A DNA stretch of 64,000 nt from Anaerolineales bacterium (GTDB lineage Bacteria; Chloroflexota; Anaerolineae; Anaerolineales; Anaerolineaceae). Positions 1 through 64,000 of the stretch are shown in pieces (the stretch's first letter is position 1; each line of letters starts with the position of its first letter). The stretch spans positions 2,518 through 66,517 of the forward strand of contig JBBQNI010000011.1 in assembly GCA_038329785.1 (NCBI GenBank), written 5' to 3'. The notes under the pieces were generated by a model. It saw only the letters and a program-made list of their open reading frames with translations, had not been told where the DNA came from and ran no database searches. The position numbers and the translations under genes are program-made.

Positions 1-239
1 GAGATCATCATAAATCGGTAAATGCGCTGGTAAGAAGCCATATCCTTACTCAAAGCAACGGATGCCGAGAGCAACATGATGATGGGCGCTTCAATAATTA
101 ACGATATAGGAAAGACAACACCCCCATGGGTCGCCAGGCTGATTTCCGGATGCGCCAGACGCGCCATAACGGCGGTAATGGCTGGCATTTCAATTCCCAT
201 CAGCAGCCAGGATGCGGCCAGAGGCAGCCAGGTGCGCAT
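1..239 (-). CDS. N-terminal fragment of a polytopic membrane protein, possibly a MATE/MOP-superfamily transporter (runs off the window edge)
   Basis: Reading the reverse complement from ATG at 239 gives MRTWLPLAASWLLMGIEMPAITAVMARLAHPEISLATHGGVVFPISLIIEAPIIMLLSASVALSKD..., open to position 1. It is hydrophobic and helix-rich. It is absent from the ORF track because it has no stop in the window. The listed + ORF 76..312 is its antisense shadow. Confidence 0.35.
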   Translation of the reverse strand, partial: MRTWLPLAASWLLMGIEMPAITAVMARLAHPEISLATHGGVVFPISLIIEAPIIMLLSASVALSKDMASYQRIYRFMMI

Positions 240-409
240 AATTTTCCGGGTTTGCGGGCTTATTCTCGGTTCCCTTTTGGCAAGCTTCTTCAATAACCCT
301 CTGATCTTGTAAATACTCACGCTAGTATAGCATTGAATGGACAGCATCACGATAATTCTGCACTTTCATGCTACAATTTTTCTACTACTTAAATCAGGAA
401 GGAAATCAA

Positions 410-925
410 ATGACCTCTAAACAATGGGCAAGCGCGCCACCAATGAAGATCGACCCTAAAAAGAAGTACTCTGCTACCTTGAAAACCGACAAGGGTGATA
501 TCGTCGTCAATTTATTTGCGGATGAAGCTCCAATAACTGTAAATAATTTCATCTTTTTAGCCCGTGAAGGCTATTACGATGACACTATTTTTCATCGCGT
601 GATCAACGATTTCATGGTACAGGGCGGAGACCCAACTGGCACTGGTATGGGCGGTCCCGGCTATAAATTTTCAGACGAATTCCATCCCAGTCTGAAACAC
701 GACAAGCCAGGCATACTTTCAATGGCAAACGCCGGCCCGGGAACCAATGGTTCTCAGTTCTTTATCACCCATGTGCCAACACCATGGCTTGACCGAAAAC
801 ACTCAATATTTGGAGAAATTAGCGAGGGTCTGGATGTCTTATTCTCCATCCCGGCCAGAGACCCCAATTCGCGTAACGCAGCGGCAGTTCAATTGAAGTC
901 AATCGAAATCAGCGAAGGCGATTAA
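410..925 (+). CDS. ppiB: Peptidyl-prolyl cis-trans isomerase, cyclophilin type
   Basis: Cyclophilin blocks [35 protein letters not shown] and HSIFGEI. No signal peptide. I moved the start from track position 368 to ATG 410, which follows a GGAAGGAAA purine run. Confidence 0.92.
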
Positions 926-1008
926 GTCAATTAGTCAGTTTCATTTATGAACTTTATAGCCCAAAGGAACGTAGTATCGGTATATTTGATCAGGATAATA
1001 AACTATCA

Positions 1009-1059
1009 CGAATAATCTAGAAGGGAGCGGCGACTAACCGCTCCCTTCTAGATTATTCG
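1009..1059. repeat. Perfect 22-bp inverted repeat with a 7-nt loop (long hairpin)
   Basis: CGAATAATCTAGAAGGGAGCGG (1009-1030), loop CGACTAA, CCGCTCCCTTCTAGATTATTCG (1038-1059); checked base by base. It lies 83 nt after the ppiB stop (first base at +84) and is not followed by a T-run. Confidence 0.9.
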
Positions 1060-1226
1060 AACCTGCAGATCAATTGAGGAATGAGTATTGCAACGTTCAT
1101 TTAATGCTCGTTGCAGTAATACAGATCTTCATTTGCCGTTCGTTCGTTTTCTGTAGAGATTTGCGCTAAAATAGATACAATCCTCCACTATATATTGGAA
1201 TGTAATCATAAGGGCTTGGGGTTTAT

Positions 1227-3605
1227 ATGGAATTATTCTTAACACCCGCGTCGATAAGCTTTATTACGCAGACAATTTTATTTTTAGGCATCACAATCTA
1301 TCTGGTCATCATTCGAACGCATACCAGGGCTAATTACTGGTTGGCAGGGTTCTATACTGTCATGGTGGCTTCGAGCCTGGCTGGTTTTTTGGCTGTCTCC
1401 AGTTTGGAATGGTACGACCTGGCCATGGCTGTAGAGAATACCCTCATTGTCATTGCGCTGCAGCTCCTGATTCAGTTTGCGTACACTTTTCCAGAGATTG
1501 ACCCTGCCAAAAGAAAGCAGGCCAGGGTTATTCTTTTCCTTTCACTTGCAATCAGTGTTTTGGCAATTATCAGCGTCATTTTTTATGTAATCCGCATTGA
1601 GATTGGTGCTTTCCATGAGGTTTTACCCATCATCTTTAAAAGCATTCAGATATTAATGCTGGTTTGGATCATCTACCTGTTTCTATCTTTGACTCTGCAA
1701 CCAACGCAAAATACCAAAGGCACTTCCGCCAAAACCAGGTTTATTCAGCCACAGGGACGAGTAGCCAGAGCAGCCAGAGGATTCTTTCTGGCATCGACCG
1801 GTCTGTTACTTTTCTGGATTGCGAGCACGGTTCTGGAGATTTTTGGCCAGGTTTCAGTTGCCTTCTATATCTTTTCTCTAGGTACCAGCTGGGCACTGAC
1901 CATTTTTATTTTTACATTGATAAACCAAACCACCCGTAAAGCATCTTTTTTGATTAAATTAATCGGGATTGTTATGCTGACCGTCTTCACCGGGATCGGT
2001 GTGGCGGCCTGGTTGGCAGCACCGGTCAGTCAGGCTAACTATCACGCTTCGTATGCAATCCCCGACAAGCAAACGATAAGATTCGAGCAAACCAACGCAA
2101 CCTACACCATTTCGCAGAGCGAGTATATATTCGATGCCGAATTAGGACGCAAATTGGTCTTCAGTGACGGACAAACGGTCACGTCCGAGAATCTCTTAAC
2201 CAGCTTTCCATTTGCCGGAGTAAACTGGTCGTCAGTTCAGATAGACAGGCGCGGTTACGCACTCTTCGATGAGAATCCTTTGCAGGAAATTCAACTTACG
2301 CTACCCCACCAACCACAACCCATTATTGCCGCGCTTTTTCTAAAGAATCTTAATTTGTCGGATAATAATGCCGTCTTCGCTCACCTGACCGATGAAAAAT
2401 CTGTGTTTACCTGGTTCCTGGTTTCACCCCTGGACGACCCCGACGCCACCGTCACTGCCCAATTAAGTCTCTTTCCAGATGGTTCCTTTGATATCAGCTA
2501 TGCCGGTATTCGTTCCAATTTTCGATACAGTCCCTACTTGCCGATTGGGCTGCAGCAGATCAGCGGTTTTTTCCTCGGTGAAAACGACCAGACTCCCAGC
2601 CGGATTCAATTTAATACACAGCTGCCATACACCAGCCAGACATGGAGCGGCGTTTACCAGGATTATTACATTGATTTCCGGAGTGTCTTACATCAAAGTA
2701 TGTTGATGCAGTTGTACGGATTGCTGCTGGTCACACTGGTATCCATTCTGATTTTTCCCATCTTTTTACAGAACAGCCTGTGGACCCCAATCAAAGCGCT
2801 GCGCAGTGGAATTCAGCAAGTGATGCAGGGTGATTTCGAAACGTCACTCGAACCGCGCTACAATGATGAGATCGGTCAAACATTGCTTGACTTCAATAAA
2901 ATGGTCACCCACCTCGACCTTCAGAAACAGCAACAGCAAAACCACGTTCATGAATTGGAAGAAAAACTGACGCATCGTGCGGCTGATCTAAAGGTTTCGA
3001 TCGAAAAATTGACACAAGAAATCGAAGCCCGCAAAAAACTGACTGCGGCACTTGAGAAAACCGTCAACCAGCACAAAAAACTTGCTGTTAGCGATGAATT
3101 GACCGGTGTATTTAACCGCGCTCACCTGGTCAGCATCTGTGATGACGAAATCAAGCGCGCCAAACGTTACAATACCCCTCTCTCCTTTATTTTAATGGAT
3201 CCCGATTACTTAAGAATGATCAACGAAACTTATGGAAATACAACCGGTGATGAAGTGCTGAAATCGCTGGCGCAGTTCGTAAATCAGAAATTGCGTGAAA
3301 CAGATTCCCTCGGTCGAATCGGTGGAGAGGAATTCGCGATCATTCTGCCTCAGACTACAGGTTCGGACGCTCTGATTGCTGCTAATCGTCTCCGAAATTT
3401 AATTGGCAGCCAGATGATGGAAACCAACAAAGGGCCAATTCGTATTTCTGCCAGCTTCGGTGTGGTAGAGATGCCCACGGAGGGGATCATTTCGGTCGAT
3501 ATATTCTTGCATCGTGCCAATCAGGCAGTCGATCAGGCCAAACAAGCAGGTCGCAATACGGCCGTATTATGGACTTCTCAGCTGGAAAAACGTCCCAAGT
3601 CCTAA
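1227..3605 (+). CDS. Membrane-bound diguanylate cyclase (multi-TM sensor, extracytoplasmic domain, HAMP, coiled coil, GGDEF)
   Basis: The N-terminal ~260 aa are hydrophobic helices, followed by a ~250-aa soluble segment and a further TM (LYGLLLVTLVSILIFPIFL). Then come a HAMP-like stretch, a Q-rich coiled coil and a GGDEF domain with GGEEF. An RETD I-site lies 5 residues upstream (LRETDSLGRIGGEEF). Confidence 0.9.
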   Translation: MELFLTPASISFITQTILFLGITIYLVIIRTHTRANYWLAGFYTVMVASSLAGFLAVSSLEWYDLAMAVENTLIVIALQLLIQFAYTFPEIDPAKRKQARVILFLSLAISVLAIISVIFYVIRIEIGAFHEVLPIIFKSIQILMLVWIIYLFLSLTLQPTQNTKGTSAKTRFIQPQGRVARAARGFFLASTGLLLFWIASTVLEIFGQVSVAFYIFSLGTSWALTIFIFTLINQTTRKASFLIKLIGIVMLTVFTGIGVAAWLAAPVSQANYHASYAIPDKQTIRFEQTNATYTISQSEYIFDAELGRKLVFSDGQTVTSENLLTSFPFAGVNWSSVQIDRRGYALFDENPLQEIQLTLPHQPQPIIAALFLKNLNLSDNNAVFAHLTDEKSVFTWFLVSPLDDPDATVTAQLSLFPDGSFDISYAGIRSNFRYSPYLPIGLQQISGFFLGENDQTPSRIQFNTQLPYTSQTWSGVYQDYYIDFRSVLHQSMLMQLYGLLLVTLVSILIFPIFLQNSLWTPIKALRSGIQQVMQGDFETSLEPRYNDEIGQTLLDFNKMVTHLDLQKQQQQNHVHELEEKLTHRAADLKVSIEKLTQEIEARKKLTAALEKTVNQHKKLAVSDELTGVFNRAHLVSICDDEIKRAKRYNTPLSFILMDPDYLRMINETYGNTTGDEVLKSLAQFVNQKLRETDSLGRIGGEEFAIILPQTTGSDALIAANRLRNLIGSQMMETNKGPIRISASFGVVEMPTEGIISVDIFLHRANQAVDQAKQAGRNTAVLWTSQLEKRPKS

Positions 3606-3614
3606 GGAGGGTCA

Positions 3615-3962
3615 ATGGATGAGCGTTTCTGGAACTTTTTAAACAAGTTAATTGAGACGCATCCAATCGTAATCGACAGACCAGCCGGCAGCCATCACCC
3701 TGATTTTCCTGATTTGATCTACCCCCTCGATTATGGCTTTCTGGAAGGCACCCATTCGATGGATGGAGCCGGCATAGATGTCGGGGTGGGAACAACCGCT
3801 CAGAAAGCTTTATCCGGCATACTTTGTACAATCGACCTCAACAAAAACGATTCTGAAATTAAAATTATTCTCAACTGCGATGCCAGAGAAGCACGGAGTC
3901 TTTTGAAATTTCACAACTCATTTTCTCAGGCTGCCATCTGGATAGCAAGACCAAACTTATAA
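3615..3962 (+). CDS. Truncated inorganic-pyrophosphatase-like protein (115 aa)
   Basis: The core IYPLDYGFLEGTHSMDGAGIDVGVGT aligns with the family I PPase core as I remember it for E. coli Ppa ([26 protein letters not shown]). AAGGAGGG Shine-Dalgarno 5 nt before the ATG. Starts 10 nt after the cyclase stop. Confidence 0.6.
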   Translation: MDERFWNFLNKLIETHPIVIDRPAGSHHPDFPDLIYPLDYGFLEGTHSMDGAGIDVGVGTTAQKALSGILCTIDLNKNDSEIKIILNCDAREARSLLKFHNSFSQAAIWIARPNL

Positions 3963-4183
3963 CAACGTCTTTTCAACTTGCGATTTTTCCATAAAATGAC
4001 TTATTGACACATAGATGAATGGAGAAATAATCATTTTTCGGAGAGCTTTCATCCTAGCCGGGTAGAAAACCTACCACAAATCTACCCCATGGGATGAATT
4101 CATGCAAACCTTTAAAATTTATTTGCGAATGGAAATCTACAGGTTTTTGATTATTTAATGCGATTTACGGCTCAATCATCAAT

Positions 4184-4753
4184 TTGAGCCAAATAGACAG
4201 TTTTTTCACAGTCAATGGAGGTCTTGCCAGCTTGGATCTTAAAATCATCAAACCAAATAAACTACTTGAAGCAGATTTTCGAGCTGCCATCAGCGAATTC
4301 CGCGAAATTGGTGAGGATCAAATTGAATCTGCCTTTGCGCGCAGCGGCTACAATTTTGACACGTATTTACAAATGACCCGACAGGCTGAGGCGGGATTTG
4401 CATTGCCACAGGGATTTGTTCCCTACACTACCTACTGGTCCGTGTTAAATGACGAACGCGTGATCGGGTTCTGTAACTTCCGCCATTACCTTACCAATCC
4501 TTTGATGGTTGAGGGGGGACATATTGGTTACAGCATCCGCCCCGGTGAACGCAAAAAAGGTTATGGAAACCGGCAGTTAGCTTTACTGCTGGAAGCCTGC
4601 CGCTGGATGGCTTATGAAAAGGTGATGCTGACCTGTGATTATGACAATCTTGCATCCAATAAGATTATTGAAGCAAATGGCGGTGTTCGCAGCGGAGAAG
4701 CCATTTCGCCGCGCTCACATAAAAAAGTGTTGCATTATTGGATTGACCTGTAG
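4184..4753 (+). CDS. GNAT family N-acetyltransferase
   Basis: Acetyl-CoA binding region GHIGYSIRPGERKKGYGNRQLALLLEACRWMAYEKVMLTCDYDNLASNKIIEANGG. The track start is a TTG and the true start is uncertain (another in-frame TTG lies near LASLDL). Confidence 0.8.
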   Translation: MSQIDSFFTVNGGLASLDLKIIKPNKLLEADFRAAISEFREIGEDQIESAFARSGYNFDTYLQMTRQAEAGFALPQGFVPYTTYWSVLNDERVIGFCNFRHYLTNPLMVEGGHIGYSIRPGERKKGYGNRQLALLLEACRWMAYEKVMLTCDYDNLASNKIIEANGGVRSGEAISPRSHKKVLHYWIDL

Positions 4754-5030
4754 AAAATATCGAGGATGTGAACGCCATTCAATTCCCAGAATTGATTCCA
4801 ATCTATCAAAACCTATCCATTTCCACTCCAGAAAGTGGCAATCTTGCACCTTTATTTGAAAACTGGTGTTTAACTATTTACAATGAAATGGTATTTATCA
4901 TTTCAAATATAAATGGCTGGTTATTTTTCAATTTAGCACAGGCTGCCTAAAAAACATCTTAACCTTTTTCTTTTGAATGATACAAGACCAAAAACCAACC
5001 AAATAGTATAAACAGACCGGAGGCTGCTTT

Positions 5031-5468
5031 ATGATCACTGCACAAAATATTTTAGAAATCAAGGGGAAAGATGTCTGGTCAATATCACCGGAGGACTCGG
5101 TCTATGACGCTCTTCGATTAATGGCCCGCGTGGATTGTGGTGCTTTGCTGGTAATGGAAAACGACAATCTGGTAGGCATGATCTCGGAACGTGATTATGC
5201 GCGTAAGGTTATCCTGTTTGGAAAAACATCAAAAGAGACGCTGGTCAGGGAAATTATGACCGAAAAAGTAATCTCCATACATCCAATGCAAATCTGTGAA
5301 GAGTGCATGCAGATGATGACCCGCAATAAAATCCGCCATCTGCCAGTGGTGAATGAAGGCAAAGTTCTGGGAGTTATTTCCATTGGTGATGTTGTCAAAC
5401 ATATCATGCATAAGCAAAAGGAAAAAATTCGCGATCTGACCGACCGCGTTTACCAATCGGATTCCTGA
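5031..5468 (+). CDS. CBS domain pair protein
   Basis: Two CBS motifs (VWSISPEDSVYDALRLMARVDCGALLVMEND.LVGMISERD and VISIHPMQICEECMQMMTRNKIRHLPVVNEGKVLGVISIGD). GGAGG Shine-Dalgarno before the ATG. Confidence 0.9.
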   Translation: MITAQNILEIKGKDVWSISPEDSVYDALRLMARVDCGALLVMENDNLVGMISERDYARKVILFGKTSKETLVREIMTEKVISIHPMQICEECMQMMTRNKIRHLPVVNEGKVLGVISIGDVVKHIMHKQKEKIRDLTDRVYQSDS

Positions 5469-5485
5469 TAAATTTTTGAAAACCA

Positions 5486-5533
5486 GCACCCCTGCCATGA
5501 CCTTTTATTGGCCGGGGTGTTCTTTTATTTTTC
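5486..5533. terminator. Shared hairpin terminator between convergent CBS gene and gnd
   Basis: CACCCCTGCC (5487-5496) pairs with GGCCGGGGTG (5510-5519), including one G-U pair. A T-rich run TTCTTTTATTTTT follows. Confidence 0.6.
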
Positions 5534-6967
5534 CAGCATGGTATCGTCCGCAACCCAATCCGTGTGGAAACTGCCAACCCGATCGAGACGGCGATATGTA
5601 TGGGCACCAAAATAATCACGCTGAGCTTGTGTAAGGTTGGCAGGCAATCGCTCGCTGCGATAGGCATCGAAATAAGCCAAAGCTGAAGATAATGCCAAAA
5701 CCGGAATGCCGTGATCAATCGCTAATTTCACGACCTTACGCCAATTCGCTTGCGAGGATTCAATAGTTTTGGTGAAGGCAGGGTCAAGCATCAGGTTAGC
5801 AAGCTGAGGATTAGCCTGATAAGACGACATGATGTCATTTAGCAAGCGTGCGCGTATAATACAACCTGCCCGCCAAATTTTGGCAATCTGCGCTATTTTT
5901 AGATCGTATTGGTATTCACGGGAAGCAATCTGCAGCATATCCAATCCCTGGGCGTATGCTGCAATTTTACTGGCGAGTAAGGCGTCATGTGCGGCCTGAA
6001 CCAGCGCCTCTAGATCGGCTTCGGGAAGGTTTAGACCCGGTCCATGCAGAATTTTACTGGCTGTAATCCGCTCGGTTTTTAATCCTGAGATAATACGGCT
6101 TTCAACAGATGCATTGATGGTGGGAATGGGTGCACCAATATCCAGGCCATTCTGGCTTGTCCACTTTCCCGTTCCTTTTTGCTGGGCTTCATCTAGAATC
6201 AAATCAAGCATGTCCATTCCGGTGAGCACATCCTTTTGTTGAAATATTCGTGCGGTAATTTCAACCAGATAGCTTTGTAATGGACCCTGATTCCATTCAT
6301 TGAATATTTCCGCCAACTTAGAATTGTCCAGACCCAACCCGCGATGAAGAAAATCATAGATCTCTGCGATTAACTGCATATCAGCATATTCAATCCCATT
6401 ATGAACCATTTTGACGTAATGCCCGGCCCCACGCGGTCCAATATGGGTGACACAGGGCGATCCATCGGGTGCTTTCGCAGCAATGGCTTCGAGAATCGGT
6501 TGGAGTGCCAGCCAGGCTTCCTGGGATCCCCCGGGCATCAAGCTCGGACCCCATAAAGCCCCCTCTTCACCTCCGGAAATGCCCATCCCAACAAAATTAA
6601 GACCTTCTGCAGCCAGTTCAATACTTCTTCTTTCGGTATCCTGGAAATATGAATTGCCACCATCGATCAGAATATCGCCGGCATCCATCAGATCTTTTAA
6701 TCCGGCAATAGCCAGGTCAACAGGGTTGCCGGCCGGGACCATTAAAAGAATTCGACGAGGCTTCTCCAGCACTGCCATCAGTTCAATTGGCGAGTCAACC
6801 TTGAAAATAGCCTTATCAACGGCGCTTTTGTTTAGAAAATGTTCTACCTTGGCGGTATCCAGATCGTATCCAGCCACAGCGAATCCATTTCGTTCCATGT
6901 TGAGGGCTAAACTTTGTCCCATTACCCCTAAACCAACAATACCAATCTGTGCTTTTTTCATCATCAA
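5525..6967 (-). CDS. gnd: 6-phosphogluconate dehydrogenase, decarboxylating
   Basis: N-terminal Rossmann motif IGIVGLGVMGQSLALNMERNGF. Family-typical length of 480 aa. Conserved blocks GGNSYFQDT, GISGGEEGA, HNGIEYADMQLI and TGKWT. Confidence 0.95.
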   Translation of the reverse strand: MMMKKAQIGIVGLGVMGQSLALNMERNGFAVAGYDLDTAKVEHFLNKSAVDKAIFKVDSPIELMAVLEKPRRILLMVPAGNPVDLAIAGLKDLMDAGDILIDGGNSYFQDTERRSIELAAEGLNFVGMGISGGEEGALWGPSLMPGGSQEAWLALQPILEAIAAKAPDGSPCVTHIGPRGAGHYVKMVHNGIEYADMQLIAEIYDFLHRGLGLDNSKLAEIFNEWNQGPLQSYLVEITARIFQQKDVLTGMDMLDLILDEAQQKGTGKWTSQNGLDIGAPIPTINASVESRIISGLKTERITASKILHGPGLNLPEADLEALVQAAHDALLASKIAAYAQGLDMLQIASREYQYDLKIAQIAKIWRAGCIIRARLLNDIMSSYQANPQLANLMLDPAFTKTIESSQANWRKVVKLAIDHGIPVLALSSALAYFDAYRSERLPANLTQAQRDYFGAHTYRRLDRVGSFHTDWVADDTMLEK

Positions 6968-7310
6968 TCCTTCATTCCATGATTTTTCGAGACCCTTTGC
7001 ATAATTTGCAATTAGTTTTTGTATATTCAGTAACAGAAAGGGACGATCTATGAGATCGTCATCATCTCTGGCAGATGCCTCCCTTGATTATATGAGCATT
7101 TTGAGTCATTAACGAGAAAATTGAGAAGAATTAAACAAAAAATTTGATCAATGGATGCGTGGATGAATGATTGTGTGCAGATCTAAAGTGGATAGGCTGG
7201 GTTTGCCAAAAAGTTACTCGCGAAACATTACTGGCCAAAAACTTTACAGTCTCTCGTAAGCCATACTATAATAAAAATGCTCTTTCCACTTCAGATCGCA
7301 GGAGGTAGGC

Positions 7311-8975
7311 ATGTCTGGCCCAAGATCGGTAAAAGCACCACGCGGAACGCAGTTAACTTGTAAATCCTGGTTGACCGAGGCAGCCTTTCGGATGATCCAA
7401 AACAATTTAGACCCGGAAGTTGCCGAGCGCCCTGATGATTTGGTCGTGTATGGCGGACGAGGGCAAGCTGCCAGAAATTGGGAATCTTTTGATGCCATCC
7501 TGGAGACACTCAAAAACCTGGAAGATGATCAAACACTGCTGGTACAATCCGGAAAACCCGTTGCAGTTTTTCAGTCGCATGTGGACGCCCCGCGCGTATT
7601 AATTGCCAATTCCAACCTGGTGCCCCACTGGGCTACTCAGGAACACTTCGATGATCTGGCTGCGAAAGGCCTGATCATGTTCGGGCAAATGACTGCTGGC
7701 TCCTGGATTTATATCGGCACCCAGGGCATCTTGCAAGGCACCTATGAAACGTTGGGTGCGCTTGCCAGGAAAAAAGGTTGGGATTCTCTGCGCGGTAAAT
7801 TTGTATTGACCGCCGGCCTGGGTGGCATGGGGGGTGCGCAACCTCTGGCGATCACGATGAATGAAGGTGTCGGCCTTTGCGTGGAAGTCGACCCCCAACG
7901 AGCGTTACGCCGGAAGGAAATCGGCTATGTTGACATCGTTGTCGATACACTTGAGGAAGCAATGACGCTGGTCGAAGAGGCATTGGCTGAGCCAAAACCA
8001 CTATCCATTGGTTTGATTGGCAATGCAGCCGAAATTTACCCTGAACTGGTGATACGCGGGATCACTCCGGATGTTGTTACCGATCAAACATCAGCCCACG
8101 ATGTACACATGTATATCCCTCATGGTCTGAACATCGAAGCAGCTGATTTGCTCCGTAAGAATGACCCACAAGAATATGCAAAGCGCGCGATGCAATCCAT
8201 GGCCGCTCACGTTCAAGCAATGCTGGTAATGCAGCAGCGCGGAGCGGAAGTATTCGATTATGGTAACAATCTACGCCAAAGGGCATTTGATGCCGGTGTC
8301 AAAAATGCTTTCGATTTTCCCGGATTTGTGCCAGCTTATATTAGGCCGCTCTTCTGTGAAGGAAAAGGTCCTTTCCGTTGGGTTGCACTCTCGGGTGATG
8401 AAGAAGATATTTACCGAACGGATGAGGCTATCGCGCAGTTATTTCCTGAAGACCTTCACCTCCAGCGTTGGTTAAAATTGGCGCGTGAAAAGGTTCCATT
8501 CCAAGGTCTGCCCTCGCGTATCTGCTGGCTGGGGTACGGTGAGCGCTTGAAAGCAGGTTTGAAGTTTAACCAGATGGTGGCTGATGGTATTGTTAAAGCG
8601 CCGATCGTAATCGGCCGTGACCATCTCGATGCCGGATCTGTCGCCTCGCCCAACCGGGAAACTGAAAGCATGCTCGATGGAACGGATGCTGTCAGCGATT
8701 GGCCTTTGCTTAATCTGATGATCAACGCGGTTGGTGGTGCTACATGGGTCTCTTTCCATCATGGCGGAGGTGTGGGTATCGGCTTCAGTCAACATGCCGG
8801 CATGGTGATTGTGGCTGACGGAAGTGAGGCTGCAGCCGCCCGGTTAACCAGGGTGCTGACCAGTGACCCCGGGATGGGTATAGTAAGACACGCAGATGCA
8901 GGCTATAATCAAGCTATTGATGCCGCCAGGCGGCATGGCATTCAAATGCCAATGTTGAAAGGGAACATCAAATAA
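7311..8975 (+). CDS. hutU: Urocanate hydratase
   Basis: Full-length urocanase-like sequence (554 aa) with blocks [64 protein letters not shown] Shine-Dalgarno. Confidence 0.95.
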
Positions 8976-9001
8976 ACCGCAAACTACGTTTTTTCTGGTT
9001 C

Positions 9002-9349
9002 TTGGTTACAATCGCCATCGGGGCTCTGATTGGTATTTATTTTGGTTGGGTTTACACCCCGCAAGGTATCACCAACTCCCCACTTGCGTCATTAAGAAGT
9101 GATTACCATACTGATTACGTACTTATGGTGGCGGAAACTTACCAATACAACTCGAGCACAACCCTGGCAACCTATCAATTGGCATATCTTGGAGCCGAAG
9201 AACCTTTACGCTATGTTCAGCAGGCGATCATAAACGCCGAAGATCTCAATTTTTCAGCCGAGGATATCGCCATTCTTGCAGATCTGGCTGGGGCTTTTCA
9301 GGCTTCCCCAGTCACAACCATTACTCCGGCTGCGACGGTGACACCGTGA
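9002..9349 (+). CDS. Hypothetical single-pass membrane protein
   Basis: TM helix at the N-terminus. The reading frame stays open upstream to about 8942 and encodes NRKLRFFWF in front of the TTG chosen by the track, so the true start may be non-canonical. The stop overlaps the next ORF (GTGA). Confidence 0.55.
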   Translation: MVTIAIGALIGIYFGWVYTPQGITNSPLASLRSDYHTDYVLMVAETYQYNSSTTLATYQLAYLGAEEPLRYVQQAIINAEDLNFSAEDIAILADLAGAFQASPVTTITPAATVTP

Positions 9350-10212
9350 ACTCACGCTACCGCCAGGAGCGCTATCACCCACCTTACTATTTGCTGACTG
9401 GTTTAATTGTGGGGCTGCTATTAGGGTTTGGCATCAGTTTTCTAATTTTTCCTGTTCAATACACGAATGTCCCACCTGAAACATTGCAGAGTGTCGATAA
9501 GGATCAATACCGATTGATGATTGCCTCTGCTTATCAGGCAAACAATGATATCGGTCGGGCGCAGGCTCGCCTTGGAATTCTACGCGAAGAAAATGTATCC
9601 GGTTTACTTTTACAGCAAGCCCAGCGCAGTGAACGGCGCAGCGATGCCCAGCTCTTATTGAAACTTTCTCAGGCTTTAGAAAAAGCACCGGAACTTGTGG
9701 AAACAACTGCGCCGATAATGCAAGCTACCATCACTCTCAATCAGGCACAAGCAACAACACCAACAATCAGCGAAAACCAGCCAACTGATCAATCCGTTCG
9801 AACAGCCACATCAGAAGCAACCCTCCCGGTAGCTACCCGCACGCCTTTCCCGTCTCCTTCGGCTGTATCCAGTCTCAATATTCCCTTTCGGCTGGTTGAA
9901 CAGAAAACGGTTTGTAACCCTTCTTACACAGCCACATTGATTCAGGTGGAAGTGGTTGATAAAAAAGAAAAGCCCATCAGCAATGTGCGTATCTTCGTTA
10001 GTTGGGATGGCGGACAAGATATTTTCTATACCGGTTTCTTTCCTGAAATCAGTATCGGCTATGCCGATTTCAGCATGAACCCGCAAGAAAGCTACAGTGT
10101 CCGGGTTGGTGAAATAGGTGAAGTCGTCCAGAACATCAGCGCGCCTGAATGTCAGGATGAAAACGGAAAGAACTATTGGGGCAGTATTTCGTTATTGTTT
10201 GCTGAACCCTAA
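9346..10212 (+). CDS. Hypothetical membrane-anchored protein with a Thr/Pro-rich linker and a C-terminal globular domain
   Basis: GTG start overlapping the upstream stop. TM helix YYLLTGLIVGLLLGFGISFLIF, a T/P/S-rich spacer, and a C-terminal ~110 aa with two Cys. Confidence 0.6.
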   Translation: MNSRYRQERYHPPYYLLTGLIVGLLLGFGISFLIFPVQYTNVPPETLQSVDKDQYRLMIASAYQANNDIGRAQARLGILREENVSGLLLQQAQRSERRSDAQLLLKLSQALEKAPELVETTAPIMQATITLNQAQATTPTISENQPTDQSVRTATSEATLPVATRTPFPSPSAVSSLNIPFRLVEQKTVCNPSYTATLIQVEVVDKKEKPISNVRIFVSWDGGQDIFYTGFFPEISIGYADFSMNPQESYSVRVGEIGEVVQNISAPECQDENGKNYWGSISLLFAEP

Positions 10213-10217
10213 AGCTT

Positions 10218-12551
10218 CTATTTATTTTTACCGAATTTCACTTGCTGTAATACTTGACGGTATTCATCTGCATTGGGTGGTTCCAATGCGATAATGGCTT
10301 CGAGCGTTTCAATCGCTCCCCAGGTATCACCCTGATCAAGCAGCTTATCGGCCAATTGGTCCATTTGCTCGATCGCACGATTGGTTTGACCAGCGCGCAG
10401 ATATACTTCAGCCAAACGTCTGCGAATCTCGCCCTGGTTTGGACGTTCTTTCAACAATTCTTGCAGGAAGGCGATGGCATCCTTTATTTTTTGACGGTCT
10501 TCCAGTACTGAAAGGTAATCATCCACTTCTTTGAGCGCAACGGCATCCTGGGATAGGCGGAAATTGATATCAATTAATTGCATTCGAGAGGATTTTTCTT
10601 CAGGCTGGAGGGAGCGTAATTGTTCAAATATGCGTAATGCCTGGCGCCAATCCAGCCGTTGCATATCAATATCGGCTACCTTGGTGAGAATCTGCACTGC
10701 CCATTTGCGATTTGTGCGTGATTGCTGTGCCAGACGCAGGGAGGATAAATAGGCCTGGCGAGCCTTATCCAACTCTGCCAAACGATAATAAATGTCTCCC
10801 ATTTCCAGATACTCGTAGATCGCCTCATCAATGCGGCCGTGACTGGAAAGCAATTCAATCAAACTGTTACGAATACCCAGCTCCATCGGCACCATTTCCG
10901 TAACCCGTTTATAGACCCGGATAGCCTGATCGACTTCCCCGCGGACTTCATACAACTCAGCCACCAGGGTGAACTTGGCGACCGCTTTTTGAATATGTCC
11001 CTCGGCAACTAACAGGTCGCCCATTTGCATGTGCAAGGGTAAATAGGTAGGTGCGTAATGCAAGGCGCGGAATGCTTCCTCCATCGCCGAGCGGGTTTTT
11101 CCACGTTTGGTTAAATCACGTACATTCACCAATGATTCGATCACCTGGCTTGAACTTGACTGCAGTAACATCTCCATCAGAGGCATCGGCGGGTTGTCAT
11201 CTTTGGCAGGAGGCAACTGCTCGCGCGCTTTATGCAGGTATTCCCGCCAATCGAAGCGCATCAACTGCGTACGGACACTCTGGCAAATGGATTTCAGGGT
11301 CTCATCGTTGCGTTCATGGCGTTGTGCTTCCAAACTTGGTTCGTAAAGCTGACTCAATTCTTCAGCCTGATCCTCCGACACGGTTTGAATATCTGCCAGG
11401 CGAAATGCCTGCAAATAAGCCACAGCTGCATTGCGCAAATTGCCCTGGCGTTCATGAATTTTTCCAATCAAGAGATAAGTGGCCAGCGCATACTCTTTGC
11501 GCCGTAATGCTGTTTGCAGATATCGTAATGATCGCTCCGGGCTTTCTTCATTCAGAAGCATACCCAGGTTGAAATACACGGCTGATTTCTCAAGACCGAT
11601 TTCCAGTACCCGTGTAAATTCTTCCGCTGCCCGTTTTTCATTGCCCTGGGTTTGCAAGTCGATGGCATGCCCCAGATGCAAAAGAATACGGGTTCTTTCA
11701 GCTTGCTCGAGTGAAAGACCGCCGGTACCGCGCGTTAAGGCGTTTACCGATCGCCGGTTTGCTTCAGACTTTTCACCCGGCTCATCCGATTGATCAAACA
11801 ACATCTTGGCAAGTTCTTCAAGGGCCATCTGGCGCGCTTCGGCTACCGGATCCATCTTGCTTTCAGCAAATTGATCATCGCCTTCTTCCAATTGCTGGAT
11901 GGTTGCCAAACGGGCTGTCCTTAAGCTGCTGTTCTTGGATCTACCCGGTTTGGGTAAGGTTTGATTTGATTTTAATAACTTAATCGCATTTTGCACTTCG
12001 GTATTATCCGGTGCAATCTGCAAGCAATAGCGGACTGCCTGGATCGCCTTGGCAGCATCACCATCAACTTGCATCAGCGCAGCAGCTGCAAGATATTCAT
12101 AGGCAGCTTCTTGTTTGCGCCCCATTTTGTCAAAAATCATCGCTAAACGTGTACGTGCGTTTAAATTTTCTGGATCCATTGCAATAACATGAGACCAACT
12201 CTCAATTGATTTATCCACATCACGGGCTTTTAATTGCAATTCAGCAGCTTGCATCCCGGTTTTTATAGCTTCACGAATTCTTCCCATGTTTTCGTAGATC
12301 TTGGTCATCTTTTCGTATGGCACCGGATCGTTGGGAGAAATTGAGCTGGCCTTTTGGTATTGTGAAAGGGCACCTTCGTAATCTTGCATTTCCAGGTAAG
12401 ATAACCCCAGACTGATCAGCGCCATCGGATCGCTTGGAAATTCCGCCAATGCCAGTTGGTAGAAATTGGCTGCTTCAGACCATTTTTGATCCCAAGCAGC
12501 AGAATGCCCCTGGTTCATGGCGGCATGGAATGCTTGTTGATCTCCACTCAT
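10218..12551 (-). CDS. TPR repeat protein (777 aa)
   Basis: Repeated 34-aa A/Y/L-patterned units along the whole length (for example AANFYQLALAEFPSDPMALISLGLSY, ALSQYQKASSISPNDP). The start ATG overlaps the polA stop (ATGA at 12548-12551). Confidence 0.85.
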   Translation of the reverse strand: MSGDQQAFHAAMNQGHSAAWDQKWSEAANFYQLALAEFPSDPMALISLGLSYLEMQDYEGALSQYQKASSISPNDPVPYEKMTKIYENMGRIREAIKTGMQAAELQLKARDVDKSIESWSHVIAMDPENLNARTRLAMIFDKMGRKQEAAYEYLAAAALMQVDGDAAKAIQAVRYCLQIAPDNTEVQNAIKLLKSNQTLPKPGRSKNSSLRTARLATIQQLEEGDDQFAESKMDPVAEARQMALEELAKMLFDQSDEPGEKSEANRRSVNALTRGTGGLSLEQAERTRILLHLGHAIDLQTQGNEKRAAEEFTRVLEIGLEKSAVYFNLGMLLNEESPERSLRYLQTALRRKEYALATYLLIGKIHERQGNLRNAAVAYLQAFRLADIQTVSEDQAEELSQLYEPSLEAQRHERNDETLKSICQSVRTQLMRFDWREYLHKAREQLPPAKDDNPPMPLMEMLLQSSSSQVIESLVNVRDLTKRGKTRSAMEEAFRALHYAPTYLPLHMQMGDLLVAEGHIQKAVAKFTLVAELYEVRGEVDQAIRVYKRVTEMVPMELGIRNSLIELLSSHGRIDEAIYEYLEMGDIYYRLAELDKARQAYLSSLRLAQQSRTNRKWAVQILTKVADIDMQRLDWRQALRIFEQLRSLQPEEKSSRMQLIDINFRLSQDAVALKEVDDYLSVLEDRQKIKDAIAFLQELLKERPNQGEIRRRLAEVYLRAGQTNRAIEQMDQLADKLLDQGDTWGAIETLEAIIALEPPNADEYRQVLQQVKFGKNK

Positions 12552-15349
12552 AAGGTTTCATCCTGCTTGTCAAAAACCATTGGTTTCATGTTACCCCAAT
12601 TTTCTCCGGATTTTGCTTCGGTGGAAAGCGGGATGGAAAGTTTATAAGCATTTTCCATCACATCGCGTACCACCTCTGCGGTGTGGGTCAATTCTTCTCG
12701 CGGGCATTCAAGTAATAACTCGTCATGCACCTGTAGCAGTAATTTTGCTCTCAGTTTCAATTTTTGTAAAGTATCTGGAAGGCCAATCATTGCTATCTTT
12801 AGTATATCAGCAGCCGTGCCTTGAATGGGTGCATTTATGGCTTCTCTTTCCTCCCGATTGCGCACATTCTGATTAGCAGCTGAAGAAAGATTGGGAAAAT
12901 AGCGTCTTCTCCCCAATAAAGTCTCCACAAAACCCTGCTGCATCGCAAGTTGGCGTAAATCATCCAGATATTTCTTAACACCGGGGAATTGAGTGAAATA
13001 TGCTTTGACAAAATTTTCCGATTCTGCCAGAGTCAATCCTGTTGAACGGCTCAACCCAAAAGGACTCATGCCATAAATTAATCCGAAATTGATTGCCTTG
13101 GCGTGCCTGCGCTGCTGGCCTGTCACTTTATCGAGCGGTATGCCGTACACCGCCGCCGCAGTGGTTGTATGGATATCCTGTCCCGCACGGAAAGCGTTCA
13201 ACATTGCCTCGTCACCAGACATATGAGCAACAACGCGCAATTCAATCTGTGAATAATCCACCGCGAGCAATACCATGCCGGGGGATGCAATAAAGGCGCA
13301 CCGTACCTTGCGCCCCAGATCGGTGCGGGTGGGAATATTCTGTAAATTGGGGTTAATGGAGGCAAGGCGACCCGTCACTGAACCAGTCTGACTGAAAGAA
13401 GTGTGCACTCGGCCAGTGCGTGGATTGATCTGATTGGGTAACGCTGAAACATAGGTAGATTGCAATTTAGCCAGCTCGCGGTGCTCCAGAATGAGATCAA
13501 CCACCTCATGTGATCCCTGCATTTGTTCCAGCACAGCAAAATTGGTGGAGTAATGACCACTGGCAGTTTTCTTTTTACTGGGTGATTGAAGCCCAAGTGT
13601 TTCAAACAAGGCTACAGAAAGCTGCTGGGTAGAATTGAGATTAAAATGATAGCCAATGATAGCATGCACCTTGCTCTCAATTTCATTCAAGCGTTGGGCA
13701 AGTTCCTCATTCATCTGTTGCAAGAAATCTTTATCAAGCAGAATCCCGTTTATTTCCATCTGTTCCAGAACCGGAATCAGAGGCATTTCGATATCTCTAA
13801 AAACATTTTCAGCGTTGTTCCTGGCCATCGATGCGGCCAATAGCGGCATAAGCAATATGGGCACAACCGCATCGGCACCGGCATAAGGGGCAACGGCTTC
13901 CACAGCCACCTCTGCCATCGAAAGCTGGGTTTTACCGGAACCGATCAGGCTCTCGATACGCTGCATTTCAATACCCAGATATTTTTCAGCCATATCTTTC
14001 AGACCAAGATCGTACGAAGCCGGGTCTACCAGCCAACCTGCCAGCATAGTGTCAAAGGAGTATGGCTGCACCTTAATCCCATAAGCAGAAAGGACAAGGC
14101 AATCATATTTTAGATTGTGGCCGATTTTTGCAATTTCTGGGTTTTCCAGGGCGGGTTTGAGAGCCGTAATCACTTGTTCAAGGTCTAGCTGTTGATCACC
14201 AGTTTTGTGACCTACAGGAATATAATAACCTAGCCTGTCGTCAACAGCGACTGAAATTCCCACCAGGTCGGCCAACATAGGATCAGTATTGGTGGTTTCG
14301 GTGTCAAAGCTGATATATTTGGCGGATTCCAACTTCCCTACCAGCTCGGTTAATTCTGCCTTTGTATCCACAATCGCTGATTGATAATTAGCAGCAGGAG
14401 CGGATCCGATCGTAGTGACAGCTTCTCCAAACAGAGAAAGCTGTTGATTGGCTCCATTTTTGACGTTTCGATTGCCAAGATCACGTAAACGCCCAATCAA
14501 CGTCTTAAACTCGAGTTCGCTAAAGAGCAATTCCACTGCTTTGGTGTCCAGATGGCTGGTACTGGCCTGATCCAGGTCCAACAAAATATCAATATCTTGA
14601 TCGATGCGTGCCAATCTTTGACTCAAATAGGCGGATTCTTTTCCAGCAACCAACTTGCTCTGATAGCGGGAAGGGATCTCATCAATATGTGCATAGATTG
14701 CATCCAGCGTCTGATATTCTTCCAGTAATTTCAGGGCAGTTTTTTCACCAACACCTGGAACGCCGGGAATATTATCGGAGGAATCTCCCATCAACGCCTT
14801 TAAATCTACAATCTGTTCAGGTTTTACCCCCATTTTGGCAATAACATCCTCTTCATGATAATCACGAGCATCCGCCATCGATTTGCCGGGTAAGTTGACA
14901 ATGATGCGATCCGTGACCAGTTGAAGGAGATCGCGGTCACCGGTTATGATTTTAACGCCCAGGCCTTTAATGACCGCCTTTCTGGCGATTGACCCCAGAA
15001 CATCATCTGCCTCAGCCCCTTCTTTTTCAAGGCGGGGAATATCGAATGCATCAATTATTTCGCGGATTCGTTCGATCTGACCGCGTAACTCATCCGGCAT
15101 TTTGGCGCGCGTAGCTTTGTAATCCGGAAAAATTTCATTGCGGAACGTTTTGCCGGTGTCAAAAGCTACTGCGAGATATTCAGGGTTTTCTTTTTCCAAA
15201 AAGCGCAGCAGAATGTTCATAAATCCATAAATGGCTGCAGTGGGTTCTCCAGTGGAAGTCATAAGGCTATCCCCACGAACCGCAGACATTGCAAAATATG
15301 TTCGGTATGCCAGAGCATGTCCATCAATTAAATAAAGGGTTGGTGGCAT
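12548..15349 (-). CDS. polA: DNA polymerase I
   Basis: 5'-3' exonuclease N-terminus (LYLIDGHALAYRTYFA), a 3'-5' exo region (ISFDTETT) and family A polymerase motifs DYSQIELRV, RRHAKAINFGLIYG and QVHDELL. Confidence 0.97.
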   Translation of the reverse strand: MPPTLYLIDGHALAYRTYFAMSAVRGDSLMTSTGEPTAAIYGFMNILLRFLEKENPEYLAVAFDTGKTFRNEIFPDYKATRAKMPDELRGQIERIREIIDAFDIPRLEKEGAEADDVLGSIARKAVIKGLGVKIITGDRDLLQLVTDRIIVNLPGKSMADARDYHEEDVIAKMGVKPEQIVDLKALMGDSSDNIPGVPGVGEKTALKLLEEYQTLDAIYAHIDEIPSRYQSKLVAGKESAYLSQRLARIDQDIDILLDLDQASTSHLDTKAVELLFSELEFKTLIGRLRDLGNRNVKNGANQQLSLFGEAVTTIGSAPAANYQSAIVDTKAELTELVGKLESAKYISFDTETTNTDPMLADLVGISVAVDDRLGYYIPVGHKTGDQQLDLEQVITALKPALENPEIAKIGHNLKYDCLVLSAYGIKVQPYSFDTMLAGWLVDPASYDLGLKDMAEKYLGIEMQRIESLIGSGKTQLSMAEVAVEAVAPYAGADAVVPILLMPLLAASMARNNAENVFRDIEMPLIPVLEQMEINGILLDKDFLQQMNEELAQRLNEIESKVHAIIGYHFNLNSTQQLSVALFETLGLQSPSKKKTASGHYSTNFAVLEQMQGSHEVVDLILEHRELAKLQSTYVSALPNQINPRTGRVHTSFSQTGSVTGRLASINPNLQNIPTRTDLGRKVRCAFIASPGMVLLAVDYSQIELRVVAHMSGDEAMLNAFRAGQDIHTTTAAAVYGIPLDKVTGQQRRHAKAINFGLIYGMSPFGLSRSTGLTLAESENFVKAYFTQFPGVKKYLDDLRQLAMQQGFVETLLGRRRYFPNLSSAANQNVRNREEREAINAPIQGTAADILKIAMIGLPDTLQKLKLRAKLLLQVHDELLLECPREELTHTAEVVRDVMENAYKLSIPLSTEAKSGENWGNMKPMVFDKQDETL

Positions 15350-15386
15350 TTTTTCCTTCCTTCAAGCCAGCTTGGATTAGGTAATT

Positions 15387-17216
15387 CTAACCTGTTTTAC
15401 CTTGATCTTCCTCTGGGGATTTAAGAATGGTTGGTAGCAGGACACCCTGCGCCTGGCGGGTTCCATGGACATATTCTTTGACCATAGATTGCGAAGGTGG
15501 CAAATAACCACTCAATAACAGGTAACCGGGAGCCCAAAAATCGTTGGAAAGATGTCCCTTAAGAAAATCGGGTTTAAGCTCAAAAACTGCTTTTGATGTT
15601 TCTTTGCGCATAATTCGTATGATTTTTGCAGGAGCTACTTTCGGGGAAGCGAAGATCGTCCACTGGACATGCGTTGGCCGAATGGTTAAGCGATCCAGGC
15701 GCCAATCATAGGCAATACAGATCTGAGGAATCGACTTTGCCAGCAATTGAGAGATCATACCCACTAAAAATTGATCATGGAAGCGCGGGATGAGCAGACA
15801 GGTATAACAAAGGCTCGCCTGGCCGGGGGATTCGGGCTGCAATCGCACTTCAGCCTTTTGCGGGGCGTCAATATCCGCTGGAGAAAGAGGCGTTTCCGGC
15901 TCTACTTGTGTTTGACCTAATTCTGGTTCTACTTCAGTTGGTAAAATAGTACCATCCACCTCATCCTGTGCATCCCAGGGAAAAATGAGCCCGGCCAGCA
16001 GGTCAGCCGATGGTTCTTCATGCCCAGAAGCGGACAATAATTGATCAACCGTGTTGACCTGTTGACCGGATTCAGCCGGGAAATCGTCGTCTTCCCACTC
16101 AGACGGTTTCGCCGACCCGGCCTGCAAATCTTCACCCAGCTCCGTGTTTAGAATCTGAGTGGTTGAAGCGTTCACATCATGGACAACCTGCAAATCCGGG
16201 TTTTCTTTTAAGTGCTCGCTTTCCAGTTTTTCTAATGTGGGTATTGTCAAATCCTCATCCTCCTCTGCGCCTTCCCTTATCCATCCCGGCAAAAATTCGC
16301 TGCTTCTCGATTGTGTTGCCTTGAATTCACGGGGGGATTGGCTTTCGAGGTCTTCTCCCTTTTGCTTATTTTCGGCAGGCTCTACAGCAGCGCCTTTCAT
16401 TTCGCCGAAACTTTCTCCGTTTTGAACCCGGTTTTCCTGGGTATCCTCAGTATTTATGGTCGCTGGGATGCTTATATTTCGCGGGCTGAAACTCAACAGT
16501 CGCTGCTTGACCTGATTGATCTGTTGGCGGGCATCCCGCAATGGAATGCAGGCGGCAAATACCATAACCAGCAATTCGTTTTCCTCAATTGCCTTGAAAT
16601 AAATCAATAAAGGTTCTGAATTACCAGCGAGCTGTTTGTACTTAATAAAATCAGCATGGAACGGTTTTTCGGCCCGCTCTTCAAGGAAAGATACGATATC
16701 TTCTACAATTAATTCCTTGGAATCCCCCACCGTAGCCAGGAGCGAACCATTTAAAAAGTACGCAATCAGGTTCGCATCACTTTGCGAACGGGCATCAAGC
16801 AGCAGGCCAGGCAGGGCTTTTTCCAGTTGATCTTGTGATTTCTCTCCAAATTCAGCGTTTCTCAGGCTGTGCTCAATTTCTTCCAGAAAGTCGGGCAGAT
16901 AAATTGGTTTGTGTAACACTTTATTAATGTGAAGTCCATTCAATTCAGATCTTGTATCAAACGAGGTGGTTAGCAGCAGGATGGTTTTCAATCCTGGTTG
17001 AAATCTCTGAAAATTAGTCAAAACGTGCAATTGTTCGTCAACAGGTTGATCTATATCGAGAACAAGCGCATCAAAACTGGTCGAAGGCTCCAGATTGCGA
17101 ATTTCATCAATTGAATCTATTGCCGTGACCAGATATTTTCCGCTTTCCAGCAATGCAGAACGAATCAGTTCAGCAAATGCCGGCTGAGAACTTAGAACCA
17201 AAACCTTTTTTTCCAC
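15387..17216 (-). CDS. Receiver-like domain protein with an acidic linker and a C-terminal degenerate IS200-like (HUH/Y1) domain
   Basis: GTG start. The N-terminus is CheY-like (VLVLSS..., ALVLDID, LLLTT, HKP). There is a ~200-aa D/E-rich low-complexity linker. The C-terminal ~125 aa aligns with IS200 TnpA blocks (YTCLLIPRF, THVQWTI, IIRIMRKETSKAVF, DFWAPGYLL, VKEYVHGTRQ). Confidence 0.6.
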   Translation of the reverse strand: MEKKVLVLSSQPAFAELIRSALLESGKYLVTAIDSIDEIRNLEPSTSFDALVLDIDQPVDEQLHVLTNFQRFQPGLKTILLLTTSFDTRSELNGLHINKVLHKPIYLPDFLEEIEHSLRNAEFGEKSQDQLEKALPGLLLDARSQSDANLIAYFLNGSLLATVGDSKELIVEDIVSFLEERAEKPFHADFIKYKQLAGNSEPLLIYFKAIEENELLVMVFAACIPLRDARQQINQVKQRLLSFSPRNISIPATINTEDTQENRVQNGESFGEMKGAAVEPAENKQKGEDLESQSPREFKATQSRSSEFLPGWIREGAEEDEDLTIPTLEKLESEHLKENPDLQVVHDVNASTTQILNTELGEDLQAGSAKPSEWEDDDFPAESGQQVNTVDQLLSASGHEEPSADLLAGLIFPWDAQDEVDGTILPTEVEPELGQTQVEPETPLSPADIDAPQKAEVRLQPESPGQASLCYTCLLIPRFHDQFLVGMISQLLAKSIPQICIAYDWRLDRLTIRPTHVQWTIFASPKVAPAKIIRIMRKETSKAVFELKPDFLKGHLSNDFWAPGYLLLSGYLPPSQSMVKEYVHGTRQAQGVLLPTILKSPEEDQGKTG

Positions 17217-17330
17217 ATAAAAAGTTTAGCACTTACATTCTTGAGAATCAAGGCAATCTTGTGTCGACTTGTCTGTAAAGGAACTTGTGAGATAATAAAA
17301 ATACGGCACAAACATCCAAGAGGTTAAATT

Positions 17331-18608
17331 ATGGCATTTGAAACAATTTGTGTTCTCGGACTCGGTTATATTGGTTTACCGACCGCTTCCACTTTTGCTA
17401 ACGCCGGCTGTAAGGTCGTGGGTGTTGATACCAACCCAGCCATCGTTAATTGCCTTCAAAACGGTGAACTGCACATTTCCGAACCAGGACTTGGTGTGCT
17501 GGTTAAGAGGACAATTAACTCCAAGAATTTGGTGATTTCTCCAAAACCGGTGCATGCCGATGCCTTCATCATCGCTGTGCCAACCCCATTTTACGATGAC
17601 AAAAAAGCAGATCTCACCTACGTTCGGTCAGCCGCAGAATCAATTGTCCCTTACCTGCGCAAAGGCAACCTGGTAGTGCTTGAATCAACCTCACCTCCGC
17701 TGACCACAACGGATGTGCTGGTGCCGATTTTGGAGAAAAGTGGCCTGTCCGCTGGCGTGGATTTTAGCGTAGCTTATTCTCCCGAGCGGGTTTTACCCGG
17801 CCAAATACTACGGGAATTGATTGAGAACGCACGTGTAATTGGCGGCATCAATCCAGAATCCGCGGCGGCTGGCAAAGAACTCTACCAGATTTTTGTAAAA
17901 GGCGAAATAATCACCACAACAGCAACCACAGCGGAAATGGTGAAACTGATGGAGAACACCTATCGTGACATTAACATTGCAGTAGCCAACGAATTCGCAC
18001 GCCTGGCAGATCGTTTTGGGATAGACGTTTGGGAAGCCATCCAAATCGCCAATCTACACCCGCGAGTCAAGATTCTCAACCCTGGACCTGGTGTCGGTGG
18101 TCATTGTATCAGCGTAGATCCCTGGTTCCTGGTTGAAGCAGCGGCGGATATCACGCCGTTGATCCGGACTGCACGGCAGGTAAATGATGGTCAGCCTACC
18201 TTTGTGGTTGAGAAATTAACCGAAATTCTGGGCTCATTACAAGGGAAAAGCATTGCTGCACTTGGCCTGGCATATAAGCCGGATGTCGACGATTTACGTG
18301 AAAGCCCCGCCATAGAAGTGGTAGAGGCTCTACGATCAGCCGGCGCAAAAGTTACGGCATTCGAACCCTATAAACCCAACTTCTCCCTGAAAGGCATCCA
18401 AATGGCTCAAAGCCTGAACGAAGCCATCGCGGAGGCAGACCTGCTATTATTACTGGTCAATCACACCCAATTAAAAATTATTGACCCTAATCAGATCCTG
18501 GAAAAGACACCAGCCCGAATTGTGTTTGATACCGTAGGGGGCTGGAACCCGCAGCACTGGCAGGATGCCGGCTTTGAAGTTCATCGTTTGGGTAAAGCAG
18601 ATCGGTAA
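17331..18608 (+). CDS. wecC: UDP-N-acetyl-D-mannosamine dehydrogenase (UDP-sugar dehydrogenase family)
   Basis: N-terminal ICVLGLGYIGLPTA Rossmann motif and a catalytic Cys context (GVGGHCISVDP). Adjacent to wecB. Confidence 0.85.
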   Translation: MAFETICVLGLGYIGLPTASTFANAGCKVVGVDTNPAIVNCLQNGELHISEPGLGVLVKRTINSKNLVISPKPVHADAFIIAVPTPFYDDKKADLTYVRSAAESIVPYLRKGNLVVLESTSPPLTTTDVLVPILEKSGLSAGVDFSVAYSPERVLPGQILRELIENARVIGGINPESAAAGKELYQIFVKGEIITTTATTAEMVKLMENTYRDINIAVANEFARLADRFGIDVWEAIQIANLHPRVKILNPGPGVGGHCISVDPWFLVEAAADITPLIRTARQVNDGQPTFVVEKLTEILGSLQGKSIAALGLAYKPDVDDLRESPAIEVVEALRSAGAKVTAFEPYKPNFSLKGIQMAQSLNEAIAEADLLLLLVNHTQLKIIDPNQILEKTPARIVFDTVGGWNPQHWQDAGFEVHRLGKADR

Positions 18609-18617
18609 AAGGGCAAA

Positions 18618-19751
18618 ATGGAGAAAAAATTACGCCTGTTGACCATTTTCGGAACCCGCCCGGAGGCATCCAAAATGTGCCCGGTGGTTCTGGAAGCCCA
18701 ATCCAACCCAGAGGTTGAATCCATACTGTGTGTCACCGCACAGCACCGCCAGATGCTTGATCAGGTTCTAGATGCCTTCAAGATCACACCCGATTTTGAT
18801 TTGAACTTAATGCAACCGGATCAAAGCCTGGCACAAAGTGCTGCTGGAATATTGATCAATCTCGAACCGGTGATCAAACAAGTTGCACCGGATTGGGTTT
18901 TGGTGCAAGGTGATACCACCACTGTCATGGCCGCAGCATTGCTTTGTTATTACAACAAGGTGAAAGTTGGTCATGTAGAGGCAGGCCTACGCACCGGTGA
19001 TAAATGGCAGCCTTTCCCTGAAGAAGTCAACCGCAGGGTGGCGGCTGTGGTTGCCGATTTACACCTGGCACCTACCGAACACGCCCGTCAAAACCTGTTG
19101 CACGAAGGGATTGCTGAGAATAGAATAATCGTCACGGGCAACCCGGGGTTAGACGCTTTGCGCTTGATCACTGCGCAGCCTGCCCCTTTGCAGGTTAACA
19201 AATTTTTACAAGATTATGGGATCAGCCCCAATAAAAAAGGCTTAATTTTGATTACCGCGCATCGTCGTGAAAATTTTGGAAAACCAATGGAAGATATTTG
19301 TACTGCCATCAAGTTTCTGGCAAGCAAATATATTAACCAGTTCCATTTCATCTACCCGGTACATTTGAATCCGCATGTTCAAGAGCCTGTTTACCGCTTA
19401 TTGGGAGATCTCCCTAATCTCACGCTCATGCCACCGTTAGACTATTTAGCGATGGTACATTTCATGTCGCATGCCCGTTTAATCCTGACAGATTCTGGCG
19501 GCATTCAAGAAGAAGCAGCCGGGCTGGGGAAACCCACTTTAGTGCTGCGCGAGGTAACCGAACGTCCTGAGGGAGTCACTGCCGGAATATTACGCCTGGT
19601 TGGCACCGAACCCGACAATATTATCAATCAATCCATGCACTTGCTGGAAGACAACCATGCTTACCAGGCAATGGCCAGCGCTAAAAACCCGTTTGGAGAT
19701 GGGTACGCTGCCACAAAAATCATTCAAGCCATCCTCAATTACCGGTTCTGA
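18618..19751 (+). CDS. wecB: UDP-N-acetylglucosamine 2-epimerase (non-hydrolysing)
   Basis: Blocks FGTRPEASKM, HVEAGLRTGD and LTDSGGIQEEAAGLGKPTLVLR. Confidence 0.93.
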   Translation: MEKKLRLLTIFGTRPEASKMCPVVLEAQSNPEVESILCVTAQHRQMLDQVLDAFKITPDFDLNLMQPDQSLAQSAAGILINLEPVIKQVAPDWVLVQGDTTTVMAAALLCYYNKVKVGHVEAGLRTGDKWQPFPEEVNRRVAAVVADLHLAPTEHARQNLLHEGIAENRIIVTGNPGLDALRLITAQPAPLQVNKFLQDYGISPNKKGLILITAHRRENFGKPMEDICTAIKFLASKYINQFHFIYPVHLNPHVQEPVYRLLGDLPNLTLMPPLDYLAMVHFMSHARLILTDSGGIQEEAAGLGKPTLVLREVTERPEGVTAGILRLVGTEPDNIINQSMHLLEDNHAYQAMASAKNPFGDGYAATKIIQAILNYRF

Positions 19752-19775
19752 CGAACCTTTCGGATTAAGATCAAT

Positions 19776-20819
19776 ATGAATACACCCGAATCTGACCAAA
19801 GCAGCAGCATCGCCCTTCTTCCAAAATTAAGCGGAGTGGGTGGACCCACGTCATTTCAAAGAAAGTTGATGCTCGGTCTCAACAAGGAAGGAATACGAAC
19901 TCATTTTGATTCGCGCGACCCCACCACGAAAGCGCTCCTGGTAAATGGGGGCAGCAAGCATCTGGCAGCCATCTGGAGAGCACGAAAACGAGGGGTTCAC
20001 GTCGTGCAACGCTTGAATGGAATGAATTGGATTCATCGGCAGCGGAATACCGGTATCAGGCATTATTTACGCAGTGAGTATGGTAACTGGAACCTTTCAT
20101 TTATCCGTAAACACCTGGCCGATCAGATCGTCTACCAATCGATTTTTTCGAAGAATTGGTGGGAGAAAAGATACGGTCCGGCACGTGTGGCCGAAAGTGT
20201 CGTCTATAACGGGGTTGATCTGGATTTCTACACCCCCCATGGCGCTCATTTACGACCCAATGATCACATTCGAATTCTAATGGTCGAAGGACACCTCGGT
20301 GGAGGACATGAAGAAGGGCTGCTGAATGCCATCCGTTTGGTGGTCCACTTGAGTGAGAGACTTTCGCAACGCCTTGAGTTAATGGTGCTGGGTGAGGTAT
20401 CCCCATTGGTCAAGCTGCAAATTGAAGATGTCAGCAATGCCTGGATCACATGGGCGGGCATTGTCGAGCCCGAGCATATCCCTGCCTTTGACCGTTCCGC
20501 GCACATCCTTTTCTCAGCTGATATCAACGCCGCCTGTCCTAATTCAGTGATAGAGGCAATCGCGTGTGGTTTACCCGTAGTTGCTTATAACACGGGTTCG
20601 TTGGAGGAAATTCTAAAAAATGATGCCGGCAGACTGGCTGCATACGGCGCTGACCCGTGGCTGCTGCAACCACCTGACATTGCTGCCCTATCTGACTCAG
20701 CCTTAAAATTATTGAATAGACTGCCTTACTACCGCCTGCAAGCTCGCAAACATGCAGAGCAGGAGTTTGGGTTGGAGATGATGATTGCCGGCTATTGTGA
20801 TGCCTTGTTTGCGGAATGA
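19776..20819 (+). CDS. Glycosyltransferase, GT4/GT1-fold family
   Basis: C-terminal nucleotide-sugar binding region FSADINAACPNSVIEAIACGLPVVAYNTGSLEEIL. Follows wecC-wecB on the same strand. Confidence 0.75.
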   Translation: MNTPESDQSSSIALLPKLSGVGGPTSFQRKLMLGLNKEGIRTHFDSRDPTTKALLVNGGSKHLAAIWRARKRGVHVVQRLNGMNWIHRQRNTGIRHYLRSEYGNWNLSFIRKHLADQIVYQSIFSKNWWEKRYGPARVAESVVYNGVDLDFYTPHGAHLRPNDHIRILMVEGHLGGGHEEGLLNAIRLVVHLSERLSQRLELMVLGEVSPLVKLQIEDVSNAWITWAGIVEPEHIPAFDRSAHILFSADINAACPNSVIEAIACGLPVVAYNTGSLEEILKNDAGRLAAYGADPWLLQPPDIAALSDSALKLLNRLPYYRLQARKHAEQEFGLEMMIAGYCDALFAE

Positions 20820-21141
20820 CGGCATCATACGACCTGCAGATATTCGTTGCGCATATCAGGTATAAAAGAACCTCAATCACGATAATTATCAATAATCAGG
20901 TACGCTTATTGCATCCTTTTTTCCATAATTGTGTTATTGTACTCACGCAATAATCCGTAGAAATTTGCAAACCGCGATCATAAATAGGCTTATTAAGATC
21001 CGCAGACCATATTGAATCCGACCTGACGCAGTAATAATTCCTATCAGGAAAAGACATAAACACCTGTCTTAATAAAGGTGAAATATCGAACTCTCATTTG
21101 AACCATCCAGTTGGCCTCTTTATCTCTCGATTTTCATTTCT

Positions 21142-22659
21142 ATGATCCTTGGCATCTACGCCTATACGAAAAGATCTTCGACAGTGGCCCGCGTGTTTAC
21201 CCTTTTAATGTTCTCCACCACGCTCTGGACATTATTTTACTTACTGGGTTATTCCAGTCAAACCTTGAACGGAAAAATTTTCTGGTTACGAGTAAAATAC
21301 ATTCCCAGCACAATCATCCCCCTGGTCTGGTTTTATTTTTCCCTGGAATTCACCAAAAGCACCCGCTGGGTACGCAATCGCTGGGTGCAAAATGGTTTGA
21401 TTGCTTATCTGATCCTAACCTGGCTGGTGGTCTTCAGCAGCAATCTGCATGGCATGATGTGGCAGGAGGTATGGATTGCGCCTGGCCAACCGGAAGAAGT
21501 AGTAATTCACGGATTCTATTTCTGGATTTACCTGGCAGTCACTTATCTGGCATTGCTGATGAGTTTTGTCGCCTATACACGCTTTTTTTCAAAGGCTGCC
21601 TCTATTTATAAAATGCAGGCATTAACCATGGCGATCGCCAGTATCTTCCCGCTGCTGGCCTCTATTTTGTTCTTGTTTTTCAACCTTGATCTCATCCCCC
21701 TGGTTGACGACACCATTTTTTTTATGCTTTTCTCTGAATTATTTTTTGCCTGGTCACTTTTTGGCTACCGCTCTTTTGAGTTAATTCCATTTGCAAATGA
21801 AATTATCGTAAAGGATATTCCGATCGGAATCCTGGTTTTTGACAGAAATAACAAAATTGTTGAAATCAACCCGACTGCCCAAAAACTGTTAAGAATCTCC
21901 AATGATTATGCGGTAGGAAAATCTGCTAATATGGTATTTAACGATAAAGACGATATTTTCGTTATGAATGACATCGAACGTGATGTCGAAACCGAAATCG
22001 AGAACAACGATTCCGGGGAAGTGAAATATCTTAGCTTGCACCAATCGCCCATTTTTAATAAAGGACAGGAATTCCTCGGGCGAATTATGCTCATCACAGA
22101 TATCACCGAGCGCAAAAAACAAGAAATTATGTTAAGAAATTTTGCCACTTACGACGAGATGACCAAAGTTTTTAATCGTCGCCATTTTTTTGTTCTGGCA
22201 GAGAAAGAATTGCTGCGGGCTATCCGTTACGGTCGCTCAATCACAATCATCATCTTTGACATTGACAATTTCAAGCAATTCAACGATGTTTTCGGTCATT
22301 CGCTCGGTGATGCTGTTATAACTCATGTAGCCGGAACGGTATTAAAAGCATTGCGCGATTCAGATATATTTGCGCGTTATGGTGGCGATGAATTCATCAT
22401 CCTGTTCCCGGAAATCAGCAAAGAATGTTCCGTTAAAGCCGTTAACCGCCTGAGGGATGTCATCAAGAATTCTGTCCTGCGTAAGGACGGAGAAGAATTT
22501 CCTGTAACCCTCAGTTATGGAATTGCTCATTGGGATGGCAGGCAGGAAAAAACCCTGGAACAGATCATCCACCATGCCGATATGGCTCTGTTAAAAGCAA
22601 AAAAACAGGGTCGCGACCGATATTGTTTCTGGCCAGAAGATGACATGCCGGTAGTCTGA
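21142..22659 (+). CDS. Diguanylate cyclase with an N-terminal 7TM sensor module and a PAS domain
   Basis: Multiple TM helices of the type seen in front of histidine kinases and GGDEF proteins, a PAS region (PIGILVFDRNNKIVEINPTAQKLL ... ITDITERKKQE), and a GGDEF domain with GGDEF and an RDSD I-site. The frame is open upstream to 21082 and encodes a further helix (WPLYLSIFIS), so the true start probably precedes the first ATG. Confidence 0.88.
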   Translation: MILGIYAYTKRSSTVARVFTLLMFSTTLWTLFYLLGYSSQTLNGKIFWLRVKYIPSTIIPLVWFYFSLEFTKSTRWVRNRWVQNGLIAYLILTWLVVFSSNLHGMMWQEVWIAPGQPEEVVIHGFYFWIYLAVTYLALLMSFVAYTRFFSKAASIYKMQALTMAIASIFPLLASILFLFFNLDLIPLVDDTIFFMLFSELFFAWSLFGYRSFELIPFANEIIVKDIPIGILVFDRNNKIVEINPTAQKLLRISNDYAVGKSANMVFNDKDDIFVMNDIERDVETEIENNDSGEVKYLSLHQSPIFNKGQEFLGRIMLITDITERKKQEIMLRNFATYDEMTKVFNRRHFFVLAEKELLRAIRYGRSITIIIFDIDNFKQFNDVFGHSLGDAVITHVAGTVLKALRDSDIFARYGGDEFIILFPEISKECSVKAVNRLRDVIKNSVLRKDGEEFPVTLSYGIAHWDGRQEKTLEQIIHHADMALLKAKKQGRDRYCFWPEDDMPVV

Positions 22660-22711
22660 AGCCTCTGAACAAGTTATGACAACTATTTGGCAAATGACCC
22701 TCTAAAAGCTG

Positions 22712-24073
22712 TTAATCAGTGGGGTTGATCACATTTCCCATGAACAGGATCAAACCACTTTCACGATCTTGAATCATGAACATAAATGGGTGGTCGAAAA
22801 CCATTTTTATAGGATCTTCTTCCGGCATGGCAGAAGTTGCCCCAACAATTACGGCGGTAGCTGCAGCTGCTTCAGTTCCCTGCTCGTCAACTGCCACAAA
22901 GGCTTTATGAATTACATCGCTGATAAACAAGGGTTGTGCGCCTTGCTCGTATATACCTGAAAAATCGGCAGCTTCCGTGAAAGGAGTGGACATACCCAAT
23001 TCTTTTAATGCCTGGCTGGCGGAAAAACTACCCTCAAATTCAAATTTTGGCAGGCTAAGAAGAATTTCGCCCTGCTTCTTCCCTTCCATTAACTGGCGGT
23101 AACCAGCCAGATCAAACCCTTGCACAAACTGATTTAAGTCACCCTGGCGTGGCATGAGCAATACCATTGCATAGCGGGAATTCACATACGGGAGCTCAAC
23201 CATTTGAATTTCATCGGTGAATTGATAATTAAAACGATTCTTTTGCTCCATCATTTCGACGGTGACTGTTTGATTCGCGGAGATAACAAAATCGGTAGGA
23301 TGGGTAAGGTCTTCATTGAACTCTTTTTGCCAGGTTGCCTTAAAGTAAATAGCATTTGTCAAAACCAGACGGGTTAATGAATCCAATGCACCCGATGGAA
23401 TTAGATCTTTGATTTTGCCATTGGTCTGGTCCTCAACCCAATTATTGATGGTTTTGCGGGCATTTTCAGCAGATTTGACGAAATCAACCAGGTGAATCCC
23501 GGCGCCATAGGATTCAGCAATCAAATCAAGATAGGAGCTTTTAAACGGATAACCAGTTTGACCCCAAATCGCATTGGCAATATTTAATTGAAAAGCGTCC
23601 TCGCGCTCTTTTAGGTCATCAGGCAGAAAATAAAGACTCTGATCCAAACCATTAATCTGTCTGTGAAGATCTGCTTGAGGTAATGGGAAGTGGAGAACAT
23701 CTGCCATTTCGGTTTCGGTCTGGCCATGAGCACCCGCAAACGTCATGGCCAATGCCTGGGTTATGCTATAGGGTGAAAAGAAAAGGTTGGCGTCATTATC
23801 TTTGGAAAGCAGGTGATACAAATCGTAGCCAAACGCATTCATGTTGGCGGCAATACCTTGATAATCCTCGCCAGAAGCATCCAGCTCAATCCGCTCCTGC
23901 TCTGATTTAATCACTCCATTCTTTACCGTGCTATTCGTTGGTTGCGGCGAATCAACAGGAGTATTCTGGGAAGTCGGGTCACCATTGGGAGGCGTTTTGC
24001 TCGGAACAGCAGCACAGGCTGTCATGGCAATTGTTAGCAAAATGAAAAGAGCAAGTTCAAATTTATTCTTCAT
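22712..24073 (-). CDS. Serpin (serine protease inhibitor), lipoprotein-type signal
   Basis: Serpin hinge and shutter motifs (EQGTEAAAATAV, FDHPFMFMI). Lipobox LTIAMTAC. I moved the start to ATG 24073, preceded by GGAAGGAG. The track start 24109 would overlap the upstream serpin. Confidence 0.9.
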   Translation of the reverse strand: MKNKFELALFILLTIAMTACAAVPSKTPPNGDPTSQNTPVDSPQPTNSTVKNGVIKSEQERIELDASGEDYQGIAANMNAFGYDLYHLLSKDNDANLFFSPYSITQALAMTFAGAHGQTETEMADVLHFPLPQADLHRQINGLDQSLYFLPDDLKEREDAFQLNIANAIWGQTGYPFKSSYLDLIAESYGAGIHLVDFVKSAENARKTINNWVEDQTNGKIKDLIPSGALDSLTRLVLTNAIYFKATWQKEFNEDLTHPTDFVISANQTVTVEMMEQKNRFNYQFTDEIQMVELPYVNSRYAMVLLMPRQGDLNQFVQGFDLAGYRQLMEGKKQGEILLSLPKFEFEGSFSASQALKELGMSTPFTEAADFSGIYEQGAQPLFISDVIHKAFVAVDEQGTEAAAATAVIVGATSAMPEEDPIKMVFDHPFMFMIQDRESGLILFMGNVINPTD

Positions 24074-24105
24074 TATTCTCCTTCCGGCAGGCACTGCCCT
24101 GCCCA

Positions 24106-25446
24106 TCAAGCACCAAAATAGACACCTTGAAATAAAATAGCACCACTGACCTGATCACGCACGAGGAACAAAAAAGGATGGTCGAACTTAAGTCGAGGGG
24201 TATCCAACGGTTTCATGCCTTTACGCTGCATCAAAACTGCGCTGGCGGCCGCCGCTTCTGTTCCGGCCTCATCCACATCAATGAAAGCCTGGTGTAGAAC
24301 CTGGCCAATAAATAAATTATTATCCGCATCCATTCTCGAAAAATCAGCGCGCTGCGAGTCAAAAGCAGCCACCATGCCCAGCCTCTTTAGACTATCGTTT
24401 AGCTGAACAGCGCTTTCAATTTCAAATTTTGGCATCCAAAGATCAACCTCACCTTTTTCAGATTGAGCCAGGATTTCATTTAATTTTACGGCATCTATCT
24501 GCACCAAAAAATCTTGCAGCGAATCGCCAACCGGCATCAATATGAAAAACGACAGCTGCCCGGCATTGTAAGGGAGTTCCGCCCAAATAAATTCTGAATT
24601 CGACTGATAATTCATGAAGGTGGATTGAAACATCGTCGCTACTTGTTCAGTTTTTCCATCCAGCCGATAAAATGGTTGGTCAGTTGTGGCTTCAGGAGCA
24701 AACGGAAACTGCCAGGCCGCTTTTAAGTAAATCGCATTCACCAACGCCATGCATGTAAGCGAATCAATCGCACCTTCCGGTACCAGTTCTTCAACCTTAT
24801 TCTCCGTTTGATGAGCCACCCATTGGTTGATATCCAGGCGGGCTTGCTGTGGGTTTTGCGCAAAATCAGTTGGGTGCAAATCACTGCCATATTGGGAGAC
24901 AAGTAAATCGAGGAAATCCTGCTGGTAGGGATACCCTGCCTGAACCCAGGTGGAGTTTGCAATAGTGAGCACAAATTCCGAATCTTTCGAGGTTTCAGGG
25001 TCGCTCTGTTTTGCGATCTGCTGGTCAAGGCGGTTCCAACTTTGGTGGAACTCATTATCCCCCATTTGAATGTTCAAAACTTTCTGTATTTGCGCGGCCG
25101 TTTCATTAGCGGCACCACCATATACCTGCGCTAAACCCAGAGCAATTGAGTATGGCGAGAAAACAAAGTTGCCTGGGGCTTGAGATTCAAAGTGAGTTTT
25201 CATTAACGAAAGGCCGAACTGGTTATTTGCAAGTACCAAATCAGGCAGAGTTACCTGTGTTGATTCTTTGGGTTCTTCACGCGCTGAATTTGCCATTGTT
25301 AATCTTCCTTCCAATGTCTCTGAGGGTTTCGCAGTACCAACAACAGAGGCTGGTTGATAGAGTTGCACGCCAATTCCTGGAGAACAAGCTGAAAAAAATA
25401 TAGATAGGAGTACAAAAAAAGAAAAGTATTTTGCGAGTATCTCCAT
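24106..25446 (-). CDS. Serpin (serine protease inhibitor), lipoprotein-type signal
   Basis: Hinge EAGTEAAAASAV, FDHPFLFLV, lipobox IFFSAC. Paralog of the downstream serpin. Confidence 0.9.
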   Translation of the reverse strand: MEILAKYFSFFVLLSIFFSACSPGIGVQLYQPASVVGTAKPSETLEGRLTMANSAREEPKESTQVTLPDLVLANNQFGLSLMKTHFESQAPGNFVFSPYSIALGLAQVYGGAANETAAQIQKVLNIQMGDNEFHQSWNRLDQQIAKQSDPETSKDSEFVLTIANSTWVQAGYPYQQDFLDLLVSQYGSDLHPTDFAQNPQQARLDINQWVAHQTENKVEELVPEGAIDSLTCMALVNAIYLKAAWQFPFAPEATTDQPFYRLDGKTEQVATMFQSTFMNYQSNSEFIWAELPYNAGQLSFFILMPVGDSLQDFLVQIDAVKLNEILAQSEKGEVDLWMPKFEIESAVQLNDSLKRLGMVAAFDSQRADFSRMDADNNLFIGQVLHQAFIDVDEAGTEAAAASAVLMQRKGMKPLDTPRLKFDHPFLFLVRDQVSGAILFQGVYFGA

Positions 25447-25530
25447 TAAATTCTCCCTGGCTCACTCTTCAGACGAAAAAGAGTTGCAAAATGTTCCCAA
25501 TAATTAATTTGAACCCGCGGCGATCTGGAG

Positions 25531-26055
25531 TTATTCGTTGTTGCCAAAATCCATCAACATGCGATCAGTCCCGCGATTAATCTCCCAGGGGTAAACGATG
25601 TGAGCATCTGTTACAGCTGCAAAGTAATCGGGACGCACATTGCCAAACAAATTTCGGTATGGATTGAAATGTATCACGCAGGTAAAAGCCTGCCCACCAG
25701 CACCAACAACCCGGTTGCGAACCGCGGTGATTGTGCGGCCAGAGCCCCAAACATCATCGACAACCAAAACGCGTTGATTACGCAGTAAATCATCATCCGG
25801 AAATTGGATGAATTTCGGCCAGGCCAGCAATCTGCGCTTTTTCCGTTCATCTTCCATCTGTGCTTCATAGGGGAAATCTACAGAAGCAGTCAGGATAGCA
25901 TGCAACCCCAAGGCTTCTGCCAGCATGCCGCCAGGGACAATCCCCCCATTGGTAATCATGATCATGCTATCTAATTCAGTTTCAAATTGAGGTACAAGGT
26001 GATCAATAAGTTGATCCACATCAATCCAGGTTATTACTTCACGTCTAGGAAGCAT
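25531..26055 (-). CDS. Phosphoribosyltransferase (Gpt-like purine PRTase)
   Basis: PRPP-binding motif VLVVDDVWGSGRT, N-terminal ITW...GG.VPG pattern and C-terminal YPWE, similar to xanthine-guanine PRTases. Confidence 0.7.
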   Translation of the reverse strand: MLPRREVITWIDVDQLIDHLVPQFETELDSMIMITNGGIVPGGMLAEALGLHAILTASVDFPYEAQMEDERKKRRLLAWPKFIQFPDDDLLRNQRVLVVDDVWGSGRTITAVRNRVVGAGGQAFTCVIHFNPYRNLFGNVRPDYFAAVTDAHIVYPWEINRGTDRMLMDFGNNE

Positions 26056-26138
26056 AGGATTTCCATCCTTTTTGTTGGCAAAGTGAAGTTAAATTATAGC
26101 AGTATTTTTACTACCACAACATACAAAGCTCTTTAACC

Positions 26139-26167
26139 AAAAAGCCACGGGGTTTGCCGTGGTTTTT
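26139..26167. terminator. Symmetric terminator-like hairpin in a divergent intergenic region
   Basis: AAAAA-G-CCACGG-GGTTTG-CCGTGG-TTTTT. A-run and T-run flank a 6-bp GC-rich stem. It sits between two divergently transcribed genes, so it terminates neither of them. Confidence 0.5.
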
Positions 26168-26415
26168 GCTAAAAGCTTGCCAGCTCCGATTTTGACCCTA
26201 TAAACTTCTGGAGCCTGGAGTGATCGGGAAAGGATCAAGGGCTCCAGAAGCTTTAGGGATTACCCAAATATTACCCATCTGCTGTAATATTACCATTTTT
26301 GTATTAAATCCATGTCAAATTTTGATTAACGTTTGTGTAGAGTTTGTTAACAATCCGTTAATAATTTATACTGGTGTACAATAAAAACCAAAATTGACTG
26401 TCAGAGGAGTGTTCT

Positions 26416-27690
26416 GTGAAAGATTTAAGTAATCAAATTCTCCCTATACTCAAATCCCATCAAATCGAGGGTATCCAAGCCGGAAAAGCAAGCCTCTTAC
26501 CCTATTATGATGGTCTATCATTAGTCAATATCCCAGGGACTATTTGCAAACTACTCGGTATCAAACCATTCGGCGCAGAAAGCCTATCAGATAATATAAT
26601 CAGCCATTTAAATGGAAATTACGAAAATATCATTTTTATGTTGGTAGATGGCTTGCGCTATAGATTCTTTCAAAATTTTCTTCAAACGCCGCTCTGGAAA
26701 TCCGCATCAGAAAACGCTCTCTTTTCGCCCTTTACCAGCATCACACCCAGCACAACATCGGCCGCTCTGACATCCTTGTGGACGGGCAGATATCCTTCGG
26801 AGCATGGTATTTTAGGGTATGAAATCTGGTTAAAAGAATATGGCATGATTGCCAATATGATCACCCATTCCGCTTTCACGTTTCAAGGCGATATAGGCGG
26901 ATTACAGCGGGCTGGTTTCGACCCGCGGACATTTTTACCGGTCGCAACGCTTGGTCCGCATATGGTAAGCAACCAGGTACAGCCTTTCGCCTTGCAGAAC
27001 ATCTCAATCGCCTATTCTGGTCTTTCTAAGATGCTCTTCCCGGCAGTGGATGTTATTCCATATCGCTCAACTATTGACCTCTTTGTTTCACTTGAGCAAT
27101 TGCTTAAAGAAAGACAAAACTTACGCACTTATGCTTACATTTATTGGGAGACAATTGACACCCTCTCACACCGGTTTGGCCCGGATGATGAGCGGGTTTA
27201 TCGTGAATTTGAACATTTCAGCCAGGCACTGTTGGATTCGCTCACCAGAATCAAGCAATCGAACCACAGTAAAACATTGCTGGTGATCAGTGCTGATCAC
27301 GGCTTTGTTCACACACCCATTCTCGATCATTACGATCTCACCCATTATCCCGATATCAATAAGCTGATGGTGATGGTTCCGACCGGTGAGAACCGCCTAC
27401 CCTATCTTTTTCCAAAGAATGGCTGTAGTGAGCAATTGATCGATTTACTCAAACACCAATTCGGGGATGATTTTGTCGCCGTCCCTTCCGAGACCGCCAT
27501 TAAGCAAGGATTGTTTGGTGCCGGAACTCATCATCCCATGCTGGCTGAACGTCTTGGAGATTGGGTGTTGGTCCCGCAAAACGATGCTTATTTATGGTGG
27601 TGGTGGCAGAAAGAAAATCCGCTTTTAGGGCGCCATGGCGGCTTATCACCAGAGGAAATGTTAATTCCATTCTTTGCAGTAGAACTTTAA
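26416..27690 (+). CDS. Alkaline-phosphatase superfamily protein (type I phosphodiesterase/nucleotide pyrophosphatase-like)
   Basis: Metal and nucleophile region MLVDGLRYRFF ... ITPSTTSAALTSLWTGRYPSEHG, later SADHGF. GTG start after AGAGGAG. Confidence 0.7.
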   Translation: MKDLSNQILPILKSHQIEGIQAGKASLLPYYDGLSLVNIPGTICKLLGIKPFGAESLSDNIISHLNGNYENIIFMLVDGLRYRFFQNFLQTPLWKSASENALFSPFTSITPSTTSAALTSLWTGRYPSEHGILGYEIWLKEYGMIANMITHSAFTFQGDIGGLQRAGFDPRTFLPVATLGPHMVSNQVQPFALQNISIAYSGLSKMLFPAVDVIPYRSTIDLFVSLEQLLKERQNLRTYAYIYWETIDTLSHRFGPDDERVYREFEHFSQALLDSLTRIKQSNHSKTLLVISADHGFVHTPILDHYDLTHYPDINKLMVMVPTGENRLPYLFPKNGCSEQLIDLLKHQFGDDFVAVPSETAIKQGLFGAGTHHPMLAERLGDWVLVPQNDAYLWWWWQKENPLLGRHGGLSPEEMLIPFFAVEL

Positions 27691-27733
27691 CGCGGAACTC
27701 GTCCTATTTGAGGATGAATATTAATTCGCGCGC

Positions 27734-29134
27734 TTATGTCTTCCATTTCAGAAAAGGCAACCATTTTTGGGTTTGAGTGACATACCACATGGCACCCAGT
27801 CCGATAATCGTTACACCGAAGCTGATCACCCAGCCGATATAGGGAATTGCACTGGCGAGGACAAACAACGTCACACCCAGTATGCCAGCTGATAAATCGG
27901 CCGGGCGAGGGTGGTCGATAAACCTGCTTAATATTCGCCGTCCCAGCCAAAATGAAACAATAAATTTACTGACATACATAACCAAAATGCCAAAAAATAC
28001 CGTCACCCACAGCATTACCAACAAAACCAGGGCTATTAAGGAACGTCCCAGCCCTCCCAGGGTAAATAGGCCGAAAAGAAATGCAGAGGCAATAAGAAGA
28101 GAAATTAACAGCAATAAACCAATAGGTATCGTAATCAAACTGATTAACCCTATTCCGGCAGCCTGTACCGGCCTGGCAGCCACCTGAACGGCGGAATTCT
28201 TTGTGAAAACCGGGAAAAACCATAGGGTGATGATGGTTGTAAAAAAAAGGTTGAGCAAAAGCCGCAACATTCGTACCATTCGCCGCATGGTTGGGTTTTC
28301 ACCAGCCCGAGTTGGGTTGCCATCACTGCCAGATGGATCAGAACCCTGAACAGCTGGAGCGCTTTTATCAAAATCGCTAAAAGCTTGTTCAGAATTGAAA
28401 GGTCCGGAATATCTGATTTGCCCACCAATTTCCGCCCGGTCGCTGATTGTGAAGGGTTGAGATAATGGGTCCGGGATTTGAAAACGCATCAAATAGGGCT
28501 TCCAAAAGCGGATGGCATCTTCGTTAGCCTGACCAGGGTCAATTTGCAAGTAGGCGTCGCCTGCCACCTTGCCATCCCAGTGCAATGCTGTGCTCAATAA
28601 ATATAAGTTTCGCTCAATCTTTCCCGAAAATATGGCCTGATACGCCGCAGCATAGATATTATTGGCCACTTGCGAACCAGGTTGCATTTTGATATGGTAA
28701 CCACTAAAGAAGAGATTTTGTCCCACAAATGCATTTTCTGGTAAATCCAAGGTTGCAGATACTATCAATAAATTACGGGCAATATGCGTAGAGAATTCAA
28801 CATTTTGAGCTGTAACAATCATATTGCCTGCAATTACAGCGCCATCCTTTATCGTGACCGTGCGACCGATTAGCAAAGCGTCGTTTTGCAATTTGGCAGT
28901 CGAATCAATAATTATCTCATCACCTATCGCAACCAGCATGCCTTCCAGCTCCCCTTGAATTTGGATCGAAGGTGCATTCAAATACAAATCATTGGCAACG
29001 ACCTGTCCGGCTGGTATTACACCCTCCTGAAAAAGCCCGGCAGCCAAAATTGTTGGCGCGGTGACGAATAGGGTAATGATTAATAGTCCGATTATCAGTA
29101 CAAAACGCAGACGAATATCACCGAACAATTTCAT
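27734..29134 (-). CDS. Membrane protein with an N-terminal anchor, a bactofilin-like beta-helical repeat region and a C-terminal multi-TM bundle
   Basis: N-terminal hydrophobic anchor. About 200 aa of short repeats with G/N-x-hydrophobic periodicity (VVANDLYLNAPSIQIQGELEGMLVAIGDEIIIDSTAKLQNDALLIGRTVTIKDGAVIAGNMIV...). A P/G/S-rich spacer. At least four C-terminal TM helices. Confidence 0.5.
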   Translation of the reverse strand: MKLFGDIRLRFVLIIGLLIITLFVTAPTILAAGLFQEGVIPAGQVVANDLYLNAPSIQIQGELEGMLVAIGDEIIIDSTAKLQNDALLIGRTVTIKDGAVIAGNMIVTAQNVEFSTHIARNLLIVSATLDLPENAFVGQNLFFSGYHIKMQPGSQVANNIYAAAYQAIFSGKIERNLYLLSTALHWDGKVAGDAYLQIDPGQANEDAIRFWKPYLMRFQIPDPLSQPFTISDRAEIGGQIRYSGPFNSEQAFSDFDKSAPAVQGSDPSGSDGNPTRAGENPTMRRMVRMLRLLLNLFFTTIITLWFFPVFTKNSAVQVAARPVQAAGIGLISLITIPIGLLLLISLLIASAFLFGLFTLGGLGRSLIALVLLVMLWVTVFFGILVMYVSKFIVSFWLGRRILSRFIDHPRPADLSAGILGVTLFVLASAIPYIGWVISFGVTIIGLGAMWYVTQTQKWLPFLKWKT

Positions 29135-29555
29135 AAAATAAAATTTTCCTTTAGGGAAGATAACTATATTATCTATTATGCATTAAATGGATCAGATTTA
29201 ATCAATTATTCTCCAGGAATAATACTTGTGGCTTTTACAGGGTCAGAAAATTTTTACCCCTGACCTCGTTGACATTTTCATTCCTTCTGCCCCATTTATG
29301 CAAAAAACCCGGATTAGGCATGCAATATATGGTGGGTAAGCTCACTTCCAACCACACCTTTGTAAACAAAGTGATATGCCTTTAGTGGCAATTCTCGAAG
29401 ACTTCTTACCCCCTCAAAATTCGTCTATCTTAAACGTGAAAATGCCATTTTCCGGACACTGGAAAGATAAACTCAGAAAGAAGACTAGTTGGAAGAACTG
29501 CTAAGCACATCCGTCAAATTTTCAGCGTGCCTTGAAGCTCCTGCCTCTTAGGTAG

Positions 29556-30920
29556 TTAAGGATTCTCAACCCTTTCCATGACAGCCTGCGCAGCGATCGG
29601 TGCGGTCGTTTTACCAGAAAGTATCTCCACCACCTGTTCAGTTAATATGGGCCCGAGGAATGTTAAAACATCTGTCCTTGGCTTGACCATCGCAGACATG
29701 GCTACTTGTTCTAATAGTTTACGTAAATTTATATTATTCCAACCCATCAGTGAACTTGGACGCACTGGCAGCGCACCCTGTGCCGGTGACCATTCGCGCA
29801 GAAAATCCGGGTCTGTCAGAAATTCGATCAATTGTGCATTGACCGGGTTGTGCTCATTCTGTGGATCGGAAATACACCACACCCAGCCATCCACGAATGT
29901 AGAAGAGGGTTCATCAAATATGGGTAAAGGCAGGGCTGAAGAATCTTCTGCCGGATCTTGCAAATAGCGTGAAATCCAGGTAATTACCCAATTACTGCGC
30001 AACTCGTTGTATGCAGTCCATGCCTCGGCATCTTTTTGAAATTGAGTTGTCCATAATGGAAACGTGCCTGTTGCTCCGCCATCAGCAAAAAGCTGAAACA
30101 TGGTGGTTAAAGCATCTTCATCCATCTGAGGTATGCGTTGGGCAGTACCAATATTGCCGCCAGCTGCCTGATAAACCGCCAGGGAAACCAGTGCCTGCGG
30201 ATCTGAAGCCGGAAAAGCCAGGGGTTCGCCACGCTGTAAAACCTCCTGCCAACCAGGCGGTTGCGTTCCAATAACCGCTGGGCGATTAATCAGCATGAGC
30301 GCATCGCCAACAAAAGGCAACCCATAACTACTGCCACCCACAACAGCCAATTCACGAGCATACTGATACCAATCCTCACCATCGATATTGGTTGAGTAGG
30401 CATCAAACGGATAAATTAAATTCCGTGCCACAGCTGTTTCCAGATCGGATCGCGAAAGGGCTACAACCGATGGCATGGCGGCCTTAGCAGCCCCACTGGT
30501 GATAGACAGCGATTCAAGTATTCCTGTTGGACCTGTTGCGGGTTTTACTCGCACTTGTATAAATACATCTTTGTTTGCCTGCTCAAATTCAGTAATGCGA
30601 TCACGAAGCAATTTGGAAGCTGCAGAATCCAGCTGAGGATCAAATTGGGGGGGTACCCAGAGGATCAAATCAATGATCCCTGTTTCCGGAGAGGGAGTGG
30701 TGGTTTCAGACGGTTGGGTGATGGTTTGCGCAGGTGTAACAGTACCTGGATTGACAGGCAGGGTCGGCGTAGTCTGTCCAGCTATTTGCTCTACAATTTG
30801 ATTAAATAATTGCGTTGCATTGCTGGCAAACTCGCAACCACTCAAGAAAACGATACCTGCCAAAATGACCGCGGTTAAGAAAAATCGCCAGGGTTTACTT
30901 TGGAGATTCTTTATTTTCAT
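29556..30920 (-). CDS. Extracellular solute-binding lipoprotein (ABC-type, family 1-like)
   Basis: Lipobox VFLSGC, a T/P-rich linker, then an alternating beta/alpha SBP-like sequence (IDLILWVPPQFDP..., ITEFEQANKDVFIQVRV). The start overlaps the stop of the upstream M42 gene by 4 nt. No permease or ATPase genes are adjacent. Confidence 0.55.
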   Translation of the reverse strand: MKIKNLQSKPWRFFLTAVILAGIVFLSGCEFASNATQLFNQIVEQIAGQTTPTLPVNPGTVTPAQTITQPSETTTPSPETGIIDLILWVPPQFDPQLDSAASKLLRDRITEFEQANKDVFIQVRVKPATGPTGILESLSITSGAAKAAMPSVVALSRSDLETAVARNLIYPFDAYSTNIDGEDWYQYARELAVVGGSSYGLPFVGDALMLINRPAVIGTQPPGWQEVLQRGEPLAFPASDPQALVSLAVYQAAGGNIGTAQRIPQMDEDALTTMFQLFADGGATGTFPLWTTQFQKDAEAWTAYNELRSNWVITWISRYLQDPAEDSSALPLPIFDEPSSTFVDGWVWCISDPQNEHNPVNAQLIEFLTDPDFLREWSPAQGALPVRPSSLMGWNNINLRKLLEQVAMSAMVKPRTDVLTFLGPILTEQVVEILSGKTTAPIAAQAVMERVENP

Positions 30921-31915
30921 TTTAAATCTATCGGCTCACTCAGAAAGGCGGTAAGCAATAAAACAGCATTTTCCACATCGCGAAAATCCACCATTTCAGA
31001 TGGTGAGTGAATGTATCGCGTTGGAATGGAAACACAACCTGCCGGTATGCCAGCCCTGGAAATTTGCATGGCGCGGGCGTCGGTGGAACCACCTAATAAA
31101 ATCTCACGCTGGTATGGAATTTCGTTCCTTTCAGCACAGTCGACCAGCGCGTTCACCAGCCTCGGGTCAGCCAGCATCCCGCCATCTTTGACTTTAATGG
31201 CGGGACCGGCACCTAATTTGACATCCATCACAACCCCGCGAGGAGTATCGCCGGTACCGGTGACATCCACGGCAATACCCAGATCAGGTTCAATGCCATA
31301 GGCTGCTGTTGTGGCCCCGCGCGTCCCCACCTCTTCCTGAGTGCTGAAAACAAAATGCAATTCGTTAACAGAACTCTTTATGTTGCGTAATGTTTCGATT
31401 AAAACAGCCACACAAACACGATCATCCATGGCTTTGGAAATGAGTCTGTTGCCCAAATCTTCAAATGGGCGATCAAATGCAGCCACATCCCCGATTCTCA
31501 CCGGGCTTTCCTGCGGGCTGCCGGCACCCACATCAATAAATAGGTTCTCGAATGAATGAACATTGGCGGGATTATCCAGACGCTCACCACCAATCACACC
31601 AGCGGCACCATTTAAGAAACGGACACGGCTGCCGTAACAGGTATGTGGCCGCACTCCACCAATGGTAGTGAAACGGGCAAACCCATTTTTATCCACGTGG
31701 GTGACCATCACGCCGATTTCATCAATGTGGGCCGCCAACATGATTCGCAATCCGTTTTTCGATTTCTTGCCTTTGCGAACAATTAAGTTACCCATCGCAT
31801 CGGTGGAAACCTCATCGGCATATTTTTCTACTTCGGCCCGTACTACCTCACGAATTCGGGATTCATAACCGGAAGGGCCAACTGTTTCTACTAATTTTTT
31901 AATTAATGATTTCAT
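30917..31915 (-). CDS. M42 family metallo-aminopeptidase (TET/FrvX/CelM-like), paralog 3
   Basis: M42 motifs AAHIDEIGVMV, DDRVCVAV, STQEEVGTRGA, IAVDVT and IPTRYIHSPSE. Confidence 0.88.
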   Translation of the reverse strand: MKSLIKKLVETVGPSGYESRIREVVRAEVEKYADEVSTDAMGNLIVRKGKKSKNGLRIMLAAHIDEIGVMVTHVDKNGFARFTTIGGVRPHTCYGSRVRFLNGAAGVIGGERLDNPANVHSFENLFIDVGAGSPQESPVRIGDVAAFDRPFEDLGNRLISKAMDDRVCVAVLIETLRNIKSSVNELHFVFSTQEEVGTRGATTAAYGIEPDLGIAVDVTGTGDTPRGVVMDVKLGAGPAIKVKDGGMLADPRLVNALVDCAERNEIPYQREILLGGSTDARAMQISRAGIPAGCVSIPTRYIHSPSEMVDFRDVENAVLLLTAFLSEPIDLK

Positions 31916-31950
31916 AAAAAGTCTCCTGTCACCACAGTTATCATACTAAA

Positions 31951-32778
31951 CTAATTTCGGTGTTTTTGCATCCATTGAATGGCAAAATCGATTAAAGGTT
32001 TTTGTTTGAGTAGAATCGCATCAGCCTGACCTACCCTGGCTGTGCGAACCTTGCCAGGATAGCGGTCTGTAAATTCCCTTCCTATTACGGCAAAATCATC
32101 TGAATCAAGGTCCAACCCCCGGAATGTTACCCAATGCCGCTCTCCAGCAACCAGCATAGCGCAACCATCCTCGATCCAATTTTTCTTGCCAAAATCAGCC
32201 CGGTACTCCGCCAGATGAATAGACGAATTATTGGCATGTGTTACACCAAGCAACAGTATCCAGCCATCAAGATCGTATATTTTTTGTAATGGAGACCCTT
32301 CACCTAACCCGCTTTGAAGATTGTGATCCTTTGTGATCCAAGGTGCATGCTTGCCATAAGCGCAAAAAGAATCCTGCGGGTGATTGCTGCGCATCACGCC
32401 ATCCATTTTCCGAAAAGTTTCGGGAATTACGCCAATCCCTCTGGTAGGCGTTAACAAAGGGTCGAAAACCAGCATATTCTCACGAATGATATCCATCCAG
32501 GAAAGTGGAACTGGTGGATGTGCCCAATTGGCCGGGTTCGAGTTTTCGCCGCAATAAGCAGGCATCACCAGCGTACCTTCTGTGCCAATAACTTCTCTCA
32601 ACGCCAGGATAACAGCTGCCGAGCCGCCACAAACCCAACCTAATTTGCTGAGAGCTGAATGAACCAGAACCACCATACCGGATTGCAAACCAAGCGCTTT
32701 TAAATCTGTCACCAAACTGGTAACCGTGGCTGGCGTTTCCGTTTCTGCAATTACCGCAGCTTCTCGTTCAATAGCCAT
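31951..32778 (-). CDS. Aminoglycoside 3-N-acetyltransferase family (AAC(3)/YokD-like) protein
   Basis: Family-typical N-terminus LGLQSGMVVLVHSALSKLGWVCGGSAAVILALREVIGTEGTLVMPAY and later HLAEYR. Confidence 0.8.
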   Translation of the reverse strand: MAIEREAAVIAETETPATVTSLVTDLKALGLQSGMVVLVHSALSKLGWVCGGSAAVILALREVIGTEGTLVMPAYCGENSNPANWAHPPVPLSWMDIIRENMLVFDPLLTPTRGIGVIPETFRKMDGVMRSNHPQDSFCAYGKHAPWITKDHNLQSGLGEGSPLQKIYDLDGWILLLGVTHANNSSIHLAEYRADFGKKNWIEDGCAMLVAGERHWVTFRGLDLDSDDFAVIGREFTDRYPGKVRTARVGQADAILLKQKPLIDFAIQWMQKHRN

Positions 32779-32786
32779 TCTATAAA

Positions 32787-33872
32787 TTACCGTTCTTCAG
32801 ACAATATTTTGCGCTCAATTCGCTGCATGGCGGCATGCACCAGCGCGACACTATTTTTCCAATCCTCAAGGTGGGCAATCAGTACTGCGGTATGGGCGTA
32901 ACGGCCAGGTACTGATATCGAAACAGAAGGTATGCCAGAGCGGTTCGTGTGAATCGCACCTGCATCCGTTCCGCCCTTGCCCGGTTGGCGGAACTGGTAA
33001 GGAATCTCCAGCAATTCGGCGGTCTCCACCAGCAAGTTGATTAAGCGCGGATCAGATAAAGTACCGGCATCGAGACGGTAGATAGCAGGCCCTGCTCCCT
33101 GACGCACGTTATATCGGTAATTCTCCTCTTCATCCCAGGTAGGGAGATCATTGGCCGGCGTGGAATCGATTACAAAAGCAACCTCAGGATCAAGTGCATA
33201 CCCGGCAACCTTTGCACCGCGCAATCCAATTTCCTCTTGCACAGTGAAAGCCGCCAGCAAGTCAATATTTTCAGGTGGGTGTTTAACATATTCAATTAGA
33301 GTTGCTACACCCAGGCGGTTATCCAATGCTTTGCCGAACATACTCGGGCCGTTTTGGAAAAAACGGGTGGCAAAAGTAGCCCGCTCACCGACTTTAACTT
33401 TCTTGGAATTGCCCGGTCCAATATCAATTCTTAAGTTATCAACTGAAATGGGTTTTTTAAGCTCATCTTTGTCAGCCAGATGAATTGGTTTTGCGCCAAT
33501 TATGCCCGGAACACATTTCTTGCCAACCAGTACGGGCTTTCCCACCAACTGGCGATTGTCGATACCACCGACAATTTCAAAAGTGAAGAGTCCTTCGCCA
33601 TCATCATTGACAATCATGAAACCCACTTCATCCATGTGAGCAGCAACCATCACGCGAAGTGCATTTTTCTGCCGGGACTTGCGAGTTACCAAAATATTGC
33701 CAAGGGCATCAATTTTTAGCTCATCAGCAATATCTTTTAATTCTTCCAAAACAATTTTGCGAACAGCGCCTTCATCGCCTGAAACAGCAAAAGCGTTAGA
33801 AAGTCTGCTCAACAGATCAATTTGGGATTCTCCAATTTGAGGGGTTGCCTGCCACAATTCATTTTTCTTCAT
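32787..33872 (-). CDS. M42 family metallo-aminopeptidase, paralog 2
   Basis: Motifs AAHMDEVGFMI, LDNRLGVATL, VQEEIGLRGA, FVIDST and VPGRYAHT. I moved the start to ATG 33872 (MKKNELW) after GAGGTGG. It overlaps the upstream stop (33859-33861). Confidence 0.88.
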   Translation of the reverse strand: MKKNELWQATPQIGESQIDLLSRLSNAFAVSGDEGAVRKIVLEELKDIADELKIDALGNILVTRKSRQKNALRVMVAAHMDEVGFMIVNDDGEGLFTFEIVGGIDNRQLVGKPVLVGKKCVPGIIGAKPIHLADKDELKKPISVDNLRIDIGPGNSKKVKVGERATFATRFFQNGPSMFGKALDNRLGVATLIEYVKHPPENIDLLAAFTVQEEIGLRGAKVAGYALDPEVAFVIDSTPANDLPTWDEEENYRYNVRQGAGPAIYRLDAGTLSDPRLINLLVETAELLEIPYQFRQPGKGGTDAGAIHTNRSGIPSVSISVPGRYAHTAVLIAHLEDWKNSVALVHAAMQRIERKILSEER

Positions 33873-34935
33873 CATCCACCTCATCCCAGCTAATCGTATC
33901 AAGAAAATCCAGTTCCAGGCGTGCAATCGTCTCTGCCAGCAATCTACCGGTTCGCTCGATATCTTTCATCGCAATAAGCTCAACCGGTGTATGCATATAG
34001 CGTAAAGGAATGCTGATCACCATGGTAGGGATCCCTTCGCCTACCACCTGCATTCCATAAGCATCTGTCCCAGAATGACGGGGCATATATTCTTTCTGAC
34101 AGGGAATATCCAGCTTTTCGGCTGTATCCGCAAATCGTTTATAAATGTATGGGTGAATATTCGGACCCCAGCCCAAACAGGGGCCTTTCGCCAGTGAGAG
34201 TGTGCGCCAATCACTGGCGCCTGGACCCTTGGCAAAAGTAACATCAATTGCCACAGCAATCTGGGGCTTAATTTCATAAGGCGAGGTGATGCTACCTGCC
34301 AGAGTTTCCTCTTCCTGTACTGTGGCTACCGCCCAGACATCCCAGGCATGCTGGACATGGCTCAGTTCAAGCAGACATTGCGTAACCGCCGCCACTGAGG
34401 CACGGTTATCGAGGCTATGCCCCGCCAGTGTATTGCCGCTTAGTTCCATCGGTTCCTGGCTAAACGAGATTAAATCACCAACCCGCACTAATTGATTAAC
34501 TTCATCCGCCATCAATCCCGTATCCACAAACAAATATTCCATCGCAATTGAACAGCGCTGCTGCGAGGCAGGCAGGAGGTAATCCGCTGGCTGGACAATT
34601 ACACCGGGCATATCACTGCGACCGTGGACGGTAACAAGCTGACCTGGCAGAATGCGGGGATCGATTCCACCGATTCCTGTGAAGCGTAGCAAGCCGTCTT
34701 TAATGGCGGTTACTATCATGCCAATTGCATCCATGTGGGCAGCCAGCAAGATTGCTGGCCGAGGAAGATCGCCGTTACCTCGCCGGAGGGCGTGGAGACT
34801 TCCCAGGCGGCTGGTAGAGATTTCGTCCACCAGAGGTTCCCAGGCAGTTGTTATTAAATCCCTGATGGGTTTTTCGTAGCCCGAAAGCCCCGGAAGGGAG
34901 ATCATCGATTTAAGGGTTTCTTTGAGTTCAATCAT
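33859..34935 (-). CDS. M42 family metallo-aminopeptidase, paralog 1
   Basis: Motifs AAHMDAIGMIV, LDNRASVAAV, VQEEETLAGS, VAIDVT and IPLRYMHTPVE. Confidence 0.85.
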   Translation of the reverse strand: MIELKETLKSMISLPGLSGYEKPIRDLITTAWEPLVDEISTSRLGSLHALRRGNGDLPRPAILLAAHMDAIGMIVTAIKDGLLRFTGIGGIDPRILPGQLVTVHGRSDMPGVIVQPADYLLPASQQRCSIAMEYLFVDTGLMADEVNQLVRVGDLISFSQEPMELSGNTLAGHSLDNRASVAAVTQCLLELSHVQHAWDVWAVATVQEEETLAGSITSPYEIKPQIAVAIDVTFAKGPGASDWRTLSLAKGPCLGWGPNIHPYIYKRFADTAEKLDIPCQKEYMPRHSGTDAYGMQVVGEGIPTMVISIPLRYMHTPVELIAMKDIERTGRLLAETIARLELDFLDTISWDEVDDEEK

Positions 34936-34967
34936 ATTTTTTTCCTGATTGTGGGATGGTTTTTCGC

Positions 34968-35399
34968 TTAAGGCGATGGCAAGGTGACTTCAACAGTAGG
35001 TGCCGTTGTATTCGTGATCGTAGGCGGAGGCGGTGTATCAGTCACAGTTGGGGGTGGCGGGGTGGTTGCTTCCAGAGTACTCGTAACGGTTGCGGTTGGC
35101 GTGGCTGTCCTTGTCGGCGTGTTGAAAGGCGTATATGTGACAGTTGGCGTCCAGGTTTGGGTTACAGTTGCTGTAGCAGTTTCAGTCGGTAGAATATTGA
35201 CCGTTGCAGAAGCAACCGGCAGGGTAGCAGTCATGGTTGTAGTTGGGCTTGTTGTTCGGCTGGCCTGAGCATCCGATTGATTTATTTGCAAGCCGACCCG
35301 CCAAACAATAAAACCAAGGCAATAACAGGCAAGAGAAGTAATGATGATCACAAGGAGGATAAACCTTGTGCGTCTACGTTTTTCAACTCGTAACGACAT
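34968..35399 (-). CDS. Thr/Pro-rich single-pass membrane protein
   Basis: N-terminal basic stretch plus TM (FILLVIIITSLACYCLGFIVW), then ~95 aa dominated by T, P and A. First gene of the same-strand M42 cluster. Confidence 0.55.
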   Translation of the reverse strand: MSLRVEKRRRTRFILLVIIITSLACYCLGFIVWRVGLQINQSDAQASRTTSPTTTMTATLPVASATVNILPTETATATVTQTWTPTVTYTPFNTPTRTATPTATVTSTLEATTPPPPTVTDTPPPPTITNTTAPTVEVTLPSP

Positions 35400-35944
35400 T
35401 TTGCCGCCTAAGCATTATCTTAATTCCACCAGCCAAGCTATTATTCACTTTCATCTGAGTTTATTCTAACCTAAATGGGCAAAAAAGGTAATTCGATAAG
35501 ATCGACATGCAAAAGCGAGCGATACAAAATGGTTACTGGAAATATTAGATCTTGAACATTAAAGTACCTGGTGACTTCATCCACGAACGGAATTAATTTC
35601 GGGGCAATCCAGGTTTGGGACGTGAAATTGAGCGTGATTTATGACAAGTTTGTTTTGAAACCCCAAATCCAGGATTGTGGTTAATAACCTTTTAGATCTC
35701 TTTCCCGAAAAGGGCATTTAATCCTACCCCATGCGGTGCACGCGCTTCGCTGGTCGGATTCCAGTAGCTGGTGGGACATGTATTAAAATCGGCGACTAGA
35801 GGGAGTGCACGTGCTTTGCTCGAGCGATCTCTTCGGTTCGGGTTGAAGATTATTGAAATAATAAATTCCCATCGCTTAGAAAGAATCAGATCCCGTGTTT
35901 AGTGTGGGGTTAATATAATCAAAACTCCCTGTTTATCTTTTTCT

Positions 35945-36910
35945 TTAACTTTTTTGACCAGGTTGATTCTGCTGGATGTAGCTGATTTCTTGCCGGACTG
36001 TCTGATAGAGAGTCTGCGCATGCAAATCGTCGATCGTGTAACAAGGGGCTAACAGGTTGTCTGCCAGGGTTTTTGCCAATCCACGGTCAAATGAAGCATG
36101 CTCCAGGTTAATCACGATGGAGTGAATATTTTCTTCAGCGATCAAACGCGCAATTTGATAAGATTCAGGCAAAGGACCCAGTTTTTTTCCAACCGCCACG
36201 TTACCGGCACCATCAGTCAATAAGACCATCAAGGGAACCACATCCGGGTGAGTAATTCTTTCGCGCATCAATACTTCATAGGCTAGTTTCAACCCCGCCG
36301 AGAGTGGCGTCTTGCCACCAACCGGTATATTTTGTAAAGCGCGTTCCGCCAGAGTAACAGAGTGGGTTGGTGAAAGTATCAAGGTAGCGCGGTCCTTCTG
36401 GAAAACTAGCATTCCAACCCGGTCTCGACGCTGATAGGCATCATTCAACAGCGAAAGGATCGCCCCTTTAGCAGCTGCCATCCGCTCGGCTACAGCCATT
36501 GACCAGGACGCATCGACCACAAAAAGAATCAGGTTGGCCGTACGTCGCACCCGCACCTTGCGCATATAATCTGCAGGTTGAATGGCGAATGCTACCCGTT
36601 TACGCTGTTCACTGCGCTGCTTTTGAAAGGGAGCTGCTGCGCGCATGGTGGCATCGAATGCAAGATCGTCCGCTTTTCCCCCGGCAGGTCGTGATTGGGT
36701 GTAGCGTCCACGTTTTCTTTCCGTACGCGTGACCGAACGCCGTCCGGATTTGGAGCGGATAATTTTATCCAGGGGAGTATTTAGCCGCCGCGGGGTAAAC
36801 TGGCCTTCTGCCTTAACCACCTTGCCACCCTGCCACCAATTGGCATTAAATTCCTGAAATAATGCCCCCGGGTCCGGGACTGCATCCCCCATATCGGGTG
36901 CATCTTTCAT
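35945..36910 (-). CDS. VWA domain protein (ChlD/BchD C-terminal-like)
   Basis: A basic N-terminal ~100 aa, then a von Willebrand A domain with MIDAS DASWSM (DxSxS) and LLTDGAGN. 23 nt downstream of the ChlI-like gene. Confidence 0.8.
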   Translation of the reverse strand: MKDAPDMGDAVPDPGALFQEFNANWWQGGKVVKAEGQFTPRRLNTPLDKIIRSKSGRRSVTRTERKRGRYTQSRPAGGKADDLAFDATMRAAAPFQKQRSEQRKRVAFAIQPADYMRKVRVRRTANLILFVVDASWSMAVAERMAAAKGAILSLLNDAYQRRDRVGMLVFQKDRATLILSPTHSVTLAERALQNIPVGGKTPLSAGLKLAYEVLMRERITHPDVVPLMVLLTDGAGNVAVGKKLGPLPESYQIARLIAEENIHSIVINLEHASFDRGLAKTLADNLLAPCYTIDDLHAQTLYQTVRQEISYIQQNQPGQKS

Positions 36911-36933
36911 TTCAGTGCTATTTGTTCCGTCAG

Positions 36934-38040
36934 TTAAATTTTTTTTTCCGCTATGCCTTCGCCGGCATCATTGTCTGAAGGTGAATCTTCCTCCCCTTCA
37001 CCGGATGCCTCACCCCCGCTGAGCTGGTCAATTCGTTCCTTGAGCTCTTGCATGGTGGCCACTTCTTTTTCGAATGGGCTTCGTTTCATGCGATGTGGCA
37101 ATGCCAGTTCGGCAGCGCGGGCAATATCAAACTCATTGATTGCAACACGCCCCTCAAGGGCGGCCTGGGCTCTGGCAGTTTTCAGAATAACAATATCAGG
37201 ACGGTGACCATCCACACCCAGTGAGGCGGTTAACGAAGCAATGATGACCAGGTCACGGCTGCTATGTTTAACCTGTGGAACCAATTCACGCGCCACCTCT
37301 ATTTGCTTTGTCAGCTCTGTTTCGCTTTCTTCCCAGTGCCGGCGGAAATGTTGAGGGTCTGCCTCGAAAGCCAGATTGCGTTCCATAATCATGACGCGCT
37401 CACGCGAATCGAGAATGCCGTGAATTTCCACTGATAGTGCGAAACGATCTAATAGCTGGGGGCGTAAATCACCTTCTTCGGGATTCATTGTGCCCACCAG
37501 GATAAATCGGGATGGATGCACGAATGAGATTCCTTCACGTTCCACGATGTTCATCCCCATCGCGGCGGAATCGAGCAGCACATCCACAACATGATCATCC
37601 AGTAAATTGACTTCATCGATATAAAGCAAACCGCGGTTGGCGGCTGCCAATACACCAGGCTCAAACTTGCGTTCGCCTTGCTGAATTGCCCTTTCAATAT
37701 CCAATGTGCCGACCACACGATCTTCGGTAGCCGATACGGGCAGATTGATGAAAGCTGTCGGCCGAATGGTGACGGGAATACTCTGACCCTGCGCATATCT
37801 CTCCTGACATTCCGTACACCAGTAGGTCGGACTTTCCGGGTCACACCCAAAGCGGCAATCACTCACTGCTTTGACATTGGGTAAAAGGGCTGCCAAAGCG
37901 CGGGCAGCAGTCGACTTTGCAGTTCCCCTTTCACCGCGAATCAAAACACCACCAATGCGGGGATCGACTGCATTGAGAACCAATGCGCGTTTCATACGTT
38001 CCTGTCCTACGATGGCGGTGAATGGAAAAATTTGTGGCAT
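36934..38040 (-). CDS. ChlI/BchI-like AAA+ ATPase (chelatase I-subunit family)
   Basis: N-terminus FPFTAIVGQERMKRALVLNAVDPRIGGVLIRGERGTAKST, Walker B LLYIDEVNLL and GTMNPEEGDLRPQLLDRF. It has a Cys4 insertion (CRFGC-x8-CTEC) and an acidic C-terminal tail. Confidence 0.85.
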   Translation of the reverse strand: MPQIFPFTAIVGQERMKRALVLNAVDPRIGGVLIRGERGTAKSTAARALAALLPNVKAVSDCRFGCDPESPTYWCTECQERYAQGQSIPVTIRPTAFINLPVSATEDRVVGTLDIERAIQQGERKFEPGVLAAANRGLLYIDEVNLLDDHVVDVLLDSAAMGMNIVEREGISFVHPSRFILVGTMNPEEGDLRPQLLDRFALSVEIHGILDSRERVMIMERNLAFEADPQHFRRHWEESETELTKQIEVARELVPQVKHSSRDLVIIASLTASLGVDGHRPDIVILKTARAQAALEGRVAINEFDIARAAELALPHRMKRSPFEKEVATMQELKERIDQLSGGEASGEGEEDSPSDNDAGEGIAEKKI

Positions 38041-38226
38041 AGTGTCTTCCTGTTATTTTATTTTTTGGGGCAGCAAATGAGCAAAAATTCACTAAAATTT
38101 GGACATTCGTGCGGTTAAGTGTACCATTGCTAAAACAAGCCTGCAACCAGGCCTAAAGGGTAGCTTGTACAGCTAATTCTGTGATTTATATCCACAAGCA
38201 AACATCTGTATTGGTAAAATGGAATT

Positions 38227-38463
38227 ATGTCACCTAATCTTGAAAGTATAGGCAAGGTAATAATTATCATCGGTCTGACACTGCTCATTCTGGGAGGAAT
38301 CGTCCTGGGCTTGAGCCGCATTTTTGGCTGGGAAAAATTGCCGGGTACGCTCCGTTTCGAATCAGGAAACATTACCTGCCTGGTGCCCATTCTAGGATCC
38401 ATCCTTTTAAGCATCATTTTGACATTGATACTGAATATTCTAATTCGATTCTTTAACCGCTGA
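38227..38463 (+). CDS. DUF2905-like small membrane protein
   Basis: 78 aa with two TM helices and a central LPGTLRFESGN motif typical of the family. Preferred over the overlapping minus-strand ORF 38130..38546. Confidence 0.65.
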   Translation: MSPNLESIGKVIIIIGLTLLILGGIVLGLSRIFGWEKLPGTLRFESGNITCLVPILGSILLSIILTLILNILIRFFNR

Positions 38464-38528
38464 AGTGAACAATATTCAATGCAAATCTCCGACAATAACT
38501 GGGTGATAAGGTAAAATCCAAAAAGACC

Positions 38529-39848
38529 ATGGCTAATCGACTTCAACTGCGTACAAATTACCGTAAGCTAAGAGCCTATCTCATCCCTGTTTCGCTGCCT
38601 GTCCCACAACATCTGCAAGCGAATTTCAGGCATCTTTATGGGGATATCGGCTGGTACGCGCTTTTAGTCGGAGGTGCGCTATCATTTCTTACCATTTATG
38701 CTGCCCGTCTGGGCGCCAGCGCCACCCAAATCGGTCTGATCAATGCCATGCCAGCGATTGTAAGCTTGTTCGTCTCATTGCCGGCTGGTCCATGGTTAGA
38801 AGCACGCCCGTTAAACAAGGCTATTTTAATCAGCGCTATGGGGCAGCGCATTTTCTATCTTTTCATGGTCCTTCTACCCTGGTTGTTCGGAAAAAGCCAA
38901 CAAATATGGGTCTTAATATTCTTCACCCTGGTGATGAGTATCCCGGGAACAGTTATCTCAATTGGGTTTAATGTCGTTTTTGCATCCGGCGTACCTATGC
39001 GTTACCGCGGTATGGTAGCAGCAAAAAGAAATGCGTTAAGCGCCATCATCACAGTCATTACTACCCTCATTTGCGGTAGAATACTCACAATTCTGCCATT
39101 TCCGCTTGGCTATCAGGTGGTTTTTGCGATAGGGTTTTTCGGGGCTGCCATGAGCGCTTATCATCTTTCGCGGGTAAAAGCGGTTGTCGATCCGGAAGAT
39201 GCAATCTCGGTGGCGCCTCTGATGGAAGCAGCACCAATAGATGAGGAAGGTGGTAAAAAATTCCCCAATCTATTGATGCGCTTACGCGAACGCCTGCATA
39301 TCGAAGCTTTGAAAGGCCAATTTGGGCGATCTTTACTCTTATTGACAGTCTTTCATTTTTTCCATTATTTGTCCATTCCATTGTTCCCGTTATTTTTTGT
39401 GAACGAAATTCATATTTCTGATCAAGTCATCAGCATGGGCACAGCCATTTTTTATCTGACTATGTTTTTCGGCTCCACGCAGATCAACAAATTGATTGGA
39501 AAGCTTGGAAATATGAAATCGACCGGCATCGGCATTGTCCTGCTGGGTATTTACCCAACTTTACTTTCCTTTGCCGAAGATGCCACACTTTTTTATGCAG
39601 CCTCATTTTTTGGTGGATTTGCCTGGTCAATCGTCAATGTAGCAATGATCAATTATTTGCTTGAGAAAGTGCCTTCTAACAAGCGCACCGGACATTTTGC
39701 CTGGTTTTCGCTGGCGGTCAACGCCGCCATTTTACTGGGCACCACCCTCGGGCCGGTTTTTGGAGGCATGCTCGGTATCACTGTAGCGCTCTTTATTTTC
39801 GGTATATTACGAATGATAGCCGGCCTGGCCATTCTTAAGTGGGGTTAA
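38529..39848 (+). CDS. MFS transporter
   Basis: About 12 predicted hydrophobic helices. MFS-like loop motif between TM2 and TM3 (LPAGPWLEARPLNK). Confidence 0.75.
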   Translation: MANRLQLRTNYRKLRAYLIPVSLPVPQHLQANFRHLYGDIGWYALLVGGALSFLTIYAARLGASATQIGLINAMPAIVSLFVSLPAGPWLEARPLNKAILISAMGQRIFYLFMVLLPWLFGKSQQIWVLIFFTLVMSIPGTVISIGFNVVFASGVPMRYRGMVAAKRNALSAIITVITTLICGRILTILPFPLGYQVVFAIGFFGAAMSAYHLSRVKAVVDPEDAISVAPLMEAAPIDEEGGKKFPNLLMRLRERLHIEALKGQFGRSLLLLTVFHFFHYLSIPLFPLFFVNEIHISDQVISMGTAIFYLTMFFGSTQINKLIGKLGNMKSTGIGIVLLGIYPTLLSFAEDATLFYAASFFGGFAWSIVNVAMINYLLEKVPSNKRTGHFAWFSLAVNAAILLGTTLGPVFGGMLGITVALFIFGILRMIAGLAILKWG

Positions 39849-41077
39849 TCGCTCTCAGTCGCATTGGACGTTGCCGGTTGGTTACGACGCTGGCGGCGGT
39901 GATAAAGTAAATAATAGAATATCACACTTAAACCACTGATGAAACTGCCTGCCAACCATGGGGATTGCGGCGAAATCGTGTCATTCAGAGTACCGCCCAA
40001 TAGCGGGCCGATTCCACTGGCGATGCCATTGCTCATTCCATGCACACTCATATATCGACCACGTTTATCAGCCGGTGCCAGATTGGCTGAAAAAGTTGTG
40101 GCTGTCGGCACCATTACCAGCTCACCAATCGTCATGATCACCATCGCCAGCCAGAAAAACCAGAAGCCGGTTCCAAAGGCAATAATTAGAGCAGCAACTA
40201 CATAAAAAACAGCGCCAAATGACATTACCAGCAACGGATTGTGCTTTCTGGTCTGTCTGGTGATCATAATTTGGAAAAACACCACCATGATGGCATTGGT
40301 GGTTGGGATAAATCCGTAGAGCTGTTCGGGGATGCCAAAATTCTGCTTAGTGTAAACTGCCAGCATAACCCAAATCATCGATGCCGTCACAAAAGTCAAG
40401 GTATAGGTCAGGTTGAATTGGATAAATGGTTTATCTTTAAGCACCTGGTCATAGCCACCAAAGCGTTGCTTGATGGCTGCCAGCGAGGTATCCTTTTGCA
40501 ATGTTTCTCTGGCGCGGATTGCCAGTAAAATGCTGTAGGTTAAGAGGCCTGAGGCAGCCAGGAAGAAAGCAACCGTATAGGAAGCTGATGTGACAAACCC
40601 ACCGATTGCCGGCCCAATCGCTACTCCCAGGTTGTTACTCATGCGCAGGATGGAATAACCTTCTGCTCGTCTTTGCGGTGCAACCATATCCGCCATCATC
40701 GCATCTGAGCCAACCTGGTAAAGAGGGTTGAACACACCGCGTAATCCCATTAAGATGGCAAACTCAGGCAAGGTGGTCGCAAAGCTCATCAGGATATAGC
40801 AAATACCATTGCCAGCCAGGCTGATCACCATCACCCACTTTCGGCCAAGGCGGTCCGTCAATGGGCCGGCCACAAAAGAAAAAAGCAGATTGGTGACAGC
40901 GTTGATGGTTACCAGGCTGGCTACAACAGCCAGCCCGACGTCCAATTTCTCGCTAACATAAATCATTAAAAACGGCCAGATCATACTGGTGCCGATGGTG
41001 CCAATCAACATGCCGAAAGACATCAACCAGAATTGATTTGGGTATTGTTGAATATTTCGATTCAGTCTGTCAATCAT
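39845..41077 (-). CDS. MFS transporter (drug/H+ antiporter-like)
   Basis: 12-helix pattern with MFS motif A (GPLTDRLGRKWVM). Convergent with the preceding MFS gene, with a 4-nt overlap of the 3' ends. Confidence 0.8.
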   Translation of the reverse strand: MIDRLNRNIQQYPNQFWLMSFGMLIGTIGTSMIWPFLMIYVSEKLDVGLAVVASLVTINAVTNLLFSFVAGPLTDRLGRKWVMVISLAGNGICYILMSFATTLPEFAILMGLRGVFNPLYQVGSDAMMADMVAPQRRAEGYSILRMSNNLGVAIGPAIGGFVTSASYTVAFFLAASGLLTYSILLAIRARETLQKDTSLAAIKQRFGGYDQVLKDKPFIQFNLTYTLTFVTASMIWVMLAVYTKQNFGIPEQLYGFIPTTNAIMVVFFQIMITRQTRKHNPLLVMSFGAVFYVVAALIIAFGTGFWFFWLAMVIMTIGELVMVPTATTFSANLAPADKRGRYMSVHGMSNGIASGIGPLLGGTLNDTISPQSPWLAGSFISGLSVIFYYLLYHRRQRRNQPATSNATESD

Positions 41078-41330
41078 CGCTTAGCAGGCCAGTGAATATC
41101 AATTTCTTTCAGAATTATCACGAGGTGAGAGGTTTTTTTTGTCATTTTTCAAGCCAGAACCGCATGCATTCTATCATTGAACGAATAAAACAGGAGATGG
41201 AAAAGTGAAAAGCAGCAAGAAAAAAATAATATAGAATAAGCAGCGAAGTATGAACTATGGGCTATGGCTATGGTCTAAATACCCGCGTGTGGTAAAATAA
41301 AACTCAATTTAGCTCCATGATGGAGGAAAA

Positions 41331-41552
41331 ATGGTCAGTCAAGATTTACTTGATATCTTACGATGTCCAGCTTGTGTGCGTGAAACCGAGGGTCTGCTCG
41401 AATTGGTCAAGGATTCCTGGCTTGTTTGTCAGGATTGTGCCCGGAAGTATCCCATTGTGGAAGATATTCCCGTCATGTTGATCGACGAAGGAGACAAATG
41501 GGTGCAAACCGCGGAAGAAGATTTACCTGTCCCGCCACCACCCATGGATTGA
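41331..41552 (+). CDS. Trm112/YcaR-family zinc-ribbon protein
   Basis: LLDILRCPACV...LVCQDCARKYPIVEDIPVMLIDE, the characteristic Trm112p-like pattern. 73 aa. Confidence 0.85.
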   Translation: MVSQDLLDILRCPACVRETEGLLELVKDSWLVCQDCARKYPIVEDIPVMLIDEGDKWVQTAEEDLPVPPPPMD

Positions 41553-41652
41553 CTGGTTGAAAAAATGCGCTGACTGAACCCGAGCGGCTGGCAACAAAAT
41601 CGACAGCCCGATCACAGCGCACATTTAATGACGAGTACGAGTTGATACCTTT

Positions 41653-43113
41653 ATGAATAAAAAAGAGAAGAAACAAAAACGTCCAATCGTTTTTGATAGA
41701 ACGACCATTATTATCCTGGCCGTCTTTTTGGTTTTAGCCGTTTTCAGTGGAATCGTTGTGTTCCGGGTTTCGCAAACAATCGTCTCCACCTGGACGATGA
41801 CAGACTTACAAGGTATTCCAGTGCCACCCAAAGGCACCACTGATTCCAATAATCCGCAAGCACAAGCCCCGGATAACAATATACCGGAACCACCGGTCCA
41901 AATCAATGCCGGTCCGACGCCTGAGCCTTGGGATGGTGTCAGCCGAATCACTGTCTTATTGATGGGTCTGGATTATCGCGATTGGGAAGCTGGCGAGGTG
42001 CCGCGGACGGATACCATGATTTTGTTATCAATGGATCCACTCACCAATACGGCTGCAATCATGTCCATACCGCGCGATATGTGGGTGAATATTCCTGGCT
42101 TTGAATATGACAAAATTAATCAAGCCTATCGTTTAGGAGAACTGTACGACCTACCCGGTGGCGGCCCCGCTCTGGCTATGGAAACCGTCAAACAATTCCT
42201 GGGGATACCAATCGATTATTATGCCCAGATTGATTTTTCCGCTTTTGTGCGTTTCATTGATGAAATTAAAGGTGTAACAGTTACCCCCACGATGGATGTC
42301 AAGATTGTTCCAATTGGCGAAGGATATAAGCAAACGCTGAAAGCCGGTGAAACGGTCACCCTGCCGGGTGATCTCGCCCTGGGCTATGCGCGCGCACGTT
42401 ATACGGAAGGCGGAGATTTTGATCGCGCCAAACGCCAGCAGGAAGTCATCCTCTCTATTCGCAATCGCGTCTTGAGCTATGAAATGCTGCCTTTGTTAAT
42501 TACGAAAGCTCCATTACTCTACAATGAAATCTCGTCAGGAATAAAAACCAATCTGGCACTCGATCAAGCCATCCGCCTGGCTGTTTCCGCTTTGAAAATT
42601 GAACGCGAAAATATCACAACGTACGTGATTGACACCACCGATGTTGAGCTTGGCAAAACTCCGGATGGCTCACAAGATATCCTGATCCCAATCCCCGACA
42701 AAGTCCGTCTGGTTCGAGATCAGGCCTTCACAAACGGTGGTCCGGTTGGTCCGGCTGCTGTCGCCAATGACAGTGCCAATAATAGCCTGGTCAGCGCTGA
42801 AAATGCCCGCGTTTCAATCCTGAATGGAAGTTGGATGGAAGGGCTGGCCAGCTCCAGCAGTGAATACCTACGTAATTATGGATTTAATGTCATTGAAGAA
42901 ACAAATGGGCAGGCAACGGATGTAACCACCATTTATTTGTATAAATCCAGACCATACACCATACAATTCATTTTCGATTTGTTTGAGAAAGCTGGTTTGA
43001 ACCCACCACGTCTATACAACCGTCTGGATTTAAACAGTAATACCGATATAGCTGTCGATTTTGGCAACGATTGGGCCAATTACATCAATGCCAATAATTT
43101 CCCGGCTGATTAA
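41653..43113 (+). CDS. LytR-CpsA-Psr (LCP) family cell-wall glycopolymer ligase with a C-terminal LytR_C-like domain
   Basis: TM anchor, then the LCP core ITVLLMGLDYRD...RTDTMILLSMDP...SIPRDMWVNIPG...KINQAY...ARARY...DFDRAKRQQEV. Confidence 0.88.
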   Translation: MNKKEKKQKRPIVFDRTTIIILAVFLVLAVFSGIVVFRVSQTIVSTWTMTDLQGIPVPPKGTTDSNNPQAQAPDNNIPEPPVQINAGPTPEPWDGVSRITVLLMGLDYRDWEAGEVPRTDTMILLSMDPLTNTAAIMSIPRDMWVNIPGFEYDKINQAYRLGELYDLPGGGPALAMETVKQFLGIPIDYYAQIDFSAFVRFIDEIKGVTVTPTMDVKIVPIGEGYKQTLKAGETVTLPGDLALGYARARYTEGGDFDRAKRQQEVILSIRNRVLSYEMLPLLITKAPLLYNEISSGIKTNLALDQAIRLAVSALKIERENITTYVIDTTDVELGKTPDGSQDILIPIPDKVRLVRDQAFTNGGPVGPAAVANDSANNSLVSAENARVSILNGSWMEGLASSSSEYLRNYGFNVIEETNGQATDVTTIYLYKSRPYTIQFIFDLFEKAGLNPPRLYNRLDLNSNTDIAVDFGNDWANYINANNFPAD

Positions 43114-43135
43114 TGCGATTTAGTGTGAGCAAGTT

Positions 43136-43166
43136 ACCCGCGAGAAAAGTTCTCACGGGTTTTTTT
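43136..43166 (+). terminator. Rho-independent terminator after the LCP gene
   Basis: ACCCGCGAGAA-AAG-TTCTCACGGGT (one mismatch) followed by TTTTTT. Confidence 0.7.
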
Positions 43167-43908
43167 ATACTCTTTTCCTTCCCAGAGAAGCCAGATAAAC
43201 TACAAACTGGTTTTCACCATCCAGCCGGAGAACCGAATTTAAGGTTTCATCATCAAAAGCAGCAATAGCACAAACGCCGCAGGAACTTGCCTCTGCACCC
43301 AGGTAAAGATTCTGGCAAATATGACCGGCATCCAGATGTAAATAGCGGTATCCGCGTTCACCATAACGCCAATACATACGTTCCTTGATGGCAACCCAGA
43401 TGAAAGTAACAGCACTTTCGAGAATTTGAGCCTGATCACCACAGGCAGATGTCACACGTTGATTTAATTCCGGATCATCATCGAGGGGTAACAGCGCATG
43501 TTCCAATGCCAGGTATCGGTACAAACCGGGCGTGAGACCCTCCACCCGATTTATCAACAGGTAAGTTTCAAATGCATGTCGTGCCCCTGCCGATGGGACA
43601 GTTCGCAATGTGTGTTTGGGCGAACTCTTCTCCTTGACCCCTTGAGTCACCCACAGCAAATAAGCCAATTCTGCCAGTGTTATGGGAGCATCCTGATAGC
43701 GACGGAGCGTACGGCGTTCTTCAATTGCGCTGATTAATGAGATTGGGTGATCTGAAACCTCTTTCACAACCGGCAAAGAAACAACAGTCGCCGATGGGTC
43801 ATAGGGAAGCTGCAATGGCGGCTGAGGCACCCCCTGGCTTTGCAACGAGGTGGATAGATATTTATAGGTCGTTTTCAACATAAATTGCTTGCCAATGCCA
43901 TCGCTCAT
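43165..43908 (-). CDS. SagB/ThcOx-type nitroreductase-fold dehydrogenase
   Basis: ERRTLRRYQDAPITLAELAYLLWVTQGV...RTVPSAGARHAFETYLLINRVEGLTPGLYRY..., typical of the SagB-type dehydrogenase domain. No cyclodehydratase or precursor peptide gene is nearby. Confidence 0.75.
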   Translation of the reverse strand: MSDGIGKQFMLKTTYKYLSTSLQSQGVPQPPLQLPYDPSATVVSLPVVKEVSDHPISLISAIEERRTLRRYQDAPITLAELAYLLWVTQGVKEKSSPKHTLRTVPSAGARHAFETYLLINRVEGLTPGLYRYLALEHALLPLDDDPELNQRVTSACGDQAQILESAVTFIWVAIKERMYWRYGERGYRYLHLDAGHICQNLYLGAEASSCGVCAIAAFDDETLNSVLRLDGENQFVVYLASLGRKRV

Positions 43909-43954
43909 GATACCTCCAAAATTTTTACGATCTGATAAATCAAATTCCTAATTT

Positions 43955-45553
43955 TCATAATCGCTTTACCCGTTGCAATAAAAGATGGCTTAATTGCTTC
44001 AGTTCTTCCACACGCAGCAACCAACTCACAACGGTAAAAACGAAGATGCCTAACCCGGCTCCAGCAAACAAAACAATCCAAGCAGGAAGTTTTGCCGTCG
44101 TCTGCAGTAACCAGAGCAAAGCCACCCCCATTATAGCAGCCGCGCTGAGCGATTTCCATAAGATTCGCAGGACCTTCTGACCAACAATACCATGTAAGCG
44201 CCTGCGCATCAGAAAAATTAAAACGCCTGATTCGAGCCCGGTAGCAATTGTATTCGCCAGGGCGAGGCCACCGTGAGGCATCCATCCAATCCGCTGAAAG
44301 AGACTCCCCAACAAAATACTGAGAAGAATGTTAAGCGACATGGCGATCACTCCCACCATAACCGGCGTGCGGGTATCATGCAGCGCATAAAACGCGCGGC
44401 TGATGATCTCAACCACGCTGTGACCAACCAGCCCGATCCCATACCAGAGCAGTGCCCAGGCAACCAGGCGGGTTGATTCTGAAGTAAATGCCTCGCCATT
44501 CTGGTAGAGTGTTTGTATTAACGGGAAACGCAACAAGACCAGGCCAATTGAAGCCGGTATTGAGAGAAACAATACGGCTCTCAGAGCTGCTGCCAGAGAA
44601 GCGCGCATTTCATCATTTTTACCCATGGCCACCTGGGCAGAGAAGGTAGGCAATGAGGCCGTTGCAATTGCCTGGGCAATGAACATTAACGGCATCAACA
44701 TCAACGCAAAACCACCCGTCAGGCCGGTTACACTGCCCTCAGAATAGCCCGAGGCCAGGTTGGTATTCACCAGAAAATTGATTTGTACAACGGCTACCCC
44801 AGCCAGACGCGGCAGCATTAACATACCCACCTCACGCACGGCTGGATCTCGCAGCCCGAACAGCAATTGGTATTTGCCATTCAAGCGTAAGAGCTTGGGT
44901 AATTGAATAAGCAAGTGTAACCCCGCTCCTAAAATCACACCCCAGGCTAACCCAAATATCCCAAGACTTGGAGCGAGGAGCAGTACCCCGAGAATCATTC
45001 CCAACGAATACATGGATGGCGCCAGAGCCGGCAACAGGAAGCTCTGGTGCGCATTTAAAATACCCATGATTAAACCCGATACGCCAAATATGATAGTCGA
45101 AGGCAAAAGCATACGCAAAAGCTGTACGGTTAACTCAAATTTTTGAGGGTTATTCAAAAACCATTCTGGCGCTAGAATATAACGTACGACCTGCGGAGCA
45201 AAAATTGCAGATAATACTGCCAATAATGTAGTGATGGCAATGACCAGGTTAATGATCGAATGAGCCAGCCGCCAGGCCGCTTCTTTTTTTGCCTGGGTCA
45301 ATAATGTTGTAAATGTCGGTACAAACGCGGATGCGAGTGCCCCACCCGCTACCAAATTAAAAATAAATTCCGGGATGCGATTGGCAGAGTAAAAGGCATC
45401 ACTCTCCATGCCGGTGCCAAAAGCCCGCAGGATGACAATTCCACGCACCAAATTAAAGAGGCTGCTGACCAGAAAAGCCAGCATAACCGTACCGGCAGCG
45501 CGCGCTATCTGGCGATTAGCACTTGTTTGTGAAGAATTGGGGGAATCCATCAC
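43955..45553 (-). CDS. murJ: Lipid II flippase MurJ
   Basis: MviN/MurJ N-terminal pattern (LVRGIVILRAFGTGMESDAFYSANRIPEFIFNLVAGGALASAFVP). 14-helix length class (532 aa). Confidence 0.9.
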   Translation of the reverse strand: MMDSPNSSQTSANRQIARAAGTVMLAFLVSSLFNLVRGIVILRAFGTGMESDAFYSANRIPEFIFNLVAGGALASAFVPTFTTLLTQAKKEAAWRLAHSIINLVIAITTLLAVLSAIFAPQVVRYILAPEWFLNNPQKFELTVQLLRMLLPSTIIFGVSGLIMGILNAHQSFLLPALAPSMYSLGMILGVLLLAPSLGIFGLAWGVILGAGLHLLIQLPKLLRLNGKYQLLFGLRDPAVREVGMLMLPRLAGVAVVQINFLVNTNLASGYSEGSVTGLTGGFALMLMPLMFIAQAIATASLPTFSAQVAMGKNDEMRASLAAALRAVLFLSIPASIGLVLLRFPLIQTLYQNGEAFTSESTRLVAWALLWYGIGLVGHSVVEIISRAFYALHDTRTPVMVGVIAMSLNILLSILLGSLFQRIGWMPHGGLALANTIATGLESGVLIFLMRRRLHGIVGQKVLRILWKSLSAAAIMGVALLWLLQTTAKLPAWIVLFAGAGLGIFVFTVVSWLLRVEELKQLSHLLLQRVKRL

Positions 45554-45645
45554 GCCGATTATAGCCGATTTTGGCCCCCAAACCCACGCATGGCAGAAAG
45601 CGCATCAATAACACCCCTATTGATTAACAAATTATTAAGAACATG

Positions 45646-45674
45646 TTTGACATTTTAGATTTGTGCTGATATAG
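45646..45674 (+). promoter_or_regulatory. Sigma70-like promoter for the cold-shock gene, implying a ~145-nt 5' leader
   Basis: TTGACA (45646-45651), a 17-nt spacer, then TATAGT (45669-45674). The csp ATG is at 45828. Long structured leaders are typical for cspA-type genes. Confidence 0.5.
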
Positions 45675-45827
45675 TATCATTCAGAGTAAGAAGCAAGTCC
45701 GTTTTGTAGAAGAAGTACGAAAGAATATCTGACTGCGGGGATTAAGACCTGGGCAATATTCCAAACTTCAGACGAAAACCCAAAGCTTCTAAATGCAAAC
45801 CGTTTTATTTTTTTAGGAGGCACTACA

Positions 45828-46037
45828 ATGTCTGAACGTATTCAAGGAACCGTCAAATGGTTCAACGAGACCAAAGGTTTTGGTTTCATCGAGCGTGAAG
45901 GTGGACCGGATGTATTTGTCCACTATTCGTCAATCCAATCCAAGGGTTTCCGCAAATTGGTCGAAGGTCAACGTGTTGAATTCACCATTGAAGATGGTCC
46001 AAAAGGCCCGCAGGCTGCTGAAGTAGAAGCACTTTAA
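45828..46037 (+). CDS. cspA: Cold-shock protein (CspA family)
   Basis: 69 aa with RNP1 KGFGFI and RNP2 VFVHY. AGGAGG Shine-Dalgarno. Confidence 0.95.
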
Positions 46038-46055
46038 GTTTTTACGACACGCCAA

Positions 46056-46098
46056 ACAAAAAGAGGCTGTTCCTTTGAAAGAACAGCCTCTTTTTTTC
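46056..46098. terminator. Bidirectional rho-independent terminator
   Basis: AGAGGCTGTTC (46062-46072), loop CTTTGAAA, GAACAGCCTCT (46081-46091). Flanked by an A-run and a T-run. Sits between convergent csp and the eRF1-like gene. Confidence 0.85.
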
Positions 46099-46099
46099 A

Positions 46100-47194
46100 T
46101 TAATAGCGTAAGAATGCGCCGATCTTTCCTGCATCCTCAAAATCAGGAATCAACTCAACCACCTCTACCTCGCCGCCATGTTTAAGCGTGATGGTCACAG
46201 CCAGGGCAATCACATCCTGCACCTCTTGTGGGGTTTGTTCACAGGCCTGGCAGGCAACCTCCGGCATGGAGGTGATTACCTCACAATCAGGGCAACGAAA
46301 ACCGGCAGTATGATAACCGCGCTGAATGACAAGAGTCTGGACCCTGCCGGCACCAACCGCGGCCAGTACAGGTTCCAATCCGGTGACAGCCTGGTTACGT
46401 TTCGCCGCCTGCGTAATCAAACGTTCCACCAAATGAGCTTCACGCTCTTCTTCCGCCTTTGTACCAATTTCCATCGCCCGTTGGGCAATCTCATGTGAGG
46501 TGGCTGTCATTGGCATAACAAAGGAGCCAACAATCAAACTTTGCCAGGATTTTGGCAAAAATGAACGGAATAGAGCGGTATTATCATCACTGCCGCCTAA
46601 TAATATCCGCCGAATATGCTTTGATTCAAAAAACCTGGTAGCAAAATCCACGCTTTCGCGTACATTGCGCTCGACCGTTTCGTCAATTGAGCGAGCTTGA
46701 ATATTTCCGCCCCCGCGCATCCCTAATGCGGACCCGCCGGTCTTGATTTGTTTGATTTCATTTCCCAGAACACCTTCCTGTTCACGTAATTCCCCCAGAT
46801 GAAAATGGAAAATGCGGGCGCCCTGTTTATCAACCAGAACCACGCCGTATTCACCAAAACTATCAATCAGACCTGCTAATGGGCGCACATTCGGGCGTAT
46901 TCCTTCATGGATCAGGTCCGGAGTCGGAATAGCCAACGGGTAAACTCTGAAGAAATCAGCAGTCACATCTGAAAATAAAACCACACTCCTGCCGGACCAA
47001 TCGTATTCAGTGTCAAAATAATTTTCAATTCGTTCAACGTCATCTTTGAGATTGGTGTTTTTCATCATTGAGCGCAAACGCAGGCGGTAGGAATCTGCAT
47101 TGCCTAAAGTTGGATCAGTATTAAGATAAATGCTCAACATTTTTGACTGGGACTGGTAGTCAACCAATTCACGCAGGTCTTTATCTGAAAACAT
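46100..47194 (-). CDS. Bacterial aeRF1/Vms1-like (eRF1-fold) protein with a C-terminal zinc ribbon
   Basis: N-terminus LRELVDYQSQSKMLSIYLNTDPT, as in bacterial aeRF1-type proteins. Central segment KQIKTGGSALGMRGGGNIQARS resembles the eRF1 HGRGGQSALRFARL loop. C-terminal CPDC...CQAC ribbon. Confidence 0.6.
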   Translation of the reverse strand: MFSDKDLRELVDYQSQSKMLSIYLNTDPTLGNADSYRLRLRSMMKNTNLKDDVERIENYFDTEYDWSGRSVVLFSDVTADFFRVYPLAIPTPDLIHEGIRPNVRPLAGLIDSFGEYGVVLVDKQGARIFHFHLGELREQEGVLGNEIKQIKTGGSALGMRGGGNIQARSIDETVERNVRESVDFATRFFESKHIRRILLGGSDDNTALFRSFLPKSWQSLIVGSFVMPMTATSHEIAQRAMEIGTKAEEEREAHLVERLITQAAKRNQAVTGLEPVLAAVGAGRVQTLVIQRGYHTAGFRCPDCEVITSMPEVACQACEQTPQEVQDVIALAVTITLKHGGEVEVVELIPDFEDAGKIGAFLRY

Positions 47195-47233
47195 GGTACC
47201 TCCTCAATCTGTTGATGTTTACATGACCAACAA

Positions 47234-48433
47234 TTATGGACGTTTTCCTAATGTGAGCACCACCTCCTTTAATTCACCATTGCGAATGATCTTCAGGGTA
47301 ATATCTTCTCCTGGGCTTTTATTGGCCATCAAATAACTTAGAAAATCACCAAATACACGCACTGGGCGGCCATCCACTTCGATGATCAGGTCTCCGCCGG
47401 ATAGCAGCGTTGGTATCGAAGTTGGATCTTCACCACCCCGCAAACCTGCATCCTCTGCCGGGCTGCCAGAAGTTACGCTGATCACATACGCTCCCGTATT
47501 TTGTTCAATTTGAAGGGCTTCACGTTCAATCAAGGTGAGATCTTCCTGACTGGTGACACCTACATAGGGATAATCATAATAGCCTTGAGAGATCAAATAG
47601 GGGACCACGCGGCTGACAATGTTACTGGAAATGGCAAAGCCGATGCCGCTATTAACCGGTTCTCCGCCGCTATTAGAAGTTTCCGTGCGGATGGCGCGGT
47701 TGATGCCAATAATTTCCCCGTTCAGGTTGAGTAATGGGCCGCCTGAATTACCCGGGTTAATGGCTGCATCGGTTTGAATAATATCACCGGCCGAAAAAAA
47801 AGTGCCGCTGCTGGAAGGCCGAAAGGAGCTCAATGTACGGCTCTTAGCGGATACGATCCCAGTCGTAATTGTTCCGGAAAGGCCAAAGGGGTTGCCTATT
47901 GCAATGACAGATTGACCCACTTTCAATTGATCAGAATCTCCCAGTGGTAAGGGAATCAATTCGGAGGTTGGTGCATCTACTTTAATGACAGCCAGATCAG
48001 AATCCAGGTCTGTGGCAATGACCTTCCCGCGCACCTTATAGCCCGAGGGGAAATCCACTTCCAGGTCGGTTGCGTTTTCAACCACATGATAGTTGGTGAC
48101 GATGTGTCCTTCACTATCAAAAACAAAGCCTGAGCCCAAACCACCTCCTTCGGCAGAGAGAGTCTGAATGGACACAACACCCGGTAACACGCGTTCATAC
48201 AGTTCGATTACCAGGCGTTCTTTTTCCTGCAGATCCAGCAGCGCGATTGGCGGTGATACATTAGCAGGCTCATCCGCCGCTATGACCGTAGCATCAACCG
48301 GGGGAGTCAAAACGGCGGTTGGGTTAGCAGAATTCCCGCCAAAATCTAAATTTGGTAATCGCGGCGTGATTGAACAGGCTAGTGCGACCAGGCTTAAGAT
48401 GGTTACCGCTAGAAAAATTGCTTTTTTATGCAT
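47234..48433 (-). CDS. HtrA/DegP-family serine protease with a PDZ domain, lipoprotein-type signal
   Basis: Catalytic contexts TNYHVV, DSDLAVIK and GNSGGPLLN, with one C-terminal PDZ. Lipobox LVALAC. I moved the start to ATG 48433 after AGGAAAAGGA. Confidence 0.9.
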   Translation of the reverse strand: MHKKAIFLAVTILSLVALACSITPRLPNLDFGGNSANPTAVLTPPVDATVIAADEPANVSPPIALLDLQEKERLVIELYERVLPGVVSIQTLSAEGGGLGSGFVFDSEGHIVTNYHVVENATDLEVDFPSGYKVRGKVIATDLDSDLAVIKVDAPTSELIPLPLGDSDQLKVGQSVIAIGNPFGLSGTITTGIVSAKSRTLSSFRPSSSGTFFSAGDIIQTDAAINPGNSGGPLLNLNGEIIGINRAIRTETSNSGGEPVNSGIGFAISSNIVSRVVPYLISQGYYDYPYVGVTSQEDLTLIEREALQIEQNTGAYVISVTSGSPAEDAGLRGGEDPTSIPTLLSGGDLIIEVDGRPVRVFGDFLSYLMANKSPGEDITLKIIRNGELKEVVLTLGKRP

Positions 48434-48472
48434 CTGTAATCCTTTTCCTACCCGCATTTCCCGGGCGGGATT

Positions 48473-49402
48473 CTACTCTGCAAGATTCTTAATTTGCTCA
48501 AATAATTCTTTTTGTTTCGCATTTAATTTGGCAGGCAGGGAAACTCTGGCGCGGGCAAACAGATCTCCAAATTGAGTTGCATTTTTCATTTTTGGCATAC
48601 CCCGCCCCGAAAGTCGGAAGACTCGCCCGGGCTGTGTTCCAGCCGGTATATTCAAAAGGACCTCGCCTTTGGGGGTGGGTACTTTCACTTCTCCACCTAG
48701 AATCGCTGTGTATAAATCAACCTGAAACTCGCTGTTAAGATCATCACCTTTGCGGTCATAACGAGGGTCATCAGCAACTTCCACCACCAGGTATACATCG
48801 CCATTATTCGGGCCGACACCGGCAACCCGCACTTTTGTGCCCGTTTTCGCGCCAGCAGGAATTTTCACCTCTATGCGACGGTCATCAATTTGTAAGAGAC
48901 GGGCGGTGCCAGAATAGGCTTCCATAAACTGGATTTGCACACTCTGCTGATAATTACGCGGACGCTGTTGAACAGGTCGAGCCTGTCCTCTACGGCCGCC
49001 CGTACTGAATCCCCCAGTTCCGCCGCCAAAAATGGAACTGAAGAAATCCGAAAACCCACCCCCAAACATATCTTCAAGATCATTTATATCCACGCGCGCG
49101 CCACCGCTACCGCCCTGCGATTGGCTAACCCAGTCATTCCAATTGAAATTATTAGGGTTGCCGCCCCCTTCCTGAAATTGGGAATAAGAATCGCCTAATT
49201 GATCATAGCGTGCCCGTTTTTTCGAATCACTCAAAACCTCATTGGCCTCGTTGATTTCTTTAAATTTATCTTCCGCTTCCTTATTTCCCGGGTTACGGTC
49301 TGGATGATACTTCATTGCCAGTTTACGATATGCTTTTTTAATTTCGTCATCCGATGCAGTTCGACTGACACCGATGGTTTTATAGTAATCTTTATATTCC
49401 AT
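48473..49402 (-). CDS. DnaJ-class co-chaperone lacking the zinc finger (CbpA-like)
   Basis: J domain with KYHPDRN, a G/F-rich region and two C-terminal beta domains. No CxxCxGxG repeats. Confidence 0.88.
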
Positions 49403-49870
49403 ACTTTAATATTATGATTATCCCCGTTTGCTTGTCAAGCTCTGGGTGAAACTCTTATGCAATACTTATACAAATCAGATTAATTGTTAATGTCAGACCT
49501 CCTCAATTTTAGCTGCATCCCGCGTTGCGCGAGGCCGTAGCTAATAGTTATTAGCAAAAAAAATTTGTATCAGGGTGAAAATTAGATCACGAATGGGGCG
49601 AATGATCGAATAGCACGAATATTTGGATGTAGCTACGATGTATGTCTGCCTGCTTGAGCTTTCCAGGCGACTATCTTCTCCACCATTACTCAGCAACTTG
49701 GTATGATCTACCTGCACGTAAAGCAACCCACGGTCTCCGGTCTTGCAAATTACGCATGGCGTGGTTTTGTTTTTTTCCTGATCTATCAATAAATCTCTAC
49801 CAGTCTCCACCTCAATCCGATCCCGAGATCTGTCCAATTATGCTAAACTACAAACGCAGCAAAGATATCC

Positions 49871-51316
49871 ATGAAAAACAAGCAAACTCTGGTCCTGATC
49901 CTGATACTCCTTTTAATTGCCCTGGCCAGTATCGCCTGGCTGAGCAGCTTCACGCGCCTGTACGCCGACGACTTCTGCGTCGGGGCAGATGCCCAACAAT
50001 TAAACCCGCTTTCATTTTTTCAAAAGTGGTACAGTATCTGGACTGGTCGTTTCAGCTATATTGTCCTGGCCGGGGTGCTCAGCCTGGGTGGTGACCAGCT
50101 GGCTGCTCTTTTACCAGCTCTCAGCCTGGTAATTTGGCTGCTGGCTTTAACCTGGGCATTTTTACCAATCTTGCGACGTTATGGGGTGGGTGAACCATTT
50201 TTGCCCTCAATCACGTTTGGCGCATTAGTTTTATTGATTCTCTTTAATAGCACGCCGAACCTTTTCCAGTCATTTTTCTGGCGGGATGGCTTAATAAATT
50301 ACACCTTTCCGTTGATCGGCCTGACAGTCATCATCGGTTTTCTTCTGCGCAGCCTGCTGGAAGCGAAATCCTCGGCGCGTTTATTGTTAAGTGTTTTTTT
50401 GATCAGCTTTATCAGTGGTGGTTTTTCCGAAGTGTTTTCGGTCATGCAAGTCACCATCCACGGTATTCTGATCCTGGTTGTGTTTATCACGCAAAAACCA
50501 ACTAATAGAAAACTTTTCCTGCCAATACTCTTCTCCTCCCTGGCAGGCGGGGTGATAGCGCTGCTCGTGGTTCTGCTCGCCCCGGGTAATGCCGTCCGCC
50601 AAAGCTTGCTGGCAGTTCATCCCAGCTTATTGCGTCTGGTTACATTTTCAACGCGCAATGCACTCTTTATCGCTGCCAAGTTTTTTTTCCAGACGCCCGG
50701 TTGGGCTTTCCTGACGCTGATCACTTGCGTGTGGGCAGTTTTGAACATCTTCCAACTGGCTGCCGGCGACCAGCTTCACTCTCAACCCAAGACGCCAGCC
50801 ACCATTCGCTCTCATTGGTTGAGTTACCTGATCCTGATACCGCTGACCACTTTCATAATTATAGTAGCTGCCTGCGCACCAGTCGTATACATGTTGAATG
50901 CCTACCCGGATGACCGTACCATCCTGCTGCCTGTATTTGTGCTGATCATCGCTGTCATGCTGAGTGTGATTCTCCTGACCAAGATTGCGCTTCAAAAGCG
51001 TTTCATGAAAAACATCCTGAGAAAGCCTTCCACAAATCGCTGGCTGACAATTGCTATGCTGGCATCTTTTCTTTTCGCTACTGCCTTGCAGGTAAGCAAC
51101 ACGATCCGAGACCTGCCGGAGTACCAAAATTATACAGCTGCCTGGGAAGCCCGTGATCAAGAATTGCGCAGCCAGGCAGGTCAGAAAGCACAGCAGGTGA
51201 CGGTACCCGGCCTTGCCAGCCGCTTTGGTCTTTCCGATCTGCGGGTAGAGGATGATTTTTGGGTCAACCGCTGCATGGCAGATTACTATCAGATTCCAAT
51301 TATTATCGGAAGGTAA
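49871..51316 (+). CDS. Polytopic membrane protein, possibly a GT-C-type glycosyltransferase (DUF6056-like)
   Basis: At least 10 hydrophobic helices and an N-terminal YADDF motif in the first loop. The C-terminal soluble tail ends in FWVNRCMADYYQIP. The function call is weak. Confidence 0.45.
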   Translation: MKNKQTLVLILILLLIALASIAWLSSFTRLYADDFCVGADAQQLNPLSFFQKWYSIWTGRFSYIVLAGVLSLGGDQLAALLPALSLVIWLLALTWAFLPILRRYGVGEPFLPSITFGALVLLILFNSTPNLFQSFFWRDGLINYTFPLIGLTVIIGFLLRSLLEAKSSARLLLSVFLISFISGGFSEVFSVMQVTIHGILILVVFITQKPTNRKLFLPILFSSLAGGVIALLVVLLAPGNAVRQSLLAVHPSLLRLVTFSTRNALFIAAKFFFQTPGWAFLTLITCVWAVLNIFQLAAGDQLHSQPKTPATIRSHWLSYLILIPLTTFIIIVAACAPVVYMLNAYPDDRTILLPVFVLIIAVMLSVILLTKIALQKRFMKNILRKPSTNRWLTIAMLASFLFATALQVSNTIRDLPEYQNYTAAWEARDQELRSQAGQKAQQVTVPGLASRFGLSDLRVEDDFWVNRCMADYYQIPIIIGR

Positions 51317-51573
51317 ATAGCTTGTACCCGGAATCTACGTCGCCGGATCAGTCAAAGAAAAGCGTTTTATAAAAATCCCCGCTTTCGATGTGATTTTAGG
51401 TTTTGTAAGCAAATTATCCATCAATTCTCAGCAAAAGATGCTACTTTCCACCCACTTTTGACGATTTTCGGATTTTCTCATCAGACTCATAATTTCACCT
51501 AAAAGGTGAATCGGCAAACTTCTGATTGAAATACAATGTTAAAATTTGGAGGGATAGAAAATATACCATCAGG

Positions 51574-51681
51574 ATGGATGCCGTGATCAATAAAATCGAA
51601 TTCTCCGCCAGAAATCTCACCTCAAACACCGGTTTGTTTCTATTATTGGAACATGCACAACAAGAAAGGGATTTTTGATTT
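51574..51681 (+). pseudogene. N-terminal remnant of a DDE transposase (IS1380/IS4-like)
   Basis: A 35-codon ORF, MDAVINKIEFSARNLTSNTGLFLLLEHAQQERDF*, resembles the conserved N-terminus of IS1380/IS4-type transposases (...I.F....LTS.AGL.LL.E...). No DDE domain follows. A 7-bp inverted repeat TTCACCT-AAA-AGGTGAA lies at 51494-51510. Confidence 0.4.
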
Positions 51682-51757
51682 GATTAATCACGATTTGGAT
51701 TATTGTTCAATTGCCTTTAAACTACTATGCATTAGGAAAAAAATTGGAGGAAATCAA

Positions 51758-52039
51758 ATGGAAAAGAAAACAGAAGTTATTTATATTCTCGTGGATGAAG
51801 TATTACAGACATTCTCGGAACCTTACGGTGAAGATATTATAGAGGACGTATTTATAGCGATTGAAAACAATCATGATTATCACAGACAATATGATGACCT
51901 CGTCGAAGAACTTCGGACTAGGGTAGTAAATCCTTGGATTGGGAAATATACAAGAGCCATAATTGGGTATCGTAAATTGCGGGTGGTAGGCTCAAAACGC
52001 AGCGATCTCATTAAATACTACACAAAACTTATCCCGTAG
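51758..52039 (+). CDS. Hypothetical protein (93 aa)
   Basis: ATG 51758 is preceded by TGGAGGAAA. No recognisable domain. The track's longer version (51653) overlaps the transposase remnant. Confidence 0.4.
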   Translation: MEKKTEVIYILVDEVLQTFSEPYGEDIIEDVFIAIENNHDYHRQYDDLVEELRTRVVNPWIGKYTRAIIGYRKLRVVGSKRSDLIKYYTKLIP

Positions 52040-52327
52040 TTGCAATTTGATAACCAAGGTAGACCAGCATATTTTCCAATACAATTGATGATGATAAAAA
52101 CAGAAAAGGATCCTGCAGAAATAACTTTCTGGTTCTCCTTCCTGATCACTCTCATGCTAAAAGAATGTCTCCAGGTCCTTTCCGACGCCAAGGCAACCGA
52201 CCCTTCCCCCGACCTTGTATAGCACTCCGAGGATCTTTTCCCGAGGAGCCCAGCGTTACCACCTGCTGGATTGCGACTGCCCTCCCCTGAAAAAACAACC
52301 TTTTTCATTTCTCGACCCGTTATTTGT

Positions 52328-52497
52328 ATTTAAGTCAGGCTGAGAAAAATCATTGCCAACGTCTGATATTATGAAATGGATCGGTAAAATGATTCAAAAT
52401 GGAGGAAATTATGCTAATGTTAATGGGGTTTCACCATAACCATTATCCCTTTGGGGTGAAATGTTGGCAAAATTTATTCGACGTGGAATTTCGGACA
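52328..52497 (+). promoter_or_regulatory. Upstream leader copy A (paralogous to 53500..53609)
   Basis: Block 1 (52328-52391) matches 53500-53564 at 44 of 61 hand-aligned positions. Block 2 (52466-52497) matches 53577-53609 at about 26 of 31. It precedes the PAS-GGDEF gene. Confidence 0.6.
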
Positions 52498-52539
52498 TTA
52501 TAATTTTATTCGTAGTTAGGACCAGATCGGAGAGACGCC

Positions 52540-53424
52540 ATGGAAGGTTATTCGCACTTTTGCAAAGACGAGTGGGTACTCAAAGCGTTAATGGACAATT
52601 CTGGCGATAGTGTCTACATCAAAGACCGCCAATGCAGATTATGGCGTGTTAGCCACAAAATGGCCTCCGATTTAGCAAAAAACGGTATTACTGATATCTA
52701 TGGAAAAACCGATCTCGAATTATTTGGTGAATCCTTAGGTAAAAGGACGATGGTCGATGATCAACAGGTAATGGAAACCGGTCAACCAAAATTAAGTATG
52801 ATTGAAAACCATACTGATAAAACTCAAAGTGAAACCAATTGGACCTCCACAACCAAATTACCAATCTACAATGATGAAGGTGAAGTGATTGGTCTGGTTG
52901 GCATCACCCGTGAAATTAACGAATTAAAAAACTCCGAAATCGGTTTTCAATGGTTAGCCACACATGATTCCCTCACCTCTTTGCCGAATCGTTTTATATT
53001 ATCCGACCGAATTGGACAGGCTATTTTTCATGCCAAGCGCAACAAAAGCCTGTTTGCTCTTCTCTTTATTGACTTAAACGGATTTAAAAGTATCAATGAT
53101 AAAGCCGGTCACGCTATGGGAGACCTCTATCTAAAAAAAGTAGCCCTTGCACTTACCAGAAACGTGCGTTCATCAGACACAGTCTCACGCATCGGTGGTG
53201 ATGAATTTGTCGTGCTACTGGTTGGAATTGCCAACACAGACGAACCGAAAAAAGTAGCCTCCAAGCTGATCAAGATCATTCGCTTGAGTGTCGATGAAGA
53301 AGAAAATAGTGTCACCGCTTCTATCGGCATCAGCACATATCCGGCCGACGGTGAAGATGCTGACTTATTATTGAAAGTGGCTGACCACGCCATGTACAAG
53401 GCGAAACAAAATGAAAGAGAATGA
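52540..53424 (+). CDS. PAS-GGDEF diguanylate cyclase (cytoplasmic)
   Basis: PAS (SGDSVYIKDRQCRLWRVSHKMA...GKTDLELFG...DDQQVMETG...GLVGITREINELK). GGDEF domain with GGDEF and an RSSD I-site 5 residues upstream. GGAGAG Shine-Dalgarno. Confidence 0.9.
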   Translation: MEGYSHFCKDEWVLKALMDNSGDSVYIKDRQCRLWRVSHKMASDLAKNGITDIYGKTDLELFGESLGKRTMVDDQQVMETGQPKLSMIENHTDKTQSETNWTSTTKLPIYNDEGEVIGLVGITREINELKNSEIGFQWLATHDSLTSLPNRFILSDRIGQAIFHAKRNKSLFALLFIDLNGFKSINDKAGHAMGDLYLKKVALALTRNVRSSDTVSRIGGDEFVVLLVGIANTDEPKKVASKLIKIIRLSVDEEENSVTASIGISTYPADGEDADLLLKVADHAMYKAKQNERE

Positions 53425-53499
53425 TCTTGCATTGCTAATAATTATTTTTTTAATCTTGACACAGGTGCAGGGCGTGAAATATTTTGGCCCGTTATTTCC

Positions 53500-53609
53500 A
53501 TTTAAGTTGGGCTGGAAATAATCATTTTCGATGAGAGATTTTCTTAAATGGATCGCTAAAAATGGTGTACAATAGTGGAAAAATTTATTTGATGTGGATT
53601 TTCGGTAAT
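53500..53609 (+). promoter_or_regulatory. Upstream leader copy B (paralogous to 52328..52497)
   Basis: See copy A. It contains TACAAT (-10-like) and ends 4-5 nt before the ATG of the HD-GYP gene, which has no Shine-Dalgarno. Confidence 0.6.
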
Positions 53610-53613
53610 ACAT

Positions 53614-56600
53614 ATGAAATCTAAATTTGATACTAAACAGATCATAGAAGAATCCAATCATGCGATTGCAGGAGATAGTTCCAATCGCAAAAAGTTGGAA
53701 GACGCACTTGACAAGAGCAATTCCAAGTTATCAAACCGGGTAAAGGAACTTGAATATTTTTATAACTTTTCCGAATTGATTGAAACCAAAAATATTTCGC
53801 TTGAAATGATATTCCAGGGAGTTGTTGACCTTATTCCACCTGCATGGAAATACCCTGAAATAACCTGCGCCAAATTGGCAATAGATGGCCGTGAATTCTC
53901 AACAAAAAATTATAAAGAAAGCAAATGGCAGCAAACAGGCGAAATCTTATTAAACGGTACTAAAGCCGGACTTTTGGTTGTGGGCTATTTGCACAAAAAG
54001 CCTGAAGCAGATGAAGGTGTTTTTCTGAAAGAAGAACAATATTTGCTTGATGCAATATGCGAACGGGTAGGTCGGATTACCGAGCGGTTGAATGCGGAGG
54101 ATGCCAAACAAGAGAATATAAATACTCTGCGCCGGTTGGCTACAGTGGTCAGGGATTCGAACGATGCGATCATCATGCATGACTTTGAAGGCAAGATACT
54201 GGCCTGGAACCGCGGTGCAGCAGAAATCTATGGCTATAGTAAAGCCGAGGCGCTTGGCATGAATGTCAAAGAATTGGTGGCTGAACCCGATCGAAAAGCC
54301 GCGTTGGCCCTTATCAAAAAAATCGAGAAGGGAGAGATCGTCAAATCGTTAGAACTTCGCCGGATCACAAAGGATGGCCGGAAATTGGATGTCTGGCTGA
54401 CCATTACAACGCTGGCTGATGATAACGGGGTGCCAGAGGCAATCTCCTCCACCGAACGCGATATCACCGAAAGAAAGCAGGCTGAAGAAGCGCTTCGGAA
54501 TAATCAAAAACGCTACGAAAAAGCTCAGGCAATGGGTCATGTAGGGAATTGGGAATTTGACCCTGTGACAAAAAACTTCTGGGGTTCGGATGAAGCCAAA
54601 AGGATCTATGGTTTTGAATTGGATCGCGAGAATTTAACGATAGAGAATGTGGAAAGCTGCATTCCAGAAAGAGAACGCGTACATCAGGCGTTAGTCGATC
54701 TGATAGAACATGATAAGAAATACGATCTGATCTTTGATATCATTACTTTTGATAAGGGGATCCGGAAAACTATTCATTCAATTGCCGAGGTAGAAAGAGA
54801 TGCCCGCAGTGACTGGATAAAAGTAACCGGCGTTATCAGTGATATTACAGAGCAAAAGAGGGTAGAAAAAGCTCTACAGGAATCAGAATTAAAACACAGA
54901 ACTTATATTGAGCAAGCTCCAATTGGGATATTTGTTGCTAATAACAAAGGTAAATACATTGATGTCAATCCGGGAGCATGTGCGTTATTGGGGTACACGC
55001 GGGATGAACTATTAGATCTATCAGTTCTTGATATCTCAGCTCGTAAAGAGGATGCCGAAAGTTTCGGACAGCTAATGAAAGAAGGAAAAGTAAGTTTTGA
55101 ATCTAAACTAAAGAAAAAAGATGGTTCAGTGGTCGATGTGATATTAGACGCTGTATCTATCCCTAACGACCAGTTTATTGCTTTCTGTATTGACATCACC
55201 GAGCGTAAGAAATATACGCATGATTTACAGCAAGAACGGGACAAGGCACAAAAATATCTGGACATCGTCGAAGTGATGATAGTTGCTCTCAACTCAAATG
55301 GCGAGATAACACTCATCAACAATAAGGGGAATAAAGTCCTTGCCTATGAAGAAGATGAACTAATAGGTGAGAACTGGTTTGAGTCTTGTATACCAGAAGG
55401 AAAAAGAAAAGAAGTCAAACAGGTTTTTAAGAAGATAATGGCAGGAGAGATAGAGTCAGCTGAATACTTCGAGAACACGGTTATGACCAAATCAGGTGAG
55501 GAACGAATCATCGCCTGGCATAACTCACCATTGTGTAATGAAAAAGGACACAATATTGGCTTATTATCTTCCGGTGAGGATATCACTAAGCGCAACCGCT
55601 CACGGCAGCTCCTGATCGCTCTCAACCAGGCTTCTGGGGCTATGGGAACAGCACTCTCACAGCAAGATATTTTCAATGCAGTCGCCAAAGAACTTAAACA
55701 GCTTTATATCTCCTGCATGCTTTTTCTCATGGATGAAACCAAAAACAGGCTATTGACCTCATATATGAGTTTTGATTCGGCATTGGTTAATGAGATTGCT
55801 AAGTTGGTCGGGATTAACCCAGAAGAATTTTTATTCAAGATAGATGATGTTGATATCTATCGAACTGTGATCTGGGAGAAGGAGTCGATCTTAGTAACAG
55901 ATTCCAATCAGGTAGTACGGCAAATACTGCCAAAAGGTGCCAAAATGTTATCCTCAAAAATTGTGGATCTGCTGCGTGTTCAGAAAGGCATCTTTGCCCC
56001 TTTAATTGTGGAAGAGCAGGTTATTGGTGTATTTTCGATCCAATCCAGCACTCTGACTGAAGATGATATACCAGCTACTACTGCCTTCGCCCATGAGCTC
56101 GCTGGTGCCTGGAACAAAGGTCAACTAGTACAGGATTTGAGAAAAACGATTGAGGGAACCATCCACACCATCGCTGCCACTGCTGAAGCACGCGACCCAT
56201 ACACTGCCGGCCACCAGGCACGTGTGGCTGACCTGGCGGTGGCAATCGCCAGCGAGATGAGCCTTTCTGTTGATCAAGTAGAAGGGATAAAAATGGCTGG
56301 TATCGTTCATGACCTTGGAAAGATCCAGATACCGGCTGAAATTCTCAGCAAACCAGGTAAGATCACTGATCTTGAATTCGAATTAATTAAAACACACCCG
56401 CAGATCGGATTTGACATACTGAAGGGAATTGAATTCCCATGGCCAATTGCTCAAATTGTCTACCAGCATCATGAGAAGATAAATGGCTCCGGTTATCCGC
56501 AGAGGCTTAAAGGAGATGAAATACTGCTTGAAGCCAGGATCCTGTCTGTGGCGGATATCGTGGAAGCGATGTCCTCTCACCGACCATACCGCCCGGCATT

Positions 56601-56718
56601 GGGCATTGATATAGCGTTGGCGCAAATAAAGCAGGATAAAGGCACCTTTTTAGATCCCAAAGTGGTGGATGCGTGCATAAAGATATTTAAAGAGGGATAT
56701 ATATTACCTATGGGTTAA
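53614..56718 (+). CDS. Multi-sensor c-di-GMP phosphodiesterase (N-terminal sensor module, about four PAS domains, GAF, HD-GYP)
   Basis: Repeated PAS cores each ending in (D/E)IT(E/K)RK. A GAF-like region. The C-terminal HD-GYP domain has HDLGKIQIP, HHEKINGSGYP and ADIVEAMSSHRPYR. Confidence 0.9.
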   Translation: MKSKFDTKQIIEESNHAIAGDSSNRKKLEDALDKSNSKLSNRVKELEYFYNFSELIETKNISLEMIFQGVVDLIPPAWKYPEITCAKLAIDGREFSTKNYKESKWQQTGEILLNGTKAGLLVVGYLHKKPEADEGVFLKEEQYLLDAICERVGRITERLNAEDAKQENINTLRRLATVVRDSNDAIIMHDFEGKILAWNRGAAEIYGYSKAEALGMNVKELVAEPDRKAALALIKKIEKGEIVKSLELRRITKDGRKLDVWLTITTLADDNGVPEAISSTERDITERKQAEEALRNNQKRYEKAQAMGHVGNWEFDPVTKNFWGSDEAKRIYGFELDRENLTIENVESCIPERERVHQALVDLIEHDKKYDLIFDIITFDKGIRKTIHSIAEVERDARSDWIKVTGVISDITEQKRVEKALQESELKHRTYIEQAPIGIFVANNKGKYIDVNPGACALLGYTRDELLDLSVLDISARKEDAESFGQLMKEGKVSFESKLKKKDGSVVDVILDAVSIPNDQFIAFCIDITERKKYTHDLQQERDKAQKYLDIVEVMIVALNSNGEITLINNKGNKVLAYEEDELIGENWFESCIPEGKRKEVKQVFKKIMAGEIESAEYFENTVMTKSGEERIIAWHNSPLCNEKGHNIGLLSSGEDITKRNRSRQLLIALNQASGAMGTALSQQDIFNAVAKELKQLYISCMLFLMDETKNRLLTSYMSFDSALVNEIAKLVGINPEEFLFKIDDVDIYRTVIWEKESILVTDSNQVVRQILPKGAKMLSSKIVDLLRVQKGIFAPLIVEEQVIGVFSIQSSTLTEDDIPATTAFAHELAGAWNKGQLVQDLRKTIEGTIHTIAATAEARDPYTAGHQARVADLAVAIASEMSLSVDQVEGIKMAGIVHDLGKIQIPAEILSKPGKITDLEFELIKTHPQIGFDILKGIEFPWPIAQIVYQHHEKINGSGYPQRLKGDEILLEARILSVADIVEAMSSHRPYRPALGIDIALAQIKQDKGTFLDPKVVDACIKIFKEGYILPMG

Positions 56719-57544
56719 ATCATACAGTTTCCTGATTAAGAACCAGTTGCCTCATCTTAAGAAATGAAATTCATATTGAGTACCTGATTCTCGAATAAAA
56801 GACGCCTCCGCCGTAACTCGAACCCCTAACCAACTGATTCGAAGGCGGGTACTCAGAGTGTCCACAGCGTGTTCCTGTGTTCATTGTGCCCATAGTTCAT
56901 ACAAAATAGGCGTGAATTTGTCCAAACAGTCCATTGTGTCCACCTGGCCTCATGGGCGTTGCACCCGCGTTGTAGGTTGTAGCCACTGCGCTATTTTTGA
57001 GTGAGTAGCCGATGTCCACTGCGTGCGATTGAGCGAATAACTAAAATTGAACAGCAGAATGGGATTTTGCCGCGAATACCCATTTTGTAATTGGCATAAA
57101 ATCTAACATAGGCCTGATGGTCCGTTCAGGGTAAGCCTCTAAGTCGGGATGATATCGGAAACCGGGTTTGGGTTAGGATTGCAAACCAATTCCGCGAATG
57201 AAGCCAAGATGTAAATCAACCACTATCCTGATTTCGGTTTTCAGCACTTTGTTGAAGTTGTTACTTGGGACGAAGGTACGCAAAACTGTCTAAGAGGAAA
57301 GAGCTTGAAATCGAATAATACTTATCCTGAAGTCAGCATTTATGGTTCCTGCAAGAAGTTAATTCCCTGGTTGGAGGACACAAGTGTCAAGCGCAAAAAT
57401 TCCTTGCATCACATTAGAAATGGGTATCTTTTTTCAACAAAAGTCTTTCTATACTCTCGAACATCCAAAATCATATATTGCTAACCCCTAATTTCCAATC
57501 CCAATCTCTTTCATTTTTCTTTTTTTCCATGCTATCATTAAGCT

Positions 57545-59203
57545 ATGAAATCGAGCAAAGACCGTATTCTTATCGTAGAAAGCAACCCTGAAATCAGTGA
57601 CTTCATCGGGCGCCAGGCTCTTTCTTCGGCAGGCTTTCAGGTCTTCTCGGTTGCCGATGCCAGCAGTGCCATCGCCAAGACTCTCCAGGTTGCTCCTGAC
57701 CTGATTATCACTGATATCCGTCTGCCCGGCCTGAGTGGCAAAGATCTCATGATTGCCCTAAGTTCACAGGGCATCAATACGCCGGTCATTGTGGTGGCTG
57801 AGGAAGGCATGGAATCGGAAGTAATTCAAACCTTCCGGCTGGGTGCGGTTGATTATCTCATCTGGCCATGCCAGGAACCTGAAATCATCCGCTCGGTCGA
57901 GCGCATCATGTCTCAGATTCATGAACACCGCGAACGCACAATGCTCGAAAAAAGGTTATCCGATATCAACCAGCAGCTGCAGCAACGTGTACGCGAATTG
58001 ACCGCCATTTTTTCGATGGGTAAGGCGGTCACTTCCATCACCGATCAGCGCGCGCTATTTGAAAAAATCAACCATGTTGCCGCCCAGGTAACCCAGGCTG
58101 ATATCTCCTGGTTTTTGTTGCGCGAGGAAGAAAAAGAAAAGAAGTTTGTGCTGGTTGCCCAACAAGGGTTGCCCGATTACCTGGCCGAGTTTTTAATGGA
58201 TGCCTGGGATGACGGCATCAGTTCGCTGGTGGTCATGTCCGGCGAGCCACTGAGCCTGCATGGCGAACCGATTAAACGCTTCCGGGTTAAATCACTGGGA
58301 CAATCCATTCTGATCGTGCCGCTCAAGGTACAGCGACAGGTAATGGGCATCCTGGTGGTCATGCGCTCACAACCACTTCCCTTCTCCGATAGTGATCAGC
58401 ACTTGATGGAAGCCGTGGCCGATTATGCTTCCATATCGTTGGTTAACGCCCGCCTCTTTCGTGCAATTGAAGCGCGTGCACAGGCACTGCAGGACCTGGC
58501 TTCACGCGCCCAGAGCAGCGAAAGCATTAACCAGGAAAAACTGCAGGCCGTACAGCACGAACTGGAGGAATCGGGTAAATTGATGGTGACTTTACTGGAT
58601 GAGCTTTCTCAGGATGTCACTGCCCGTTGGAACCCGACCCAACGTCAAAATCTTGCACAGGTGCGGGAGAAGTTGAACGCCCTTAATATCATTGCCGAAA
58701 CAATTTTGCCCTCGCCCCCCTCAAACGGCCATTTGCAAGAATCGGCAACAAATATCAAGGAGCTCATTGACGTCCTGGTCCGGCGCTATCAAACGGTGGT
58801 GGTTCAAAACAAGATCAAGTTAACGAATGACATGCCTGAGTTTGCCCTTACCGTCCAGGCAGAGCAGACTCAACTCCAAGAGGTAATTCAGGGATTGCTA
58901 GCGAATGCCATTCAATTTTGTGAGGAGAATGGTGAAATTGTGATCAAAGTTTCACAAATGTCCAATTCTAAGGCGCAGGTTGATGTTATCAATACGGGTG
59001 TCATCAGTCAAAAGGATCGTGAATCGATCTTCAAAAACATGCTTCAGAAAACTCCCAAACTTCGATCAGCCGGCATTGGCATCAGCCTGGCATTAATTCA
59101 ACAAATCGTGCAAAATATGAACGGTCAGGTGTGGGTCGACCAGGCGGACGAAAATAGGACCGCCTTCCATGTATTGCTGCCGCTGAGTGTGTCCAGAGCG
59201 TAA
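57545..59203 (+). CDS. Receiver-GAF-histidine-kinase-like hybrid protein
   Basis: REC (ILIVESNPE, LIITDIRLPGLSG, VIVVAEEG, DYLIWP), GAF, an H-box-like VQHELEES, an N-box LLANAIQF, and degenerate G-boxes (VINTGVIS, AGIGISLALI). Confidence 0.75.
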   Translation: MKSSKDRILIVESNPEISDFIGRQALSSAGFQVFSVADASSAIAKTLQVAPDLIITDIRLPGLSGKDLMIALSSQGINTPVIVVAEEGMESEVIQTFRLGAVDYLIWPCQEPEIIRSVERIMSQIHEHRERTMLEKRLSDINQQLQQRVRELTAIFSMGKAVTSITDQRALFEKINHVAAQVTQADISWFLLREEEKEKKFVLVAQQGLPDYLAEFLMDAWDDGISSLVVMSGEPLSLHGEPIKRFRVKSLGQSILIVPLKVQRQVMGILVVMRSQPLPFSDSDQHLMEAVADYASISLVNARLFRAIEARAQALQDLASRAQSSESINQEKLQAVQHELEESGKLMVTLLDELSQDVTARWNPTQRQNLAQVREKLNALNIIAETILPSPPSNGHLQESATNIKELIDVLVRRYQTVVVQNKIKLTNDMPEFALTVQAEQTQLQEVIQGLLANAIQFCEENGEIVIKVSQMSNSKAQVDVINTGVISQKDRESIFKNMLQKTPKLRSAGIGISLALIQQIVQNMNGQVWVDQADENRTAFHVLLPLSVSRA

Positions 59204-59208
59204 TTTTT

Positions 59209-61134
59209 ATGACAAATCATCCACAATCACAAATGATATTAATCATTAATGCAGATGGGCAGGTTAACTACTTACTCGACCGCATTCTAAAATCGATGGG
59301 CTTTTTGGTTGAGTTGAGCAAAACGCTGCGGGATATCAAGCAGTTTTTTTCGCCTTCGCCGCCTTCACTGGTTATCATCAGCCAACTGTTTGCTCAGGAG
59401 AACGAGTATAACTGGGTAAGAGAAACCCGCCAGCACTACCCCCTCTTACCCATCATTGCTTACGCAGCCAGCGTCAGCCCGCAAGACTTATACGATGCCC
59501 TGCGAGTTGGGATAAATGACTTTCTGAGCTCTCCCCTGACACGTGATGATGTGGTCGATTGCATTCAAGCCAACATCAAAAAAGCAGCCAATTTAAAAAA
59601 TTATGTTCTGCTGGAATCACGACGTGCCACACAACAACTACAGGCACGCGTCAACGAGCTTGAATCGCTCATACGACTGGGAAGATCGATTACTTCCTCA
59701 CTCGACCTGGACGAAGTGCTGCGTATGATCGTGGATGCCTGCGTTGAAGTGACCGGCTCTGAAGAGGGCAGTTTGTTGCTGGTCGAAGAAGCAACCGGTG
59801 ACCTGTACATGCGCGCCTCGCGCAACTTTAATAATGATTTTGTCAGCACGTTTCGACTGCCAGTCCAGGATTCTCTGGCCGGTACTGTCTTGCGAACAGG
59901 CGAACCTGTCATTCTTGATGAGGATACGCCTCAGAAAATTAAAACATCCTATCTGGTTCATAGCCTTGTTTATGTGCCCCTTAAACTGCGCCAACATGTA
60001 ATTGGTATCCTCGGGATTGACAATCGCCATAACCGCGTTTCTTTCAAACAAAAAGATGTCCTGCTGCTATCCACAATGGCAGAATATGCCGTTATTGCGA
60101 TTGAAAATGCGCGTCTGTTCTCGGAAATGGTGAATGAAAAGAACAAGCTGGATACAATTATCGGCGAAATTGAGGATGGCGTGGTTGTAATTGATCAGGA
60201 ACAACGAATCATCCTGATGAATCAAACGGCACAACAAGCACTCGGAATTAAGCAGAAAGTTACCAGCGGTCTGCACATAAACACGCTGCTGGCCCCGCAG
60301 GAATTACTGGATCTGATTCAAGGTGAAAACAGTCATCTCTCACAGCAGATCGAAATTGAAGATGCGAAGGAGAATATCTTCAGCGCCCAGTTAACCCCCA
60401 TCCCCGCGGTCGGGTTGGCCATCACCCTGCACGATATCACTTCCTTGAAGAAACTGGATCGCATTAAGAGCGATTTTGTCAACACAGTATCACACGATTT
60501 AAGATCACCTTTGACCGCCATTCTTGGGTACGTGGAATTGATCGAACGGACAGGTCAGATCAATGAATTGCAGAAGGAATTTATCCGCCGCGTACAGACA
60601 TCCGTCCAAAATATCACTACCCTGGTAGAGGATCTGCTCAACCTTGGCAAGATTGAAGCCGGATTTGATACCCGCAAAGAATTGGCCGATCTGGAAGCTA
60701 TCATCCGCACTTCAGTTGATAACCTTTACTCACGATTGAAACAGCGCAACCAACAAATTAAACTCACAAATAACGACCGGATTCCCCAAGTCTATATCAA
60801 TCCCATCCAGATTCGTCAGCTGCTAGATAACCTGTTATCAAACGCCAGTAAGTATTCAAGAGAAGGTTCGACCATCCGTGTTGAAACCCAGCTGGAACAG
60901 AATCAGATTATTATCAGGGTGAGAGATGAGGGCATCGGCATCCCTCAGGTGGATATTCCCTTCATCTTCGATAAGTTTTACCGGTCGGGCAATATAGATC
61001 CGGAAGTTTCTGGTTCGGGTTTGGGTCTGGCAATTGTCAAATCGATTGTTGATAATCACCGGGGCCGCATCTGGGTCGAATCAAGTGTGGGGAAAGGCTC
61101 CACCTTTACCATCGTTTTGCCAGTCACGGAATAA
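59209..61134 (+). CDS. Sensor histidine kinase with an N-terminal pseudo-receiver, GAF and PAS domains
   Basis: The receiver-like N-terminus has Ser at the acceptor position (LVIISQLF). GAF, PAS, HisKA SHDLRSPLTAILGY, and HATPase boxes LLSNASKYS, DEGIGIP and GSGLGLAIV. Confidence 0.88.
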   Translation: MTNHPQSQMILIINADGQVNYLLDRILKSMGFLVELSKTLRDIKQFFSPSPPSLVIISQLFAQENEYNWVRETRQHYPLLPIIAYAASVSPQDLYDALRVGINDFLSSPLTRDDVVDCIQANIKKAANLKNYVLLESRRATQQLQARVNELESLIRLGRSITSSLDLDEVLRMIVDACVEVTGSEEGSLLLVEEATGDLYMRASRNFNNDFVSTFRLPVQDSLAGTVLRTGEPVILDEDTPQKIKTSYLVHSLVYVPLKLRQHVIGILGIDNRHNRVSFKQKDVLLLSTMAEYAVIAIENARLFSEMVNEKNKLDTIIGEIEDGVVVIDQEQRIILMNQTAQQALGIKQKVTSGLHINTLLAPQELLDLIQGENSHLSQQIEIEDAKENIFSAQLTPIPAVGLAITLHDITSLKKLDRIKSDFVNTVSHDLRSPLTAILGYVELIERTGQINELQKEFIRRVQTSVQNITTLVEDLLNLGKIEAGFDTRKELADLEAIIRTSVDNLYSRLKQRNQQIKLTNNDRIPQVYINPIQIRQLLDNLLSNASKYSREGSTIRVETQLEQNQIIIRVRDEGIGIPQVDIPFIFDKFYRSGNIDPEVSGSGLGLAIVKSIVDNHRGRIWVESSVGKGSTFTIVLPVTE

Positions 61135-61813
61135 ACACTGCCTGGCAATCCGCCCCTGCGGGTTAAAGAAAGCCTCCGTAGGGGGCGGTGAGGAGGAACC
61201 CGACGGAGGCTTATGCCAAAGGAGGAGACAACGATGAGTAATAGGTGTGATCCTAATTTTCCCCGTCTCCATCTATAAATATACCCTTTTCGCCTTGCCC
61301 GACCCAGCAATGAAAGTCATTGACGGGTGATGATTTTGCTCCTGATTGCCTGTTACAAAGATATTATTGACAAATAGTACTCGGATTTGTCCTTTTTTTA
61401 GTGTTCAGGTTCCCTGTTTCATGCGGGAAAGTCATAAATTCGAATTATCTCCTATGGGCTCATGATCGTACCCCAAAGTAATGCACCCGAGTGATAGATA
61501 AAATTGTAGGTTGTACAGGTCCATCTTCCCTGGTTTTTTTATCAATGTCTCAGGACAAATCAAAAACACGGCAAGCACAAGTGCCCAACAAATGGGGTCT
61601 CATGCGAATGGGACACTTTTTGAATGGGTTGCATAGTAACAATCAGCTTATCGACTGAAAAAATGAAATTTATCTAATTGTTGATCAAATGTTCAAACTT
61701 TATTACGCTTGACGCAAGTTAACGGTTATGCTACTATTTTGATAGTTCGGCTATTTCGATTCGACATGCAAATGTCCGTTAGAAACGGACGGGGTTTGAG
61801 AAGGAGAACATTC

Positions 61814-62470
61814 ATGAAAAAGATACTCTATGCAATGGTCCTGCTTGTGATTTTGACCAGTTTAACAATAGTGGGTTGCACCCGCACGGCGACAAAAGGC
61901 GGTGGTGGAGCGGATATTACCAGCACTGCTGATATTCCCTTTCCTGTCGCTCCAAGTTCCAACCCGCGCATGACTGAAATCGTCAGCGCTACGCAGACTG
62001 CCATGGTTAAGCCCACCGAAGGTTTGAGTGAAAAGACCCCTTCTCCTGGTGATGTAGCAACCATACCAGCTGCCACTGATGAAACTGTTGCGCCGACTGC
62101 TAAATCTATTGTGATTGTGCCAACAGCCACCCCTGGTAAACCGGCAACATATATACTGCAAGATGGCGAATTCCCCTATTGTATCGCCCGCCGCTTTGAT
62201 GTGAACCCTGGCGACCTGCTGGCAATTAATAATATTGGCGGTAACGTTGACCCAGGCACCACCCTTAAGATCCCAACCGATAGTAAATGGCCTGTAGAAT
62301 TCGAGCGCTCCCTGCGGGATCACCCTGGCACCTATACAGCCCAGGCCGGACAGACAATTTATGAAATTGCCTGCCTCTTCGGCGATTCCGATCCGGATGC
62401 CATTATCCTGGCCAATGATCTGAAAGCACCCTATAGCTTGAGCGCCGGTCAGGTTCTCCAGATCCCTTAA
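61814..62470 (+). CDS. Lipoprotein with two LysM domains
   Basis: I moved the start to ATG 61814 after GAAGGAGAA. Lipobox LTIVGC. A T/P/A-rich linker. Two LysM repeats (YILQDGEFPYCIARRFDVNPGDLLAINNI...GTTLKIP and YTAQAGQTIYEIACLFGD...LSAGQVLQIP). Confidence 0.85.
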   Translation: MKKILYAMVLLVILTSLTIVGCTRTATKGGGGADITSTADIPFPVAPSSNPRMTEIVSATQTAMVKPTEGLSEKTPSPGDVATIPAATDETVAPTAKSIVIVPTATPGKPATYILQDGEFPYCIARRFDVNPGDLLAINNIGGNVDPGTTLKIPTDSKWPVEFERSLRDHPGTYTAQAGQTIYEIACLFGDSDPDAIILANDLKAPYSLSAGQVLQIP

Positions 62471-62561
62471 CCATTCTCCAATGTCACTCCACAGCGGGGA
62501 CCAGAGGTGGGGGGTTTCTTCCATTCTCCTTGTCCCCGCTGATTTATTTAAGTGAGCCAAG

Positions 62562-63092
62562 ATGAAATTTAACATCCTGAATCGCGAGACAGTTTATCAG
62601 GGCAGAGCATTCAATGTACAAAAAGTTCACATGCAACTTCCCAACTCGAAGCGCAGGCACTATGATCTCGTGGCACATGCTGACTCGGTATCCATTCTAC
62701 CGATTGACCCGCAAGGTAACATTCTTTTTGTGTCACAATACCGTCTGGGCGCGGACCAGGATTTATTGGAACTACCGGCCGGATTGATCGATGACGGCGA
62801 AGATCCATTAACCGCCGCTCAGCGTGAGATCCGCGAAGAAACCGGCTACGCCTGTAAAAATATGCGTCTTTTGGGGGATTTTTACCTCGCGGCAGGTTAT
62901 TCCAGTGAGCACATGTTTGTTTTCCTGGCACCCGAGCTGGAGGCATCCTATTTGGAGCCTGATACGGATGAATTCATCACGCTGAAGAAAATCCCATTCA
63001 AGGATGCGATCAACCTGGTGCGAGGCGGGGAAATTAAAGATGCCAAGACCATGGCAGCATTTCTGCTAGCCCTACCTTACCTGACTGGTTAA
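62562..63092 (+). CDS. Nudix hydrolase (ADP-ribose pyrophosphatase-like)
   Basis: Nudix box GLIDDGEDPLTAAQREIREETGY. 176 aa. Confidence 0.88.
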   Translation: MKFNILNRETVYQGRAFNVQKVHMQLPNSKRRHYDLVAHADSVSILPIDPQGNILFVSQYRLGADQDLLELPAGLIDDGEDPLTAAQREIREETGYACKNMRLLGDFYLAAGYSSEHMFVFLAPELEASYLEPDTDEFITLKKIPFKDAINLVRGGEIKDAKTMAAFLLALPYLTG

Positions 63093-63411
63093 TGATCAAT
63101 CAGGCGGAATTTAATATGAACTCATTTTTTTTAATTTGTGCATTTTTTCTCAAATAGAACCAATTCTTCGTGTTTTTTCCGGTATAATAGATTTTTGGAG
63201 TGATGATTTCGGGACGGGGGAATTTACTTGAATGATACCCAGCCATTCAAGTATTGAGTTTGGATTTTTTTATGACACGGCACAGGTGCAATCATGATCA
63301 ATATTACTACAATTTTTATCAACTTATCTTTAGACTTTAATATTGGAAATCAGAATAATGGTTTATGAACAATGAAAGCAAAAAATACTATAATTCGGGG
63401 TTCCCGATTAA

Positions 63412-64000
<589 letters not shown>

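What the first reader, a model, noticed from the sequence alone, without database searches (positions are those of the whole stretch)
15387..17216. Receiver-like protein ending in a degenerate IS200-type HUH/Y1 transposase fold, directly upstream of polA
Seen in sequence: this is a 609-aa ORF with four parts. (i) A CheY-like N-terminus whose acceptor Asp (VLDID), Thr (LLLTT) and Lys (HKP) positions are recognisable, but whose N-terminal acidic pair is SS (VLVLSSQ). (ii) A ~110-aa middle domain. (iii) A ~200-aa very acidic low-complexity linker. (iv) A C-terminal ~125 aa that aligns block by block with IS200 TnpA as I remember it: YTCLLIPRF ~ YHIVFAPKYR, RPTHVQWTI ~ ADHIHMLLEI, IIRIMRKETSKAVF ~ FMGYLKGKSSLMLY, DFWAPGYLL ~ EFWCRGYYV, VKEYVHGTRQ ~ IQDYIKHQ. 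The HUH motif is degraded to H-V-Q while the Tyr position is kept. There are no IS ends and no tnpB, and it is a single copy. The gene ends 37 nt before (38 nt from stop to) the polA start on the same strand. Inference: this is a domesticated HUH fold used as a ssDNA- or hairpin-binding output of a (pseudo)receiver, possibly working with Pol I. I know of no described family with this architecture.
Basis: partly seen in the sequence, partly recalled or inferred. Interest (0 to 1): 0.72.

Follow-up and report, generated by a model that had tools for sequence, protein, structure and literature searches.

The report
Dead IS200 transposase domain beside polA
This is a real, conserved cellular gene of Anaerolineae-type Chloroflexi in which a catalytically dead IS200-type transposase domain is the C-terminal output of a receiver-like signalling protein sitting just upstream of the DNA polymerase I gene; databases mislabel it as a transposase.

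Summary
The 609-aa ORF lies on the minus strand at 15387-17216. It has four parts:
- a receiver (REC) fold that keeps Asp54, Thr83 and Lys103-Pro104 but has Ser-Ser in place of the metal-binding acidic pair;
- a 221-aa acidic linker (pI 4.05);
- a basic Y1_Tnp domain (Pfam E=5.4e-11; Foldseek to ISDra2/IS200/IS608 TnpA E~1e-10).

The gene is not an isolated oddity. At least 446 clusters (50% identity) share the architecture. Family-wide, HUH reads Y-[LMV]-Q (H-V-Q here), and the catalytic Tyr position is Y or F (76/49). The domain is therefore catalytically dead, yet it is the most constrained part of the protein (dN/dS 0.09).

In 62 of 63 metagenome loci polA follows on the same strand, and a 777-aa TPR gene follows polA in 34 of 35. 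There are no IS ends, no tnpB and no second copy.

In most of the family, but not in this window, one conserved covarying hairpin with a TATAAT loop lies between the gene and polA.

Most likely function: a non-catalytic hairpin/ssDNA-binding output tied to polA. That function is inferred, not shown.

The parts
15387..17216 (-). Whole ORF, 609 aa, GTG start (here called X)
   Evidence: The N-terminus MEKKVLVLSSQ is conserved in homologs.
16857..17216 (-). Receiver-like (REC) domain, aa 1-120. It keeps D54, T83 and K103-P104; the acidic pair is replaced by S9-S10.
   Evidence: Pfam Response_reg scores 22-25 bits, below the gathering score. PDB response regulators match at E~1e-4. The model has a (beta-alpha)5 fold, with Foldseek TMt about 0.75 to RR468 and Spo0F. 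In the family, D54 is kept in 65/65 and K103 in 64/65, and the acidic pair is never acidic.
17187..17192 (-). Codons S9-S10, at the positions of the Mg2+-binding acidic pair of receivers
   Evidence: Aligned to the DD of TrrA. Family-wide these positions are T/S followed by A/S.
17055..17057 (-). Codon D54, the phospho-acceptor position
   Evidence: Invariant in 65/65 sequences and aligned to the acceptor Asp.
16482..16856 (-). Long connecting helix plus an MglB-like Roadblock/LC7 domain, aa 121-245
   Evidence: The model shows helix 107-144, then two strands, a helix, three strands and a helix. The best Foldseek hits are Rag/Gtr proteins, which are a GTPase followed by a Roadblock domain, at E=4e-9. 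A family profile hits eight MglB structures at E=6e-5 to 3e-3, over the whole domain for the best six. There is no Pfam hit.
15822..16481 (-). Acidic, probably disordered linker, aa 246-465
   Evidence: 50 D+E against 14 K+R, pI 4.05. It is the fastest-evolving part, dN/dS 0.41. Its length varies from about 150 to 330 aa across the family.
15432..15821 (-). Catalytically degenerate IS200-type Y1_Tnp (HUH-fold) domain, aa 466-595, basic (pI 9.4)
   Evidence: Pfam E=5.4e-11. Profile against PDB sequences E=2.7e-14. Model pLDDT 88; Foldseek E=1.6e-10 to ISDra2 TnpA, and TMt 0.83 with rmsd 3.0 to 2fyx. dN/dS 0.09.
15663..15671 (-). H516-V517-Q518, the equivalent of the HUH motif
   Evidence: Aligned to the HVH of ISDra2 TnpA. 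In the family the first His is Y in 121/125 and the second His is Q in 120/125.
15471..15473 (-). Y582, the equivalent of the catalytic Tyr
   Evidence: Aligned to the Tyr in the ...QKYIES stretch of ISDra2 TnpA; PDB entry 2xo6 is titled the Y132F mutant, so this is presumably Y132. The position is Y in 76 and F in 49 of 125 relatives. The T586-R587-x-x-Q590-G591 motif that follows is invariant or nearly so.
15382..15396 (-). Conserved motif AACAGGTTAGAATTA, with a -10-like TAGAAT, overlapping the stop codon of X and 33 nt upstream of the polA ATG. Probable polA promoter element.
   Evidence: Conserved in 9 of 10 aligned relatives whether it falls in coding or intergenic sequence. It occurs once in the window as an exact match.
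15350..15386 (-). 37-nt spacer between X and polA with a GGAAGGA Shine-Dalgarno sequence; no terminator and no hairpin
12548..15349 (-). polA (DNA polymerase I, 933 aa), the conserved downstream neighbour
   Evidence: polA lies downstream on the same strand in 62/63 metagenome loci.
10218..12551 (-). 777-aa TPR protein that overlaps the polA stop by 4 nt; third member of the conserved trio
   Evidence: It follows polA in 34/35 loci.
17217..17330 (.). Divergent promoter region between X and the wecC-like gene. The stretch CTTGATTCTCAAGAATGTAAGTGCTAAACTTTTTATGTG is highly conserved. It probably holds the promoter of X, with a leaderless or near-leaderless GTG start.

Best explanation
X is a vertically inherited cellular gene of Anaerolineae-type Chloroflexota, not a mobile element. 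It encodes a signalling-type protein with four modules:
- a pseudo- or atypical receiver that keeps the acceptor Asp, Thr and Lys but cannot bind Mg2+ in the usual way;
- an MglB-like Roadblock domain that most likely dimerises the protein;
- a long acidic disordered linker;
- a basic IS200-type TnpA domain that has lost the HUH metal site and the need for the nucleophilic Tyr.

Shown here: the fold, the loss of the catalytic residues, strong purifying selection, and the fixed position next to polA.

Inferred: the dead TnpA domain keeps what TnpA does without catalysis, namely structure- and sequence-specific binding of single-stranded or hairpin DNA. It would serve as the output domain of the REC-Roadblock switch. 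The acidic linker could act as an intramolecular competitor for the basic domain or as a docking region.

Inferred target: polA. In most of the family a single conserved, covarying hairpin lies between X and polA. It has a TATAAT loop and a T-run, and it sits where an IS200 right-end hairpin would be. My preferred model is therefore that X binds this promoter/terminator hairpin and sets polA expression, or read-through from X into polA.

The window's own clade has lost the hairpin. It keeps only the shared CAG-N2-TA-N-AAT core, which overlaps the stop codon of X. For this particular gene, a direct partnership with Pol I and the TPR protein on DNA is about equally likely.
For: Fold and homology.

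Catalytic residues lost family-wide but replaced by conserved residues: Y-x-Q in place of HUH, Y or F at the Tyr position, and invariant R83, W107, R133 and Q136 in domain numbering.

The Lys/Arg and Ser of the TnpA 'KGxS' helix are retained. The family's 'ilRqqtSekif' aligns with 'ALKGASARRMF'.

The domain is basic, pI 8.7-10.1, and sits next to an acidic linker of pI 4.0-5.6.

Purifying selection is strongest on the Y1 domain: dN/dS 0.09, against 0.22-0.41 for the other parts.

Family size and architecture: 446 clusters at E<=1e-30, nearly all 500-800 aa with the match at the C-terminus. The N-terminal REC plus Roadblock profile matches about 70 loci over its full length.

Synteny: polA follows in 62/63 loci and the TPR gene follows polA in 34/35, at polA identities of 54-75%. 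The junction is as tight as 3 nt, or a 26-nt overlap, in some clades.

Hairpin: CRGAGTATAAT occurs exactly once per locus, always on the strand of X and just after its stop, in 60 of 92 loci. 93.5% of cells are paired and 37 cells carry compensatory double changes, which 0 of 500 shuffles reach. No Rfam family matches.

Roadblock domain.
Against: No DNA-binding data exist; binding is inferred from homology to TnpA only.

The window and its close relatives have no hairpin between X and polA. A hairpin-operator model therefore cannot be transferred to this gene as it stands.

The hairpin plus T-run could simply be the intrinsic terminator of X overlapping the -10 box of polA. That would explain its conservation without any protein binding.

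A dedicated transcription factor for polA is unusual (my own knowledge).

The receiver lacks the acidic pair and no histidine kinase gene is adjacent. What signal, if any, is sensed is unknown.

The conserved replacement residues (Y, Q, T, R) could form a new active site rather than a passive binding surface.
Confidence: 0.5

Rival explanations
1. X is an accessory factor of Pol I. X, Pol I and the TPR protein form a physical module. The dead TnpA domain binds hairpins or ssDNA on the lagging-strand template, which is where IS200/IS605 TnpA normally acts. It would recruit or position Pol I for gap filling or flap and hairpin processing. The TPR protein would dock on short motifs in the acidic linker.
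For: The trio X-polA-TPR is conserved across the family. In several clades the X-polA junction is 3-21 nt or overlapping, and polA and the TPR gene overlap by 4 nt in the window; both arrangements are typical of co-expressed partners. The window clade has no hairpin but keeps the gene under selection. The linker holds short conserved hydrophobic motifs in an acidic context, such as EFLPGWI and DLLAGL[IV]FPWD. E. coli REP hairpins, the substrates of RAYT-type Y1 proteins, are reported to bind Pol I (PMC6006769, citing Gilson 1990).
Against: No interaction data exist, and a multimer structure prediction could not be run. In most of the family a terminator-like hairpin and a promoter-like element separate X from polA, so co-expression is not obligatory. 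In four loci another gene is inserted between X and polA.
Confidence: 0.3
2. X is an ordinary or decaying IS200/IS605 transposase, or a RAYT, that happens to be fused to a receiver. This is what public annotation says.
For: The Pfam and PHROG transposase models are matched. Source names include 'IS200/IS605 family transposase', 'transposase' and 'RayT'.
Against: The HUH motif is absent family-wide and the Tyr position is replaceable by Phe. The score is below the NCBIfam IS200 equivalog cut-off, 48.3 against 55. The window has no IS ends, REP arrays, tnpB or second copy. The chromosomal position next to polA is fixed in 62/63 loci. dN/dS is 0.09 on the domain, which is incompatible with decay.
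Confidence: 0.03
3. The HUH site has been rebuilt into a different active site. The conserved Tyr (in place of the first His), Gln, Thr and two Arg residues could support metal-independent phosphoryl transfer or nucleic-acid cleavage of a new kind.
For: The replacement residues are themselves highly conserved: Y in 121/125, Q in 120/125, T132 in 122/125, and R83, R133 and Q136 invariant.
Against: In the window protein and its closest relatives the replacement Tyr is His, so it cannot be an essential nucleophile. No known enzyme family uses this constellation on an HUH fold (my own knowledge). Conserved polar residues are equally expected for a DNA-binding surface.
Confidence: 0.07
4. X is a dominant-negative inhibitor of IS200/IS605 transposition. 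A dead TnpA would poison active TnpA dimers or compete for IS-end hairpins at replication forks.
For: TnpA is an obligate dimer with active sites built in trans (PMC3597680 abstract). Inhibitors derived from transposases are known for other elements (my own knowledge).
Against: Hairpin recognition is specific to each IS, whereas X is ancient and vertically inherited. The window holds no IS200/IS605 copies. This model does not explain the polA and TPR linkage or the REC-Roadblock module.
Confidence: 0.03

Closest known systems
IS200/IS605 TnpA (Y1 HUH transposase, Pfam PF01797; structures of ISDra2, IS608 and Sulfolobus IS200 TnpA)
   Same: Same fold and detectable sequence homology. The FWxxGY motif and the basic and Ser positions of the KGxS helix are retained. 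In most of the family a hairpin lies next to the gene.
   Different: No HUH motif and no conserved catalytic Tyr. No IS ends, not mobile, single-copy, and at a fixed locus next to polA. The domain is the C-terminus of a 420-950 aa multidomain protein, whereas TnpA is about 140 aa and stands alone.
RAYT / TnpA-REP (domesticated Y1 transposases associated with REP hairpins)
   Same: A Y1-fold protein recruited by the host; single-copy and vertically inherited.
   Different: RAYTs keep HUH and Tyr and are flanked by REP arrays (PMC6006769). Here the catalytic residues are lost and there are no REP arrays. The Foldseek match to RAYT 4er8 (E~1e-4) is far weaker than to the IS200-type TnpAs (E~1e-10), so the domain derives from the IS200 class.
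Response regulators with atypical or pseudo-receiver domains
   Same: An N-terminal (beta-alpha)5 receiver followed by an output domain. The acceptor Asp, Thr/Ser and Lys-Pro are conserved.
   Different: The Mg2+-binding acidic pair is missing family-wide. The output is a transposase-derived fold, which my literature searches did not find described as a response-regulator output. No kinase gene is adjacent.
MglB / Roadblock-LC7 proteins and Rag/Gtr GTPases (switch domain plus Roadblock dimerisation domain)
   Same: The middle domain matches MglB by profile. The REC plus Roadblock pair superposes best on Rag/Gtr proteins.
   Different: The switch domain is a receiver, not a GTPase. No MglA-like GTPase gene lies nearby. 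No Pfam Robl_LC7 hit is found.

Membership tests
IS200/IS605 TnpA (Y1 HUH transposase) | Y1_Tnp fold and sequence homology | tested here: met
   Pfam 43.1 bits against a gathering score of 23. Profile against PDB sequences E=2.7e-14. Foldseek E=1.6e-10, probability 1.0.
IS200/IS605 TnpA (Y1 HUH transposase) | HUH metal-binding motif | tested here: not met
   H-V-Q in the window. In the family the first His is Y in 121/125 and the second His is Q in 120/125.
IS200/IS605 TnpA (Y1 HUH transposase) | Conserved catalytic Tyr on the C-terminal helix, with Gln four residues later | tested here: not met
   Tyr is present in the window (Y582), but the position is Y in 76 and F in 49 of 125 relatives. 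The residue four positions later is Thr, not Gln.
IS200/IS605 TnpA (Y1 HUH transposase) | Subterminal hairpin ends (left and right) that delimit a mobile unit, often with tnpB | tested here: not met
   The window has no flanking hairpins or repeats. The neighbours are polA and a wecC-like gene. In the wider family a single hairpin lies 3' of the gene, but at a fixed chromosomal site.
IS200/IS605 TnpA (Y1 HUH transposase) | Multi-copy, variable genomic location | tested here: not met
   One copy in the 64 kb. polA is the neighbour in 62/63 loci. Copy number per complete genome was not testable.
IS200/IS605 TnpA (Y1 HUH transposase) | NCBIfam equivalog NF033573 cut-off | tested here: not met
   48.3 bits against a cut-off of 55.
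RAYT / TnpA-REP | HUH and Tyr retained | tested here: not met
RAYT / TnpA-REP | Gene flanked by REP hairpin arrays (REPtron), with REPs repeated in the genome | tested here: not met
   The window has no repeated palindromes. The family hairpin occurs once per locus.
Response regulator receiver (REC) | (beta-alpha)5 flavodoxin-like fold | tested here: met
   Model secondary structure. Foldseek TMt 0.73-0.80 to RR468, Spo0F and MicA receiver domains.
Response regulator receiver (REC) | Pfam Response_reg gathering score | tested here: inconclusive
   The window protein scores 22.2-24.6 bits against 30.2. One family member reaches 35.3 bits.
Response regulator receiver (REC) | Phospho-acceptor Asp, conserved Thr/Ser and Lys | tested here: met
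   D54 in 65/65 and K103-P104 in 64/65 sequences; T83 in the window, S/T in most relatives.
Response regulator receiver (REC) | N-terminal acidic pair that binds Mg2+ | tested here: not met
   S9-S10 in the window; T/S followed by A/S across the family.
Response regulator receiver (REC) | Phosphorylation by a cognate histidine kinase | not testable with these tools
   No kinase gene is adjacent. This needs biochemistry.
Roadblock/LC7 (MglB-like) | Roadblock fold: a helix, two strands, a helix, three strands | tested here: met
   Model. The top Foldseek hits are Rag/Gtr proteins, which carry a C-terminal Roadblock domain.
Roadblock/LC7 (MglB-like) | Sequence-profile homology | tested here: met
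   The family profile hits eight MglB structures at E=6.2e-5 to 2.9e-3, over the whole domain for the best six. There is no Pfam Robl_LC7 hit for single sequences.

The most novel reading that the evidence does not exclude
A transposase DNA-hairpin-recognition module has been domesticated, without its chemistry, as the output domain of a receiver-Roadblock switch that controls or assists DNA polymerase I throughout the Anaerolineae. The hairpin next to the gene would be a fossil IS200 end that now serves as the polA promoter/terminator operator. This would be the first response-regulator-type protein with a dead HUH output, and the first dedicated, signal-linked control of a housekeeping Pol I.
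Probability: 0.3. Interest if true: 0.8.

Novelty: new variant of a known kind. Interest (0 to 1): 0.7.

Why it matters
Domesticated transposases are well known in eukaryotes. In bacteria, the Y1/HUH class is represented essentially by the RAYTs, which are still catalytic. Here a whole bacterial lineage keeps a catalytically dead IS200-type domain under strong selection. The domain is wired to a signalling module and locked next to polA.

If the domain binds hairpin or single-stranded DNA, the family offers three things:
- a natural, nuclease-free hairpin- or ssDNA-recognition module;
- a new class of response-regulator output;
- a handle on how Pol I is regulated or targeted in a major but poorly studied phylum.

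There is also a practical point. Hundreds of these genes are annotated as 'IS200/IS605 transposase' or 'RayT', which inflates mobile-element counts in Chloroflexota genomes and MAGs. The main published survey of the Y1 family explicitly set aside sequences without HUH or Tyr as non-functional (PMC6006769), so this family fell outside it.

Tried and rejected
1. X-PolA fusion. My ORF script reported a 1471-aa X-PolA fusion in L018. Reading the DNA showed a TAA stop at 6403-6405 and the polA ATG at 6409. The fusion was a script artefact and is rejected; the real gap is 3 nt.

2. Stand-alone RayT proteins. The roughly 200-aa 'RayT' hits looked like stand-alone relatives. Their contexts and open frames show that most are contig-truncated or frameshift-split C-termini of 420-720 aa genes. 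Only L012 looks truly stand-alone.

3. REP-like or IS-end repeats in the window: none.

4. Known RNA family for the hairpin: none in Rfam.

5. Anti-phage defence system: no PADLOC hit for X or the TPR protein. The polA hit to 'RTasPolA' is generic family-A polymerase homology.

6. Searches limited by method. The word-indexed search with the N-terminal profile found almost nothing, because that region evolves fast. The exhaustive HMM search and a local HMM run on the fetched loci were needed. The genome-contig scan returned only two loci because its patterns came from the narrow clade. The distribution across cultured Chloroflexota therefore remains unsurveyed.

7. Literature searches for this architecture returned nothing relevant.
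Full report
**Observation**

The ORF lies on the minus strand at 15387..17216. It is 609 aa with a GTG start. Its N-terminus, MEKKVLVLSSQ, is conserved in homologs, which supports that start.

polA follows on the same strand 37 nt after the stop (12548..15349). It carries all Pol I domains and scores 1098 bits against the NCBIfam equivalog, whose cut-off is 720. A 777-aa TPR gene overlaps the polA stop by 4 nt. Upstream and divergent are wecC-like, wecB and GT4 genes.

**Domain anatomy**

*Receiver (aa 1-120).*
- Pfam Response_reg scores 22-25 bits, below the gathering score of 30.2. A relative reaches 35.3 bits.
- PDB response regulators align over the whole domain. The alignment puts S9-S10 on the DD pair, D54 on the acceptor, T83 on the conserved Thr and K103 on the conserved Lys.
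- The model has a (beta-alpha)5 fold and superposes on RR468 and Spo0F with TMt about 0.75.
- Over 65 distinct family members D54 is invariant and K103-P104 are kept in 64 of 65. The acidic-pair positions are T/S followed by A/S, never acidic.
- It is therefore a receiver whose Mg2+ site is gone but whose acceptor pocket is conserved.

*Roadblock domain (aa 121-245).*
- A long helix is followed by two strands, a helix, three strands and a helix.
- The two-domain model's best PDB matches are Rag/Gtr GTPases, which are a switch domain plus a Roadblock domain (E=4e-9).
- A profile of this domain alone hits eight MglB structures, and nothing else significant, at E=6e-5 to 3e-3, over the full length for the best six.
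- It is an MglB-like Roadblock domain. Such domains typically dimerise (my own knowledge).

*Linker (aa 246-465).* It has 50 D+E against 14 K+R and a pI of 4.05. Its length varies across the family, and it is the fastest-evolving part.

*Y1_Tnp domain (aa 466-595).*
- Pfam Y1_Tnp matches at E=5.4e-11.
- The family profile hits IS200, ISDra2 and IS608 TnpA structures at E=2.7e-14 to 7e-5.
- The model (pLDDT 88) matches the same structures at Foldseek E of about 1e-10. The match to RAYT 4er8 is only about 1e-4.
- The domain is basic, pI 9.4.

**A large family with catalytic residues lost throughout**

A word-indexed search with the whole protein found only four relatives. A profile of the C-terminal domain found 440. 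An exhaustive HMM search of 1.84 billion cluster representatives found 446 at E<=1e-30, nearly all 500-800 aa with the match at the C-terminus.

Many short 'RayT' or 'IS200' database entries are truncated or frameshift-split pieces of such genes. Source names place the family in Anaerolineales, Longilinea and unclassified Chloroflexota.

In 125 aligned domains:
- the first HUH His is Y in 121 and H in 4, the window among the latter;
- the second His is Q in 120;
- the catalytic Tyr position is Y in 76 and F in 49;
- the residue corresponding to the metal-binding Gln, four positions after the Tyr, is Thr;
- the canonical structural FWxxGY motif and the basic and Ser positions of the 'KGxS' helix are kept;
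- R83, W107, A108, G110, R133 and Q136 (domain numbering) are invariant.

Between the window and its 76%-identical relative, dN/dS is 0.09 for the Y1 domain, 0.22 for REC, 0.27 for Roadblock, 0.41 for the linker and 0.057 for polA. The domain is conserved for something other than HUH chemistry.

**Context**

All close relatives are fully syntenic. That alone would be weak evidence, but 80 loci fetched from metagenomes solely by the C-terminal domain give the same picture:
- Of 63 loci with at least 600 nt downstream, 62 have polA next on the same strand. polA identity to the window is 54-75%.
- Of 35 loci with room, 34 have the TPR gene after polA.
- Outer neighbours differ, for example in L011.
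- The gap to polA ranges from a 26-nt overlap or 3 nt to about 390 nt.
- In four loci a metallophosphoesterase-like gene is inserted between X and polA.
- About 70 loci have the full REC plus Roadblock N-terminus, and about 10 lack REC.
- One locus, L012, has a 174-aa stand-alone domain next to an Mrr-like nuclease and a TPR gene, without polA.

The window contains no second copy, no tnpB, and no IS-type ends or REP-like repeats.

**cis-elements found along the way**

In the larger soil and sediment clade the X-polA spacer is strongly structured. It contains one conserved hairpin with stem GCGC[AG]GAG / CTC[CT]GCGC, a loop of TATAAT plus two to three bases, and then a T-run.

- The core CRGAGTATAAT occurs exactly once per locus, always on the strand of X and just after its stop, in 60 of 92 loci.
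- On 52 distinct sequences 93.5% of cells pair. One pair alternates A-U (29) and G-C (20). The 37 double-change cells exceed all 500 shuffles and all slid controls.
- No Rfam family matches.
- The element looks like an intrinsic terminator for X whose loop is a perfect -10 hexamer for polA. Several loci have TTGACA about 20 nt upstream.

The window's clade lacks the hairpin. It has a conserved AAAACAGG[TA]TA[GA]AATTA motif 33-50 nt upstream of the polA ATG. In the window this motif overlaps the stop codon of X; in relatives it is intergenic. Both clades share the core CAG-N2-TA-N-AAT, so polA probably has its own promoter at the end of X.

The upstream region of X is also highly conserved, with a -35/-10-like pair ending 6 nt before the GTG.

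**How it most likely works**

*Shown:* the fold, the loss of the catalytic residues, selection on the domain, a fixed single-copy position next to polA and the TPR gene, and a conserved hairpin beside the gene in most of the family.

*Inferred:*
- The dead TnpA domain retains hairpin or ssDNA recognition, the non-catalytic half of TnpA function.
- The Roadblock domain makes the protein dimeric, as TnpA is.
- The REC domain, probably independent of phosphorylation in this clade, and the acidic linker modulate access of the basic domain to nucleic acid.
- The target is tied to polA.

I give about 0.5 to this overall picture. My preferred version is control of polA expression at its promoter/terminator element. 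A TnpA-derived gene sitting next to a conserved DNA hairpin is unlikely to be coincidence. The arrangement also mirrors a tnpA gene and its right-end hairpin.

Because the window clade has no hairpin, the rival carries about 0.3. In that rival X is a physical accessory of Pol I, together with the TPR protein, on lagging-strand or hairpin DNA. Much less likely are a rebuilt active site (0.07), an anti-IS inhibitor (0.03) and an ordinary or decaying transposase (0.03).

**Comparison with what is known**

- At the level of fold and Pfam homology, the C-terminal domain belongs to the Y1_Tnp superfamily and derives from the IS200 class, not the RAYT class. It fails every functional criterion of a transposase: HUH, Tyr, ends, mobility and the NCBIfam equivalog cut-off.
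- It differs from RAYTs, the known domesticated Y1 proteins. RAYTs keep the catalytic residues and sit among REP arrays (PMC6006769).
- The same paper discarded sequences lacking HUH or Tyr as probably non-functional, so this family was not covered.
- Searches for a response regulator with an IS200-type output, or for this architecture in Anaerolineae, found nothing.

**Verdict**

The gene represents a large, undescribed and mis-annotated family. I class it as a new variant of known kinds (domesticated transposase domain; atypical response regulator), with interest 0.7. The function is still inference.

Noticed in passing
L011-L091 (60 loci), e.g. L024:2188-2240, L056:2276-2328, L041:6451-6503: A conserved, covarying hairpin (GCGC[AG]GAG - TATAATNN - CTC[CT]GCGC, then a T-run) occurs exactly once per locus, between the Y1-domain gene and polA. 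It looks like a terminator whose loop is a perfect -10 box. It is absent from the window clade and has no Rfam match.
   Followed up: partly
window 15382-15396 (minus strand): The motif AACAGGTTAGAATTA overlaps the stop codon of X. It is conserved in 9 of 10 aligned relatives whether coding or intergenic, and is probably the -10 region of polA's own promoter. It shares a CAG-N2-TA-N-AAT core with the hairpin clade.
   Followed up: partly
window 17217-17330: The divergent intergenic region is almost invariant across relatives whose X proteins are only 35-40% identical. It has a -35/-10-like pair ending 6 nt before the GTG of X, which suggests a leaderless start. On the other strand it has a TGAGATAAT-type extended -10 for the wecC-like gene.
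   Followed up: partly
window 10218-12551 (minus strand): Within the window clade the 777-aa TPR protein downstream of polA is more conserved (93-98% identity) than polA itself (78-95%). Its start overlaps the polA stop by 4 nt. Its function is unknown.
   Followed up: no
L023, L039, L053 (6506-7564), L087 (3078-4100): In a sub-clade a gene of about 340-350 aa is inserted between the hairpin and polA. By eye it carries metallophosphoesterase-like motifs (DLHGD, GDxxH, GNHE).
   Followed up: partly
L012:7001-7525; L064, L078, L015, L019, L035, L058, L092: Architectural variants exist. L012 has a 174-aa stand-alone dead-Y1 protein followed by an Mrr-like nuclease and a TPR gene, with no polA. 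Forms of about 425 aa lack REC and keep Roadblock, linker and Y1.
   Followed up: partly
L009, L010, L011: In three long-contig assemblies (samples ERZ25039483 and ERZ25039462) X and/or polA are split into several ORFs. I attribute this to frameshift errors, but did not test it. It creates spurious stand-alone 'transposase' entries of 170-200 aa in protein databases.
   Followed up: yes
window 1009-1059: A perfect 22-nt inverted repeat with a 7-nt loop (CGAATAATCTAGAAGGGAGCGG / CCGCTCCCTTCTAGATTATTCG) lies just downstream of the ORF 368..925.
   Followed up: no
L001:1-3995 and equivalents in L002, L003, L005: The neighbourhood in close relatives also holds two tandem serpin genes (not seen in L005) and a HisKA_7TM-PAS-GGDEF protein a few kb from X. 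I did not check whether the window ORF 21142..22659 is the GGDEF homolog.
   Followed up: no
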